From Octopus vulgaris (taxonomy: Eukaryota), in the NCBI GenBank assembly GCA_951406725.2, contig OX597815.1, positions 41,974,001 to 42,038,000 of the forward strand: a stretch of DNA of 64,000 nucleotides. The letters are read 5' to 3'. Shown one piece after another: positions 1-64,000 of this stretch; the stretch's first letter is position 1, and the number at the start of each line of letters is the position of its first letter. The position numbers and the translations under genes were made by a program. The notes beneath the pieces were generated by a model that was given only the letters and a program-made list of their open reading frames with translations, searched no databases and was not told the origin of the DNA.

Positions 1-888
1 TTGATCAGGAAATTTTTTTGTTCAAGATGTACCTTGCTCTGGCCAGCCAACTGAAATTAACAGCAACAAAGTGAAGGAGTTAGTTAAAACTAACCCCATT
101 ATATGATCAGGATGATCACAGACATTCTCCAAATATCCAAACTGAGTGTTGAAAACCATCTGCATCAACTTGGTTACATCAGCATGGCTCAATGTTTGGG
201 TCCCACATCAATTGAGTGAGGAGAACATGGCCCAACAAATGTCAATCTGTGATACATTGCAAATGCATGAAGGAAACAATCCTTTTTTTAAAGAGAATGG
301 TAACAGAGAACAAAAAAATGGATTGTCTATAACAATGTAAAGCACAAACAATCATGGGGGAAGCATGGCAAACTACCAAAAACAGCCTACAAAGCAAGAC
401 TTCCTCCGAAGAAGGTTATGCTTTCAATTTGATGGGATTGGAAATGTACCATCTTTTATGAGCTTCTTCCCATGAACAGGATTATCAGTTTGGATGTGTA
501 CTGTGACCAGCTGGACAAATTAAATGCAGCAATCGACACTTCTTTGCAGTCACAGCAAAAGTTACTGGGGCTTGGATGGAAAGTTTTGTCTACCTTCCAT
601 ATTCACCTGACCAAGTACCTTCAGATTTTCACCTGTTTCAGTCTCTTCAAAATTCATTGAATGGACAGACCTTCAACTGAAGAGAATATAAAAATTAATT
701 TGGAAAAGTTTTTCACCAGTAAAGACAGGAAATTCTTTGATCAAGGAATAATGGATCTACCCACAAGACTGCAAAAGGTACTGAAACAAAATGGCAATTA
801 CATCTTTTATTGAATTAATTGCTTGATGTTTAAAACTTGTCTTATTTTCCTTTAAAAAAGTGAAACATTTTTTTGACCAACTCAGTAT
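1..888 (+). mobile_element. Decayed mariner transposon (truncated at the window edge)
   Basis: WVPHQL motif and other frameshifted mariner transposase segments (YCDQLDKL, LGWKVL); TIR-like end near 870-888. Confidence 0.85.
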
Positions 889-1029
889 ATTACTAAATAT
901 AAATAACTTCAGTAAGAGTAAATTGCAACTTTTGTCAATATTTAAATGCAGTTTCTTTTTTTAGGTCATATTGAAAGTATTGTTTAAATGGTATGAGATA
1001 TGGGTATTAAATGTGTAAGATTTATAGAG

Positions 1030-1390
1030 GCTGAATCTGGTATGATTTGTTAGATGTCTAATGTTAACTTGCATGGAAGTTAGAGTACAACTGAGCTAAG
1101 CGAGTGGCTGGGCATAAAAAGCATCAGCCAATGTATGCAGGAAAGGTGGCTGTATTGGTTATGGATACATGATGAACAGTGAGTGTTGGGTGAAAAAAAG
1201 GGTTGTGTTAATAATAGAAAATGAATTGGTGGCAAAAGATATGGAAACAAATGGCACGAGCTGATTTGACAATGATGGGTTTCACAGACAAGTTGATCAT
1301 AAGTGGCAATATACCATATAATAGCACCTCCAAACCATGTCAACATAGAAAGAAAAAACATGTTTAAGAAAAATGATAACGATGATACTG
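1030..1390 (+). mobile_element. Highly decayed RTE-like LINE 3' fragment
   Basis: One frame reads ELSEWLGIKSISQCMQERWLYW, resembling the RTE C-terminal R-rich/WxGH region; ends in gatgat. Confidence 0.35.
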
Positions 1391-1655
1391 AGTGAATATA
1401 TAATTACATTATACATACAGAGGCTAAAGTAAACTTAATGAGGCATATCAAGCAATGTATAATTGTTATATAAAGATTAAAAGAACAAAAACTTGGGCAC
1501 ATGAACCAGCATATATGTAAATATTTTACTCTTTAGTAGAAAGATTGCCATTAAGTAGGACAAAAAACTGCAAACATTTGCTTTAAATGTTTACTGTGGC
1601 TGTATATTTGAAACCAGACAGGCTACAATAAATATAGCTGAGCAAATCTATCTCA

Positions 1656-1709
<54 letters not shown>

Positions 1710-1730
1710 CATATATATATATATACATAT

Positions 1731-1960
1731 GGAGGTGCAATGGCCTAGTGGTTAGGGCAGCGGACTTGCGGTCGGAGGATCGCGGTTTCGATTCCCAGAC
1801 CGGGCGTTGTGTGTGTTTATTGAGCGAAAACACCTAAAAGCTCCACGAGGCTCCGGCAGGAGGTGGTGATCCCTGCTGTACTCTTTCACCACTCTAAAGG
1901 CGGTGCTCCAGCATGGCCGCAGTCAAATGACTGAAACAAGTACAAAAAAAAAAAAAAAAA
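1731..1960 (+). mobile_element. Chimeric tRNA-derived SINE with poly(A) tail
   Basis: A box TGGCCTAGTGG, B-box-like TTCGATTCC; head matches the 40190 element, tail matches the 50400 family; ends in an A-run. Confidence 0.85.
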
Positions 1961-4758
1961 TACATACACATACAAGGAATATTGAAAATAAAGTGAAATA
2001 TTTTGAATAATATTTGTTTCTATTTTGTATTCCTTTTCCTCTAATGACACATCATTATCATTACTATTTTAATGTCTATTTTTCATATATGTTTTACATA
2101 AATGTCATTGGCAGACATTTTTTTTTTATATAAATATTTGAAAATTTCAAGATAAGCATATTTTCAAACTAGTTTTCTTTTCTAAAGTGAAGTGAAAAAA
2201 AACCCAAAAAAACTTTAGAGATTAACCAAACATTGTGAAGCAATATAAAGTTCTAACATGAATATTTTAGCAACTTTTGTAGTTACTTACTAAAGATTTT
2301 TATGCTTTATAAATAATAAAAATAAATGAAAAATGTTCTATGTTAAAGATTTAATAATCAAAATTCTGTCATGATTTTTTGTGTGAAAAATGAATATGAA
2401 TAAAATTAAAAAGCAGCACTAATGAATGTATATTTCAAAGATATTTTCTCCTCTTACCTCAACCAAAAAATGCAATACATAATCAAAATAATTACAAATC
2501 ATTTTAAAATAAATTACATGACTGTCACAAATAGGGACACTTTAGAAAAAAAAAAGAATAAAATAATGTACGTTAATCTCAAAAAAGGGAATCGACAGAT
2601 GAAAAAGTGAGAGTTTGGGCTATTCATTCTCAACCCATATGAATATTTTCATTGTAAGATTATTTTTTTAAAGACAATTTAGAATGTTTATTTTTGTCTC
2701 ACTTTTTTCTCTCTCAAGATGATGAGATTGTTCAAGAAGTTGTCATTACCCTATTGGTATGTTAAATAACTACATAGAAGCTCATTCTGAATGATAAAAT
2801 AATGATTATTTGAATTTATGGAAAGTATTTAAAAGTGTTTAAATGACAATTTGAGGAAAAAGATAAGCAATATCTTGTATCAAAAGTGTAACAAATAGGT
2901 AGAATAGATCATCCATATCCTGAATAAATGTGATACAGAAGCCAACAGAAAGAAAGAAATATGTAATGAGAATTTTTGTTACACAGAAAAATTAGCAGTA
3001 AGGCACATCGGCTAGTCATCAATAAAATAACACTAAAATGATGTGTCTTACATGTATGGAAGAAAACATTGATACATGGTACCAGGGGGTTTGTTAAAAA
3101 TAATACTAGAACTATCTATTAAGAATGAAAAGCTCACTAAATTTTAATTTGAGAATTGAAATGGAGCTTCTGGGAAAGCTAAACCAATGGACAGAGTCTG
3201 AACTTGTGTGTTGCTAAATGCTAAGATGGAAATAGTTAAATAGTTTGAAAAAACCTTTATGTGCATTACATGTTGGCAGGAAAATAATACATTTGAAACC
3301 TTTTACACAAACATCCATTATAGCAAAAGAAAGATTGCAAATGATTGGAAGACTGGTATTACCAATTAATTGGATGGATTGGATAAGAAGCAATGGGACA
3401 CTACTCCTTAATCGTTGAGCCTTAATTGTAGCCTTCCACTAATCTAGACATACTGACGGAATATTAATTCCTTGTAATGAGATATTATAAAATTGTTGGC
3501 TTTATGTTGGTCTATAAAAAGCAGCCTGGTTACTTAAAGAACAATGTATTAATGTATATGTATCTTTCAGCTGGAATTCATTTGTCAGTACCAAACTGAA
3601 GAAAACGTTATCTCTTTAAGTTAACAGTTTGTTTCTGTTGTTTATGAACAGAATAAAATGATTGTTGACTTTTGCATGGTTTAAAAAATGATGTTTTATG
3701 ATTATATTTTTAGATTTTAGCATTGAAAACATGCTGTATCAGTTCTAGCAATTTTGATATAATGCTAGTTTTAAGTTCGGCAAACAGTATTAAAAAGTAG
3801 CATGAGGCATTCATAGATGGTGTGATGCTTCTAGAATATTAATTGTCAAGAGATCAGTAAGAAAGCTTTGCAAAAAAAAAAAAAAAAAAGTAATAACCAG
3901 AAAAATCATTTATTATTCAGAAATATATCAAATTATTATCCAACAATAAGTTTATGATGGTGGAATTCCAATAAAGTAATTTTTCAAAATTTTGTTTTCA
4001 AAGCAAAGTTTTCTAAAATAAAATACAGCATCTCTGACATTACATAATATTTTTTTCTGTTTTAAACAAGTGGTTTCCAACAGTTCTATCATCCCATCAC
4101 CCTATCTCTGTATGCTTAAGGTATGTGACACCTTTGTTTTATTCTAATAGAGAAAATATAAGGGCCAGAAGAAAACCTGCTGTGCCCTTAGTGCTATTTT
4201 CTCACTATCTTCCAGTTTTGGAATATAGACTGACATTTTTTTTCAATTTTATTATTTAAATTTAAAAGCTCATGACATTTCAAAGTGAAGTAGATAGAGC
4301 TATCTGTTACACCCTGAGGTGTTATGATAACTCTGTTGGAAACCTCTGTTTTAAGCAAAAGCACTTTTAAAAAAAATTATTTTAATAGAAAAGAAAAGCA
4401 GCTCAATGAGTGAGTGGTGGTGACACTGAATTTTACAGCTTAATTTTATTTCTTATCAGAAATAGCATAGCATTTCATCATTTGAACAGCAATAAAATAA
4501 GTACCAATATTATTCAGAGCTATAGGGAGCTATTTTGATATGTTGTAATAATGCTACATGTAGCAGTTGTGTAATTGGGAAACAATCTCTTATACTAAGT
4601 TATGTGTGTGTCAAATTTAATACAAATACACAACCAAAAGAGCTAATAATTTCATGCTTTAATGATACTTGAACAGGCATATTTATAAAATACACCATGT
4701 ATCTTATAGCTATCTTTCAGGCTCTGTTTATGCATTATATATGTATGTGTGTGTGTGC

Positions 4759-4795
<37 letters not shown>

Positions 4796-5029
4796 CACAC
4801 ACGATTAGAAAGAAAGTCCTGTCACATTTTTGCATTTTTGAAACAATGACTTAGAGGGGAATTTTTCAATACTTACAGTGAAATAAACATTGATTTTTAC
4901 ATTCTGATGTTTTTTATTTTCTTTCTTTGCAGATTACTTTATAATATAGTAACATCTGTATTGATTTTACCCTCAGATGCTGCATGCTTTATAGATTCAA
5001 AATAGACTCTTTGGCAATGGAAAGTGGTA

Positions 5030-6026
5030 AGAAATATTTATTCTGTCTGGACATGCCAAAGATGGTTTGGCTAGTTTAGCTCAGGAATTTTTTTTGTTTG
5101 TTTTTGTAGATTCCCTTGATCTGGGTAACCAAGTTCTGCCAGCCGTGAGCTTCTGAGAACCATAAATGAGGAAAATCCTTAGTAAAATGCATTAGGACTA
5201 GAAAAACAGTTCAGGTCAAGACAAACTTCCAAAATAAAACACTTTCATAAATTTGGTGCTTATGTTACAAGTTGGTGCATGTTCCTTCATCCTCTGAGTG
5301 CTTCTCAGCTTAATTGAAGAGTCGCTTACTACTTGTCCTTGAAGAGTAGACTTGCTACCGAATCTTTCCAGGTACAATCATCACAAGTAATGAAAAGTGG
5401 ATTCTCTATAGCCATAGCCAAAGAAAATGACAATGGTTAGCACCCAATGAAGAAGAACAATTCACCCCCAAACCAGGGCTACACATAAAAAAAGTTATGT
5501 TCTGTGTTTGGTGGGATATGAAGGGTGTTGTTGTCATGGTATTAAATAAAAACTAAATAGTTAATGCAAAAAAGCATTGTCATCAACTGGAGGCATTGGA
5601 CGAAAATTTGTAGAAAAAGCACCTGTCATTGGTCAATCATAAAGTGTGTTGCTTTTACATGATAATGTAAGGCTACATATTGTCTAAGTTACGCAGGAAA
5701 AGATTATGGCACTAAATATGGAAGTTTTGCCTCATCCTCCTTACTCTCTTAATCTTGCTCCTTCAGACTACCATCTTTTTAGATCATGGCAACATTATTT
5801 TGAGGGAAAACAGTTTATTAATTGTGAAGAGGTTAAAATATTGAATGTTGCTCAGCTTCAAAACCTGAAAACTTTTACACCTGAGGGGATCGACAATTTT
5901 TCAAATAGATGGGATTAAGTTATCAATAATGAGGGGAAATATCTTGATTAAATATATAAATTAAGACCAAGGAAGCATTTGTTTCTTTCAAAACTTCAAA
6001 TGTGACAAGACTTTTTTTCCCAACCT

Positions 6027-6027
<1 letters not shown>
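5030..6027 (+). mobile_element. Decayed mariner transposon
   Basis: ORF 5706..5918 has HPPYSLNLAPSDYHLFRS (mariner YSPDLAPxD motif); upstream KKVMFCVWWD fragment; TIR-like end before (TG)n(TA)n. Confidence 0.9.
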
Positions 6028-6076
<49 letters not shown>

Positions 6077-6825
6077 TGAAATTAAATGAAAGCTCAAATG
6101 ATTAACAGCTAGTGGCATTAATCATTTGGATCTTTCTGTCATCATAAATACTTCTAGACATACCTAGTGGTTTGAATAGTTGCAGAACTGGCTTCTATAA
6201 ATTCTGTTGTATTTCAACTGTTATAAAAACATAATTATACCATATTTGGCAGAAATATATTAAAACCACTTAGACAACTATGGAACTTAACATCACTCTA
6301 AAAAGAATAAATATTTTTAATTCAAAGAATTTTCTGAACATATTTAATTAATTATATTTTACAATTTAAATATTTCATTTTTGTATCCAGTTATAATCTG
6401 AATCACGTGTACTTATTCTTAATAGAGAATATTTTTCTCATATAACATTTAAAGAAAATTATCTTTAAATACTGAATCATTAATGACTTACTGAATTTTA
6501 TTTTCTTGGTTTCTTTCAACCTGTATATTTCAACATATTTTGTCAAATCAGTTGGATACTTACTATCAATTGATAATATTCACATTAGGATACCTACATT
6601 TGGGTATTAGCCTAATCTTGTTCTCAGACATCTCACCAACTTTGTAGCATAATCAGCTTTATGGCTGTCCATTATTCATATATTGGTCATGTCTGGTCTG
6701 CAGCAAAAACCCCATTTTCTTTGAAACTGAAAAAGTTGTAATGCCATTTTGTCCAGTAATAAGCTAAACAAGCCACAGAGACATAATTCACCAGGCAATT
6801 GGTCTCTACCTGGTCAATCTAGGAA

Positions 6826-6978
6826 TTATAACAATATTGTAATATATATATATATATATATATCATATTGTAATTATAATATATAATATTGTTGCATTTA
6901 ATAATATTGTAATAACAATATTGTAATAACGATATTGCAATGTATAACAATATTGTAACAGTAATAATAACAATGTTT

Positions 6979-7012
<34 letters not shown>

Positions 7013-7500
7013 TTTTTGGATTTGGTTTGCAAGATTCTTTATATGAGTTCGTGTGTTGAAGCATATTCTGTTGTGTCTGGGGAGAGTCATTTTCTTTCTG
7101 TGCCTTATAATTCAACACACTCACCAGTAAAATTTCCACTTTTTTCTTATTTTTATTTTCCTAAAATTTTCGTTGCATCTTGCAACCTTTTCCAATAGTC
7201 AAGACTATTGAAAAGATAGCAAGATGCAATGAAAATTCTAGGAAAATAAAAGTAACAAATAAGAGGAAATTTTACCGGTGAGTGTGTTAAATTATAAGGC
7301 ACAAAAAGAAAGTGACTCTCCCCAGACACAACAGCATATATATATTGTAATTACAATATATAATATTGTAACATAACAATATTGTAATGAATAACAATAT
7401 TGTACCATATAGTAACATTGTAGTAGATAACAATATTGTAACATATAGCAATAATGTAACATATAGCAATATTGTAATGTATAACAATATTATAATTTAT
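6826..7500. repeat. TAACAATATTG-type minisatellite interrupted by a ~275-bp palindrome (7063-7339)
   Basis: Degenerate repeated aacaatattgta units on both sides; arms 7063-7200 and 7203-7339 are reverse complements with scattered mismatches. Confidence 0.9.
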
Positions 7501-8030
7501 AACAAGACTTATCACAAAAGGGTTCGAGTATTTGTTCTCAGAAGCCTGAAATATTGGACTTTTATTTTGATTGTCTTTTAAAAATATTATACTTGCCAGC
7601 AGTACCAAGTGCAATTTCTAAATGAATAAATTGTACTTTGCAAATAAATATGTTGAAGTAAATGTGTTTTTGCACATATTTTCATTTTAAAGAAGTGTGT
7701 TATACAGCAGCATACATGTTTTAAAGGGTCTTTTCTGACTTCCCTTTATCTTAGGAGTAAGTAAAACAATACTGATATTAATATTACAAATAAGCTTCAA
7801 TTTTCAACAATATGGGAAGATCGCATATAGCTAACAGTGCACCACACAAACTTTCCAGTTGAGATAAAGTAATGATTTGCAAAAATTTAGCAGCTACTTA
7901 CAGCCAGGCAATATTTATAAATTATTGAATTTTAGCTGATAAGTTTCAAATCATATATCATAATTCTTCTGGTGAATGTTAGTAAGAAAATAGTGACTAA
8001 TTTGTTCTCATTTACTTTCTGTTAAATATG

Positions 8031-8086
<56 letters not shown>

Positions 8087-8179
8087 CAGAGAGGGGAGAT
8101 GGCACATACACACATATTTGTATAAGTGTGTGTGTGTGTATGTGTATATATATATATATATATTTAACCATACATATAT

Positions 8180-8399
8180 TTATCCTAAGGTCAAATTGGT
8201 TCTGAGGTTAATAATTGTTAGGGATTTAGCCGGGGTCAACTTAAATATACCAATTTCATATAATGAAGATTTTGGATCAATCACTGTAGAATTTGGATCC
8301 ACATTGGCTTTGTCAGAATGAGCATCACCTTCTAAAACATCTTTCAAGAGTAAGGCAGATCCAACTTTCAAATTCAATAAAATACAAGCTTCTTTGAGT
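8180..8399 (-). CDS. RINT1: RINT1 last coding exon (LKEACILLNL...NLTLG*)
   Basis: Acceptor cattttcag; starts phase 2; TAA at 8182-8180. Confidence 0.93.
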
Positions 8400-8449
8400 C
8401 TGAAAATGAAAAAGAAATTTATATAAAATAAACTCAATAGTAAATACTG

Positions 8450-8662
8450 ATTTCAAATTTTGGCACAAGGCCAGCAATTTGGGGGTAGGGAGTAAGTTGG
8501 TTATATTAACTCCAGTGCTTAACTGGTACTTATTTTATTGACCTTGAAAGGATGAAAGGCAAAGTCGACCTTGGCAGAATTTGAACTCAGAATGTTAAAA
8601 CTGATGACATGCCACTAAGCATTTTGTCTGGCATACTAACGATTCTGCCAGCTCACCGCCTT
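8450..8662 (-). mobile_element. tRNA-derived SINE family with GGCGGTGAGCTGGCAGAA head; further copies near 11545, 15145(+), 23880, 35085, 35290, 45150(+), 46720, 61400
   Basis: B box GAGTTCAAATT and a shared AAGTACCAGTTGAGCACTGGGGTC core in all copies. Confidence 0.9.
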
Positions 8663-9475
8663 GTGAAAATATATAACCATTGTTACCACAACAACTAATA
8701 GTAACAAAATGCTATAACCAATAATAAGGTAGGAACTAAATCCTTTTTCCTTTTCCCAGTAACTGGCACCCATGCTGGTGACATGTAAAACACATCTTTT
8801 GAGTGTTGAGCATCACAGAGACAACGTCAAATGACCAAGACCTTTGGCAATATGCCTTGCTTGAGAAGAAGACCTGGCAAGCTAAGTGAAATCATAGTCA
8901 TGGCAGATACTATTGTCATGCAACTGGCACATAAATGCACCCATTACACACTTGGAATGGTTGGCGTTAGGAAGAGCATCCAGCCATAGAAACCATGCCA
9001 AATAAGACTGGTGTCTGGCGCAGCCCCTCAGCTTGCCAGCCCTGGTCAAAACATCCAACTCATGTCATCATGGACAACGGATGTTAAATGATGATGAAAG
9101 ATATTAATCCTTTTACTGCAGAAAGCACACATATTCACTCAAAATTTAATTACTCTTAAATGAGGAAAGCAGTTTTATAAACTGATTTATCTTTTACTGA
9201 GGAATGTCATATTTGAAACTATTTTCTTTTGAGATATGTCAAATTTATTGAGACAATACGACTTACAGGAAATATCAATTCTATTTTATTATATGCATTT
9301 AACATTATTAATGGAATTAACCATGATCTTGCAGTGAAAGGGTTAAGACGCTTTCTTGCTAAAAGCTGTCTATGTGTTTGCACAAGATAAGCAATACCCA
9401 AACCCTCTGAATCATAATGATTCACATGGCCTGGCACTAATCTCCAGCATTTATAGTGTTAAGTGGATAAGAGAC

Positions 9476-10800
9476 TGTTGTAACTTGTGTTGTCACTGTT
9501 ATATCCTTTATGTGTCGGTATATTAATACACTCACTTTGGTTATCGCAGAATTGCTATTAGCTCTGTAAGATATGACCTTCAACACAGTCTAACACATAC
9601 CCTCCTATTTATAGTGATTAGGTTATTTCATTTGTCACGTAGGAGGAATATACCATTATTACTAATTCCCTACAACATCTTCCCTTTTAAATTTTTCTTA
9701 GGAAGTATCATTTTATTTAGCAACAATATTTTTTATTCATCCCACCTCCCCCTTTTTTGAGTTTTTTTTTTTCTTTTTGTACAATTTGATATTTTTTTGC
9801 GCTTGGTATCTATTTTCAGAAACTCTGTATGTTTTCTTTTTCTCTCACTTGTACACCTGGGTTCAATCACCTGCAGTGGCATTGGTACTTAGAATGTATC
9901 GTACAACCATTCCATCAGTTCCACCAACTTCTTTGGCTCGCTTTCCACGAATCTCTTTTCCAGTTGGTTCCTGTGTCTCTTTTGTATGCCTTTTCTACTT
10001 TTTACCCAATATATCATTTTACTTATGCATTTGGTAATTACACCATCTTCCCAGCTCTGCTTTCCACTTCTGTATGCCCTCATATTCACCTTTGCACCAA
10101 TTCTATAGAATCTTGCTATGTCTTCCCTGGCACTTTTCTTTCTTGCCAGGGAGCAATTTATCAAAAACCGATTTTACTTTCTTCACAAACATCAGCTCTG
10201 CTGGTAAGCTACCTACTGGTGTATTCAAATTTGGTGTTACACAGTACACTCCTAAAATTTGTTGAAGAGCTACCTCATCCATGCTTTCCTTATTCAATTT
10301 TCTAAGGGCTCTTTTGAAGGCATCATAAAAGTGTTCTGCCTGTCCATTAAATCTGGGATGGTATGGCGCTGTAGTTATGTTTTACCGTCAACATTTCACA
10401 AATTTAAAAAAATTTGCTAGACACAAATTGTATTCCATTGTCAGACACTATCGCATCTGGGATGCCAAGTCTTGCAAACAATTCATGTAAAAAATTTATC
10501 ACAGTTGAGAAGGTTGGTTTTTTACACTTGCAAATTTCAGGCCTTTGTGACTGGTTTCAAAATTTCAGACCTTCAGAAAGGTCTACATGCAGTTACCAGC
10601 ATTTAAATACCAATTTTTCTCTGTTTGCATAGATTGGAATGAGTTCAGTTGCCATATATCATATCTCTTTTCGTATTTGCCATTTCATCTGTAATGCCAA
10701 ACACCAAGAGATCCGACATCATTTTGTTCCCTTGACTGACAGCATGTGAGAGTACTTCATCCATATCGATACAGTCAAATCTCTTTCATAAATTAGCCAA
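9476..10800 (-). mobile_element. Ty3/Gypsy LTR retrotransposon 3' remnant: integrase fragments, PPT and 3' LTR (9476-9677)
   Basis: Minus-strand integrase motifs IVSDNGIQF and TTAPYHPRFNGQAE; LTR bounded by TGTTGTA...TACAACA; purine tract AAAAGGGAAGA abuts the LTR. Confidence 0.85.
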
Positions 10801-10885
10801 TAGAGTTAAGACATCCTTTTTTTTTTAGAACACTTGTTATTAAAACAGTTAGCACTGGCATTACCAACTTCAAAGGAGATATCTA

Positions 10886-11188
<303 letters not shown>

Positions 11189-12163
11189 TCAAAATTCAAT
11201 CAATATAAATCATTTTAATAAAAATCAACAAATATCACTTCAATTTTTTTTTTCCCCAAAAAAAGTTTAACTGCTGTAAACAACAGATTTAAAAACTGTT
11301 TTTGGTGTTTTAAAATTTCCAAATTTTAATTTCATTACAAATAGAATATCTATACATGAAGAAACCTGCATAGCAATCTGTTACACTTCAATTTTATTTA
11401 TTTTCAGCAAGCATTTGAAATCTCACAAGAAATGGACGATGTGTAATTTCAGATGCTTTTAACCAATAACATGGGAAAATATTGAATGGATGATGACAAT
11501 GATGATGAAATGGTAGAGATGAAAATAAAATGAGATGTGACTGCTTTCAAAATTTGGCACAAGACCAGCAATTTTGGGAGAGTGGGGGCTAGTTGATTAG
11601 TGACCCCAGTGCTCAGCTGGTACTTATTCTATTGACCCTGAAAGGATGAAAGTCAAAGTTCACTTTGGTGGAATTTGAACTCAGAACAGATGAATGAAAT
11701 ATTGTTAAACATTTTGTCCATCATCATCATCATCATCATCATTTAGCGTCCGTTCTCCATGCTAGCATGGGTTGGACGGTTCAACTGGGGTCTGTGAAGC
11801 TGGAAGGCTTCATCAGGCCCAGTCAGATCTGGCAGTGTTTCTACGGCTGGATGAGGCTGGCAACGGACACGAAAGGATGGTGCTTTTACGTGCCACCAAC
11901 ACGGGGGCCAGACAGAGCTGGCAAACGGCCACGAAACGGATGGTGCTTTTACGTGTCACCGGCACGGGGCCAGTGTGCTAATAATTCTGCCAGCTCATTA
12001 ACATCTTTACAACACATCATCATCTTAACTGTTTAATGTCCATGTTCCATACTGACATGGACTGGACATGTAATGGCAAATACATTCCATAGCTGCTGGC
12101 ACTATTTATTTGAATTTTTAAAACAGTTTCAAAATCAATAGTAAAAAGCAATAATGATCTTAC

Positions 12164-12350
12164 CTCATCAAATATAAATTTGTTTAATTTTTCAGCTAAA
12201 CGTTGCCAGAATTGGTTGAATAAAGGTTTACTTATAAGACTTTCTACTGTTTGAAGGTGACTTTTCAGAATGAGAAACATTTCACAAGCTGTAGGAGACA
12301 AACCTTGGACTCCCCCTTGGACATCTTGTTGAGAAGGTAAAGTTATCCAT
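12164..12350 (-). CDS. RINT1: RINT1 coding exon 12 (WITLPSQQD...LSPTACEMF...KFIFDE)
   Basis: Acceptor ttatttacag, donor GAG|GTAAG; 187 nt, phase 2 to 0. Confidence 0.94.
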
Positions 12351-12955
12351 CTGTAAATAAAATAAGAAATCTATGTCATATAAACAGTCTAAAATACCTT
12401 TCTTAATCAACAAGGACTGGTAAGCACAGATATGGCAGTGTGGTTACAAGCTTGTTTCCTAGCCATGGGGTCTCAGGTTTGGTTTCACCACATGATATCT
12501 TGGGCAAGTGTCTTCTACTATAGCCCAGGACTGACCAAAGCACTGTGAGTGGATTTGGCAGACGGAAACTGAAAGAAGCCCATTGTACATGTATGTATAA
12601 CTGTACGTGTGTGTACATGCATATATACATCTATGTGAGTATGTCTTTATGTTTATCTTGTGTTAGTCCCCCACCACTGCTTAATAACCAATGTGGATTT
12701 GTTTACACCATAATATTGGGGTTGGTTTATTTAACTAAAACCCTTGAAGGCAGTGCTCTAGCATGGCCACAATCCAATGACTGAAACAAGTAAAATATAA
12801 AAATAATAGTAAAAAATAAATGCACAGGAAAAAAAAAGGAAAAAAGCAATAAAAAGAAAATGTTTCTCATTTGATATTTTTTCCCCCTCAATAATTAGCT
12901 TGACATAGAAATAAGCAGAAATAAACTGAGAGCAGCATTTAAAGATTTGTCTTAC

Positions 12956-13113
12956 CTGTCTTTGCGGTATGGTTGACTTCTAGCTTTCACATCAGTAAAA
13001 ACATATGTAATAACAGTCTTCAGCATGTCGCTTTTAAGCCTCTCAAATAAATCAATCATATCATCGAAAACAGTCTCTTCTAAAGAAATTAAAAACTGAG
13101 ACTCTAGTATAGC
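12956..13113 (-). CDS. RINT1: RINT1 coding exon 11 (AILESQFL...VFDDMIDLFERLK...PYRKDR)
   Basis: Acceptor ttccaaacag, donor AG|GTAAG; 158 nt, phase 0 to 2. Confidence 0.92.
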
Positions 13114-13526
13114 CTGTTTGGAAGAAAATAAATGATTTTTAAACTTTGATACAACGTCACAAATTTTGGAGGACATAATGAATGAAATCAACCCGAGCTT
13201 ATTCTATTGACCCTAGATGGATGAATACATAAAATGTAACACTGCTGCTACCTTCCCAATGCTGCAGTCTATGTCCAGTTTCTCAAACATCAAACTGATG
13301 TAAAATTTTGTCTATAAAATTCAATTGTTTTGCCTACTGCAATTTAAGCCAGTAGAACTTAGAAGATCATAGTAAGGACAGATAGAAAACTAAACATATT
13401 CTAGTAGAAAAAGAAAAGAGAAATAAAGAAGGCTTCTAACAATACAGAAAGTTTTACAAAAACCTTTATATTTTGGGTGCAAAGGCCTATCTTCAGAACG
13501 AAGCAGTCCACAAAATGTTTACTTAC

Positions 13527-13565
13527 ATTGATTTCATTATTTATCAAAGGTGTCTCAGAAACAAC
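13527..13565 (-). CDS. RINT1: Candidate 39-nt RINT1 exon (VVSETPLINNEIN)
   Basis: Acceptor tgactctcag, donor AAT|GTAAGT; phase 0 to 0, no stop; lies between exons 10 and 11. Supported by splice signals only. Confidence 0.45.
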
Positions 13566-14539
13566 CTGAGAGTCAACTCACAGAGCAAATGAGAAGATTC
13601 TGAGAAGACTGAAGTTACAACCACTGCAAAAGATTGCAGCAGAGCACCAATTCCACCTAGCTGGCCACATTTTCTGTCAAACTGATCAAAAACAATCACG
13701 ACTTGGCTACTACTTGAAAAGCAAGTGTAAAAAGGGTAATCCAAAGCTCACTTTGTGGTAGACATTTCAAGATGACCTGAAGATAGTTAATATTCTGTGG
13801 AATGGATGTGAAGAGTAGCAGCCAACTGAATCCAGAGGAGGGGATTTGTCACTCAATGTCCCGAGTAGTGCAGAAGTTAAAGCTAAAAATGGGTGAAAGT
13901 CAAAGAAACTAAATAATGCAAAGCAGCAGTCCTCAGTTCTTTTTGCCCCATAGACTGGCTTCATGCAAGAGAATTTTTCTACAGGCTGGGGTGGAGGTCA
14001 TGTCCATAAAACACAATAAAATGCATAATACATAATTTAATCATTACATATATAAGGTAACATTACTCGACAGACTGCAATAGTCAATAAAATAGAAATA
14101 AAAATTTTAAATAAATTTTTCTGCATGACCTGGTACCAAATGATTCATAGTCTGACACTGGTCCACAACCTGGTTGCTGGGGACTCCTACTGTAAAGTAA
14201 TATGCTCTGTAGATTCTACCAATCCTCTGTCATTGCTTGGAAAAGAATATCATTTCCAACATAGGCACAAGGTCATGAATTTACAAGGAGAAATGAGTCA
14301 AGTAACTCAGCCCTGGTAATTGAGTAGTACTTTATCTTATCAACAATAAGAAATTTATTGCGCATAAATTTTAACAAAATCTTATATGGAACCCCTCAGT
14401 GCTATATGGATCCAACTTGAGAACCACTGTGTTTTGATCATGTCTGTAACACCTTTGATAACAGGAACAGTTGATCAAAACTAACCTGGGGCTAATCAAC
14501 AACAATAACTGTGCCATTACTATTACTACAAATAATATT

Positions 14540-15012
14540 TAGAAAAAGCACCATCCGAACATGGCCGATGCCAGCACCGCAGCACCACCTCGACTGGCTT
14601 CTGTGCCGGTGGCACATAAAAAGCACCAACCGATTGTGGGATCCCGGAACATCTCGTAGTGCTAGGAGACCTGTTGAGTCAAGTGCATGTACATGAACAT
14701 CGAACCAAATATCAATGGAAACAGTAGTTGTGATACCTGTGCCGGTAACACATAAAAAGCACCATCCGAACGTGACCGATGCCAACCCCGCCTCAAATGG
14801 CTTCTGTGCCGGTGGCATATAAAAAGTACCATTCGAACGTGCAAGTGGCACGTAAAAAGCACCCACTACACTCGCGGAGTGGTTGGCGTTAGGAAGGGCA
14901 TCCAGCTGTAGAAACACTGCCAGATTAGACTGGGGCCTGGAGCAGCCCCTGGCTCGTCCAACCCGTGCTAGCGCGGAAAACGGACGTTAAACGATGATGA
15001 TGATGATGATGA
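14540..15012 (+). mobile_element. Non-autonomous retroposon with (GAT)n tail and internal GTGCCGGTGGCACRTAAAAAGCACC repeats; further copies near 8760, 11720(-), 20225, 21955(-), 23040, 27600(-), 36550, 45640, 49120, 63450(-)
   Basis: Conserved 3' block GGAGTGGTTGGCGTTAGGAAGGGCATCCAGC...GGACGTTAAACGATGATGAT in many copies; the tail type suggests an RTE-clade partner (inference). Confidence 0.85.
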
Positions 15013-15396
15013 GAACTTCTGTTTTCCATTAATTCTGAGCTATTGTGAGAATGTTAGAAAATGTTATAATTATAGAATTGAAGATATACCTGAGGACTGA
15101 AATCATCTTGTGCACACACTGATACAAATAATCATACTAATGTAGTGAGGTGGCAGAATCGTCAACACACCAGGCTTAGAGGCATTTACATTCTGAGTTT
15201 AAATGTATCTGAGTTCATTTATGTCTTTACATCCTGAGTTTAAATGCCACCGAGATAGACTTTGCTTTCATCTTCTTGGGATTGATAAAATAAGTACCAG
15301 TTGAGCACTGAGGTTGATTTAATTGACTTTGCCCCACCCAGTGAAATTGCTGGCATTGCACCAAAATTTGAAATCAATATATCATAATATAGTTAC

Positions 15397-15546
15397 CTTA
15401 GAATCTGTTATAGAACAATCCATAGCTGTATTGTAATCACTAAAAGAAAGGTTGCTTGTCGTCATAATTGGTGGGTCATCCAAACGTTGAGTGATTTGAT
15501 CTTCTTTCTCATATTCACTTTTGAAAAACTGTAACTGCAAGAAGAA
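15397..15546 (-). CDS. RINT1: RINT1 coding exon 10 (FFLQLQFFKSEYEKED...SITDSK)
   Basis: Acceptor gtttcttag, donor AAG|GTAAC; 150 nt, phase 0 to 0; begins with FFLQLQ. Confidence 0.9.
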
Positions 15547-16154
15547 CTAAGAAACACAAAGAAGAAAGCACAATATTATATAAACAGATATTTGGAAACA
15601 TTTCTGATATAGAGTTGAAATAAAAATGTAGTTATTTTCTCAAATAAATTTATGAAAAGAGAGTATATTAAAATTCTTTTTGACTGCATTAGAAAGATAT
15701 ACTAGGATCAGTATGTGTGTTATTTTAAGGCAGTTTATGTTGCTTTGGCTTACAGTAAAAATAAAGATACTGAATAAGAAATTTACATTAAAAAAAATTT
15801 TTTGTCTACAATATAATGTAAATTCATAAGACTGTTCAGGAAAATGCCTAAAAACTAAGGAAAAAAAACTGCTTTGTAGAAACTGTGATAGAAGGGAGAT
15901 GACTGTATAAGTATAGGTGCTTGATGGGATTGGAAGAGGTTTGTTGCATAAAAATATACCATGAGTTGGTAGTAGTCAAATGTAAAGTGTAGACGATCTT
16001 TTATCTTTTACTTGTTTCAGTCATTTGATTGTGGCCATGCTGGGGTACTGCCTTGAAGGATTTTAGTCATATGAATCAACCCCAATACCATTTTTCTTTA
16101 AAACCTGGTACTTATTCTATCAGTCTCTTTGCTAAACTGCTAAGTTACAGGAGA

Positions 16155-16615
16155 TATACTGTGAGCAGCTTGAGTGGCTTAAGTCAGTGCTAGAAGGAAA
16201 ACGACCATCTTTGGTTTCAAGATGAAAGGTGTTCTATCAGGATAATGCTTGGCCACATACAGCAAGGATGACATTCCAAAGGCTGGAGCAGTTTGAACGG
16301 GAAACGATGCCCTATCCACCATATTCGCTGGACGTTGTCCCATCTGATTATTATTTATTCAGCAGTCTTCAAAATCATTTGGATGGAAAAAATATGAATT
16401 CTGTAGATGAGGTCAGAACAGTACTGGAGGACTATCTTTTGTCATGGACAAGTGAATTTTGGAAGAGAGGTCTTGCAAGTCTACTAGATAGATGGAAGAG
16501 CATTTTAGAAAATGAAGGAGAGAATATTTTAGATTAAAAAAGGACTTTGTTTATCTTAATTTTGAAAAATAAAAGAAGTATAAAAAAACTGCATTATTTA
16601 TGGGATGACTCAATA
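16155..16615 (+). mobile_element. Mariner transposon 3' fragment
   Basis: ORF 16229..16537 has QDNAWPH and YPPYSLDVVPSDYYLF (DD34D-type catalytic motifs); TIR-like end. Confidence 0.9.
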
Positions 16616-17913
16616 TCACTGTTTTATATTTGATTTTTCCTTACTGGCACAAATTAGGTGAGATTTGTAGAGGCAGTGTTCCATGAGCTGGATGCCTTTC
16701 ATGATGCTAACTCTTATTCAACTTTTAAGCAAGGAATTTAATGCCAATGGGTTTTGCTTATTGAACCATTGTGCAGGACACATTGTTTATGGGGACAAAC
16801 AAATATCACTGCTGCCTAACCAGTGTCAGTATGAAGACACATGGAAACACACACACACACACACAATGGTCTTCTGTACAAGTTTCTATCAACCAAAGTT
16901 CACTCACAAGGTAATGGTCAACCCAATAATGTTTCTTTTTCTATGCTTGCATGATTAGATGAAATTATGATGGGATAGAATTTCTATGGCTAGATGCTCT
17001 CCTGATGCCAAACCACACCTTGGTTAAGGAGAATCTTCTCTAATGCTTGTAGCATGATAAAATACACCTAGTCCACGCTGGAAAATGGCTGGTGATGAGA
17101 ACAGCATCAAGTCAGACATCAGGAAGCATATCCCCTTCAACAGACATAACAACAAAGTTATTCAGTTTTCTCTGCTGCCATGTGACAGAAGACAAAGAAC
17201 TATACTAAATGGTAAGATGATATGACTCCTGTCCAAGTAATACCAACATGGAAAAATTAATGTAAAATGCTGATTAATATCATCTTTGTGTTTTTATAAT
17301 AATTGCATCTAGACTATGGTTTGACTGATTTACTATTTGAATGTCATCAGGTGCCTTATTTCTGGATGTGTGTGTGAGCCCCCTACCCATCTCTGCTCCT
17401 TCCACGTGACCAGTGTCCAGCCAGCCATGATCTTTCTTTCTTGGCCTGACTGCCAACTGCCAACACCTCTTATGTCCTATGTTCCTGCCTTTAGGCTTTC
17501 ACTTCATACATGCCAGCTCAATTTGATTCATTCTCAGTTGAAAGACACCTGTTGTTATTTCTTGTTGTTTATATTCGTAATTGTGTACCATGTTCTCCAG
17601 TTTTTTTGTTTGTTTGTTTTTTTTGTGTTTGTTGCTGTACACATTCGCTAGCTTTCTTACGAAGAAGTCTAATGCTCTTAGCTTAGACTTTTTGGAGGCA
17701 ACCAGATCGAACCATCTCAAGTGTAACTGCCCAAAATGGTATTGACTTATGGAATTTGACTGAAGAAAGAAAGCCACAAATGACCCGTCTTTTTTGGCCT
17801 GTCCTCCTAATTGTTGTTTCTCTTGTCCGCCTTTGTATCATCTATCTGTCCGAATGTTTTAATGTCCTCTATTGTGTTTTTGTTCCATTTTTATATATAT
17901 ATACACACACACA

Positions 17914-18475
17914 TAGGGTGCGCTGGGTAAACTGTCACCATTTTATATTTTTAATTTCGAAAAGGCGCATTGTTTGTTTTTGATTTTGTCGACTACACAG
18001 TATAGTAGGGTCAGTTGGGCACAGACTGTGAGAAAAACAGTACCATGACACAATTCACTCTGCCAGAAATTTAGAAACAACATGTTGTACTGCTTGGCAT
18101 TTGCACCAGAAGCTCCAATGCAAACATTTCAGAGTATTTGGGTGTCAATCTGAGGACATGTACTGAGAGTGATAAAAATCAAACATCTAGTGAACATCAT
18201 GGTTTTTGGAGTGATCACTAGTGATGGTAATGTTATGCCACCATTCATCTTCCCACATGGCCTCAGACTAAACATAGACTACATCAAGTGCCTAGAGGAG
18301 GTAGTGCTGCTCTGGGTCAAGAGGGTGGCTACTGGAAGACCATGCCACACAAGCAGGAGAACCCAGTCATGGCGGTTGGACAATTTCTGTGACCACATCA
18401 TCCCAAACATCTGGCCACCTAACTCCCCAGAGTGCAACCCCGTAATTTAGAAAACAGTTTATTCACCACACCCAG
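17914..18475 (+). mobile_element. Internally deleted Tc1/maT-like element with degenerate TIRs
   Basis: IMVFGVITSDG and WPPNSPECNP motifs; ends AGGGTGCGCTGGGTAAACTGT and ACAGTTTATTCACCACACCCAG are imperfect inverted repeats in TA context. Confidence 0.8.
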
Positions 18476-18760
18476 TATATATACAAACTGAACTAATATA
18501 GAAGTTACTGGCTTCAATTGACTCAGGTTCTATGTACACACCTAAATTTAAAAGACATGATTAATCAGACATTCAAACTGATTGAAATGTAATGTAGCTA
18601 AAATATTATAAATATAAACTCTTAAGATGAGATTAATTGTCTGACAGATTGTAAACTTGTGCTATGTGTTATACAAAACATAATTTTTTCTTCTAGTTAG
18701 TATGTATACAAGGGAACCTGATGTTAAATTAAATTTGTAAAATACAAAAGATATACTTAC

Positions 18761-18960
18761 AACTAACTCACTCCATTGCTGAAGAACTTCCACAATATAA
18801 GAAGCAGTATTAAGAATTGAACAATATTGCTGACCAAGAACATTTTGTGCTTCTTGCTTCATCACTTGAACAAGACGTGTTCGAAAATCTTCAAGAAGCT
18901 CTTGTTGGAGAGCAAGGAATCTCAGCTTATGCTGTGGTTGTGGTAAATGCTTATAGCGGT
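18761..18960 (-). CDS. RINT1: RINT1 coding exon 9 (DRYKHLP...LQQWSELV)
   Basis: Acceptor ctgtcaccag, donor GTT|GTAAGT; 200 nt, phase 1 to 0. Confidence 0.95.
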
Positions 18961-20664
18961 CTGGTGACAGAGAAAAGTAATGTTTAACCATTTGTAGAGA
19001 GGCAGTTAATGCAAAATTTATCACATAATACAAACTGTTTATTTACTTATTAAAGTAACAAAAAATAAAACCTATATATGGTATGGGGTTGGCAGAAGTG
19101 GTATGGCATCAGACAAAATACTATGAGATATATACTTATATGCCTCTTTGCATTTTGAGTTCAAATTCTTCCCTAGTCCACTGCCATTCAATCTATCAAA
19201 GTGTATAAAATAAATACTAGACAATGAGGTCAATGAAGTCAATTGCAATCTAGAAAATGATGTTCCACTATTGCCTCAGTTCAATGACTGAAAGCAGTCA
19301 AAGAATAATAATTTTGTATAAATTATCATCTCTTATGGGAAGAAAGGCTTACATTAGAGGTATGCTTAGAAAGTAACTAATAGTAAGGAAAATAACCAAA
19401 ATTAAATATGATAGGAAAATGAGATAGTAAGACATCAAAAGTTTAGTAAGGTAAGAAAATAATAGTTATCCTTTATCATTTCCTTGTTTCAGTCATTGGA
19501 CTGTGACCATGCTGGGGTACTGCCTTGAAGAATTTAGTCAAACAGATCAACTCTTCCAACCATCAGTACTTATTTTATTGGTCTCTTTTGCCAAACTGCT
19601 AATTTATTGGAGGAACAAACACAACATAAACACACATTTATATTTCAATATGTTGAACCATTAATCCCTACACATCTTTTTCTCCTTTTTCTCTCTTAAT
19701 CCTTTCTGTCAAAGAGCATAGGCTCAAAACATAAAAGACTTTTCCATTCTTCCCAAGCGTTAAACTAGTACACCCGCTTATTATTCCTACACCTGTCTTC
19801 ATCTTCTGTTTTCTGGCATGGGAACTTGTTAGCAGGCTGTGTAGTAAGAAGCTTGCTTCACAACCACATGGTTCCGAGTTCAGTCCACTGCGTAGCAACT
19901 TGGGCAAGTGTTTTCTACTATAGTCTCAGGCCAACCAAAGCCTTGTGTGTAGATTTTGTAGATGGAAACTGAAAGAAACCCATCGTGTGTGTGTGTATGG
20001 CCTGGTGCAGCCTTCGGGCTCCCCAGACCCCAGTTGAACCGTCCAACCCATGCTAGCATGGAAAGCGGACGTTAAATGATGATGATGATGATGATGATGA
20101 TATATATATATATATATATATATATGCATGTATATGCATGTGTGACTGTGTTTTTTCTTCCACCATCATTTGACAACTGATGTTGGTGTGTTTATGTTGC
20201 CATAACTTAGCAGTTTGGAAAAGAGCATGGTTGTTGCCAGTGCCGCCTGACAGGCTCCTGTGCCGGTGGCATGTAAAAAGCACCATTCAAGTGTGGTCGA
20301 TGCCAGTATCACCTGACTAACCCTCGTGCTGGTGGTACGTAAAAAGCACCCACTACACTCTTGGAATGGTTGGCATTAGAAAGGGTATCCAGCTGTAGAA
20401 ACTTTGCCAGATCAGATTGGAGCCTGGTACAACCTTCTGGTTTGCCAGTCTTCAGTCAAACCGTCCAACCCATGCCAGCATAGAAAGCGGACGTTAAACA
20501 ACGACGATGATGATGACACACACGATGGGCTTCTTTATGTTTGTCTACTAAATCCATTCATATAGCTTTCCCAAGGTGCTGTGCATTGGGACTGAACCCA
20601 AGATAACATGGTTAGGAAGCAAGCTTCTTATCCACAAATAATATGCTATAAAACTATTTCTTAC

Positions 20665-20802
20665 CTGTAATTGTTTGCATTAACGTCATAAAACTCTCTC
20701 CGCATTCTGGTACCTTTAATTCGTCAACATCAGCAATATCCCTGTATTGCGAGAGCCATGCTGATGATGACGACATCATGGCATCAACCTTTTCCATCGC
20801 AT
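20665..20802 (-). CDS. RINT1: RINT1 coding exon 8 (AMEKVDAMMSSSSAW...KVPECGESFMTLMQTIT)
   Basis: Acceptor cattaatag, donor G|GTAAG; 138 nt, phase 1 to 1; translated by hand. Confidence 0.93.
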
Positions 20803-21181
20803 CTATTAATGGGAAGAAGATTATAATGAATTATTTTAATTGCTTATTCCAGGTTTGCAAATAAAATTAATAAAAATACATAAGTTAATAAAATCAATAA
20901 AAATATATTCTTTTATTCTTTTACTTGCTTCAGTCATTTGACTGTGGCCATGCTGGAGCATCACCTTAAAGGGTTTTAGTTGAAGAAATCGATCCCCAGG
21001 ACTTATTCTTTGTAAGCCTTGTACTTATTCTATCTCTGTCTCTTTTGCCAAATCACTAAGTCACAGGGACATAAGCACACCAACATCAGTTGTCAAGTGA
21101 TGGTGGGAGCACAAATACAGACACACATAAATATATACATAATGTGTGTATATATATATATATAATATAAACAATATATAA

Positions 21182-21665
21182 ATATATGCATATATACATA
21201 TATGTACATACCTATATATATATATGTATATATACATGCATATATGGGTACAGGACATCAAAAAAACGTTGAACACAATGAGAAATGAAAACATAAAAAC
21301 AAAAACATAGAAAACGAACTTTTTTTTCAAACAACGAAAAAACAGAGAAACGAGACATACAACACAAAGAATATTCTCCTTCGTCAGTTGTCCCTGTTTC
21401 ATCTACTCCGCGTTCAAAGGCAAGGACAAGATGCAGTTTCGTTGAAACAGTCCTTCCCACAAAGTAAACTAAATAAAATTTGGGATTTTTTGCAGAGGAT
21501 GAAAGTGGTAACAAGAACAGGACAGTAAGAACAATACAAGTAAAAACAATGTTTTCGTTTCTCATTGTGTTCAATGTTTTCTTGATGTCCTGTACCCGTA
21601 TATGCATGTATATACATATATATGTAGGTATGTACATATATGTATGTATATATGCATATATCTAT
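21182..21665. repeat. Foldback element with ~115-bp inverted arms, inserted in the microsatellite of a SINE
   Basis: Arms 21182-21295 and 21549-21665 are reverse complements (GGGTACAGGACATCAA...AAAACAT versus ATGTTTT...TTGATGTCCTGTACCC). Confidence 0.85.
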
Positions 21666-21714
21666 ATATTATTATATGATCAAATGCCACGCATCCTTTT
21701 CCAAGTAAGTTTTA

Positions 21715-21767
<53 letters not shown>

Positions 21768-21951
21768 GTGACAAGCTTCTTTCAGTTGCCCTCTACCAAA
21801 TCCACTCACAAGGCTTTGGTTGGCCTGAAGCTATTGTAGAAGACACTTGCCCAAGGTTCCACATAGTGGGACTGAACCTGGAGCCATGTGGCTGGAATCA
21901 AGTTTCTTATCACACAGCCACGCCTATAAATTAATATTATAGTAAATATAC

Positions 21952-21984
<33 letters not shown>

Positions 21985-22401
21985 TTAGCATCTGTTTTCC
22001 ATGCTGGCATGAGTTAGACAGTTTGACTGGAGCTGGTAAGCTGGAGAGCTGTACTAGGCTCCAATCTGTTTTGGCTTGGTTACTATGGCTTGATGCCCTT
22101 CCTAATGCCAACCACTCCACAGAGAGTACTGGGTGCCTTTTACATATCACTGGCATTGGCCATGACTACAATTTCATTTAGCTTGATGTGTCTTCTCAAG
22201 CACAGCAAATTGCCAAAAGATTTGAAGATAAATATGAATTTGACATTAGTGGTGGAAATTGGTGAACAACATCAATAAATATTATCTTTTACCTTTTACT
22301 TAAAACAGTTTTCAGAATGTGACCATACCAACGCATCAACAAGGATTTAGTTGAATAAATCAACCCCAGCACATATCTTAAACCTAGTACTTATCCTATT
22401 G

Positions 22402-22720
22402 TGAAGGCACATGGCTCAGTGGTTAGAGTGTCAAGCTTACGATTGTGAGGTTGTGAGTTTGATTTCTGGACAGGGCTTGTGTTGTGTTCTTGAGCAAAAC
22501 ACTTTGTCACGTTGCTCCAGTTCACTCAGCTGTAGAAATGAGTTGTGACATCACTGGTGCCAAGCTGTATCGGCCTTTGCCTTTCCCTTGGATAACATTG
22601 GTGGCATGGAGAGGGAAGGCTGGTATGCATGGGTGACTGCTGGCCTTCCATAAACAACCTTGCCTGGACTTGTGCCTCGGAGGGTAACTTTCTAGGTGCA
22701 ATCCTATGGTCATTCATGCC
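22402..22720 (+). mobile_element. tRNA-derived SINE (GGCTCAGTGGTTAGAG head) nested inside another SINE
   Basis: A box and degenerate B box; flanked by the duplicated sequence TACTTATCCTATTG (about 22388-22401 and 22721-22734). Confidence 0.75.
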
Positions 22721-23627
22721 TACTTATCCTATTGCCTTCTTTTTGCTGAACTGCTAAGTTACAGGGATGTAAACAAACCAATACCAGTTGTCAAGCAGTG
22801 GTAAGTGACAAACACAAAGGTACACACACACATATGCTAAGCTTCTTTTAGTTTCCATCTTCCAAATCCACTCACAAGGCTTTGATTGGCCTGGGGTTAT
22901 AATGGAAAACACTTGCCCAAGGTGCTGCACAGTGGGATTGAACCCAAACCACATGGTTGGGAAGCAAGTTTCTACATTTGTTTTATTCTAAGATAACAGA
23001 GACAGACCTTTTAATTGGACTGCTGGTCCAATTAAAAGTGCATGTGCTGGTGCCACATAAAAAGCACCCAACACACACTGTAAAGTGGTTGGTATTAGGA
23101 AGGGCATCTAGCCATAGAAACCAGGCTAAATCAGACTGGAGCCTGGTGCAGCTCTCCAGCTCTGGTCAAACCATCCAACCCATGCCAGCATAGAAAACCT
23201 ATGTTAAAGGATGATGATGATGTAGCCATTGTTTAGCCTTAGATCAAACTTGTTCAAACAGAATCCATGAGCATAGGCATTCCACTTATGTCCGTCCTAT
23301 CTTTTACTAGGCTAATAGATATAGACAACATTATCTAGTATGTCCTTTCTTCCTCAAAACAGCAAGCATAGGTGTTTCTGTGTGGTTCAGAAGTTAACTT
23401 CCTAATTATGTGGTCTCAGATTCAGTCCCACTGTACAGCACTTTGGGTAAATGTCTCTACCACTATAACCATGAGCCAATCAAAGCCTTGTGAGTGGATC
23501 TAGTAAATGGAAACTGAGAAAAGTTTGTTGTTGTGTGTGTGCGTGTGTGTGTGCATATTCCTTTTAAAAGTAGGCGGTTAATGAACATTTCACATAAAAT
23601 TTGAGAAATTTTGAAGAGGAAACTTAC

Positions 23628-23853
23628 AGCGCTTTTCAACAACCAGCCATCTTTCAAATACTTCTTCTTGGGACAAGACATGCATTGCTCCCGGTTGGTT
23701 TGCCGGGTAAGCATAATTAGTCCGCAATTCTCTATCAAATAGGAGAGCTTCGTCAATGAGATGTGTGAAGAGGTGCTCATCATACATTACTAAAGGTAAA
23801 TCGGTAGTCATCTTCTCTAGCACCAATTCAACCAAACCTCGCATTAATTCCAC
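23628..23853 (-). CDS. RINT1: RINT1 coding exon 7 (VELMRGLV...ERWLVVEKR)
   Basis: Acceptor ttttgtag, donor T|GTAAGT; 226 nt, phase 0 to 1. Confidence 0.95.
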
Positions 23854-24556
23854 CTACAAAATAAGAATTAATATTAATAATGGTTTCAATTTTTGGCACT
23901 AGGCCAGTAATTTCGGGGATGGGAGTAAGTCGATTCCATCAACCCCAGTGCTCAACTGGTACTTATTTTATTGACCCTTGAAAGGGATAAACAGCAAAGT
24001 CGACCTTGGCGGAATTTGAACTCAGAATGTAAGGACAGATGAAATGTCGCTAAGCATTTTGCTCGGCGTGCTAACAATTTTGCCAGCTCACTGCCTTAGA
24101 GATTAAAATTGATATCAAATAGTATCTTAATTAAATTATTATTTTGAATTACTGCATTAAAATTTCACAGAATTCTCGAAAATGGCTGAAGTAGATAATT
24201 CTTTGTGTAAAAATAAAATTTAATCCAAACTTTATCTTATAGAAATATGATATAATTTATCATTTGAATATCAGTATTGTAGACATTAACAGACAGTTAG
24301 GTCTTTTAAATTTAAATGAAGGATATATTTAACTATAAATTTCACGTAAGAATAAGTATTGCATAGATGCAAAACAAAAAACTTTTTTTCAGAAAATGTA
24401 GTTTTCAGTGAATTTTTTTATGTATTATTTTGATTAGCAGTAAAATAAAAATTTTATTGTTGGCTATAAAAGTTGCTTCTTTTTCTCATAAGGATTGGGG
24501 AATACATGAAAATTAGTTTTTCATCTTTTAGGAGAGTTAAGAAATAATATACATAC

Positions 24557-24664
24557 TCGAGCAACTAAATTTGATTCCTCATCTAAAAGTGGTTGGATTG
24601 TCAGTTCTAAGAAATCACAGTGATCCCGTATCCATGCTAACACCTGAGTGAAGTACCATTCTGG
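24557..24664 (-). CDS. RINT1: RINT1 coding exon 6 (PEWYFTQVLAWIRDH...NLVAR)
   Basis: Acceptor catttctag, donor CGA|GTATGT; 108 nt, phase 0 to 0. Too short for the ORF track, translated by hand. Confidence 0.93.
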
Positions 24665-25844
24665 CTAGAAATGCAAAGTCGAAAAAAAGATTCATAAAAA
24701 ATATCTTTTCTCTTTTTAACAGGTTTGTAAGTCTTATTTAGGAACTCAAACCCTTAATCAAATACAATTTAACAAAATTTCATAACTAATTAAAAATGTG
24801 AGAAGTCAATACAATATACAAGAAGACACTCAGAGGTTTTTAAAAAAAATTACTGAATTGAAATAAATTCTCATTGCTAATAGTTTTGATAACTGTCAAG
24901 AAACTTTTTAAAAAATAACAACTGTTTTATTTGAAAAACAACTAGATATCTTTCCAGATTAATTTTCAAAACAACAAAGCAAACCTGCTAAAATCTCCAA
25001 ATTAAAAATTAAAAATATTTACATCTTATTTTCTCATACATAAGTTGTCTAGATGTGATGTTATGTAGCCTAGTAGTTAAAGAATTTGGCTTGTGGTCAT
25101 AAGGTAATGGGTTCAACTCATGAACTGAGTGGTATTCCAGTTTGTCCAGATATACTGAGTATCAACACTTTACTAATGCAGTTTTATATCCTTCTACCTG
25201 CCATATCCTAGATGTTGGATGTGAGGGTGAGAGAGCTCAGAAGTGTCCATGTCTGCTTTCAACTTCATAAGCACCTAAAACAATTAGTGCTTTTCATCCC
25301 TTTCAAGGATCAATAAAATAAGTACCAGTCAAGTACTGGGGTAGATGTAATCAATTTACCCCCACTTTTGAAATTAATGAAAGCATGGTACATGCCGCCA
25401 AGCTACATTTGCTCATGAGTGATGACTAGTTGTAACCTATGTTCAGCTTTAGGTTAGCCCTGACTGGGCAGATCTACGATCAAAGGCACATTCCCAGTCA
25501 CCTCATTTTTTAAGGTGGTAGGATTTAGGTTAAGTAACAATGACAAACTTGTATATTTGCATAAATGAATAACTAGAGCAATTATTTACCAGTATATTAC
25601 ATTCTTGGTGCCAAAACTTTCTATAGTTAGCAAATATTGCTATCTTTTGAAAGAAATGCAATTTAGCATAAAAAAGAACGAAAAACCTCTAAACGGACAA
25701 ATTTCACAAATGATATTCCATGAAATTAAATGCACCTAGGAAAACTTTAATAAACTTATTTAATTGGATATCAACTGAATTGATTGTTATTCAAGCAAGC
25801 ATCCCAAACATAAATATGAAATACATGTTAAAAAATATAATAAC

Positions 25845-26001
25845 CTTGTCCAAACTATTGGTTTGTCTGTTACCATAAAAATGGTACTTGAACCTCTTCT
25901 TCAATGGTTTCAGCATAAGCTGAAGCGGTAACACCTGGGGTGCTATATGAAGTCTACCAAGAGCAGGGTTCAACAGAGAACGTCGTCTTTGAAGAGATGA
26001 A
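25845..26001 (-). CDS. RINT1: RINT1 coding exon 5 (SSLQRRR...KRFKYHFYGNRQTNSLDK)
   Basis: Acceptor ttcacccag preceded by U12-type branch site TTCCCTTGAC; donor AAG|GTTATT; 157 nt, phase 2 to 0; hallmark RFxYHF..RQTN motif. Confidence 0.93.
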
Positions 26002-26932
26002 CTGGGTGAAAAAATGAAGTCAAGGGAAAAATAAAAAGAAGAAAGGATAACCCATAAAGCATTTTGGCCCTAAGCAGTCATTTTCCCCCATTTCATATAT
26101 AAGTATTCAATTATTTTACTCCAACCTCCAATGACTAAACTACTGCTCTTGAAAACTACTAAATTACTATCTTTACATGTCTGACCCACTTGTCTATGAG
26201 ATCATAAATTGGTAGACAAAGTGTATTAATAGGTAAATGAATGCACCTAAACATGGTACATACATATGTGTATGTATAGTGAATGAATTTGGTGTCTAGA
26301 TAACTCTGCAATATGCCCCAAAGATCTGGTGTGGTCAAGACACTTATTTCCAGGCATGTCCTTCCTGATACTAATCCTTATCTGCTTTCAAGTAAGGAGT
26401 CACTTACTGCATACAGCTTTGAAAGCAAAAACTGTCCTAGATGATTTGAAAGCAGGAGAAACCAAGTACGATATCAACTGTCATGATTTTTTTACAAGCA
26501 ACTGCAGATGTAAACAAACCCACATACATGTTTGTACGTGTGTGTACACACACACACACACACATCTTCTTTCAGTTTCTGTCTAACAAATTTGACAAGG
26601 CTTTTGTCAGCCTGAAGCTATGGCATAAAACAATTACCCAGAGTGATGCACAGTAGGAATGAACCCAAAACCATGTGGTTAGGAACTGAACTTCTTAGCC
26701 AGGTATCAATACAGTTTTTATTTACCAATTCTACTCCCAAGGCATTGGTTAGTTGATGGCTATAATAGAAGACACTTGCCTAAGATATCATGGCTGTGCC
26801 TAACACAAAGCATTGCCAAAAGAATCTACACAATTGTTTTTCTTTTCCCCAAGTCATTAACTGATTATAAAGCAGAAAACAGGAAGTTGTGATAATTTAA
26901 ACGAACAACATGAAGTTTGCAACAAAGGATAC

Positions 26933-27070
26933 GGCAAATTTACATGCAGCAACTTTTTGAAAAGAGATGCCATTTCATTCCTCTGTTCACTCTGATTCAC
27001 CACAGGAGTCTTGGAAAGAGTCACTGTAACAAATGGCCATTTAATGGCTTTCAACAAATCTTCAAACTCA
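26933..27070 (-). CDS. RINT1: RINT1 coding exon 4 (EFEDLLKAIKWPF...LLHVNLP)
   Basis: Acceptor atttgcag; donor CC|GTATCCTTT (U12-type); 138 nt, phase 2 to 2; WPF motif. Confidence 0.9.
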
Positions 27071-28825
27071 CTGCAAATATAAACAATATTATATATGTTA
27101 TATTATGTATTATATCATCATCATCATCATTTAAAGTCATTTTTACATGCTGGCATGGGTTGGACAGTTTGGTAGGAGCTAGCACGCCAGAAGACTGCAC
27201 CATGCTTCCCTGTCTGTTTTGACATGATTTCTATAGCCAGATGCTCTGACTAAAGCCAATATATTATATATTTATATATATAAAATATAAAGTGAGGATG
27301 CATGGCATAGAGGCTAGGGCGCTGCACTCATGATCACAAAATTGTGGTTCAATTCCTGGACAAAGTGGTGCATTGTGTTCTTCAGCAAAACACTTCGTTT
27401 CATGCTACTCTGCAATCACTTTGACAACTGATGTGCAGCACACTGTGCACTTCTACAGAAAATTTTAATTTGAAAAAGGGAGTGAGCCAAATTGTAGCAC
27501 AAACATTTGATCACTATAAGCAAATCATCTGTGCAGGTTGTCCTACAAAGAAATCGCAGAACCCTCATCGGTCATATGTGACAGGAGAGTTCACAATCAT
27601 CATCATCATTGTTTAATGTCTGCTCTCAATGCTGGCATAGGTTGGATAGATTGACACAGACCTGCCTGGACTTCAACTGTCTGTTGTGGCATGGTTTCTA
27701 TGGCTGGATGCCCTTCCTAATGGCAAACGCTTAGCAGAGTGTACTGGGTGCTTTTTACGTGTCACCATCATGAGTGCGTTTACATATCACCAACATGGGA
27801 GCATTAATGCAGCACCAGCACAGGTGCCTTTTAAGTGGTACCAGCACCTGGAAGGACAAACCTTCATGTGCAGAAGACAGAGATTTTATTTAGCTTGATG
27901 TGTCTTATCAAGTACAGCAAATTGCAACATCTCTTGGTCCCTTATTTCCTTAGTGAGGCTCAAATATTATATAACAGTATTATTTTTTCATCTTTTACTT
28001 GTTTCAGTCACTGGACTGTTACCATGTTGGGACACCATCTTAAAGGGCTGTTGTAGAACAAATCAATGCCAGTACTTACTTTATTGGCCTTTTTGCCAAA
28101 GCGATATTTCATGGGAACACAAACAAACCATCACCAGTTATCAAGTAGTAAGGGAACAAATATAGACACAAGGACAAACACACCACACAGTGGGCTTCTA
28201 GACAGTCTCTGTATATGAAATTCACTCACAAGACATTGGCTTGGGCTGTAGAAGACACTTGCCTAAGGTACTGCACAGTGAGACTGAACATGAGACCATA
28301 TGGTTGCAAAACAAGCTTCTTAACTACACAGCCATGCCTGTGCCTATTACGTACTATATTATGTAACCATAATCACTGTCATAATAGTTTCAAATTTTGG
28401 TACAGGGGTCATATGGACCCTGGTTGAGAACAACTGAGCTAGTGTTTGTGATGTGGACTGAACTGATGTTTGTTGGGCAGCATAATGGTTTGTGAGAAGT
28501 GACTGGCAAGGTGGGGTAGTGGAGTTAGCTGTAGTAGAAGGGAAGAAGGTTCAATAGTAGTGGGGCTATTTCAGTTGGAGTGAGAAATGGGGGTGTTTTG
28601 AATCCTGTGATATCACTGCAGGCAAAGTTTATTGGTACTGGTTTAAACAGACTGTTATTCGATGTGTCCTTCCTTTTTTAATACAGCAGAATGTATCTTG
28701 AAGATTTAGCTGCTACTTCTAGCTTGTTGAACTACTACACTGAGGATACCTCCACTTGAGATTTGTAGTTGTGGGATGGGTTTGGTGCAAGTTGCATTGG
28801 TTGTTAGTTGCTGGAGAGGCTAGAG

Positions 28826-29114
28826 CAGGGATTCCCAACATGGGGCTTACACCCCACTGGTGGAACATGAGAAAACTGTGGTGGGGCATAGAACCATAGT
28901 CGCCAGACACAAGGTTCTCATTAAAGTGATTCTTAGTCAATAATGTACTTTATTTGTACGCTGTACCTAAATGAGTTACTGGTAGATTCTTTTGTATTAG
29001 ATAACTGGGATAAAATATCAAAAATAAAATTGTTTTATCCCAACCACTAGTGGGGCATACATTTTTCTGGAAAGTTATAGTGGGGCTTGTGGGAAAATAG
29101 GTAAGGAAACACTT
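28826..29114. mobile_element. hAT (Charlie-like) MITE
   Basis: Begins CAGGGATTCCCAAC, ends GGTAAGGAAACACTT; perfect 8-bp TSD GGCTAGAG (28818-28825, 29115-29122). Confidence 0.75.
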
Positions 29115-29352
29115 GGCTAGAGTTTGTAATGTGGGCTGGACAGATGTCCGTGGGGCAGCATAGTAGTTTGTGAGAAGTAACTAGCAAGGTGGGGTAATGG
29201 TGTTGGCTGTACCAGAAGAGAAGAAGGCTTAACAGATGTGGGACTGTTTCAGTTGGAGTGGGAAGGGTGGTGGGGTTTGGACACTGTGATATCACTGTGG
29301 GCAAAGTTGACAAGTAGTGGTTTAAATAGGAAATTACATTAGTTTCTCTTAC

Positions 29353-29526
29353 CTGGCAAACTTGTTTTTGAGTATTTTGTACCAAAACAAAATTGTGTTT
29401 CTGTGAAACCGAAGTAGATTTTCACAACTAGATATTTCTAATTCTGTGTATAAAGTAGTCATTTCTTGGAATGCTTCAACTGCATCCTGGGCATTTTCTA
29501 CAAGTAGTGACGTCTGGATGGAAGAA
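29353..29526 (-). CDS. RINT1: RINT1 coding exon 3 (SSIQTSLL...FWYKILKNKFA)
   Basis: Acceptor aattttag, donor AG|GTAAG; 174 nt, phase 2 to 2. Confidence 0.92.
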
Positions 29527-29955
29527 CTAAAATTAAATGAAAAGAACAAAAAATAATCTTGAAATTTTCAATTTAGGATTTAAATAATTGGAATTTAACT
29601 TATCATCATCATCATCACTTAATGTCCACTTTTCTATTCTTACAAGGATCAGCTGGAATTTATTGATGCAGATCTTCTACAGCTAGATACCCTTCCTGTT
29701 GCTAAACTTGTTTCCAAATAAGATGAGATTTCCCTATGGCCTGTCATTGTTTCCATTGAAAAGCAGAAACAAAAAAACACTACTTGCATACTGGTGACAC
29801 TTGTCTGCAACTATTGAATGATGTCAACACAAGGAGACAGTTAAACACACACACATACATACAAATATATAGTAGTGGACAATAAGGGGAGCACTACATG
29901 GTCACTCAATCTATGAGAAATAGCAGCCAACTTTCCCTCAAACCACACCCTATCA

Positions 29956-30339
29956 TCTCTCTATATATAAACGGCAGTTTGTCTGTGTGTGTTTCTGTGT
30001 GTCTGTTAGGTTGTACCCTCACCCTGACCACGGCTTTCAACTGATTCTGATGAAACTTGACACACACATAGCCCAATGTCATAATTCAAAACTAACGCAG
30101 CGAAAATTTTGAAAAGTTCCCCCAGTTCTGAAAAAATCGATAAATTCGACATGGGGTCGAGAATCAGAAACACAAACCACAGACTGTCTAGGGGACGTAA
30201 CTCCACCTTTTTAACTCTCAAAAATAAATTTACCATAATTTTTTTCCCATTTTTTTGCTATTTTTTGGCTATAACTCTCTAAAAATGCTTTATAGTTATT
30301 TCCCTTACAAACCCGAGCAACGCCGGGCGATACTGCTAG
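29956..30339 (+). mobile_element. Non-autonomous Helitron
   Basis: A|TC...TATATATAA 5' end; subterminal hairpin CCCGAGCAACGCCGGG; 3' CTAG|T; no TSD. Confidence 0.85.
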
Positions 30340-33300
30340 TACTAAATAAGAGGAGGACACATCAGATAATACAGTCCTAGATATAACACTATCAAGACAG
30401 GGATAGTCATGGCTAGAACACCTTTTATCACAAGTTCACCTGATCAAAGTTCTTTTGGAACTAAACAACTATTTCTGAGAAGTGAATGTATTGATTGTTT
30501 TTTCTTTTTTTTTTTTTATTTAAAATATATACTACATTGCACTGGAATTTGGGCTCAAAAAAAAAAAAAAAAGCCCAACAGGTGAACCAAAAGTTTACAA
30601 TAGAGAAAGTAACAAGAGATGATGATGTATTCATTTTTGAAATCTTGTTTTCCATACCCTGAGATCAGTGCTGATAGTAGCTTCCAGAAGACTGTTCCAT
30701 ATATAAACAGCTGAGTGTAGAAAGCACCAATCCAGTATGTGGGTCTTGGAATTAGATATCAAGAGTGTTTATAAAGCCTTTCATCTGGGGGTGACAGTAT
30801 AGCCCAGATGGGTTATTTACAACTTGTAGAGTAACATTGCATTGTAGACTGCTGATGCCAACTGCACAGACTTCCAGGGCTTTCTTTTGGAAAGAGTTGA
30901 GTTGAGTTGATGAGTGCACTTTTACTTGTTTGTCATTGGATTGTGGGCATGCTGTGGCACATTCTTGAAGAGTTTAGTTGAACAAATTGACCCTAGTACT
31001 TAACTTTTAAGTCTGGTACTTATTTTATCGGTCACTTTTGGCAAACCACAAAGTTACAGGGATATAAAACAAATCAACACCGGTAGCCAAGCAGTGGTTG
31101 TGCCAAACACAAATAAAAATGTGTGTGTGTGTGTGTGTTTGACTAGGCACAGGCGTGGCTGTGTGGTTTGAAGTTTGCTTCCCAATGAATGATATGATTT
31201 TGGGTTCACTCCTATTACATGACGCCCTGGGCAAAGCGTCTTCTACCATAACTTTGGGCCAACCAAGGCATTGTGAGTGGATTTGGTAGGCAGAAACTGA
31301 AAGAAGCCCATCATATGAGTGTGTGCATGTGTATTCATGTCTGTGTTTGTCCCTGACCAATGCTTGTCAACTGGTGTTGGCATGTTTACATCTCCATAAC
31401 TTAGCAATTTGGCAAAAGATGCTGATAGCATAAGTACCAGGCTTAAAAAGAAAGTAAGTATTGGGGTTGATTAGTTTGACAAAAATTCCTCAAAGCAGTG
31501 CTCCAGCATGGTCACAGTCTAATGACTGAAACAAGTAAAATATAAAATGATAAAGGTAAACATGTATGTTGTCAATGAAAGAATTTTGTTAATCTTGTTT
31601 CAGATTTCAACTAATTGATTTTTGCAACATTTATCAGGGCAAATTTTGACACCAGGCGAGCAATTTTTTAGTGGGGAGGCTGTAAATGAATTACATTGAC
31701 CCCAGTAATAACAATTTTTTAACTGGTTGTGACCTAGTAGACCTACAACATTTCTTGTTACAAGCTGAAAAGAGTGAATACAATACACAGCAGTTAGTCT
31801 GACGCTTTCTCACAAAACTTAGTTACCATCATTTATAAAGAATTTAAAAACAAGGGAATAACAACTGCCAAGAAGGAAGAGCATTTTTTTCCAAGGAGAT
31901 CTGATGAAAATGAATGAATCAACTGCTGAAACTCTGAAAAATAAAACCATGAACTTATAATCAATGATAAAAGCTAACATAAACTAATCTAATATAGCTA
32001 GGATGGAAAGCCAAGAAGAAAGTGCGTCATCAAAGGAGAAAGGAAATATATAACAAAAGAGTAGATTAATGCAGCTGTGATAACTTTTGCTAACATATTG
32101 TATTATTGCTTTCTATGATCTACAGAAATGCCAAGGATGTTTAGATGTAAGTGTGGCAATGAACAGATTAAAAAAGTAAGGGCAAGGCAATTCAACTGAT
32201 AAGATGATCATGCAACTATCAGAAATCTAAATATAGGAGGTTTTGGACATTAGCCAATATTCTGGCATCAATCCCAAAAAGTTGAGATACCAAGAAGTGC
32301 TACACTGGGCGGTGTCTTCAATGAGCAAATCTGTGCAAAGAAAAGAATTTTCTTATGTAGAAATGATGGCTTAGATTTATAGGAAAAATGAGAAATCATG
32401 ACGTTCATGCTTTTCCAATGGGTTCCGAGTAATAATGGTTTCAAATCTCCCACATAGCAAATCTATTGGCTTAGAAAAGAGAAGGACAACTGAACAATGT
32501 AATACTACATATACTAGTAGTAGTAAAACACTGTCTCAAGCCCTAGGACTCAAATGGCCAGTTACCCAGTATCCATGACATAAGTGACTAAGATCACAAC
32601 CCACCCACTGAGTGAGATGCCAGTCATTGCAGAGTTACTCATTCACAGCTAAGTGGACTGGAGCAATGTGAAATGAAGTGTTTTGGTCAAGAACACAATG
32701 CATTGCCACCCAGTCAGAGAATCAAAACTATAATCTTGTGATTATGGATGCAAAACTGCCCACCACTGACTACTAGACAACATACCTCCCCTACATTATT
32801 TATAATGTAGTCCTAGATACTCCTCAAAAAGGTGGGATAGTGACAACCTGAATGATGTATTTCAAAGATTGGTTCAATCAGGGTAGACTTGAGGGTTAAA
32901 CAGCAGCTGGATTCTGCTGAGAGGAAATACAGCTGAATTGCAGATTATTAATAGGATTTTAATAGAATAAAATGATTGAAACAGAAGGGTCCTGAACTAA
33001 CAGTTTGTATGTTACAAGCTCATCTCTGTAGTCAGCAAGTGTGTATGTGTGTGTGTGTGTAATACTACATTTATATTTCATGTTGCAATTCATGAACAGT
33101 GTCATTGATCACAGATTTCTGATGAGCCAAGCATTGGTTCACTACATTTCTAATGGCAAGAATGAGAAGGGAATGTGTCAACTTATCCAGCAAACATCAT
33201 TCTTAAAGCACTTATTTAAAAAAAAATTCCTCAATGGTGTTTATATCCAGCACCAATATAAATTGGAAAAGGACACACACACGCATATATCTATAATAGG

Positions 33301-34119
33301 CTCTCTTACTCATTTGCCTACCAAATATTCTACTCACAACATAGTGAAACTCAAAAGAATGAGATAAGACTTGTCCAAAGTACCTAACAATAGGACTGAA
33401 CCTGAAACCATGTTGTTACAAAGCAAACTCTTTAAACACACAGCCATACCTGAACAGGATAATTTACACATTTATATCCACCAAGTTACCAGAAATCTAC
33501 CCCATTTCTGAGAACATTCTTAGACCTCCTCACTATCAGCAAAAACAGAGATTAAAAAGTCTACTGCAGTGTAGTATTCACCTCTAGAAAATCTAGTAAA
33601 TATTTCATTCAAAAGGTAACTTCATATGTCTGTGTGTAGACACCCACCATAATGGCAGTGAACAGCTGTGGTTAATACAATTTTGAAGATTCTTACTGTT
33701 ATATCTATACACCTACAAGCATAAACTGGTAAACAAAACAAGTCAACTGCAAAGCCTCTCTCTGCTACAAATGGCAATCAAATCTCCCTCACAACGAATC
33801 TACTGTCTTAGAAAAGTGAAGAACAACTGAACAATGTAATCCTACATATACTGTCTCAAGCCCTAGGACTCAAATGACCAGTTGCTCAGTTTCCATGACA
33901 TATAAACAACTAAGATCATAATACACCAACTGAGTGTCCATTGCAGGGTTACCCATTTACAGATAAGTGAATTGAAGCAATATGAAATTAAGTGTTTTGC
34001 TCAAAAAAACAATGCATTGCTACCTAGTTAGGGAATTGAAACCACAATCTTGTGATTATTGGTGCAAACTCTCCACTGCTGACTACTAAACAATATACCT
34101 TCTCAACACATACTACATA

Positions 34120-34535
34120 TAATAATAATAATAATAATGAAATTATTGTATACAGTGCTCAGGAGCACCACAACTTGTCAAAAGTGCGTATAAAGCATAT
34201 GCAGTAATGTACAAATGTCTGGAAAGTGAACAGTGTATGAGTCAGATACATGCTTGCGTGTGTATGGAGGGGAGAAAATCAGGTGTAGTTTTGGCGAATC
34301 TCAGGGAGCATGGAAGTTTTGAAGGATGCAGTGCTCCGAAAACAAACAACTGATGCCAGCAGTTTGTTCCATACTTCAGCAACTCTTAGCGTAAAAAAAT
34401 GTTTCCGAAAGTCATAGGAGCTGTGCTGTTTTCTGACTTTGTAAACATGTCCATGGGTGTTAGACAGGTGGAGTTTGAAAAGGTGCTCAGAATTATTGTT
34501 TGTAAGATGGTTAATAATTTTATGGGTGCCTGCCC
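34120..34535 (-). mobile_element. CR1/L2-type LINE 3' end
   Basis: NTHGHVYKVRK...RKHFFTLRVAEVWNKL...ASFK matches the CR1 ORF2 C-terminal pattern; (TAT)n tail. Confidence 0.85.
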
Positions 34536-34654
34536 ATATAAAAGACAGGATGGTCAAGAGTGGAATGCCTGATTGTAGCTCTACTCAGTCAATCTTAGCC
34601 TAGGGCTAAACAACAATAACTGGTGAAGAAAAAAAAGGAAGAATAAGTAAATAC

Positions 34655-34896
34655 CTTAATTCATCTATTTTGGCTATTAGCCCAAAATACTGTGTATATC
34701 GACTTAGTTCATCAACTTGACTTGTGATCTGGGAAAGCTCCTCAAAGAGAGGTTCCATCAGCTTTGTGTGCTTCTCAATCTCATCATGCAACGATATTTC
34801 TTCACTGCAGAATGACTTCACCCGAGATTGTGCAGCTTCAGCATTACTAATAGCTTTCTTGATCTCACTTGGGACTTCAGTACTGGCCAACGATAG
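34655..34896 (-). CDS. RINT1: RINT1 coding exon 2 (LSLASTEVPSEIKK...IAKIDEL)
   Basis: Acceptor ttttcttcag, donor AG|GTAT; 242 nt, phase 0 to 2; coiled-coil-like N-terminal region; overlaps ORF 34606..34890. Confidence 0.9.
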
Positions 34897-35256
34897 CTGA
34901 AGAAAATAAACAAAAAAAGATCAAATAAGTTTCTGAAGAAGGCAAAAGAAATGCTGATTTTTCTTTAAGTACATGTTTTTATTGTGATTTTTTTAACTGA
35001 GGAATATCAGATAAGTTCTAGACAATGTACAAAAGTTGATAAAACTAACTAAAACCCAGTAAAATGATAATAATAATAATATTCCTTTGTACTCTAGGCA
35101 CAAGGCCTGAAATTTTGGGGGAGAGGGCTAGTTATTTCACTGGTACTTATTTAATCGACCCCGAAAGGATGAAGGGCAAAGCTGACCTAGGTAGAACTTG
35201 AACACAGAATGTGAAGACAGATGAAGTGCCGCTAAGAATTTTGCCAACTTGCCACC

Positions 35257-35288
<32 letters not shown>

Positions 35289-37318
35289 CCTTTCTGCTAT
35301 AGGTACAAGGCCTGAATTTTGAGGGCGGGAGATATTCGATTACACTGACCCCAGTACACAACTGGTACTTAATTTATTGACCCCAAAAGATGAAAAGCAA
35401 AATCGACATCGGCAGAATAAAAATAATAATAATAATAATAATAACAATTTCAAATTTTTTTCCACAAGGGCAGCTTGGAATAGTGCATAACTGATATTTT
35501 TTTTTAATTGACTCCAAAAGGATGAAAGTCAAAGTCGACTTCAGCAGAATAATACTAATAATAATAATACATAAAGCATTTCAGTACAGTGAAAATAGTA
35601 CCAAACCAAACCAAACCAAACTACAGCACATACCCAAGGCACATAGAGCTGCACTCAGTAGTGCGTAGTGCAGTGAAAGCATGTAATAAAAATAAGACTA
35701 CTGAATAATGATAATAATATTATTGTAGCAAACTGGCCCAAAAGCACTTAGCAGAGGAGGCACGACTATGTGGCGAAGTTTGTTCACTGGAGACTATGTG
35801 AAAAAAAAGTACAGTCTTGGAAGAGCATGAAAATGGTACAGGTATACCAAATAAAGTTTTGGAACAAAATTGGTTTGGTCAAAACAAAATTAAACCTCAC
35901 TCACAATATAAAGAAAAAACTCAAATATCTGCGATAAGGCCAAGTATAAGGCAATGGGAGAAAGAAAATAGAAACAAAAAAGATGTTTAAAGAATATAAT
36001 AATGAATGGGCCTTATGTAACTAACAACAGTCTATTAATTTGAAACACCCAACTTTTATACTTCCTTTTGCTTGATACCTCAATACTTTTTGAATAACGA
36101 AATAAAAATTAATTAATTTTTTTATGTTTAAATTTTTAAAAACAAATTTTATATCCATTTTACCATTACATATTTTGAGTCTTAATTTGTTTTTCCCATT
36201 TGATGACAAAATTTCTTTAATCCTTTAGTATTTAAACCGGGCCATATCCAATTCAAGTATTCTGTTTTCTGTTAAAACTAGCCAAATCTAGACACTCACA
36301 ACTACACTACAATGTCATTCTAAAAGTAAGTAATCGCATCATAAAAATTTTGAAGCTATAAAACAATAAATGATTAATTCTAAACAATGTGAATAATTAA
36401 GCATTTCTGGTCTGATGATCACTTTTTAAATGATCAGAGCACCTTACGAAATTCATTAATCTTTTAGCATTCAATGTCCCTCTGTCAGAAATGTAATGCT
36501 TATTAATCCTGCATTATCTCATAGCTTTGAAATTTCATTGATATGATTGCCAGTGGCACGTAAAAGCACCCACTACACTCTCGGAGTGGTTGGCGTTAGG
36601 AAGGGCATCCAGCTGTAGAGACTCTGCCAGATCAAGATTGAAGCCTGGTGCAGCCATCTGGTTCGCCAGCCCTCAGTCATTCGTCCTACCCATGCTAGCA
36701 TGGAAAGCAGACGTTAAACAATGATGATGAATGATGAATGCTAAAGGGTTAATGAAAATATCTAACTTAATGATTTAGATATCTACAGCTTACTTTTCAA
36801 TCTCGATAGTGTAGTTGGTAAGTTTGTTGAAGAGGTAGAGAGAGAAAAAAAAATAAGAAACACACTGAGACAAGCAGAATAACAGGTTATGTGTAAAAAC
36901 ACCTGTAGTCACAAACAGTTAATTTAGTAATTTCCTGCAAACAACCTCAGGCCCAACATCATTTTTCTCAAACAAAATATTTTCCTTATCTTAACGCTAC
37001 ACAATATTGTGTTGCAGGAATTTTTTCAGTTTTAGAGCTACACTGGATATCAAAAAAATTAGATCACTGGGAAAGTAACAGATGGTGTTCCACCTATTAA
37101 GCAATAGTGCAAAAACTTCTTCATTGTTACTTGATAATTGCAAGAAGTAGTAGACAAATTTCCCTCATATCACACCCTGTGGTCATAAAAACGGGAAGGA
37201 CACATTAGATAGTGTAGTATTGGATATATAAAATCAGCGTGTCAAAATTGGAATGTCTTTGATAACAGGTTTGCTTGATCAGAGCCAACTTGGGCCAAAA
37301 CAACAACTATGGATAACA

Positions 37319-38305
37319 TCTATATAATAATCTGTTTGTTCGTTCACCCATTATACTTTAGTTAGAGTTGGAGGTGGAGAAAAACTATATGAGAAAGAGA
37401 GGTAAGGAGTGTGAGGAGAGAAGAATGAAGTGAGGAAGAAGTAGAGAAATAGGTATAATAAAGCCAAATGCGACAGGTGGTTAATTGAAGGGAGAAGCGA
37501 AGAGCAAGAGAAGAGACAGTGAGAGAAAAGAAGGAGAGAGAAGTGTTAACGGTGTGCTGTAGGGTGGGGAGGGAAAGGTAAAGAGATATGTTTAGGATAC
37601 AATATTTAGCAGAGGGCAATGTTCTGGTGGTGAGGTTAAAGAAAGGTGGATAAGGTGATGGGCAGGAGAGGCGGTTACATTGAGAGAGAGTTAGTAGATG
37701 TGAGAGGTGAAGAGAAAGAGAGAAATGTTTAAAACATGAAGATGGGAATTACATGGTTAAAAAGTTTGTTGAAGACATAGAGAGAAAGAGAGAAACCTTA
37801 AGAGCTTAGAAGGAAATTTTAAAATATATTATTGTGACTGGAAGTGAAATACTTGGCAAAGTAAAAATGCAGATAATTTCTTTCTTAAATAGCTTCTAAT
37901 CTTTTTCGTTCTGTGGAATTTTCACGGACTTGCTAGTCTTCGCCTTCGACTTGTTCGTTCGTTCGTTCACACGTTACGCTTTAGTTTGTGAGAGGAGTGG
38001 AGTGAGAGGAGAGAGAATGAGGGAGGGGGAGTGAGTGAGACAGCAGATGGTCAACCGATGCAGTACGCTTTTAGTGGAAGTGAGAGTGAACAGCCACGAA
38101 GAAGGGAATTACATGGTTTAAAAGTTTGTTGAAGAGAAAGAGAGACACTAAGTCTTTAGCAGAGGGATATTTTAAAATCATATACTATATTATCGTGACT
38201 GTAGGTGAAATAACTTAGTAAAATAAAAATTAAAATCATCCTTTCTTCCTTAAATAGCTTCGCTTAATTTTTTTCGTTCCGTGGAATTTCCACGGGTCCC
38301 GCTAG
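37319..38305 (+). mobile_element. Two tandem non-autonomous Helitron units (37319-37936 and 37937-38305)
   Basis: A|TCTATATAATAA start; each unit ends with a CCGTGGAATTTCCACGG-type hairpin and CTAG|T; the units share 5' and 3' blocks around purine-rich middles. Confidence 0.85.
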
Positions 38306-38571
38306 TATTAATAAGATTCTGCGTGTCATGACATGTGTTCGAATGTTACGTCATGTTTTTGAAGGGAAATAACCCAGTTCAAACTATTATAGTTAGGCAG
38401 AATGTAAAACACAAAATAAGGGATTCATTCTAGTTTGTCTTTTAACTTTTTACATTTCTGAAAATTTTTTTGCTCTAAAAATTTCATTCACGTCTACACT
38501 GTCTTTTCATAGCTATGTATATTTTTGCATTGCAAACATCGTTCTCAGTTACCATGTAAACACCCTTCACT

Positions 38572-39135
38572 ATGGAACGAAATCGAAAACTTGCAGCAAC
38601 AAGAGAACGGATGAGACGGTACAGGCAAAGGATTAAAGACGAACAAAGAGAAGATGTAAAAGAAAGGATGAGACGAAATCAACGGATAAGACGAGCCAAC
38701 ATGAGTGAGCTTGATCGTGCCAAGTACCTACAGTATCAAAGAGAACGTCAACAAATACGAAGAGCAAAAATGAGCGATGAACAGCGAGCTGTCTATCTAC
38801 GAAAACAACGAGAGAGAGGGCAAGCGCGACGAAAGAACATGAGCGAAAAACAACAGACAGAATATAAGGAAAGACACAGAGAAAGGAATCGAATACGACG
38901 AGAAAACATGACCGAAGAACAGTTGATCAATTTAAGAAACGATCAAAGAATAAGACAACGCCAGAAACGATCTGGTGCTCGTGTGATACGGCAACAGAAT
39001 GAACAAATTACAACTGAATCCGACAGTATCGGAGAAACGGACAGATCAAGTTCTGATTGTGATTCTTTGAGAATCAGAAATGAGCCTCCAAACAGTTGTC
39101 ATAACGGTAAAGTTCGACTTCTTTCTCTTGGTTAA
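38572..39135 (+). CDS. Intact 187-aa ORF of five 23-aa STPR-like repeats, resembling a Helitron Rep/Hel N-terminus; antisense within RINT1 intron 1
   Basis: 23-aa period (RRANMSELDRAKYLQYQRERQQI / RRAKMSDEQRAVYLRKQRERGQA / RRKNMSEKQQTEYKERHRERNRI / RRENMTEEQLINLRNDQRIRQRQ); C-terminal EPPNSCHNGKVRL resembles the Helitron CCxxGKVxL motif; Kozak actATGG. Confidence 0.6.
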   Translation: MERNRKLAATRERMRRYRQRIKDEQREDVKERMRRNQRIRRANMSELDRAKYLQYQRERQQIRRAKMSDEQRAVYLRKQRERGQARRKNMSEKQQTEYKERHRERNRIRRENMTEEQLINLRNDQRIRQRQKRSGARVIRQQNEQITTESDSIGETDRSSSDCDSLRIRNEPPNSCHNGKVRLLSLG

Positions 39136-40189
39136 ATTTACATCTGCTGAGTTATTAATATCAATATTGTTATGGATTCTATATGTCATAAAAATCCCAA
39201 TTTTGCAATAATTTCAGTCCGTTGTCTAGCTCATTCTCAAAAATATTTAACATAAACAATCATACTTTTTACTGAAGTTGAGCTGGGGTAAGTACTTTCA
39301 GCGCATGCGCACTCCCGACCTAACCAATCTGATCGCGAAGTATTTGCTTTAGGAATTTTGACATATACATAGGCATAACCAAGATTTGAACTTGGGGTTA
39401 ATTCTCAATTTTAAAATGGACCAATTATTAGCCATCTAATTTAAGAAAAAATTAAAATGAACGTGAGGCAATCATTACATTTGCATGAAACTGCAGGGAA
39501 GTTCACCTAAACCTGTCACAAACCTTCCCGCTTGGCTAGGAGAGTAGTGTGGGACAACCGATAATTGATACAGGTAAATTTAACATCGAAATGTGAATAA
39601 GAGAATCGAAAAAACATGGATCTTGCACGAGTTCTGCAATCTTGTGAAACCCTTGTTTGTGGGTTTTTTTCTTTTAGCCTTAGGTCAGCTATGATTAAGG
39701 TATCTCTAATTGAAAGGGTTCAAGCACTGACCTTGCAGTCCTTCCACCACCGCCTCCCCCCAGCTCAAAATAAATACTAAGCAATTTTTAAGATGATAGA
39801 GCAAGGTTTGAAGCAAATTTTCAGATCAAGCGATCACGTTATAAAGAATCTAATCAAAGACGGTGTACTTTTCAGAGCTAAAACTTCGGTTGATAAATAA
39901 TGCTCAACATTGCTTAAATACCTCACATTATAGCACTGCAGTTGTACCACAGTTCGTTCTCCTTTATATCCAACCATGTACAATAAGTACCAGTCATACA
40001 CCACAAGTGATTCAATCAACTCTTATTCATTTCCCAGTAAAATTGTTCAAGGCCGAAAATATAAGAAATCGGCACCACACTACTACATACAACTTGCATG
40101 ACACGCAATATTTGTTTCACCTGTCTCATTTCTGTGTTGAACTCTCCATAGGGTCAACTATCTTTCATTTTACCAGCACTAGGCATGTG

Positions 40190-40560
40190 TGAAGGTGCAA
40201 TGGCCCAGTGGTTAGGTCATAGGATCGCGGTTTCGATTCCCAGACCGGGCGTTGTGAGTGTTTATTGAGCGAAAACACCTAAAGCTCCACGAGGCTCCGG
40301 CAGGGATGGTGGTGATCCCTGCTGTACTCTTTCACCACAACTTTCTCTCACTCTTACTTCCTGTTTCTGTTGTACCTGTATTTCAAAGGGCCGGCCTTGT
40401 CACTCTCTGTGTCACGCTGAATATCCCCGAGAACTACGTTAAGGGTACACGTGTCAGTGGAGTGCTCAGCCACGTACACGTTAATTTCACGAGCAGGCTG
40501 TTCCGTTGATTCGGATCAACCGGAACCCTCGTCGTCATAACCGACGGAGTGCTTCCATCC
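40190..40560 (+). mobile_element. Near full-length tRNA-derived SINE, CpG intact
   Basis: TGGCCCAGTGG A box, TTCGATTCC B box; imperfect TSD CAC(T/G)AGGCATGT. Confidence 0.85.
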
Positions 40561-41202
40561 ACGAGGCATGTCTTGGTGTCGAGTCATTCATATTTTTGTT
40601 TAGTCTCAAAGTCAACTCTGATCAAGCAGACATGTAGTCAAAGAGCCTTAAGCCAACAGGTTTTGGGATCTGATCGCCATAAAGCTCAGCCATTTATGGA
40701 CGTGAAACCTAAGATAATCCCATAAACCGGTCATGTTTTGCAATTCGTTTTTCTCGGGTCATAGGTCAACAGCAGCACAATGGGGTGAGAGGTTGGGGCT
40801 GAGGGGAGGCCACATGCTGCTAAAAACTAAGACACACACATAAGGATACACATCTTAGAAGAAGAACAGAATGGAGTAAGTGGAGCAAGAAAACACGGAA
40901 CGAAATATGTCGCTGAAGAGGTCACAGATGTGTGACGAAAGATTTCCGGACAATGGACAGGCATTAAAATTATTACAACAGTAATAAACGAGTGAAGAAA
41001 AGAAAAAATATATAGTGCGTGTGATTATTTGGCAATAAATAAATAAAATGACCATCCCGAAATACAACATATATACACAATCACACACACCAGAGTAAGC
41101 ACATAAATTGTGAAACACGGTGATAAAAAATAGTACTCGAATACCACAGGTAGAGTAATATGCTTTATTATTAAAGCTGCAAAAATATCACACACAAAAA
41201 AA

Positions 41203-41242
41203 ACTGCTACTCAGAGTTTTACGTTCCCGTTCGTCGGGCAGT
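41203..41242 (-). ncRNA. Minimal hammerhead-like motif (paralog of 52572-52609; G12A, probably inactive)
   Basis: ACTGC-CCGACGA-ACG GGAA CGT-AAAA-CTCTGAG-TA-GCAGT; stem I covaries with the 52572 copy. Confidence 0.5.
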
Positions 41243-42372
41243 CGTGATCCACATACACACATATCTATATATGTCCCGTCATAGAATGACCAATGGTTTC
41301 GCATTCATAAAGGGCTTAGTCTCTTGGACGACTCGTTAGATTCTACAGCCGAAGGCCATATAGTTCTTCAAGAATATCAAATATAAATATTCTCAGCCAA
41401 GAGTACGTATGAAATATTGCCATGCTCGAATGATAGCCTTTCATATAGATGGAGATGATAAATTGAACACCGGCTCAATACGGGGACAAATTCAATTGCT
41501 TTTATTCCTAAACGTAAACGTTTTAGCCTTGTGGTAAAATGTATATTACTAGCTGAAAGTGATGGATATGACCAAGTGACTGAGATGTTATTATGTTAAA
41601 CGTTTTGTCTTATTTAATCTAGTCCACCTCCTTTCTAGATTCAAAATTGTTTTTGAGTAGAATTTTTCTTCCATCCATGTTTCGATCAAGAACACTTAGC
41701 GATTCTCATCATAGATAGAGATTAGTTTCTGAAATGTGTGCGTGCGTGTTTCTTTTGAAGGTGAAAATAGCATTAGGAAACATCGAGATCGTTCAAATTT
41801 AACGATAAATCACTGAAAGGGGAAAAAAGCAGAAAAACAAACTGGCATTGTGTTTGGAGATAATTATTAGATGTGCAGTGGAGTGATAGAAACGATAGAG
41901 CCCTGAACATAAAGCCTAACAATATTCAGTATCATTCCTCAACACTTTGAATTAAAATCTTCGAGTTCGCTTTTCATTCATCAAGGGTTAGTAAATTACT
42001 AGAGAAGAGCTGAGAATATTTAAGTCATTTATAAACTTTCCTTGTATATTTGTAGTCCTCATTAATACACAAACCCTTTTACTATCAATGAATCTTTCGA
42101 CTTTTACAAATGCCATGTGGAATTGTGTAAACAACGGAAATTTGTAAAAAGAAGGAGAGAGAAAAGGATTCAGAATGATGCTATAACAGATTCATACCAA
42201 TAAAAAAACGGCCGTTTATTCGTCTTTTCACCTGCTCTATTTGGCGGTGGTGAGGAAGACGAAAACCCCACCAAATGAGCCTATTTAACAAATCTTGAAA
42301 GTGTATGAAAAAAACAAACAAACGAACGTATATAAATATAAGAATAACCTTGAGAAAAATTTTTACGTGGCA

Positions 42373-42855
42373 ATTAACGGTGGAATTCTGGTTTAAGCAA
42401 CCCATATAACCCCACATAACTTTGGTTAACTATTTAAATTTTTTTTTTGCGAATTTGTGTTACACACGGAAATTCATACGATTATGCAAAAAAGCAAAAA
42501 AAAAGAAATTGCGTGATTTAAGGGTTATTTAGCCGTTATTTTTAGCACATCTCACGACCACCTGATACCCCCCTACTCGTTTGTCACTGACGTATTGATG
42601 TTTTTCAATATCTTTCTCCCCGTACACATTTAATTGTCTATTGCTGCTATTTAAGCAAAAATTTCGGACTGTCCGTATAAGCGATTTTTTAAAAAAAATT
42701 CGAAAAATTAAAAAACAAATTTTTTTTTTCATAGTCGTATGAATTCCCGTGTGTAGAATGCAAATACGCAAAAAAATGTTTCTGAAAATTCTAAAAAATA
42801 AAAAAAGTTACGAAGGGTTATATGGGGTACTTAAAGTAGAATTCCGCCCAATTAA
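42373..42855. mobile_element. MITE-like element with ~140-bp imperfect terminal inverted repeats
   Basis: GGAATTCT..TTTAAG..CCCATATAACCC..TAACTT..ACACACGGAAATTCATACGA versus its reverse complement at 42700-42855; TTAA near both ends. Confidence 0.7.
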
Positions 42856-43116
42856 CAAATTTGCTGAATGTCAATATTATGGGTACATTATGTACATGTC
42901 AATATGGCTTAGTGAGTCACCCACTGATGGATACTCGTCATAGGTGAATACACACAAACATATATGTGCAGGTGTGTGTATACAAACACTTAGTTAATTT
43001 ATTGTTCATTTTGTGATGTTGCATGCATTAAATATGGAAAGACAAACTTAACAGAGACAGTACACGCACACACAAAATTCACTAAGCTGTTTAACTACAA
43101 TAAAGGACTTCTTTAC

Positions 43117-43263
43117 CTTATTTTCAAGATCCTCTTTTAAGCAACAGAGATTCTTGTAGATATTTTCAACATTCCGCAGCGATCTAATATCGTCGCCAAA
43201 TTCTCTATTAAGGAAATCGATCGTGTTATTATCCACGTCGTCCTCTTCGCTGGGGGCCGCCAT
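43117..43263 (-). CDS. RINT1: RINT1 coding exon 1 (MAAPSEEDD...KEDLENK, 49 codons)
   Basis: AAAATGG start context; donor AAG|GTAAAG; ends phase 0 and joins exon 2 in frame; CpG-rich surroundings. Confidence 0.85.
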
Positions 43264-43460
43264 TTTTATATATATATTTATATATATAGTAGATAGCCGC
43301 ACATGAGTGAGTGAGTGTGAGGTAAAAATGAAAGAGATTGTAGCAGTTGTGATATATATTATGTAGACGTGCAAAAATAGATGAAGGCAGGACAAAAATT
43401 AATGTTCTTCAAGGGAGATAACTTGGAATTAAAGTCTACGTCACTTTTGACAATATGGTC
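43264..43460 (-). promoter_or_regulatory. Probable RINT1 5'UTR and core promoter
   Basis: YY1-like AAAATGGCG overlaps the ATG; CRE-like TGACGTA at 43437-43443; AAGGGAGATAACT at 43411-43423 (+ strand); locally CpG-retaining. The TSS cannot be determined from sequence. Confidence 0.5.
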
Positions 43461-46089
43461 CTTTTTCTGTAGTAATGCCCTCCTCCTTTTTTTTTTATAC
43501 GTGTGCTGTACACAATATTATGAACTGTTCCATTTGTTATAAGACTTCCTATACATGCACTGCTTTTCACTTTGAAATGTAAACATGAAGCTTTATTGTC
43601 AACAGGGTTCCAAAGTTCTTAACTCGTGTCTTTATATATGTGCACATATATATATATATATTTATATATATATTTATCCATAGCCGTACTTTCGTAAAAT
43701 GGAAATTATTGTGCGGTACCATTACATATATCTCTTTTGTTGACATATTTTACTTTAGCGAGCATTTCCACATAGATATTTTGAAATAAACGCTTATAAA
43801 ACGACAGACTATGAAAAAAATGTGTCGCTGTTAGGTTGATTCGAGTAAAAATTTCAAATAAATAAAAAGAACAGACGATAAAAGTTATTGTTTAAAACTG
43901 AATTACCTCACTATATCTAAAATAAGATTTAGCATTCCAGAGTGCAGTTAAGACATTCAAGCTTAATAAGTAATATAGTGAGTTGAGAAAATTTTTCAAA
44001 CAGGCCATGTCTGGCCCAAATATTGTTCCTGTTTTATGTTCAAACTAGTCAGATCTTGCCTTTCACACTTAACCTACAATGTCATTCTAAAAATATACAA
44101 TAACATAGTTCTATATTTAAGAGATGTGGAATTATGTACATTATTTACAGGATGAGGACAAATATCCGTCAATTGTAAATAATATAAATAATATACAATA
44201 ACATCATCGAAATCTCCAAGCTAAGGGAATAGGCATGATTAATTAAAATAATGTAAATAAACAGGCATTACATCCGACAGGGTAATCTGAATACGGAAGG
44301 GTCAACTGATTATCTCTACAGTGAATAAAACGCTTCAAATATAAAAAAAACAAAACGAAGTATGATTCTTATAATATTAGCTAAGCATATTTTCAGAAAA
44401 TAAATTTCATACAGATGGGAATGGATCTTCTCTTTAAAGTCAACTGTTGAAAGCAACAGACATGTTTTGATCTTATTAGAGCTCTTCAGCTCAGTTGACA
44501 ATATTTAGATGTGATTAATATACATAGAAAATTTGATAGAATGTGGTTATGCTTTAAAGCCAAGATCTACTCCCGTCTACAAAACGGGATTGTTTAGTAG
44601 ATGATGCTGTTTCTCATCTAATCCTGGCTCAATTAGATGCATACACCCAACTTAGGGTTTGAAACTTGAGAAATGAGAAAGTAAAAGCCAGAATCTTTCT
44701 TGTTTCTTTGATGACTTATGACCATTCAATGACCCACACACAACTGGGACTTCTTTATATCAACGAAATTGTGAATGGTTTCTTTGAAATTATACAGCAA
44801 GAGTAGTATATTTCAGACATGCAAATGTCAAATTATTATATTTCTCTCGTTTTTCCTCTTTGTAAATGAAACCACCTTTTCGGCATCCACTTTATAAGAC
44901 AGTAATACATATTGGAATAGTGCAACTGTCAAAAGATTTGTAGGCCTCTAAACTTTACATTCATTTATTTATTTATTTATTTTTGAAGAGTTTAAGATAG
45001 AAGGGGCTGTGCCTTGGACTTTTGCAGGCCCTTCAAAACTGGTGAGGTTGATGAAGATGAAGTTCACCTTAAGCATCTGTGAATCAAAAACTGAAAGGAA
45101 AATGTGGGCAAGAAAGGAATTCCAGAGGACTGATATTATGGGAAGGAAGAAGGCAGTGAGCTGGCAGAATCATTAGCATGCTGGGCAAAATGCTTAGCAG
45201 CATTTCATCTGCCTTTACATTCTGAGTTCAAATTCTGCTGAGGTTGATTTTTGCCTTTTATCCTCTCGGAGTTGATAAAATAAGTACCAGTTGAACACCA
45301 GGGTTAATATAATTGACTTCTTCCCTCTCCCAAACTTGCCGGCCTTGTGCCAAAGTTTGAAACCCATATTATGATAAGGGAGGGTTTAGCGTAGTGTTCA
45401 CTTGTAAAACTTAATTTCATTTATCTTAGTACTGAAGAAAGCCTTTTAACAGTCATTAGATTCTTATACATGAAGAGATTTTTTCGCCTTTACCTTTCTA
45501 TGCATACAAATGTTTGTTCACTTGGTGTATGCATAAAAATATTTATATCCAAATATACATACACCCTCCACACACACACACACACACACACCAGTATGGA
45601 CATATATATGTATACACATTTATATATCCATATATATCTTGAGAAGACCCATCAAGCCAAGTGAAATCACAGTTGTGGCTAATGCCAGTGTCACGTAACT
45701 GACACTTGTGCTGGTGGCATGTAAAAAGCACCCTTTGCTCATTGGGTGATATGCTGTGCTTGAGAAGACCTGTCAAGCCAAGTGAGATTGTAGTTGTTGC
45801 CGATGCTGGTGGTTTGCAACTGGCACTCATGCTGGTGGAACATGAAAAGCACCCACTGCACTCTTGGAATGTTTGGCACTAGGAAGGGCATCCAGCTGTA
45901 GAAACCATGCCAAATTAGATTAGAATCCTGGTGCAGCTCCCCATCTTACCAGTTTTCAGTCAAACCATCCAACCCATGCCAGCATGGAAAACGGATACTA
46001 AATGATGATGATGATGATATATATATGTAGAATGTTGGAAAGCGACACATGAGTTGATATGTATAAGGAAAATATGGTTAGTACTGGTT

Positions 46090-48880
46090 TCTGTCTTTTC
46101 GACTTTTTCAACAAAGAGTGACTAAGTAACTCTTTATTGAAGAAGTCAACCTACCCTCTGTAGACTGGTCCACTAATATTGTTAGACCAGGAACCTTCAC
46201 CTCAAGCTTAGACAAAGCAGCAGTGGAGTTACTTTTTAAATTTATGGTTAATTTTTTCCTGTCACAACTTGTCCATGAACCAACCAGAAATAACCAAAAT
46301 GTTTTGGACCTAGTGCTAAGCAACCATGCTAACACTATTCATAACATCACAGTGGAAAGAACCCTCCTCTCCGATCATGACATAGTTACTCTGTAACCTC
46401 AATCTTCAACATCCAAAAATTTGGCATAAATCACTAACTCCAGTACACCCATTTGATAACATGAATTTACACAAGTCAAACTGGAGTGTGATCACTCAAG
46501 ACTTGTCACAAGTGGATTGGTCCTTCACCCTTGCTTCCTCCAATACCACAGCAAACACAAATGCATGGCAATTATTTTAGGACACAGTCACCCACATATG
46601 CTCAAAACACACACCCTCACAACTCATAAACAACAGTAGGTGCAGGATTCCAAAACAGAGAAAAGTGCTCACCAGGAGAATAAAAAGAATAAACTGAAAA
46701 ATCAATACTCTAAAGTACCTATTTCTTTACTACCCACAAGGGGCTAAACACATAGAGGACAAACAAAGACAGACAAATGGATTAAGTAGATTATATCGAC
46801 CCCAGTGCGTAACTGGTACTTAATTTATCGACCCCGAAAGGATGAAAGGTAAAGTTGACCTTGGCGGAATTTGAACTCAGAACGTAATGGCAGATGAAAT
46901 ACAGCTATGCATTTCGCCCGCTGTGCTAACGTTTCTGCCAGCTTGCCACCTTAATACTCTAAAATACCACCATCAGCATCACCTCCAATTAAGAACATTA
47001 ACAATCTTGGAATCAAGGAAGCAACAACTGCAGGACTGTATAAGAACTCTCATAAACAACCAAAGAGCTGCAGAGGAAGCCTGGGATATTAAAAACATCA
47101 AGAATAATCCTAAGGTCTTTTACTCAAAAACACATAGGACCACAGTTTCCTCTATCAGCCCACTGGGTGATGGAAATGGCATCCTTCACAGTGATGCCAA
47201 AGACATGGCTGAGATCCTGCAAAATCAATACTGCTCTGTCTTCAGTGACCTTGATTCAGTTGACTCAAGCAGCTTTGCTTCTTTGAATCCTCAACATGTC
47301 CTTTCTGACATAATCTTTGATGCCACTGATATCCTAGCAGCAATAAAAGAAATCAAACCTGATTCAGCAGTGAGTCTAGACAGGTTCCCTGCTTGAGTGC
47401 TGAAGGAATGCACACAGCAACTTGCAGCTCCTCTTTAAAAGGGGGAATTAATCACTCCCTGTGAACTACCGTCCAGTCTCACTCACCTCACATATCATCA
47501 AAATATTTGAGAGAGTGTTGAGATAAAGAATAACAGCCTTCCTTGAACAAAATCATCTCCTAAATTATAACCAGCATGGCTTTCGTGGTGGAAGGGACTG
47601 TCTAACAGCTCCACTGCTTTCATGACATCTTAAATGCACTGAGTGAGAGCTCCAACATGGGTGTGATTTCAGCAAGGCCTTTGACTGAGTTGACCACAAT
47701 ATACTGGTAAAAATACTATCCAATGCTTGAGTCGGTGGAAAGTTACTTCAATGGATTAGGTATTTCTTAACAAACAGAACCCAGCATGTTGTGATTGATG
47801 GCATCCACTCAAGACCAGCAAAAGTCATCAGTGAAGTCTCTCAGGGTACTGTGCTGGGTCCACTTCTTTTTATTGTCTGTATCAATGAATTTGCAGATTC
47901 TATTGAACATAGCACCATAAAGATATTTACAGATGACACTAAGCTCCAGAAAGTCATTAAGGGAGCATATGATCAAACAATGCTTCAATTGGACTTATGT
48001 GCAGTAACCCAGTGGGCACAAAAAAAACAATATGCAGTTGAACAAAGAAAAATTTGAGCTCATCCACTTTGGAAGAGAGGACATACTCAAACAACCAATA
48101 TACACTACTGTTGGGAGACCTACTTGAACCGTTGGATAATATAAGAGATTTAAGTGTAACTGTCGACAGCAACCTTAGCTGGAGTGTGCACATCAACAAA
48201 AAAGTTGATACTGCCTGCAGAATGTGCTCATGGATCCTCAGAACTTTCCAATCTAGGGATCATGAAACCATCATCCTTCTCTTCTCCACATTCGCTGCCC
48301 TTTGTGGTCTCTCTACAAAAAACAAGACATAATGAAGATCAAAGCACCACAAAGATCAATCACAAAAAGAAAATAAATGGCATGATGGGACTTGATTATT
48401 GGGCTTGACTTAAACAGCTGAAGCTCTATTCTCTACAATGCTGCCATGAGGAAATCATTATTTGCACCACGTGGAAAATATTCCACCAATATTATCCAAA
48501 TGATATTGGTATTATGTTTACAATTCACCCAAGACTAGGCACCTGTGCAATGCGTCCCCTACAAACATCAAGATCACATCACATAAGAACATCGCGATAC
48601 AAGTTCTTCACTGCCAATGGTCCTATACTTTTCAATGTTACCCCGAAAGAAATTAAAGTTGAAAAAGACCTCGCAATTTTCAAATGGTACCTGGACAAAT
48701 TCCCCCAGGAAAAACTGGATAAACCACCTACATCTGGATACATCTCAACTAACAACAACTCTCTGCTTGTGTGGTTCATGGTGTTCCGAAATAATTAGCT
48801 AAAAGACTTTTCCAGGTGGTGCTACTGAGTTAGCCATGGCCTGGGCCGATAATGGCCAAAACCAATCTAAGTTATCTAAG
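46090..48880 (+). mobile_element. Decayed CR1-group LINE (endonuclease end, RT, 3'UTR) interrupted by a SINE at 46720-46952
   Basis: NVLDLVL and SDHDIV (endonuclease C-terminus); NQHGFR, QGTVLGPLLF, FTDDTKL (RT); many stops and frameshifts. The SINE is flanked by the 16-bp TSD AATACTCTAAA(G/A)TACC. Confidence 0.92.
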
Positions 48881-49068
48881 CTACATATATATATATATAT
48901 ATAACAATAAAGGGTAAAATTAATTAATTAATAATTAATTAATTAATAATTAATAATTTTACCAAGTAGTTCGGTATGTTAAAAGAACCATTATCGCTAA
49001 ACTTAAACAAAAACTTTTATAATTATGAGTATAATTATAATTAGGGTTCAGCAAAAATTTGCTTCACC

Positions 49069-49100
<32 letters not shown>

Positions 49101-49893
49101 ATATATATATATGTGTGTGTATCAGAATCGAAATCGATGAATGGAAATCGATCAATGGAAATTGCAGATGTGTTACCAGTGCCGGTGGCATGTAAGAGAA
49201 CCTTCCGTTTCGTGACCGTTGCCAGCACCGCCCCGTTTCGTGTCCGTTACCAGCCTCGCCTGGCTCTCGTGCCGGTGGCACATAAAAAGCACCATCCATT
49301 CGTGGCCGTTTGCCAGCTCTGTCTGGCACCTGTGCGGGTGGCACGTAAAAAGCACCCACTACACTCTCGGAGTGGTTGGCGTTAGGAAGGGCATCCAGCC
49401 GTAGAAACACTGCCAGATTTGACTGGGCCTGATGAAGCCTTCTGGCTTCACAGACCCCAGTAGAACCGTCCAACCCATGCTAGCATGGAAAACAGACGCT
49501 AAACGATGATGATGATGATGATGATGATATATATATATAATGAGATAGGGGTTGAAAATTCAACCCACCATGGGATAACATATATCCAATATACATCTAA
49601 TGGTTGATGTTTGATTGATTTAAGTATGTTTCTCCATTTTCTAATTTTGTATATATATATATATATATATATACTTATATATGTATACATGTATACATAC
49701 ACACACACATATATATATAGTTGAAATTTATAGAAAAACAAAAGACAGAGACAGGTGTATGAACAACAAGCAAGTGTATCTTGGGAAAATGGAAAAGTCT
49801 TTTACGTTTCAAGCCTATGCTCTTCAACAGAAAGGAATAAGAGAAAATAAACAGAGAGAATGAAAAAACACTTGTAGATTTCAGTGGTCCAGC

Positions 49894-49924
<31 letters not shown>

Positions 49925-50399
49925 CATGTGTGTAATGTATATATTTACATGTGTATAAGGTAAAGTATAAATAATGGTCATCAAATATTTTTCCTTTATT
50001 GGAGTAAGTTTGACATACAGCTGTTTCCAGTAGTCCTTATAGATTTGTTACTGATAGGTTTTTCAATTGGTATATTGATCAGTGAGAAAAGTTGAATGAC
50101 CTAGAAAATTAATGCTACTTTTGTTAGAGCCATTTCTTGTAATATATCTCTCTGTGTAAAAACCAGTTTGACTGGAACACTACCACAGATTTACAATATA
50201 GAAAGGTGTTGAACTATAACCTCGGACCCTGCCATGGAATGTTTGGAGATCTTTACTAATCTAAATAATATTGTTAGCCTGGTGTGCTAAGAGAGAGCTT
50301 ATGAAGTATTTTGCCTGGACTGATAATCCCTCAGCAATAAATCTATGCATGTGTATATATATATATTTAAAAGAAAGTAAGAAAATGAGTGGCTGTGTG

Positions 50400-50812
50400 G
50401 AGGCGCAGGAGTGGCTGTGTGGTAAGTAGCTTGCTTACCAACCACATGGTTCCGGGTTCAGTCCCACTGCGTGGCATCTTGGGCAAGTGTCTTCTGCTAT
50501 AGCCCCGGGCCGACCAATGCCTTGTGAGTGGATTTGGTAGACGGAAACTGAAAGAAGCCTGTCGTATATATGTATATATATATATATATGTGTGTGTGTG
50601 TTTGTGTGTCTGTGTTTGTCCCTCTAGCATTGCTTGACAACCGATGCTGGTGTGTTTACGTCCCCGTCACTTAGCGGTTCGGCAAAAGAGACCGATAGAA
50701 TAAGTACTGGGCTTACAAAGAATAATTTCGGGGGTCGATTTGCTCGACTAAAGGCGGTGCTCCAGCATGGCCGCAGTCAAATGACTGAAACAAGTAAAAG
50801 AGTAAAAAGTAA
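50400..50812 (+). mobile_element. Full-length abundant tRNA-derived SINE (GGCTGTGTGGTAAG head, internal (TA)(TG) tract, CAAGTAAAAGA tail); further copies near 12420, 19830, 20915(-), 21770(-), 22740(-), 31145, 54575(-), 59400, 59790
   Basis: A box TGGCTGTGTGG, B-box-like GGTTCAGTCC; many dispersed copies in the window. Assigning it to a named octopus SINE needs a Repbase/Dfam search. Confidence 0.92.
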
Positions 50813-50814
50813 AA

Positions 50815-50962
50815 GAGAATATAACATTTAACAAAGATTTATTATCTGCAAAATCCCAAACATGCTCACTTACAGCTGTTTCAATTCGGCCTAATTGAAA
50901 CCACTGTAAGGGAGCATGTTTGATTTTTTAAGGTAATAAATTTTTATTAAATGTTATATCTC
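50815..50962. repeat. ~150-bp imperfect palindrome
   Basis: ATAACATTTAA..AAACATGCTC..TTACAG..TTTCAATT cggcct AATTGAAA..CTGTAA..GAGCATGTTT..TTAAATGTTAT. Confidence 0.85.
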
Positions 50963-51341
50963 CCTTTTTCTTACTTTCTCTTGAATGATTATAAACCATG
51001 ATTTATATATAAACCTATTGTTTTATGAATATTATTATTCACAAAAAAATATAAGGTATTAAACCAGTAATTCATTGGATGATACTATCCCTTAATGAGG
51101 ATCCCCGGTCGAACCGTCCAACCCATGCTAGCATGGAGAACGGACGTTAAACGATGATGATGATGATGATGATATATGTATGTATATATATATATATGTG
51201 TGTGTGTATAGCAATAGAGCAATTTAGCCGTTATTTCTAACAATGTAGGTGTTTTTAACACCCTAGTCACATTTAGTGACATTTAATATAATTCTCCTTT
51301 TTGGTGAAACATAGTAACTTGCTGTTTACATTAATTTCTTA

Positions 51342-51389
<48 letters not shown>

Positions 51390-51513
51390 TAAGAGTAAAG
51401 ATAAAATCTATATTTGATTTTATCAGGTAGTCAGCATGTAATAACCAATTAAAATTAAAAATTAATAGAATATATATATATATATATATATAATATATAA
51501 TTTTATAAGTATA

Positions 51514-52554
51514 CTAGCTGGGGCACCCGGTAATTCCTGGAAAATGGGACTTATTCCTTGGTTCCGTTCTCATAATTGTTCACTAATCCAATAACAATAA
51601 ATAAAATTATGTAGCCCTTAAAATGGTTTTTGTACATTTACAGAGAATACTAAACTGTCTTACACAGGATCTTGTTTTTAGGAAATCCTAATAAGTTATG
51701 AATACCCAAATCATGAAGTCAGTTATGTAGTAACATGAAATTAGTTACCCGATAGTAAGAATTCAAATAAAGTACCCCCCAAAAGGGCTTTAATACGTTT
51801 CCAGAGTGTATAGAACTTAGGAGGAAATACCAATAAAGTATGTATGTATACCAAAATTATGAAGCATGTTACATAATACCAGGCTTGGTAGAGTTTATGG
51901 TGATCAAAGGAAAATAAATGGGTTATTTCCCTTGGCTGTTAAGGGGAAATATATTGGTTATATATGTGGACCACTTATATATTTTTTATTAAACTTCAAT
52001 AAACCTAGTAACAAACAGGATGTTACTTTAACATGTTTGCAAATTTTCACAGCAACTTCAAAGATTTGAATAACTCCTATATTTAACTCTGTTTCTTTAT
52101 TTATCTGTTGTACAAAAACATTTCACTGAACCCTGGAATTTCTACCTTTATAAGTGGGCTGTAACAGCTTTAGTACTTATGTGAATTTTTTGCTACCCTG
52201 GTAACTATTTATTTATTTCCTCCATGTTACTTGTACACATTGAAAAAAATACACATACATTTATATATATAGTAGCAGTATCTCACGGCGTTGCTCGGGT
52301 TTGTAAGGGAAATAACTATAAAGCATTTTTAGAGAGTTACTTCCCTTATATTTAAAAGAATATGCATTAAAATGGAAAAGATGATGGTAAATTATTTTTT
52401 AAATCGTAGACGTGCGCTAATACCCAGAAGGGCTCGATATGAATCACGACTATAAGATACCCGGTTTTGGTTAAACTGCACCGCAAAATGTGGGAGTAGT
52501 TAGGAATCTAAATCGGAGTAGACAGACACACAACCTTACTTTTATATATAAAGA
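51514..52554 (-). mobile_element. Two abutting non-autonomous Helitrons (51514-~52271 and 52272-52554)
   Basis: CTAG with an adjacent GC hairpin at 51514-51540. The second element's 3' end is the near-identical reverse complement of 30275-30339, and its 5' end is A|TCTTTATATATAAAA. Confidence 0.75.
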
Positions 52555-52571
52555 TATATATATATATAAAA

Positions 52572-52609
52572 CTGTCCGATGAACGGCAACGGGAAACTCA
52601 GAGTAACAG
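52572..52609 (+). ncRNA. Minimal type-I hammerhead ribozyme-like motif
   Basis: CTGT-CCGATGA-ACG GCAA CGG-GAAA-CTCAGAG-TA-ACAG, followed by AATAAA and (TA)n. Confidence 0.55.
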
Positions 52610-52641
52610 GTTTTGCTGAATTTTCTGCTGCTTTAAATAAA

Positions 52642-52684
<43 letters not shown>

Positions 52685-52708
52685 CACACACACACACACA
52701 TATATATA

Positions 52709-53963
52709 CACGGAGAGTCAAAAATTATATGCACTCTTGATTTTTCAATGAATTTACACAAAAGCAGGGGATAAACAAGTACATCACATTTCCATATATG
52801 TCTCCTTCCTTTTCGATGCACTTGGTCCAGCAGTCCACACACTTGCGTATTCCCTTGAAGAAGAAGGTTTTCAGTTGGTTGTGCAACCATTTATGCACTG
52901 CTGCCTTCACATCTTCATCTGTAGGAAATGAACGACCTTGTAAACCATCTTTGAATGGTCCAAAGATATGATAGTCGGAAGAAGTGAGATCTGGGCTGTA
53001 AGCAGGGTGTTCTAGGAGCCCAAAACAAAATTGGTTAATGGTTCCAATAGTCTAGGCAGCTGTTTGTAACAACAGGCTTTGGAGTTTCATATGAATTGCT
53101 GGCTTCAGTTAGTTGGCCAGCAAAGCACTATATCTTACGCTCTTGATTCTACACTCATTTTCCAGGTATTCTTCCAGTATAGGCCCTTTTGAGTCCCCAA
53201 AAAGGGTTAGCATCACCTTTCTTGTCAAAGGCTGAGTGTCGAATTTCTTCATTGCTAGCAAGCCAAGATGTTTCCACTCCATACTCTGTCTTTTGGATTC
53301 TGCCCCATAATGATGGACCCATGTTTCGTCTCCTGTGACTATTCTGCTCAAAAATTCTTCGCCCTCATTATAGTGACTGAGTAAATGTTGGCAGACCTCA
53401 AGATGTTTGAGCTTGTGTTCTGTGGTAAGCTCTTTTGGCACCCATCTTGCACAGACTTTATAGAAGCTGAGCTCATTGTGGACGATTTGATTGGTAGAAC
53501 CATGACTAATCTGCAGAGAACAAGCTACCTCATTGATGATAAGTTGCCAGTTCACTATTACCATCTCTTGAGCTTGCTGAATTTTCCTTGTCAGTGGTGG
53601 AGGTTGATGGGCATGCTACTCCCTCTACATGCATCACACCTGTCCAGCTACTTTTAAACTTCTCAATCCGCTTTAAACACTTCTACAGAGTAGTGCACTG
53701 TCCCCATATTGTGCTAAGAGCCCCTGATGAATTTCAGCACCTGACACACATTCTGGCCAGAGAAATCAGATCACTATTCTTTGTTCTTCTTTGGTGCACA
53801 TTGCTAGTGGAACAGCCATGCTTACACTATAAATCCAGAAAGAAAAATGGCGTAATCAGGCTCAAACTTCAATCATGTGACCACCATAGTACCAACTATA
53901 AGTATGCATGCACAGAAGATATGATATGGCGGAAGTGTAGATAATTTTTGATTTCCCCTTGTG
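52709..53963 (-). mobile_element. Near full-length decayed mariner (~1.25 kb) with both TIRs
   Basis: ORF 53109..53564 has CARWVPKEL and IVTGDETWVHHY; PAYSPDLTSSDY downstream; TIRs CACGGAGAGTCAAAAATTATATGCACT and AGTGTAGATAATTTTTGATTTCCCCTTGTG. Confidence 0.92.
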
Positions 53964-53982
53964 TTTATTTATATATAAATAC

Positions 53983-54014
<32 letters not shown>

Positions 54015-54156
54015 GTTATGAGAGATAATGGTGTCATTAAGACCCAAAGGTGTCAGGTAATGCTGAATAAGTGCTATAGATGGACTGCTGTTAAGTTCCA
54101 GGTTCAGTGATTATGCAAATAAGGGGTTCAACGTTGGTCATATGTCAGCGTGTGTA

Positions 54157-54570
54157 TATAATAAATTTTTTTATTTCATAATGAGATAAAAAACCAAGGT
54201 TGTGTAGATTTTAGAACATTTATAGATAGGTCTTACAGCTGTTTCCAGGATATTTATTATATCCCTTCATCGGAGACGGTGTGAGAGGATGGTTAAGAAA
54301 TAGTTAATTTAGATAAGATATAAGATAGAGAGTGAGGTAGAGGAAATAAAAGGAAATAGATGTGAGATATGTAGGGTTATTGCATTTGTAGATCCATTTT
54401 TTAGGCAGAATGTTATACATATAATATTCCAGTACCTTATGAGTAAAATCCAATAGATGGATATTATAAATATCCTGGAAACAGCTCTAAGACATTCTAT
54501 CTATAAATGTTCTTAAATCTAAACAGCCTTGGTTTTTTTTATCTCATTACGAAATAAAAATATTTATATA
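54157..54570. mobile_element. Foldback, Penelope-pLTR-like element with ~105-bp inverted arms and a hammerhead-like motif
   Basis: Arms 54157-54262 and 54459-54570 are reverse complements; minus-strand motif at 54230-54277. Confidence 0.7.
54230..54277 (-). ncRNA. Minimal type-I hammerhead ribozyme-like motif
   Basis: GTCT-CCGATGA-A GGGATAT aataa ATATCCT G-GAAA-CAGCTG-TA-AGAC: stem I GTCT/AGAC, stem II, palindromic stem III, GUA triplet; core has C at position 4. Confidence 0.6.
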
Positions 54571-55075
54571 TATTATTCTTTTACTTGTTTCAGTCATTTG
54601 ACTGCGGCCATGCTGGAGCACTGCCTTTAGTCGAGCAAATCGACCCCAGGACTTATTCTTTGGAAGCCTAGTACTTCGTTGGTTTCTTTTGCTGAACCAC
54701 TAAGTTATGGAGATGTAAACACACCAGCATCAGTTGTCAAGCGATGTTGGGGGGACAAAGACAGACACATAAACATACATATATATATATACATAAATAC
54801 AACTGGCTTCTTTCAGTTTCCGTCTACCAAATCCACTCACAAGGCTTTGGTTGGCCTGAGGCTATAGTAGAAAACACTTGCCCAAGGTGCAATGCAGTGG
54901 GAATAAACCCGGAACCATATGGTTGAGAAGCAAGCTACTTTATTTCATAAATATTTGCCATGAATGCATTACAAAGAGAGGACGAGCAAGAACAGACAAA
55001 CATAAAAGGGTGAAGTAGCTGTAGCAATTAAATATTTACAATTTAAAATATACAATAATTTAATAAATATGCGCC

Positions 55076-55116
<41 letters not shown>

Positions 55117-55573
55117 TAAATAAATTATAAAGGAACAGGAAATTATGCTATGAACTTCATCAGCTTAGAGCTACTTCTGCTATAAGAGCAGTACTTGAGC
55201 ACCATCATTTCCTTTTGTCATTTATCTATTTCCATATTACGCTCTGTATTTAAGCAACACTTTATTCCGAAGCATATTTATATTGAATTTTAACATTAGG
55301 TTATTAGTGTCACTATGCCTAAGTGAAATATTACTATGTATGCAGGCATACATGCAGACAGATACTGATTTCAAATTTTGACACAAAGCCAGCAAGTTCA
55401 GAGAAGGAGGAAGTCAATTAGAATGACCTCAGTGCTCAACTGATACATATTTTATTGACTTTGAAAGGTAAATGCTGCTAAGCGCACACAAACACACACA
55501 CACATCTTTTGCCTTTTATTTGTTTTAGTCATTAAGGCCACCTCTTTCAAAGAATTTTTTAGTTAAATGAATC

Positions 55574-55973
55574 GGATCTTTTCGGTTTGAATGGCAGTTT
55601 TTTCTAGCGGTGTCATATGAAATTGTCACCCATAATTATGACCCTAGTATCGATCTATTGCATTTTAATCTATTTTAGGGTTAGGGGTGGGGGAAGGGTA
55701 TCTTTTTTTCTTCACAAATATAAATAAACCCAATCTGTTTCTTAAACGTGGGACATATTCATACGGCACAGAATGTTGTTTACCTCAATGGACATCAGTG
55801 ATTGGTTGAAATTGCAGAAAAAAACAACAAATATCTTACAAACCATAGAATTTTCTCAATAAAGCCAAGAGAAAAACATGTTTTATAAACACATTCTACC
55901 AGTATACGAAGTTTAACATTTTTTAGTTACCTAGAAATTATGTTAAAAACTGCCATTCAAACCGAAAAGATCC
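55574..55973 (+). mobile_element. 400-bp MITE, copy 1 (8-bp TSD; possibly Merlin-like)
   Basis: Perfect ~29-bp TIR GGATCTTTTCGGTTTGAATGGCAGTTTTT; TSD AATGAATC (55566-55573, 55974-55981); splits a SINE. Confidence 0.9.
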
Positions 55974-56483
55974 AATGAATCGACCCCAGAACTTTTCTTT
56001 TTATTTTAAGCCTGGTATTGGTTTATTTTGCCAAATTGCTAAGGTACGGGACATAATCACACCAACACTGGTTGTCATATGGTGGTGGGAGACAAACACA
56101 GACTCACACACACATGGCAGACTGAAAGAAACGTGTTATCTACCAAATCCGCTCACAAGGCTTTGGTCAGCCCAAGGCTACAGTAGAAGTCATTTGCCCA
56201 AGGTTCCACACAGTGGAACTGAACCCGGAGCCATGTGGTTGAGAAGGAAGTTTCTTACAGAGCCATGCCTATGCCTATAGATAGATATTGATATAGATTT
56301 ATATTGTTTGCATTTGAAACGATTAGTAGTTTCACTTTCTGAAAATTTAGTGTTCTTGCTTTATATTTTCAAACAAAATTAAAATTACAAATGCCAACAA
56401 AATATTCTCATACACTTCATATGCAAACGAAATGATTTTTATATACAAGCAAGAGTACTTCATTTGTGCATAATCAATTTCTG

Positions 56484-56884
56484 GGATCTTTTCGGTTTGA
56501 ATGGCAGTTTTTAACATAATTTCTAGGTAACTTCATATACTGGTAGAATGTGTTTATAAAACATCTTTTTCTCTTGGCTTTATTGAGAAAATTCTATGGT
56601 TTGTAAGATATTTCTTGTTTTTTTTTTCTTAAATTTCTGCAATTTCAACCAATCAGTGACGTCCATTGAGGTAAAAATATTCTGTGCCGTTTGAATATGT
56701 CCCTCGTTTAAGAAACAGATTGGGTTTACTTACATTTGTGAAGAAAAAATATACCCTTCCCCCACCCCTAACCCTAACCTTAAAACAGATAGAAATGCAA
56801 TAGATCGATACTAGAGTCATAATTATGGGTGACAATTTCATATGACACCGCTAGAAAAAACTGCCGTTCAAACCGAAAAGATTC
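56484..56884 (-). mobile_element. Same MITE, copy 2, opposite orientation
   Basis: Same TIRs; interior is the reverse complement of copy 1; flanking duplication ATTTCTG. Confidence 0.9.
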
Positions 56885-57339
56885 ATTTCTGTTACAAGAT
56901 GCAAAAAAAATAAAAAATAATTTTTTTTTCCATTGGTAAATTGAAAAGAGATTCTGAATCTCTGATGTTCAAAACTTCGAAATCCAAAGACCATTTTTTA
57001 AAAAGGCAAGTTAAAAACGTTCGAGGTTTGGTATTGAAAATTCTACTCGAAAGCGAATGCGCGTCCTTCCCTTAATCGACTCCAGAAGGATAAAAAATAA
57101 AAAGTTGACCTCAGCGGGATTTGAACTCGAACGTAAATATTAAAAAAGGCATTTTGTCCGAAGCTCTGACGACTCTACCAAATGATTATAAATAATGAGA
57201 AAAAAAAAACAGAAAGATTTGAAATTTGTTAGTATTTTGAGTTTTAAAAATTAAAACTATATTCCTTTTATATGAATGAACTTCTAAGTAAATTTCAAAT
57301 TTCTAAATGATGTATGGAAATGAATTCTCGTAGAATATC

Positions 57340-57493
57340 AAATCTCGCACACGTGATTGCAACTTGAACAGCGGTGTAACGCCATTATATCAATCTTCAG
57401 TACTCCCGCTCCTTAACTTGCCAGGAGTTTACCATTATTATTAATACATATTAGACTTTTTAACCTTTCGCTCCATTTTGATTAAAAATACAG
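57340..57493 (+). promoter_or_regulatory. Probable UBC9 promoter and non-coding first exon
   Basis: CpG-retaining non-repetitive segment with E-box CACGTG (57350-57355), YY1-like CCATTTTG and a strong donor CAG|GTAAGA at 57494. The ATG exon starts with an acceptor, so an upstream exon must exist. Confidence 0.55.
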
Positions 57494-60400
57494 GTAAGAA
57501 AATATAATTTGTAACCTTGCTATAGTGATTACGTTTTCATTTGTTGTTGTTTTAACCGAATAACTGTTGCGCGAAATGGTCATAAGTGTCTTTTACTTAA
57601 AGAGATAGAATTTCATTCTTTTTCCTTCGTTTTACGTTTCTTAGATGTCCTCTTGAAATTTTTACGACTAGCCAACTCCATTTATCTATTTTACTTTACA
57701 CTTTAAATTCATGTCCGATTAATACATCTACCTGTGCTTATATATATTTACAACGCTTATCTGATTCAAGTGTAGTTATTGTTATTGTAGCATCACTTTT
57801 GTGGCAAGACTTGCGTCTGGAATATAAATATATACAATGTTTAAATGTCCTGTTTCTTTGGCTTGCACACTATTGAATTATGACAAATACAAAATCTGTT
57901 CATCAGGTAACAAATTGAAATTATAACAGACAAAATAACCTAAATAACATAAACCATTTTGCTCTATTATTGAATAATAAAATTAGTAATTGATATCTAT
58001 AACATCAGTGGTAATGATTTGTAAATAATATGCACGATTTCTAGTTAGTGTCTACTCACAAGTGTTAGGATACAATCATATCTAAGTACTTAACGGGTTA
58101 AATGTCTGTTCGAGGGCATATCGTTATTCATTTCTACCACCTGAAAGATTGCCCACACCTACAAAAACTGGATGATTAATTGACAATACATGTCTTTCTG
58201 ATGCTTGTTTAGTGACTCAACTTCAACACACCAATATAAAATGTACAATTTTTCAGATACAAGAAAGTCTGGATACATACACATACAAAAAAAAAACTTT
58301 CGTTATTCATTGAAAGAGATGCCTTATCAGTTTTTTTTTCTTCTTTCAATTACGTTGTTTTTAATTGTTGAGGGCCGTTTGATTTCCTCAAAATCAAACC
58401 ATTTTCAGATAATAGTTTTATCAATTGAAAGGAATATAAAGTATATATGGGGGAGAAAAAAATTCACCCAAAAGCTGCGTATTTAAAATAAATATATTTT
58501 GTATAATTTTTGTTAAGTTTTTTTACAATTCTACCTGTCTGACTTTCACTGTAGTATAATAGTGATTTCTGGCAGTTTTCATGGAAAAATTCACTGAGAA
58601 GATTAAAATTCACAAGAAATATATAAATTTTACTTCCCAAACCAGCCTGGTGTTCATAGTAAAAATTTACCCAATTTTTTAATTCATATAAACTCTTCAA
58701 ATGTTTATATTTTGTTGTTAAACAATAATATTACTTCCTTGGTGAACCTCATGGATATCTATCTATTCTACCAATATTTCTTTATTATAACTTTTTGAAT
58801 TTAAATTCCCTCGGTGGTGTAAATTTAGTACAGTTATATATGCATTTGCTATACAAGTCAATTTTGAAACTTAAGACGAACTGCCCCACTGAGAAACAAT
58901 AATGGTGTCTTTACTGACAAATATCAGTCCCAACTCCACTAATTATTAATGGGAAAATAAAGTTTTCATCCACTTTACCCTGCTTTCTTCGCCAACGAGT
59001 TATGATGGTTTTTAAAAAAATGGTTAATGTTTAACCTAAAGAACGATCATAACTTTATTAAACATGGCAATTTGTATGCTCCCCCTTGAATATTCATAAA
59101 CCGCGCATATTAAAAAAACAAAAAACACTGCCTTCATTCTTGAACCGATATTCAATTCTTTAATCAGCAAAGTGCCCCCCCCCCTCAAGAGAAGGCTGGG
59201 GGTACGGAGAAACTAAAAACCAAACAAAAAAAAACGGTCAGTACCCTCTGTTTGCACTTCTCGTCATGGCACACGTACTTAGGAATTTCTTTTCCTTTTT
59301 GTAACCGTTTCATCAGTACACATTTTTCAAGTAACGAAGATTTACTATAAAATGTTATGATGGCTTTGCTTGTCTTGCTGTTTTATGATTCTGTTCACTA
59401 CGGGGCGCAAATATTGTTGGGTGGTAAGAAACGTGCTTCCCAACCACGTGGTTTCGGGTTCAGTCTCTCTGCGGGGCACCATGAACAAATGTCTTCCACT
59501 ATAGTCCCGGGCCGACCAAAGCTTTGTCAATGGATTTGGTAGACGGAAACTGAAAGAAGCCCGTCGTTTGTGTGTGTATGTTTGCATTTGTCCCACCTCC
59601 AACCGCTTAACTACTAGTACTGGCTTGTTTCCGTCCCCGTAACATAGCGGTACGGCAATGGGGACCTGTAGAATACCTACAAGGTTTAAATACAAGTACT
59701 GGTGTTGAATTGTTTAATTAAACCCTTTAAGGCGGTGTCCCAGCATGGTCGAAGATAAAATACTTGAAACAAAATAAAAAATTAACCAGGCACAGGTTCT
59801 GGGTTTAATCCTACTGTGGGGCACTTTGGGTAAGTGTCTTCTATAGCTTTGGGTCGACCAATGCCTTGAGTGGATTTGAAACTGAAAGAAGCCCGTTGTG
59901 TGCGTGTCAATGTGTTTGTGTTTTTGTGTTTGTACCCGCCACACCGCTTGACAACCGGTGTGGGTGTGTTTACGTCCCCGTAACTAAGCAGATCGGCAAA
60001 AGAGGCCTATAAAATAAGTATCAGGTTTAAAAACAAATGAGTATTTGGATCGGTTTGTTCGACTAAAATTCAAGGTTGGTGCCCAAGCTCGGCAGCAGTC
60101 TGATGCCGTCAGTTTTAGTTTATCTTAAGGTTGATGCCTCAAGTTGTTTTTAATATATAAGGTCCACACAATTCAAATACAATGGAAATGTACAGACCGA
60201 TACAAAGAGAAAAAAAAAAAAACTATATGGTTTTGGTTTTCGGGAAATTCGCTGAATCAATGACACATATATGATTTATTTTTAGCATGATACTGAGCTA
60301 TAAGTTAAGTTGTTTTCGTATTCAAAGATGAATGTCTTATATAGATAATTCGTCTTTTTCTCAATTTAAGATTTGATTATTTAAAAAAAAATCTTTTCTC

Positions 60401-62574
60401 TCTGCTCACCTATGTATATTATTTTACTCTTTTTAAGTATTTCGCTTAATAATTAGCTGATTTATTGATCTGGCATTGACAAATAGAAGTCTTTGTTAAA
60501 TTTATGAAAGAGAACTTCCTAGCAACTATTGCTTCATATATTTTTTTTATTGAAAATATTTTAAAATGAAAGTACGTTAAGTTTCACAGTTGCAACTTTG
60601 TTATATAGTGACTATACTCAAACTGCAACCACCTCAGCACTGTCATTTAGGTAACATCTACTTCCAAGAAGTCATTTGATCAGTTAATTCTGCTTAAAAT
60701 TAATAATTAGGTTTTTGCTGTATTTGTCTTAATCTTTTAGTTTTAGGCAACCTCTTGTTTTAAATATCTATTTCAATCTCCGATGTAGAACTTTAGGTAA
60801 TATTTGACACTGGGTTTATTTGAGTTCTGTTTCCACCTGTTAGCTGATATTTCTGTTAGGTCTGTTATTAAAATTCTTGAAACGAGATCAAGAACTGTTC
60901 AGTTAGATGAAAATAAAATAAATATCACTTCAGAATACTTCATTAAGGATGAATAAAATTTTAAACTGCTTAGTTACCCTTTAGCATTCAGGTTACTCAT
61001 TCAGATGATAACATTTATTCACATTGTTTTGAATTAATCATGCTTTATCTTGTAGCTTCATGATTTCGATGATGTTGTTTGTTTTTAGAATGACATAAGG
61101 TAGGTATAACAGGCTGGATCTGGTCAATTTGAACATGAAACAAGAATATTTGGGCTGGATATTGCTGGTTTAAATGATAATCTCTCTTTAGCTGCATTAT
61201 AATCTCTCTTTACTCTGTTATCCAACTTAGTTTTACTGTACATCTGCTTTTTTGTGATTATATTACCAATTCCATAATTTGGTTTATGAGCTATTTTCTG
61301 TTTCATTGTTTGCTAGAGTGAAATTCTTAGATAGAGGGTTATTGCCAGATTATAAATCAAATTTTAACTTAAAGATGTTCCTGTCATATTCTGAAATGTT
61401 CTTTTCTACTCTAGGCACAAGGCCCAAAATTTTTGGTGAGGGGATCAGTTGATTAGATCGACCCCAGTACGCAACTGGTACTTAATTTATCAACCCTGAA
61501 AGGATAAAAGGCAAAGTTGACCTCAGCAGAATTTGAACTTAGAACATAGCTACAAGCAAAATACCACTAAGCATTTTGCCCCGCATGCCAATGTTTCTGC
61601 CAGCTTGCTGCCTTACATATTATTCTGAAATATTGATTAGAGAAATTTCTTATGGCAATCTAAAACTCTGAAGCAAATGACATGATCAAGAAATTTTATT
61701 TCCTGAATTGATTCTTTTATCTTATTTTGTTGTTATCATTGTTAGTGTCTGCAATTCTGTCTTTGTAAGGTGTAATTTGAGGGAGACAGTGGATCCTTTG
61801 TTGTTTTTATACATCTGCTGCATCTCAGAGGCTAGGCCTTCTTTTCTTAACCAAACTCTATTTCAGTTCTGAACAGCTGTTTTTGTATTGTATGTTTTCT
61901 CGTATCAGAGTACTGTTCATTTATATAAAGCAATGCTGCTGTACAAATATAATGAAACAAACTAGATCTAAATTAAAAAGAAAAGTCATTCAACTGATTG
62001 GCAAATCTTCAATTAACAAACACATAACCAGTTGCACACTGTGGTGAACTAACAAGTTCTGTATCACCAAATCCACGTTTCATCTTAATTCTATCATCTC
62101 AATTCTGTAGGGACAATAGCATACCTTATTTCCAGAACTCTTTTTTTTTTTTCCTTTCCACATGCTCCATTTAGATAAGTCTGCAGAAATTCAAATTGAT
62201 TATTAACTTGTATTGACTTCCTCCTTGGATTAAAATTTACTTTTAAAAAAATGTCATAAAACATGAATTTTAGCAAGATGTGATTTTATATTCTTGTTGA
62301 ACTGTCATCAAATAATCAATTAAGTAATATTATGAGATAGGACATACTCTTTGGTTAGATATTTAAAAATGAAACAAAGATATTTGGAGGAAACTAGTAA
62401 ATAGCCTGTATCACTAAGAAAGAAAAAGTTTATTAAAGAAGTTCCTTGTCTAAACTATCAGAACCTGTTTCTCATTCTTTGGCAAAGATTTCTGTATGAA
62501 ATCTTTGAATAATATTGATGTAAATATTTATCATAAATACTAACATTTCAATATATTTCTTTACAGTTGAGATT

Positions 62575-62640
62575 ATGTCTGGAATTGCTGTGGGTCGTTT
62601 AGCTGAAGAAAGAAAAGCTTGGAGAAAAGATCATCCTTTT
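62575..62640 (+). CDS. UBE2I: UBC9 / SUMO-conjugating enzyme E2 I, first coding exon ([22 protein letters not shown]); gene continues beyond the window
   Basis: The peptide closely matches the conserved Ubc9 N-terminus. TACTAAC branch point at 62538-62544, acceptor ttctttacag (exon starts 62567), donor TTT|GTAAGC at 62641. Confidence 0.95.
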
Positions 62641-64000
62641 GTAAGCTGTTTTATTTGTTGTTTGTGTCTCTACTGTATATTTTGAAATTTACTTATCTGG
62701 GCTCAAGATTTAGAAAGACTGCAAAGCAACCCATTTTATACAATTACAGATCTTTGGTAATTGTATGTTGTAAATTTTGTTTCTTAGTAAAGGGTGATTA
62801 AAATAGTTATTGGTTTTTAAAGTCAAGCATAAATTTGTAAAATAAAAATCATCTTGGTAATTATTTTGAAAAACCAGTGAAAGTGGCAGTCCTACAAGGA
62901 TTTTAACTTATGAATAATTAGTGTTTAACTGGTTAAATTAATTTATGGGTACAAATCTTTCTCTACTGGTTAAACAGTAGAATCTAAGAAAACTAGTCAT
63001 TTGCACTAGCAAAAAGCAATAACAATATTTCAAACAGTGGAATAAATTTTATTCCATGTAGAGGAGTTTGTTTCAGAGAATTCTTTGTTAGAGAGTGTGT
63101 GTGTGTGTGTGTTGAAGGGTAAATAAGTTGGAATTAATGAGAAATGCTGAGAAAGGAGGGATAACAAGTGGTGGAGAGGAGCAATGGTCAGGTTGAAGAG
63201 AAAATAAAAGAACTGGCAAATTTGGAACAACTTTGAAATGTGATGACAGAACTGCTGTAGACATTCAAACAACACTCATATACACATATGTATGGGTGTG
63301 CAAACATGGGTCCAATAGAATTTGTTGAGGCTGATTTTCTATGGCCAGATACCCTTCCTGTTGTTGACCCTCACTTATTTCCAAGCAAGGAAGTTTATGT
63401 ATATAGTTATAAAGAGGAGGTGGGACATTAATTGAACAGTCACAAAACTGTCATCATTTAATATCTGTTTTCCATAAAGGCTTGGGTTGGATGGTTTGAC
63501 TGAAAATTGGTAAGCTGGGGAGCTGCACCAGGTTCTGATCTGATGTAGCAAGGTTTCTATGGCTGGATGCCCTTCCCAACACTGGTGCATAAAAAAAAAA
63601 GAGATAGCCGTTTGGGTGAAGTTGGAGAATACGAGACATTAATACTTGTGGCCCTAGATTAGATTTTCCTCTTTGTGTTTATGAGTGAAGGTTGAATTGC
63701 AATATAAAAATTACATTCAGATGTAAGAATAAAGGAATAATGGATTTGAAGATTGCCTTGGTGCTGTTGCAAACATCACAAAACTGCTTACAGTAGTAGT
63801 CTCCTAAACATCTGGTTTCTTCCACATATGTAGGGGACTACTTAATTTGCATTTGATACTTTGTTTGAGATTAGTGGAGATGAAATCAAGATAGTTGGTG
63901 ACATGTTATCATGGGTGTGCTGTTGGTAATAAAGTATAGCAAAACAGAATAGGAGCACTCAAAGGTGGTTGTAGAACTTTGTGTTACAGAAGGAATGGGA

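Follow-up and report, generated by a model that had tools for sequence, protein, structure and literature searches.

The window analysed here is a 64,000 nucleotide stretch of the Octopus vulgaris genome, and within it a stop-free ORF of 187 aa (38572–39135, plus strand) lies antisense inside intron 1 of RINT1 (34897–43116). A sequence-only reading had proposed that it is a Helitron N-terminus kept as a stand-alone small nuclear protein. The frame in which it lies (191 aa from stop to stop) is indeed the longest of the 135 stop-to-stop frames of at least 70 aa in the window, the runner-up being 173 aa, and the start codon has the A at -3 and the G at +4 of a strong Kozak context, both read from the sequence, as had been claimed. 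The position of the ORF in RINT1 was also rightly called, since Pfam RINT1_TIP1 matches two later exons on the minus strand and spliced RNA contigs join 34896 to 43117, placing RINT1 exon 1 at 43117–43553 and exon 2 at 34655–34896, both on the minus strand.

The ORF has a period of 23 aa, with a self-identity of 0.37 at lag 23 against 0.04–0.18 at other lags, a value reached by 0 of 10,000 shuffles. Five STPR-like repeats, all in the one register that had been reported for them, occupy aa 21–135 (38632–38976, plus strand), as judged from this periodicity, the structure model, and a weak match to the Helraiser N-terminus. Position 1 of the repeat is M in four of the five copies and position 9 is Y in three, in agreement with the earlier description of the E1 and R9 positions as mostly M and Y, while position 2 is S or T in four, R6 is present in three, and R20 in four. 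In the single-sequence structure model (pTM 0.25) the predicted helices are interrupted by linkers of 2–3 residues, being broken at residues 1–2 of repeats 2–5 and beginning at residue 3 in repeats 2–4, and aa 150–187 are disordered. Following the repeats is a linker (38977–39105, plus strand), mostly disordered by prediction, with a remnant of the Helitron CxxC...CC motif in which, by comparison with relatives, two of the four Cys have been lost.

The STPR domain of Bombyx FMBP-1 and ZNF821 (PF21107), as described in the available part of PMC4856987, is similar in its strict 23 aa period, its basic character, the S/T2, R6, and R20 residues, and the predicted 2-residue linker and 21-residue helix, and the helix break of BmSTPR at repeat residues 1–2 is shared by the ORF model. 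The repeats differ from that domain in that Glu1, Arg9, and Tyr16 of BmSTPR are missing from all five, given a register mapping to BmSTPR that is itself an inference, in that Pfam STPR gives no match on the ORF, and in that the atlas feature score to an STPR cluster is only 0.77. The biased composition of the ORF may depress the Pfam score. Foldseek, run with the model of the ORF, returned no matches. The suggestion of STPR-like repeats is supported; on the model, the ORF appears to work like an STPR array though it is not classed as one by Pfam.

By its sequence the ORF is Helitron-derived, as had been proposed. Its relatives share the layout of repeats followed by CxxC...CC-GKV, one of them (L004) extends into Helitron_like_N (E 3.8e-41), and the sole PDB match of the ORF is a weak one to the N-terminus of the Helraiser transposase (E 0.12). 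STPRs are listed among the domains of HLE1 Helitrons in the available portion of the HELIANO paper (PMC11417382), and the N-terminus of HLE1 RepHel proteins, for example Helraiser (7LCC), likewise has R/E/Q-rich repeats and then CxxC...CC-GKV, with Helitron_like_N following in the relatives. Unlike RepHel, the ORF retains the first 178 codons only and has lost two Cys; no Helitron homology is detectable beyond about 39130, with Rep and helicase absent downstream, as the sequence-only reading had stated, and the ORF copy is not an autonomous Helitron, its homology ceasing there.

A search of the 2.8 Gb genome for the family produced 50 matches from 150 scored among at least 245 candidates. The ORF itself proved to be single-copy, its best non-self match being 41% identical, and DNA matches of more than 100 nt are only 66–78% identical, so that the loci scored include no young, near-identical copy. 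One of the 48 loci examined, L019 (G000:C3:148998466-148998903, minus strand), has a second long open frame of the Helitron family, 234 aa from stop to stop, in which the repeats of one subfamily are followed by a segment that is itself repeated locally and shows an STPR-like E-T...R spacing. Its nearest relative is 86% identical, it belongs to another subfamily than the ORF copy, and it could be young or be another captured exon. Decayed copies of the Helitron N-terminus that resemble one another, at least 15 in all, are clustered at G000:C30:18.6-21.1 Mb and C31:1.1-1.3 Mb, probably through segmental duplication.

Other elements are present around the coding exon. Just upstream of it, and distinct from the coding Helitron, is a high-copy non-autonomous Helitron-like element with a terminal hairpin and CTAG (38095–38305, plus strand; 462 candidates, 40 scored, non-self identity 78–88%). 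A second short Helitron-like copy with a hairpin and CTAG end is nearby at 37735–37936, and the two copies may add to the promoter of the exon. A MITE-like inverted-repeat element, with 64 nt arms that are 77% complementary and with nested inner arms, sits at 42379–42848, just within RINT1 intron 1.

None of the 24 listed sequencing runs is recorded as RNA. Six of them were examined, of which four, from four studies (X11, X14, X19, and X20), were taken as RNA because their RINT1 contigs are spliced, and two (X5 and X10) are DNA-like. Contigs showing a plus strand transcript, one of the points on which the earlier proposal depended, are present in all four RNA runs, where the neighbourhood of the ORF is covered only over about 38400–39100. 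The contigs of X14, X19, and X20, three of the four RNA studies, stop exactly at 39106, just before a GT donor; X11 alone has a contig that reads past the stop codon of the ORF, unspliced (38478–39282), and the contigs of both DNA-like runs continue uninterrupted through 39106. Of the two donors that had been suggested, the one at 39107 is therefore used in three of the four RNA runs, and use of the one near 39288 is not seen in the RNA contigs of the four. The tail after 39106 is identical in X14, from organism A, and X20, from organism B, and X19 carries 28 further letters beyond this position. The shared tail matches 62567–62596 at 29 of 30 letters, at one place in the window, directly 3' of an AG acceptor, and an exact search of the genome with it gave no matches because one letter differs. 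At 62595 the RNA contigs have C and the genome has T, a difference that is synonymous in UBC9 and is probably allelic.

From the contig tails and the sequence, the intron of this fusion transcript is 23,460 nt long (39107–62566, plus strand), has GT-AG ends, and extends across RINT1 exon 1 and the RINT1 5' end. Its donor falls within the Helitron's own G-K-V codons and is also found in paralog L026, but not in L013, few copies extending that far, and it comes from the element. The remaining nine codons and stop of the ORF (39107–39135, plus strand), identified from the ORF and the X11 contig, form a read-through tail used only when the donor is skipped. The 5' UTR of the alternative first exon (38398–38571, plus strand) is at least partly Helitron-derived, as paralog homology reaches upstream to 38423–38440 and in one locus to 38328, and its start is not fixed, with RNA contig 5' ends at 38398, 38421, 38422, and 38478. 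It contains an upstream ORF of 14 codons (38515–38559, plus strand) ending 12 nt 5' of the main ATG, which may reduce translation, and there are other upstream ATGs at 38402 and 38554. Contig depth, given as a mean over the whole contig, is 398 in X14 and 5–7 in the other runs. The fusion transcript and RINT1 are arranged head to head and overlap by about 5 kb (38398–43553) in one CpG-rich stretch (38–44 kb of the window), and transcriptional interference between them is possible.

UBC9 is the single SUMO E2, is nearly invariant, and normally reaches its targets through consensus sites or E3 ligases. The tail, together with a PDB match covering the first 22 UBC9 residues (E 3e-9), identifies the exon at 62567–62640 (plus strand) as the first coding exon of UBC9/UBE2I, with its ATG at 62575. 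Five further coding exons are outside the window at G000:C2:42045381-42053314+, so that UBC9, which is single-copy in the genome, has six coding exons with GT-AG ends and a full UBC core with the catalytic Cys. The coding part of the Helitron-derived exon (38572–39106, plus strand), delimited by the ORF, the contigs, and the frame of the junction, comprises 178 codons and 1 nt, and the reading frame stays open over the 39106/62567 junction and on to the UBC9 ATG. The predicted fusion would be 340 aa long, with 178 Helitron residues, 3 linker residues, and the intact 159 aa UBC9. An in-frame splice has a prior of 1 in 3 by chance, and out-of-frame forms would be removed by decay. The X14 contig is 1380 nt long, which equals the full fusion mRNA when the UTR before the ATG is counted as 174 nt, the CDS as 1023 nt, and the 3' UTR as 183 nt up to a CA repeat, a point where an assembly would break. 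The agreement is one of length, 30 letters of the tail having been read and the remainder inferred. The extension has a net charge of +23 and a single consensus SUMO site, K22, which could be there by chance.

To judge from the short overhangs in X19 and X20, the 62567 acceptor may be shared with a different first exon. There is, from the sequence, a candidate donor of the usual non-coding UBC9 first exon at 57494–57499 (plus strand), in a CpG-rich stretch, and the usual form of UBC9 probably continues to be produced from a promoter closer by. In the protein collection, the ORF has no match among candidates of 102–328 aa (838) and of 329–2000 aa (1556), and its exact protein sequence is absent. 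A search with the UBC9 exon protein gave 746 matches, and the 19 that were examined among the best 120 are all intron-run-through calls or ordinary forms, none with the repeats. There is weak evidence, then, that the fusion is unannotated in protein databases.

Third codon positions in the repeats differ at 27/132 sites (20.5%) in the ORF exon and at 390/1867 (20.9%) in its relatives (p=1), which makes the exon as old as these decayed copies. The alignment used was seeded on the ORF copy and drew on 30 loci, 16 of which passed (score of at least 120 and at least 60 codons) and 14 of which were dropped. None of the 16 relatives is intact: over 2010 codons they contain 104 stops along with 105 gaps that shift the frame, some of these gaps being alignment noise. 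The rates are 9.2 stops per 178 codons and, for indels that shift the frame, about 4.8 in every 535 nt. The 11 CpG-rich relatives, which are a fair comparison because the ORF copy is itself CpG-rich, still carry 8.05 stops for every 178 codons. When the majority base of 21 chosen subfamily loci is taken as the reference, the ORF copy differs at 18.7% of sites and the relatives at 20–32%, and simulated neutral change left a stop-free frame in 4 of 10,000 cases at 18.7% divergence (4e-4) and in 1.2% at 10%.

At codon positions 1 and 2 the repeats differ at 41/244 sites (16.8%), compared with 926/3567 (26.0%) in the relatives (p=0.0013), although the pooled sites are not independent and the seeding on the ORF copy applies here too; this signal could date from selection while the element lineage was active. 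The same positions of the linker are neutral-like (25.4% against 25.8%), and the 5' UTR is diverged at 13/51 sites, as in decayed copies. Measured against the family majority, dN/dS is 0.68 (0.53 in the repeats and 1.64 in the linker), where decayed copies span 0.34–1.58. Among related runs, which are very close, X10 has two synonymous changes in the ORF and X5 has one non-synonymous change (S134F), with p=0.22 for ORF against flank, and none of the 4–5 indel events is inside the ORF (P 0.10–0.16). An apparent 4 nt insertion relative to the family majority was rejected as an alignment artefact, being in a GA run where the relatives disagree, with the 69 nt register intact. The lack of stops and the conserved first and second positions of the repeats are signs of constraint, but the dN/dS is uninformative, being within the range of decayed copies; the exonised Helitron N-terminus is probably under selection.

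That the working product is a stand-alone 187 aa repeat protein made by read-through, with the UBC9 splice incidental, is very improbable. The unspliced X11 contig over 38478–39282 and the good second donor at 39288 would suit it, but the X11 contig could derive from pre-mRNA, a message spliced at 39288 would have a premature stop ahead of several exon junctions, and in three of the four RNA runs the transcript ends its use of the ORF at the first donor, nine codons before the stop, the X14 and X20 tails then joining UBC9 in frame, which does not support the stand-alone protein of the sequence-only reading. It is also distinctly unlikely that this is a copy from a longer-active lineage, intact by youth and chance, which is transcribed owing to its place in the unmethylated region at the RINT1 5' end, is joined to whichever strong acceptor comes next, and has no function. 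The 38–44 kb stretch is CpG-rich, the longest ORF was picked and candidates for the family number at least 245, the probability of no stop at 10% divergence is 0.012, L019 is also open, and the donor comes from the element, all of which agree with such an origin. The matches of over 100 nt, at 66–78% identity, include no young relatives, however, and the 5' UTR and third positions have diverged like those of decayed copies, while the relatives have frameshifting indels in addition to stops and the same splice is seen in two organisms.

It is less easy to set aside the suggestion that the Helitron is a second promoter of UBC9 and that selection keeps the frame only for the sake of active UBC9, the extension being a passenger or a nuclear-retention tag, although this too we consider unlikely. 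The lack of any stop is the strongest signal and the amino acid constraint is modest, the repeats lack the signature residues of STPR, two zinc ligands are gone, and the linker is neutral in its evolution yet open, all of which speaks for this suggestion. Loss of the ATG would, on the other hand, have been a simpler route to UBC9 output, and the constraint is limited to the repeats, where the 23 aa register has been retained.

The reading that is favoured, with a probability of about 0.58, is that UBC9 has an alternative first exon formed from the 5' end of an old Helitron and that the repeats of the predicted protein would bind DNA and tether the SUMO enzyme to chromatin. What has been observed is that the exon is expressed and spliced in frame to an intact UBC9 gene, that it comes from a Helitron family, and that it is old yet intact. 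The fusion is likely to be a SUMO-conjugating enzyme tethered to DNA, an alternative UBC9 isoform. Besides the ATG and the donor, the transposon would have given a start site, and translation of the fusion mRNA would yield a protein in which the basic repeats bind DNA and a flexible linker holds UBC9 on chromatin. Given their likeness to BmSTPR, the repeats may occupy the major groove of AT-rich DNA, possibly at Helitron copies. Such tethering could lead to E3-independent SUMOylation of the extension, at K22, and of nearby chromatin proteins, with repression the most likely outcome. Tethered GAL4-UBC9 reportedly represses reporters.

Proteins joined to Ubc9 at its N-terminus can undergo SUMOylation with no need of an E3, according to the available text of PMC2034454, and recruitment of the SUMO machinery to a locus has been linked to transposon silencing in Drosophila in the part available of bioRxiv 10.1101/533091. 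The engineered Ubc9 fusions of the former (UFDS) resemble the predicted fusion in having the partner at the Ubc9 N-terminus via a linker, with E3-independent SUMOylation. Unlike UFDS, the predicted fusion would be natural and would have its own DNA-binding module. To our knowledge, SUMOylation aimed in this way is known so far only from engineered fusions. Whether the Helitron domain goes so far as to make the only SUMO E2 a sequence-guided chromatin writer that silences its transposon family, or genes near the copies, in a role that would be like that of KRAB zinc fingers and KAP1 in tetrapods, is a tentative suggestion and a doubtful one.

This is a probable host-transposase fusion, of a kind for which the donor and partner were not found in the literature searched. 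KRABINER, SETMAR, and CSB-PGBD3, as presented in the available text of Cosby et al. (bioRxiv 10.1101/2020.05.07.082677), are similar in their transposon DNA-binding domain, alternative splicing, element-supplied splice site, and host regulatory partner, and in the parent transcript probably being retained. The UBC9 fusion differs from those cases in that its donor is a Helitron, the words "Helitron" and "SUMO" occurring 0 times in that available text, and in that the element is a 5' exon giving the ATG and donor, where 8/9 of the cases there use an acceptor. Its partner is a core-pathway enzyme rather than KRAB and its host is an invertebrate. Capture of a transposase HTH by a ubiquitin-system gene, likewise in an invertebrate, is described for Caenorhabditis F-box genes in the portion available of PMC12062965, but there a mariner HTH has joined a multicopy E3 adaptor family and protein binding is proposed, whereas the UBC9 case involves a Helitron domain and a single-copy E2. 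No earlier report of a Helitron-UBC9 fusion was found in the literature search, in which subscription papers were thinly covered.

The junction provides a pair of primers and a peptide unique to it, which makes the claim cheap to test, and the fusion offers a direct test of what the STPR-like repeats of Helitrons bind. If the reading is true, transposase capture would come to include Helitrons, an architecture in which the element is the 5' exon, and a partner that is catalytic, and the natural isoform would represent a new way of aiming SUMOylation.

What the first reader, a model, noticed from the sequence alone, without database searches (positions are those of the whole stretch)
41203..54277. 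Minimal hammerhead-like motifs with a recurrent non-canonical CCGANGA core and covarying stems
Seen: three motifs (41203-41242 -, 52572-52609 +, 54230-54277 -) follow the layout stem I, CcGANGA, stem II, GAAA, short (quasi-)palindromic stem III, UA, stem I; the 41203 copy has AAAA in place of GAAA. The first two are paralogs with a compensatory stem I change (CTGC/GCAG versus CTGT/ACAG) and a GNRA-preserving loop change (GGAA versus GCAA). The third has unrelated stems but the same U4C core, and shares an A-G opposition at the base of stem II with the 52572 copy. Known: Penelope-like element pLTRs carry minimal type-I hammerheads with palindromic helix III, proposed to act as dimers; the canonical core is CUGANGA. 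Inference: U4C is a fixed variant in at least two repeat families here, not random decay.
Basis: partly seen in the sequence, partly recalled or inferred. Interest (0 to 1): 0.72.

Follow-up and report, generated by a model that had tools for sequence, protein, structure and literature searches.

The report
Retrotransposon hammerheads with altered catalytic core
The three motifs are broken-off tail ends of Penelope-like jumping genes whose small hammerhead RNA motif carries a C where a U is normally fixed, a change shared by thousands of copies in four element lineages of this genome; it likely slows self-cutting (untested), which would mean these elements probably spread without needing fast cutting.

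Summary
Observation confirmed at all three coordinates (4 hits in 200 shuffles). The motifs are 3'-end (pLTR) type I hammerheads of 5'-truncated Hydra-clade Penelope-like elements: longer copies of both families follow an RT/GIY-YIG-type ORF and many carry the Penelope inverted partial copy. U4C is inherited, not decay: motif 2 subfamily 28 of 28 intact copies; a third, intact 717-aa Hydra element has C4 in 35 of 35 readable hammerheads; a fourth short family has about 75% C4 among 10,511 matches. But C4 is fixed per subfamily, not per family: every lineage has U4 sisters, the youngest A subfamily likely reverted to U4, most hammerheads in a random 600 kb are canonical (23 U4, 8 C4), and another abundant family carries A6U. 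Motif 1 is a dead copy (G12A). Cleavage is untested; only one stem pair clearly covaries. PLE hammerheads and U4C (viroid, viromes) are each known; I found no report of U4C in PLEs (Lünse 2017 unreadable). This scan noted U4C before in phage hammerheads and truncated Penelope hammerheads in another genome. Verdict: new variant of a known kind.

The parts
41203..41242 (-). Motif 1: type I minimal hammerhead, old subfamily of lineage A (C4, GGAA loop); copy-specific G12A, so predicted inactive
   Evidence: G at position 12 in 89 of first 100 subfamily matches, A in 7 (hand count)
41089..41242 (-). 5'-truncated lineage A element (hammerhead plus tail), in an intron of the RINT1-like gene, sense strand
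   Evidence: blastn 78.6% to young lineage A 3' end; copies genome-wide
52572..52609 (+). Motif 2: type I minimal hammerhead, C4/G subfamily of lineage A, core otherwise intact, predicted cleavage after GUA (52605)
   Evidence: 1,204 exact matches of its 32-nt 3' part
52568..52647 (+). 80-nt truncated lineage A element between (TA)n tracts, without the tail extension
54230..54277 (-). Motif 3: type I minimal hammerhead of lineage B (C4 subfamily), 7-bp stem II, palindrome ACAGCUGU
54124..54455 (-). 5'-truncated lineage B element (3' UTR end, hammerhead, tail); likeness continues by eye to about 54060
   Evidence: blastn 89% to ORF-linked copy L318
54459..54557 (+). Inverted partial copy at the 5' end of the lineage B element, holding only the 3' half of the hammerhead (Penelope-type inversion)
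   Evidence: 90%, 100 nt
49799..49834 (-). Fourth hammerhead-like repeat (family F) with A6U core; not in the finding

Best explanation
The three motifs are the pseudo-LTR hammerheads of 5'-truncated Hydra-clade Penelope-like retrotransposon copies, and their C4 was copied from master elements that carried it; in a full element two such motifs likely pair through the palindromic stem III and likely cut slowly after GUA/GUU, probably helped by the element's own protein, and cutting is probably too loosely tied to copying for selection to keep the faster U4. Shown: element identity, inheritance of C4, U4 sisters in each lineage, the palindrome's inability to fold alone. Inferred: dimer pairing, residual activity, weak selection on rate. 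C4 was gained or lost several times (lineages A, B, C, E), while the other ten core letters stayed fixed in these lineages. The individual window copies are passive relics; motif 1 has lost the general base G12.
For: ORF link: 18 of the 19 C4 hammerheads in 25 long lineage A loci lie about 1.1-1.4 kb (one farther) behind a Hydra-type RT/EN hit; 5 of 25 lineage B loci have a collinear EN hit, all five with C4. L163 is pLTR-ORF-pLTR with C4 in both repeats and all Hydra motifs (RWK, DKT, CxCX5C, CxxC, CxH). C4 counts unbiased for position 4: 28 of 28 intact, 35 of 35 readable, 19 CG/6 TG/4 CA/1 AG of 30 in the old A subfamily, i.e. symmetric CpG decay from C4. C4 forms a CpG with G5 (window CpG o/e 0.39), so return to U4 is mutationally easy, yet C4 lasted from the 7%-diverged to the 1.8%-diverged subfamily and U4 copies nest inside C4 copies in a tree with positions 4-5 masked (99/95 clade, midpoint root). 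Palindromes give no hairpin but a duplex of -7.4 to -11.1 kcal/mol. Literature: U4C lowers in vitro activity yet supports a viroid in vivo (PMC3088659); a PLE hammerhead cleaves only with the PLE protein and its catalytic mutants do not affect insertion in vitro (PMC11167929); minimal PLE hammerheads cut weakly as dimers (PMC4209133).
Against: No cleavage was measured or seen; runs were contigs only. In a type III hammerhead all single changes of the CUGA turn gave low activity (PMC9901934), and these motifs lack tertiary contacts, a G10.1-C11.1 pair (lineages A, B) and, in A, have a 2-3 bp stem II; monomer minimum-energy folds are not the hammerhead fold. Family F spread with A6U, which fits loss of catalysis as well as slow catalysis. 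U4 families outnumber C4 ones in the random sample (23 versus 8 hits) and the youngest A subfamily is U4, which could mean U4 is favoured. Covariation tests were not significant.
Confidence: 0.55

Rival explanations
1. The C4 motifs no longer cut at all; the fold is kept as a structural signal for the element's protein (RNA recognition or positioning of reverse transcription), so core letters can drift.
For: Family F spread with A6U across four N7 variants (28 distinct copies, 6 in 600 kb). Hammerhead mutants do not affect PLE insertion in vitro and no RNA-seq reads end at the cut site in anole (PMC11167929). Naiads multiply without canonical hammerheads (PMC8557442). Weak stems and non-hammerhead monomer folds.
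Against: In the C4 subfamilies of four lineages G5, A6, G8, A9, G12, A13, A14, A15.1, U16.1 and a cleavable H17 all stay fixed in the majority sequences while N7 and the stems change; pure loss of catalysis should have let G8, G12 or H17 go too. U4C is a known active-but-slow natural variant.
Confidence: 0.25
2. C4 is favoured: slower or switchable cutting lets more full-length RNA reach reverse transcription, possibly through an alternative pairing of position 4 with the base before G12.
For: Repeated gains of the same change in four lineages against CpG decay. Position 4 and the base before G12 are complementary in the C/G and U/A subfamilies of both A and B. The intact young family C is C4.
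Against: That pairing fails in old A (C/U), family C (C/U), E (C/C) and the C/A subfamily of B. The youngest and largest A subfamily is U4. U-to-C is a common transition and may simply be the least harmful core change.
Confidence: 0.12
3. RNA editing is involved: C4 is edited back to U in transcripts, or A-to-I editing of the antisense arm of inverted copies created C4 before reverse transcription.
For: Inverted copies that would form long double-stranded RNA are common; heavy A-to-I editing in coleoid cephalopods is recalled knowledge, not from a call.
Against: A 2,472-nt contig from a run guessed to be RNA spans the family C ORF to the core with C4 unchanged; no C-to-U editing system is known to me in this group (recalled); copies from inverted arms are not expected to found master lineages.
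Confidence: 0.05
4. Chance look-alikes or independent decay of canonical copies.
For: Motif 1 is a decayed copy (G12A in 7 of 100).
Against: Shuffle and reversed-sequence controls (4 in 200 shuffles; 39 versus 5 hits); thousands of exact copies with control 0-2; decay runs from C4 to TG/CA, not towards it.
Confidence: 0.02

Closest known systems
Hammerheads of Hydra-clade PLEs (Craig et al. 2021, PMC8557442, File S2)
   Same: Type I, 3' end of the element, 8-9-nt palindromic stem III, mismatch flanking stem II, (TA)n targets; Hydra-2_aMil has the same stem I and stem III as lineage A; an octopus family (Hydra-1_oBim) is listed and its protein resembles family C by eye.
   Different: All 26 Hydra rows in that table have U4; here three Hydra lineages have C4 subfamilies.
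Minimal PLE hammerheads (Cervera and de la Peña 2014, PMC4209133; Lünse et al. 2017, not readable here)
   Same: pLTR location, palindromic stem III, predicted dimer action, thousands of dispersed truncated copies; their U3-A8 core variant also occurs in this genome.
   Different: No CCGA core in the supplement text I searched (0 versus 58 CUGA); their descriptor demanded the canonical boxes, so C4 would have been missed.
Natural U4C hammerheads (viroid variant cited in Perreault et al. 2011, PMC3088659; CYGANGA hammerheads of deep-sea viromes, PMC13481778)
   Same: Same single core change.
   Different: Those are viroid or virome motifs, typically with tertiary contacts (recalled); here it sits in minimal motifs without them and is multiplied by retrotransposition.
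Poseidon element PAc of Anolis (Frangieh et al. 2024, PMC11167929; author name recalled)
   Same: PLE with pLTR hammerhead and a tail present at only one end of insertions, as seen in lineage A copies.
   Different: Canonical core, other clade; protein-assisted cleavage was measured there, not here.

Membership tests
Type I hammerhead ribozyme | Three stems around C3-U4-G5-A6-N7-G8-A9, G12-A13-A14, A15.1-U16.1, H17 | tested here: inconclusive
   Layout met; U4 not met in all three; G12 not met in motif 1
Type I hammerhead ribozyme | Stem pairing supported by covariation | tested here: inconclusive
   Pair 2.1/1.1 kept in 53 of 54 through UA/UG/CG, but whole-structure scores not above shuffles; alignment partly constrained by my search patterns
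Type I hammerhead ribozyme | Site-specific self-cleavage after H17 | not testable with these tools
   Only assembled contigs were available
Type I hammerhead ribozyme | Match to an Rfam hammerhead model | tested here: not met
   No hammerhead family at E up to 1 in the window
PLE minimal hammerhead | Palindromic stem III unstable alone, stable as a duplex of two copies | tested here: met
   Hairpin 0.0, duplex -7.4 to -11.1 kcal/mol
PLE minimal hammerhead | Located in the pLTR / 3' end behind an RT plus GIY-YIG-type ORF | tested here: met
   lineages A, B; family C, both pLTRs
PLE minimal hammerhead | Extra base after A9 and G10.1-C11.1 pair | tested here: not met
   Lineages A and B have a mismatch or A-U at the base of stem II, as in several published Hydra rows; family E meets it
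Penelope-like element insertion | 5' truncation, inverted partial copy, tail at one end, microsatellite target | tested here: met
Hydra clade of PLEs | RWK, DKT, CxCX5C linker, CxxC and CxH in a C-terminal EN, under 3 kb, (TA)n target | tested here: met
   Family C ORF has all five motifs
Hydra clade of PLEs | Same motifs in the ORFs of the window's own lineages A and B | tested here: inconclusive
   A: only a 507-aa 3' part held, 42% identical to family C, CxxC and CxH present, first linker C replaced, N-terminal motifs not covered. B: only degraded EN hits at about 30%
Hydra clade of PLEs | Placement in a PLE-wide RT phylogeny | not tested
   No reference PLE proteins were available as session sequences
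Non-LTR retrozyme | Head-to-tail tandem units each with a hammerhead | tested here: not met
   No tandem array at the three sites; copies are dispersed or inverted pairs

The most novel reading that the evidence does not exclude
Penelope-like elements in this cephalopod have repeatedly tuned down or uncoupled their hammerhead: U4C arose or was lost independently in four lineages, including an intact, recently amplified element, and A6U in a fifth, giving well over ten thousand ribozyme-like copies invisible to standard searches and natural U4/C4 sister pairs that show catalysis rate is not what PLEs keep the motif for.
Probability: 0.3. Interest if true: 0.65.

Novelty: new variant of a known kind. 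Interest (0 to 1): 0.45.

Why it matters
Why PLEs keep a hammerhead is an open question: the motif is near universal in them, yet cuts poorly and is dispensable for insertion in vitro. Sister subfamilies that differ at position 4 but are otherwise nearly identical, and an intact young element with C4 in both repeats, give natural matched pairs for testing it. Practically, CUGANGA descriptors and Rfam miss about a fifth of the hammerhead-like motifs in a random sample of this genome (8 of 37), so 'no hammerhead' calls for PLE families may need a second look with CYGANGA.

Tried and rejected
Rfam scan: only microsatellite-driven miRNA hits, no hammerhead. Pfam finds nothing in the Hydra ORFs and the PDB search nothing useful, so the clade call rests on published motifs. 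Sequencing runs: no RNA holder listed on record; 14 holders are only guessed to be RNA and all are contigs; laying 4 runs each on family C and lineage A showed no joints or ends that bear on cleavage, and the lineage A lay is uninformative at position 4 because contigs break near it. Metagenome scan for the C4 core with the lineage A/C palindrome: 119 stretches, 3 pass a weak stem filter, all GC-rich, not interpretable. My first family A pattern fixed the base before G12 and so excluded the U4 sister subfamily; one search corrected this. A propagating G12A subfamily was considered because 8 of 40 neighbours of motif 1 had it (query-biased) and rejected (7 of 100). Strict covariation of position 4 with the base before G12 was considered and rejected (exceptions in four subfamilies). 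The PLE ORF beside motif-2-type copies in L006 and L020 belongs to other elements with their own hammerheads. Papers not held: Lünse 2017 (three ids), Ambrós and Flores 1998.
Full report
Setting. The window lies on contig C2 of a 2.8-Gb genome in 227 contigs. It is AT-rich (GC 0.35, CpG o/e 0.39) and full of microsatellites and short repeats. A RINT1-like gene runs on the minus strand: two exons hit Pfam RINT1_TIP1; further exons at about 34606-34920 and 43048-43398 are my reading without a Pfam hit. Motif 1 would lie in an intron of it, motifs 2 and 3 upstream. That the animal is a coleoid cephalopod, probably an octopus, is my inference from genome features and from the likeness by eye of a local element to the published Hydra-1_Obim protein.

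Observation. The three motifs are exactly as described. The descriptor finds two intact-GAAA hits in 64 kb, both C4, against 4 hits in 200 shuffles. Rfam finds no hammerhead.

They are repeat ends. Motif 2 as query gave 62 matches among 40 scored of 319 candidates, many with an adjacent inverted partial copy; motif 3 gave 43 among 40 of 3,318; motif 1 gave 52 among 40 of 3,437. Lineage A copies end either just behind the hammerhead or after a further tail of about 80 nt, into (TA)n, the pattern described for PLEs (PMC8557442, passages; PMC11167929, passages). Following the 3' UTR upstream links both families to ORFs. Lineage A: of 25 loci picked with the UTR of a C4 copy, 24 have RT/EN hits, 20 show a hammerhead, 19 of these C4 and 1 U4 (the query favours the C4 subfamily). 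Lineage B: of 25 loci, 19 show the hammerhead and 5 have a collinear EN hit upstream, at about 30% identity. A third family (C), found by chance beside a motif 2 copy, has an intact 717-aa ORF, at least 150 matches at 94-100% (the scoring cap), and in L163 two direct repeats each with the hammerhead. Its ORF has the five Hydra-clade motifs (definition) and is 42% identical to the lineage A ORF.

Is C4 inherited? Counts from lists are my hand counts of the first 100 rows, which come from the start of the genome order and are not biased for the base asked about. Motif 2 subfamily: 1,204 exact matches; of the first 30 loci 28 have an intact stem I and all 28 are C4, two are cut at an inversion junction. 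That pattern fixed the base before G12. With it free, lineage A has 7,204 matches: 54 U4 with A before G12; 22 C4G5 and 1 C4A5 with G; 16 C4G5, 2 U4G5 and 2 C4A5 with U; 2 C4 with C; 1 C4 with A. The old subfamily of motif 1 (30 loci, unbiased at position 4) has 19 CG, 6 TG, 4 CA, 1 AG: near-symmetric CpG decay from a C4 master. Lineage B: 3,056 matches, first 100 = 44 CG, 43 TG, 8 CA, 5 other (one search agrees with 51 C, 46 T, 3 A of 3,460). The TG excess reflects true U4 sister subfamilies with their own flanks (L151, L152, L157, L158, L216); within the motif 3 subfamily C4 dominates (27 CG, 7 TG, 2 CA among rows ending CTG, partly query-biased). Family C: 28 of 30 protein-picked loci gave 36 rows, one cut by the locus edge; all 35 readable are C4 (34 CG, 1 CA), while diverged sisters are U4. 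Family E, a short repeat of about 200 nt with a fairly fixed 5' end and no ORF link found: 10,511 matches, first 100 = 75 CG, 20 TG, 3 CA, 2 AG. So C4 is a subfamily character in four lineages, each with U4 relatives.

History. Divergence from the subfamily majority is 7.3% for old A (15 copies), 1.8% for C4/G (29) and 1.6% for U4/A (8); 20 copies were left unassigned. In a tree of 45 of 84 copies with positions 4-5 masked, the U4 copies nest inside C4 copies within a 99/95 clade; the root is by midpoint and the bootstrap had not settled. An ORF-end tree separates the young U4 group with 100/100. A return to U4 in the youngest A subfamily is the simplest reading; I ran no AU test. Independent gains in B, C and E are inferred from their U4 sisters and from the all-U4 published Hydra table (26 of 26 rows), not from rooted trees. 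Motif 1's AAAA is copy decay: G 89, A 7, T 3, C 1 of 100.

How special is position 4? In 60 evenly chosen 10-kb stretches the descriptor gave 39 hits: 23 canonical, 8 U4C (7 family E, 1 lineage A), 6 U3-A8, 2 others, against 5 in the reversed control. Allowing any one core change added scattered single changes and 4 A6U hits. These belong to family F, in which A6U is the rule (24 of 28 distinct copies have U6), with one copy in the window (49799-49834). Thus U4C is the commonest but not the only family-level departure, which counts against reading C4 as a uniquely compensated variant.

Structure. Stem III cannot fold alone but two copies form a duplex of -7.4 to -11.1 kcal/mol; monomer minimum-energy folds are not the hammerhead, and dimer folds of the three motifs use the central duplex but partly mispair the core. 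In 54 lineage A copies the 2.1/1.1 pair is kept as UA, UG or CG in 53; whole-structure measures do not beat shuffles (27/500 for cells changed on both sides, 70/500 for the score), though they beat slid partners. The alignment was partly fixed by my patterns.

Mechanism. From established work: minimal PLE hammerheads cut weakly, as dimers (PMC4209133, parts 1-2 of 4 and supplement; review PMC6765202, passages); an anole PLE hammerhead needs the element's protein and is dispensable for insertion in vitro (PMC11167929, passages); U4C lowers activity but sustained a viroid (PMC3088659, section 8 and passages); single changes in the CUGA turn gave low activity in a mutational scan (PMC9901934, passages). 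I therefore favour slow, dimer- and protein-assisted cutting under weak selection for speed (0.55) over a non-cutting structural signal (0.25), selection for C4 (0.12) or editing (0.05). The retention of all other catalytic letters through several master generations is the main reason to think some cutting remains; family F is the main reason to doubt it. RNA data gave nothing decisive.

Novelty. PLE hammerheads, Hydra hammerheads and octopus Hydra elements are published; U4C is published for a viroid and allowed as CYGANGA in a virome survey (PMC13481778, section 5 and passages). Searches for U4C with PLEs found nothing: and supplements. I could not read Lünse et al. 2017, with about 150,000 PLE-linked variants (number recalled), nor Ambrós and Flores 1998; figures are not held, and the Craig supplement was cut when stored, so C4 may already be shown there. 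Also seen: bioRxiv 10.64898/2026.07.22.740005 (part 1 of 5), PMC6962438 and PMC6155905 (passages), with nothing on C4 in what I read. Earlier AI notes of this scan report U4C in phage hammerheads and truncated Penelope hammerheads in another genome; I did not check them. Verdict: a real, well-supported new variant of a known kind; interest 0.45.

Noticed in passing
window 49799-49834 (-); also L046, L058, L202, L217, L219 and others: Family F: abundant short repeat with a hammerhead layout whose core has A6U in 24 of 28 copies, with intact stem II, GAAA and CG palindrome; 6 copies in a random 600 kb. No ORF link tested.
   Followed up: partly
L226-L245 (G000 C1), 10,511 matches: Family E: about 200-nt hammerhead-bearing repeat with a fairly fixed 5' end, SINE-like, mostly C4 with a U4 minority that has its own flanking changes; possibly a non-autonomous PLE derivative related to family F.
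   Followed up: partly
L163 1672-4531; L161; L162: Intact, recently amplified Hydra-clade PLE (717-aa frame, RT motif YKDD, two pLTRs, at least 150 near-identical ORF matches); Pfam does not recognise it.
   Followed up: yes
L006 1720-1760 (-): PLE with a GIY-YIG endonuclease and a CxxC linker (Neptune-like, label recalled) whose hammerhead has the U3-A8 core; several U3-A8 families occur in the genome.
   Followed up: partly
L119 about 700-790 (+) with an inverted copy before it: Another C4 hammerhead with a long stem II and the ACAGCUGU palindrome, apparently a further family.
   Followed up: no
lineages A and B: Position 4 is complementary to the base before G12 in the C/G and U/A subfamilies of both lineages, but not in four other subfamilies; unexplained, probably coincidence.
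   Followed up: partly
window about 12020-43400 (-): RINT1/TIP1-family gene with long introns; motif 1 sits in sense orientation in a 5' intron but lacks G12.
   Followed up: partly
window 38560-39135 (+): 191-aa frame rich in R/Q/E repeats without Pfam match, antisense in a RINT1 intron; possibly the N-terminal part of a Helitron-like element (recalled resemblance, untested).
   Followed up: no
window 52725-53615 (-) and 46130-48800 (+): Degraded mariner-type transposase between motifs 2 and 3, and a degraded LINE reverse transcriptase upstream of RINT1 (Pfam).
   Followed up: partly
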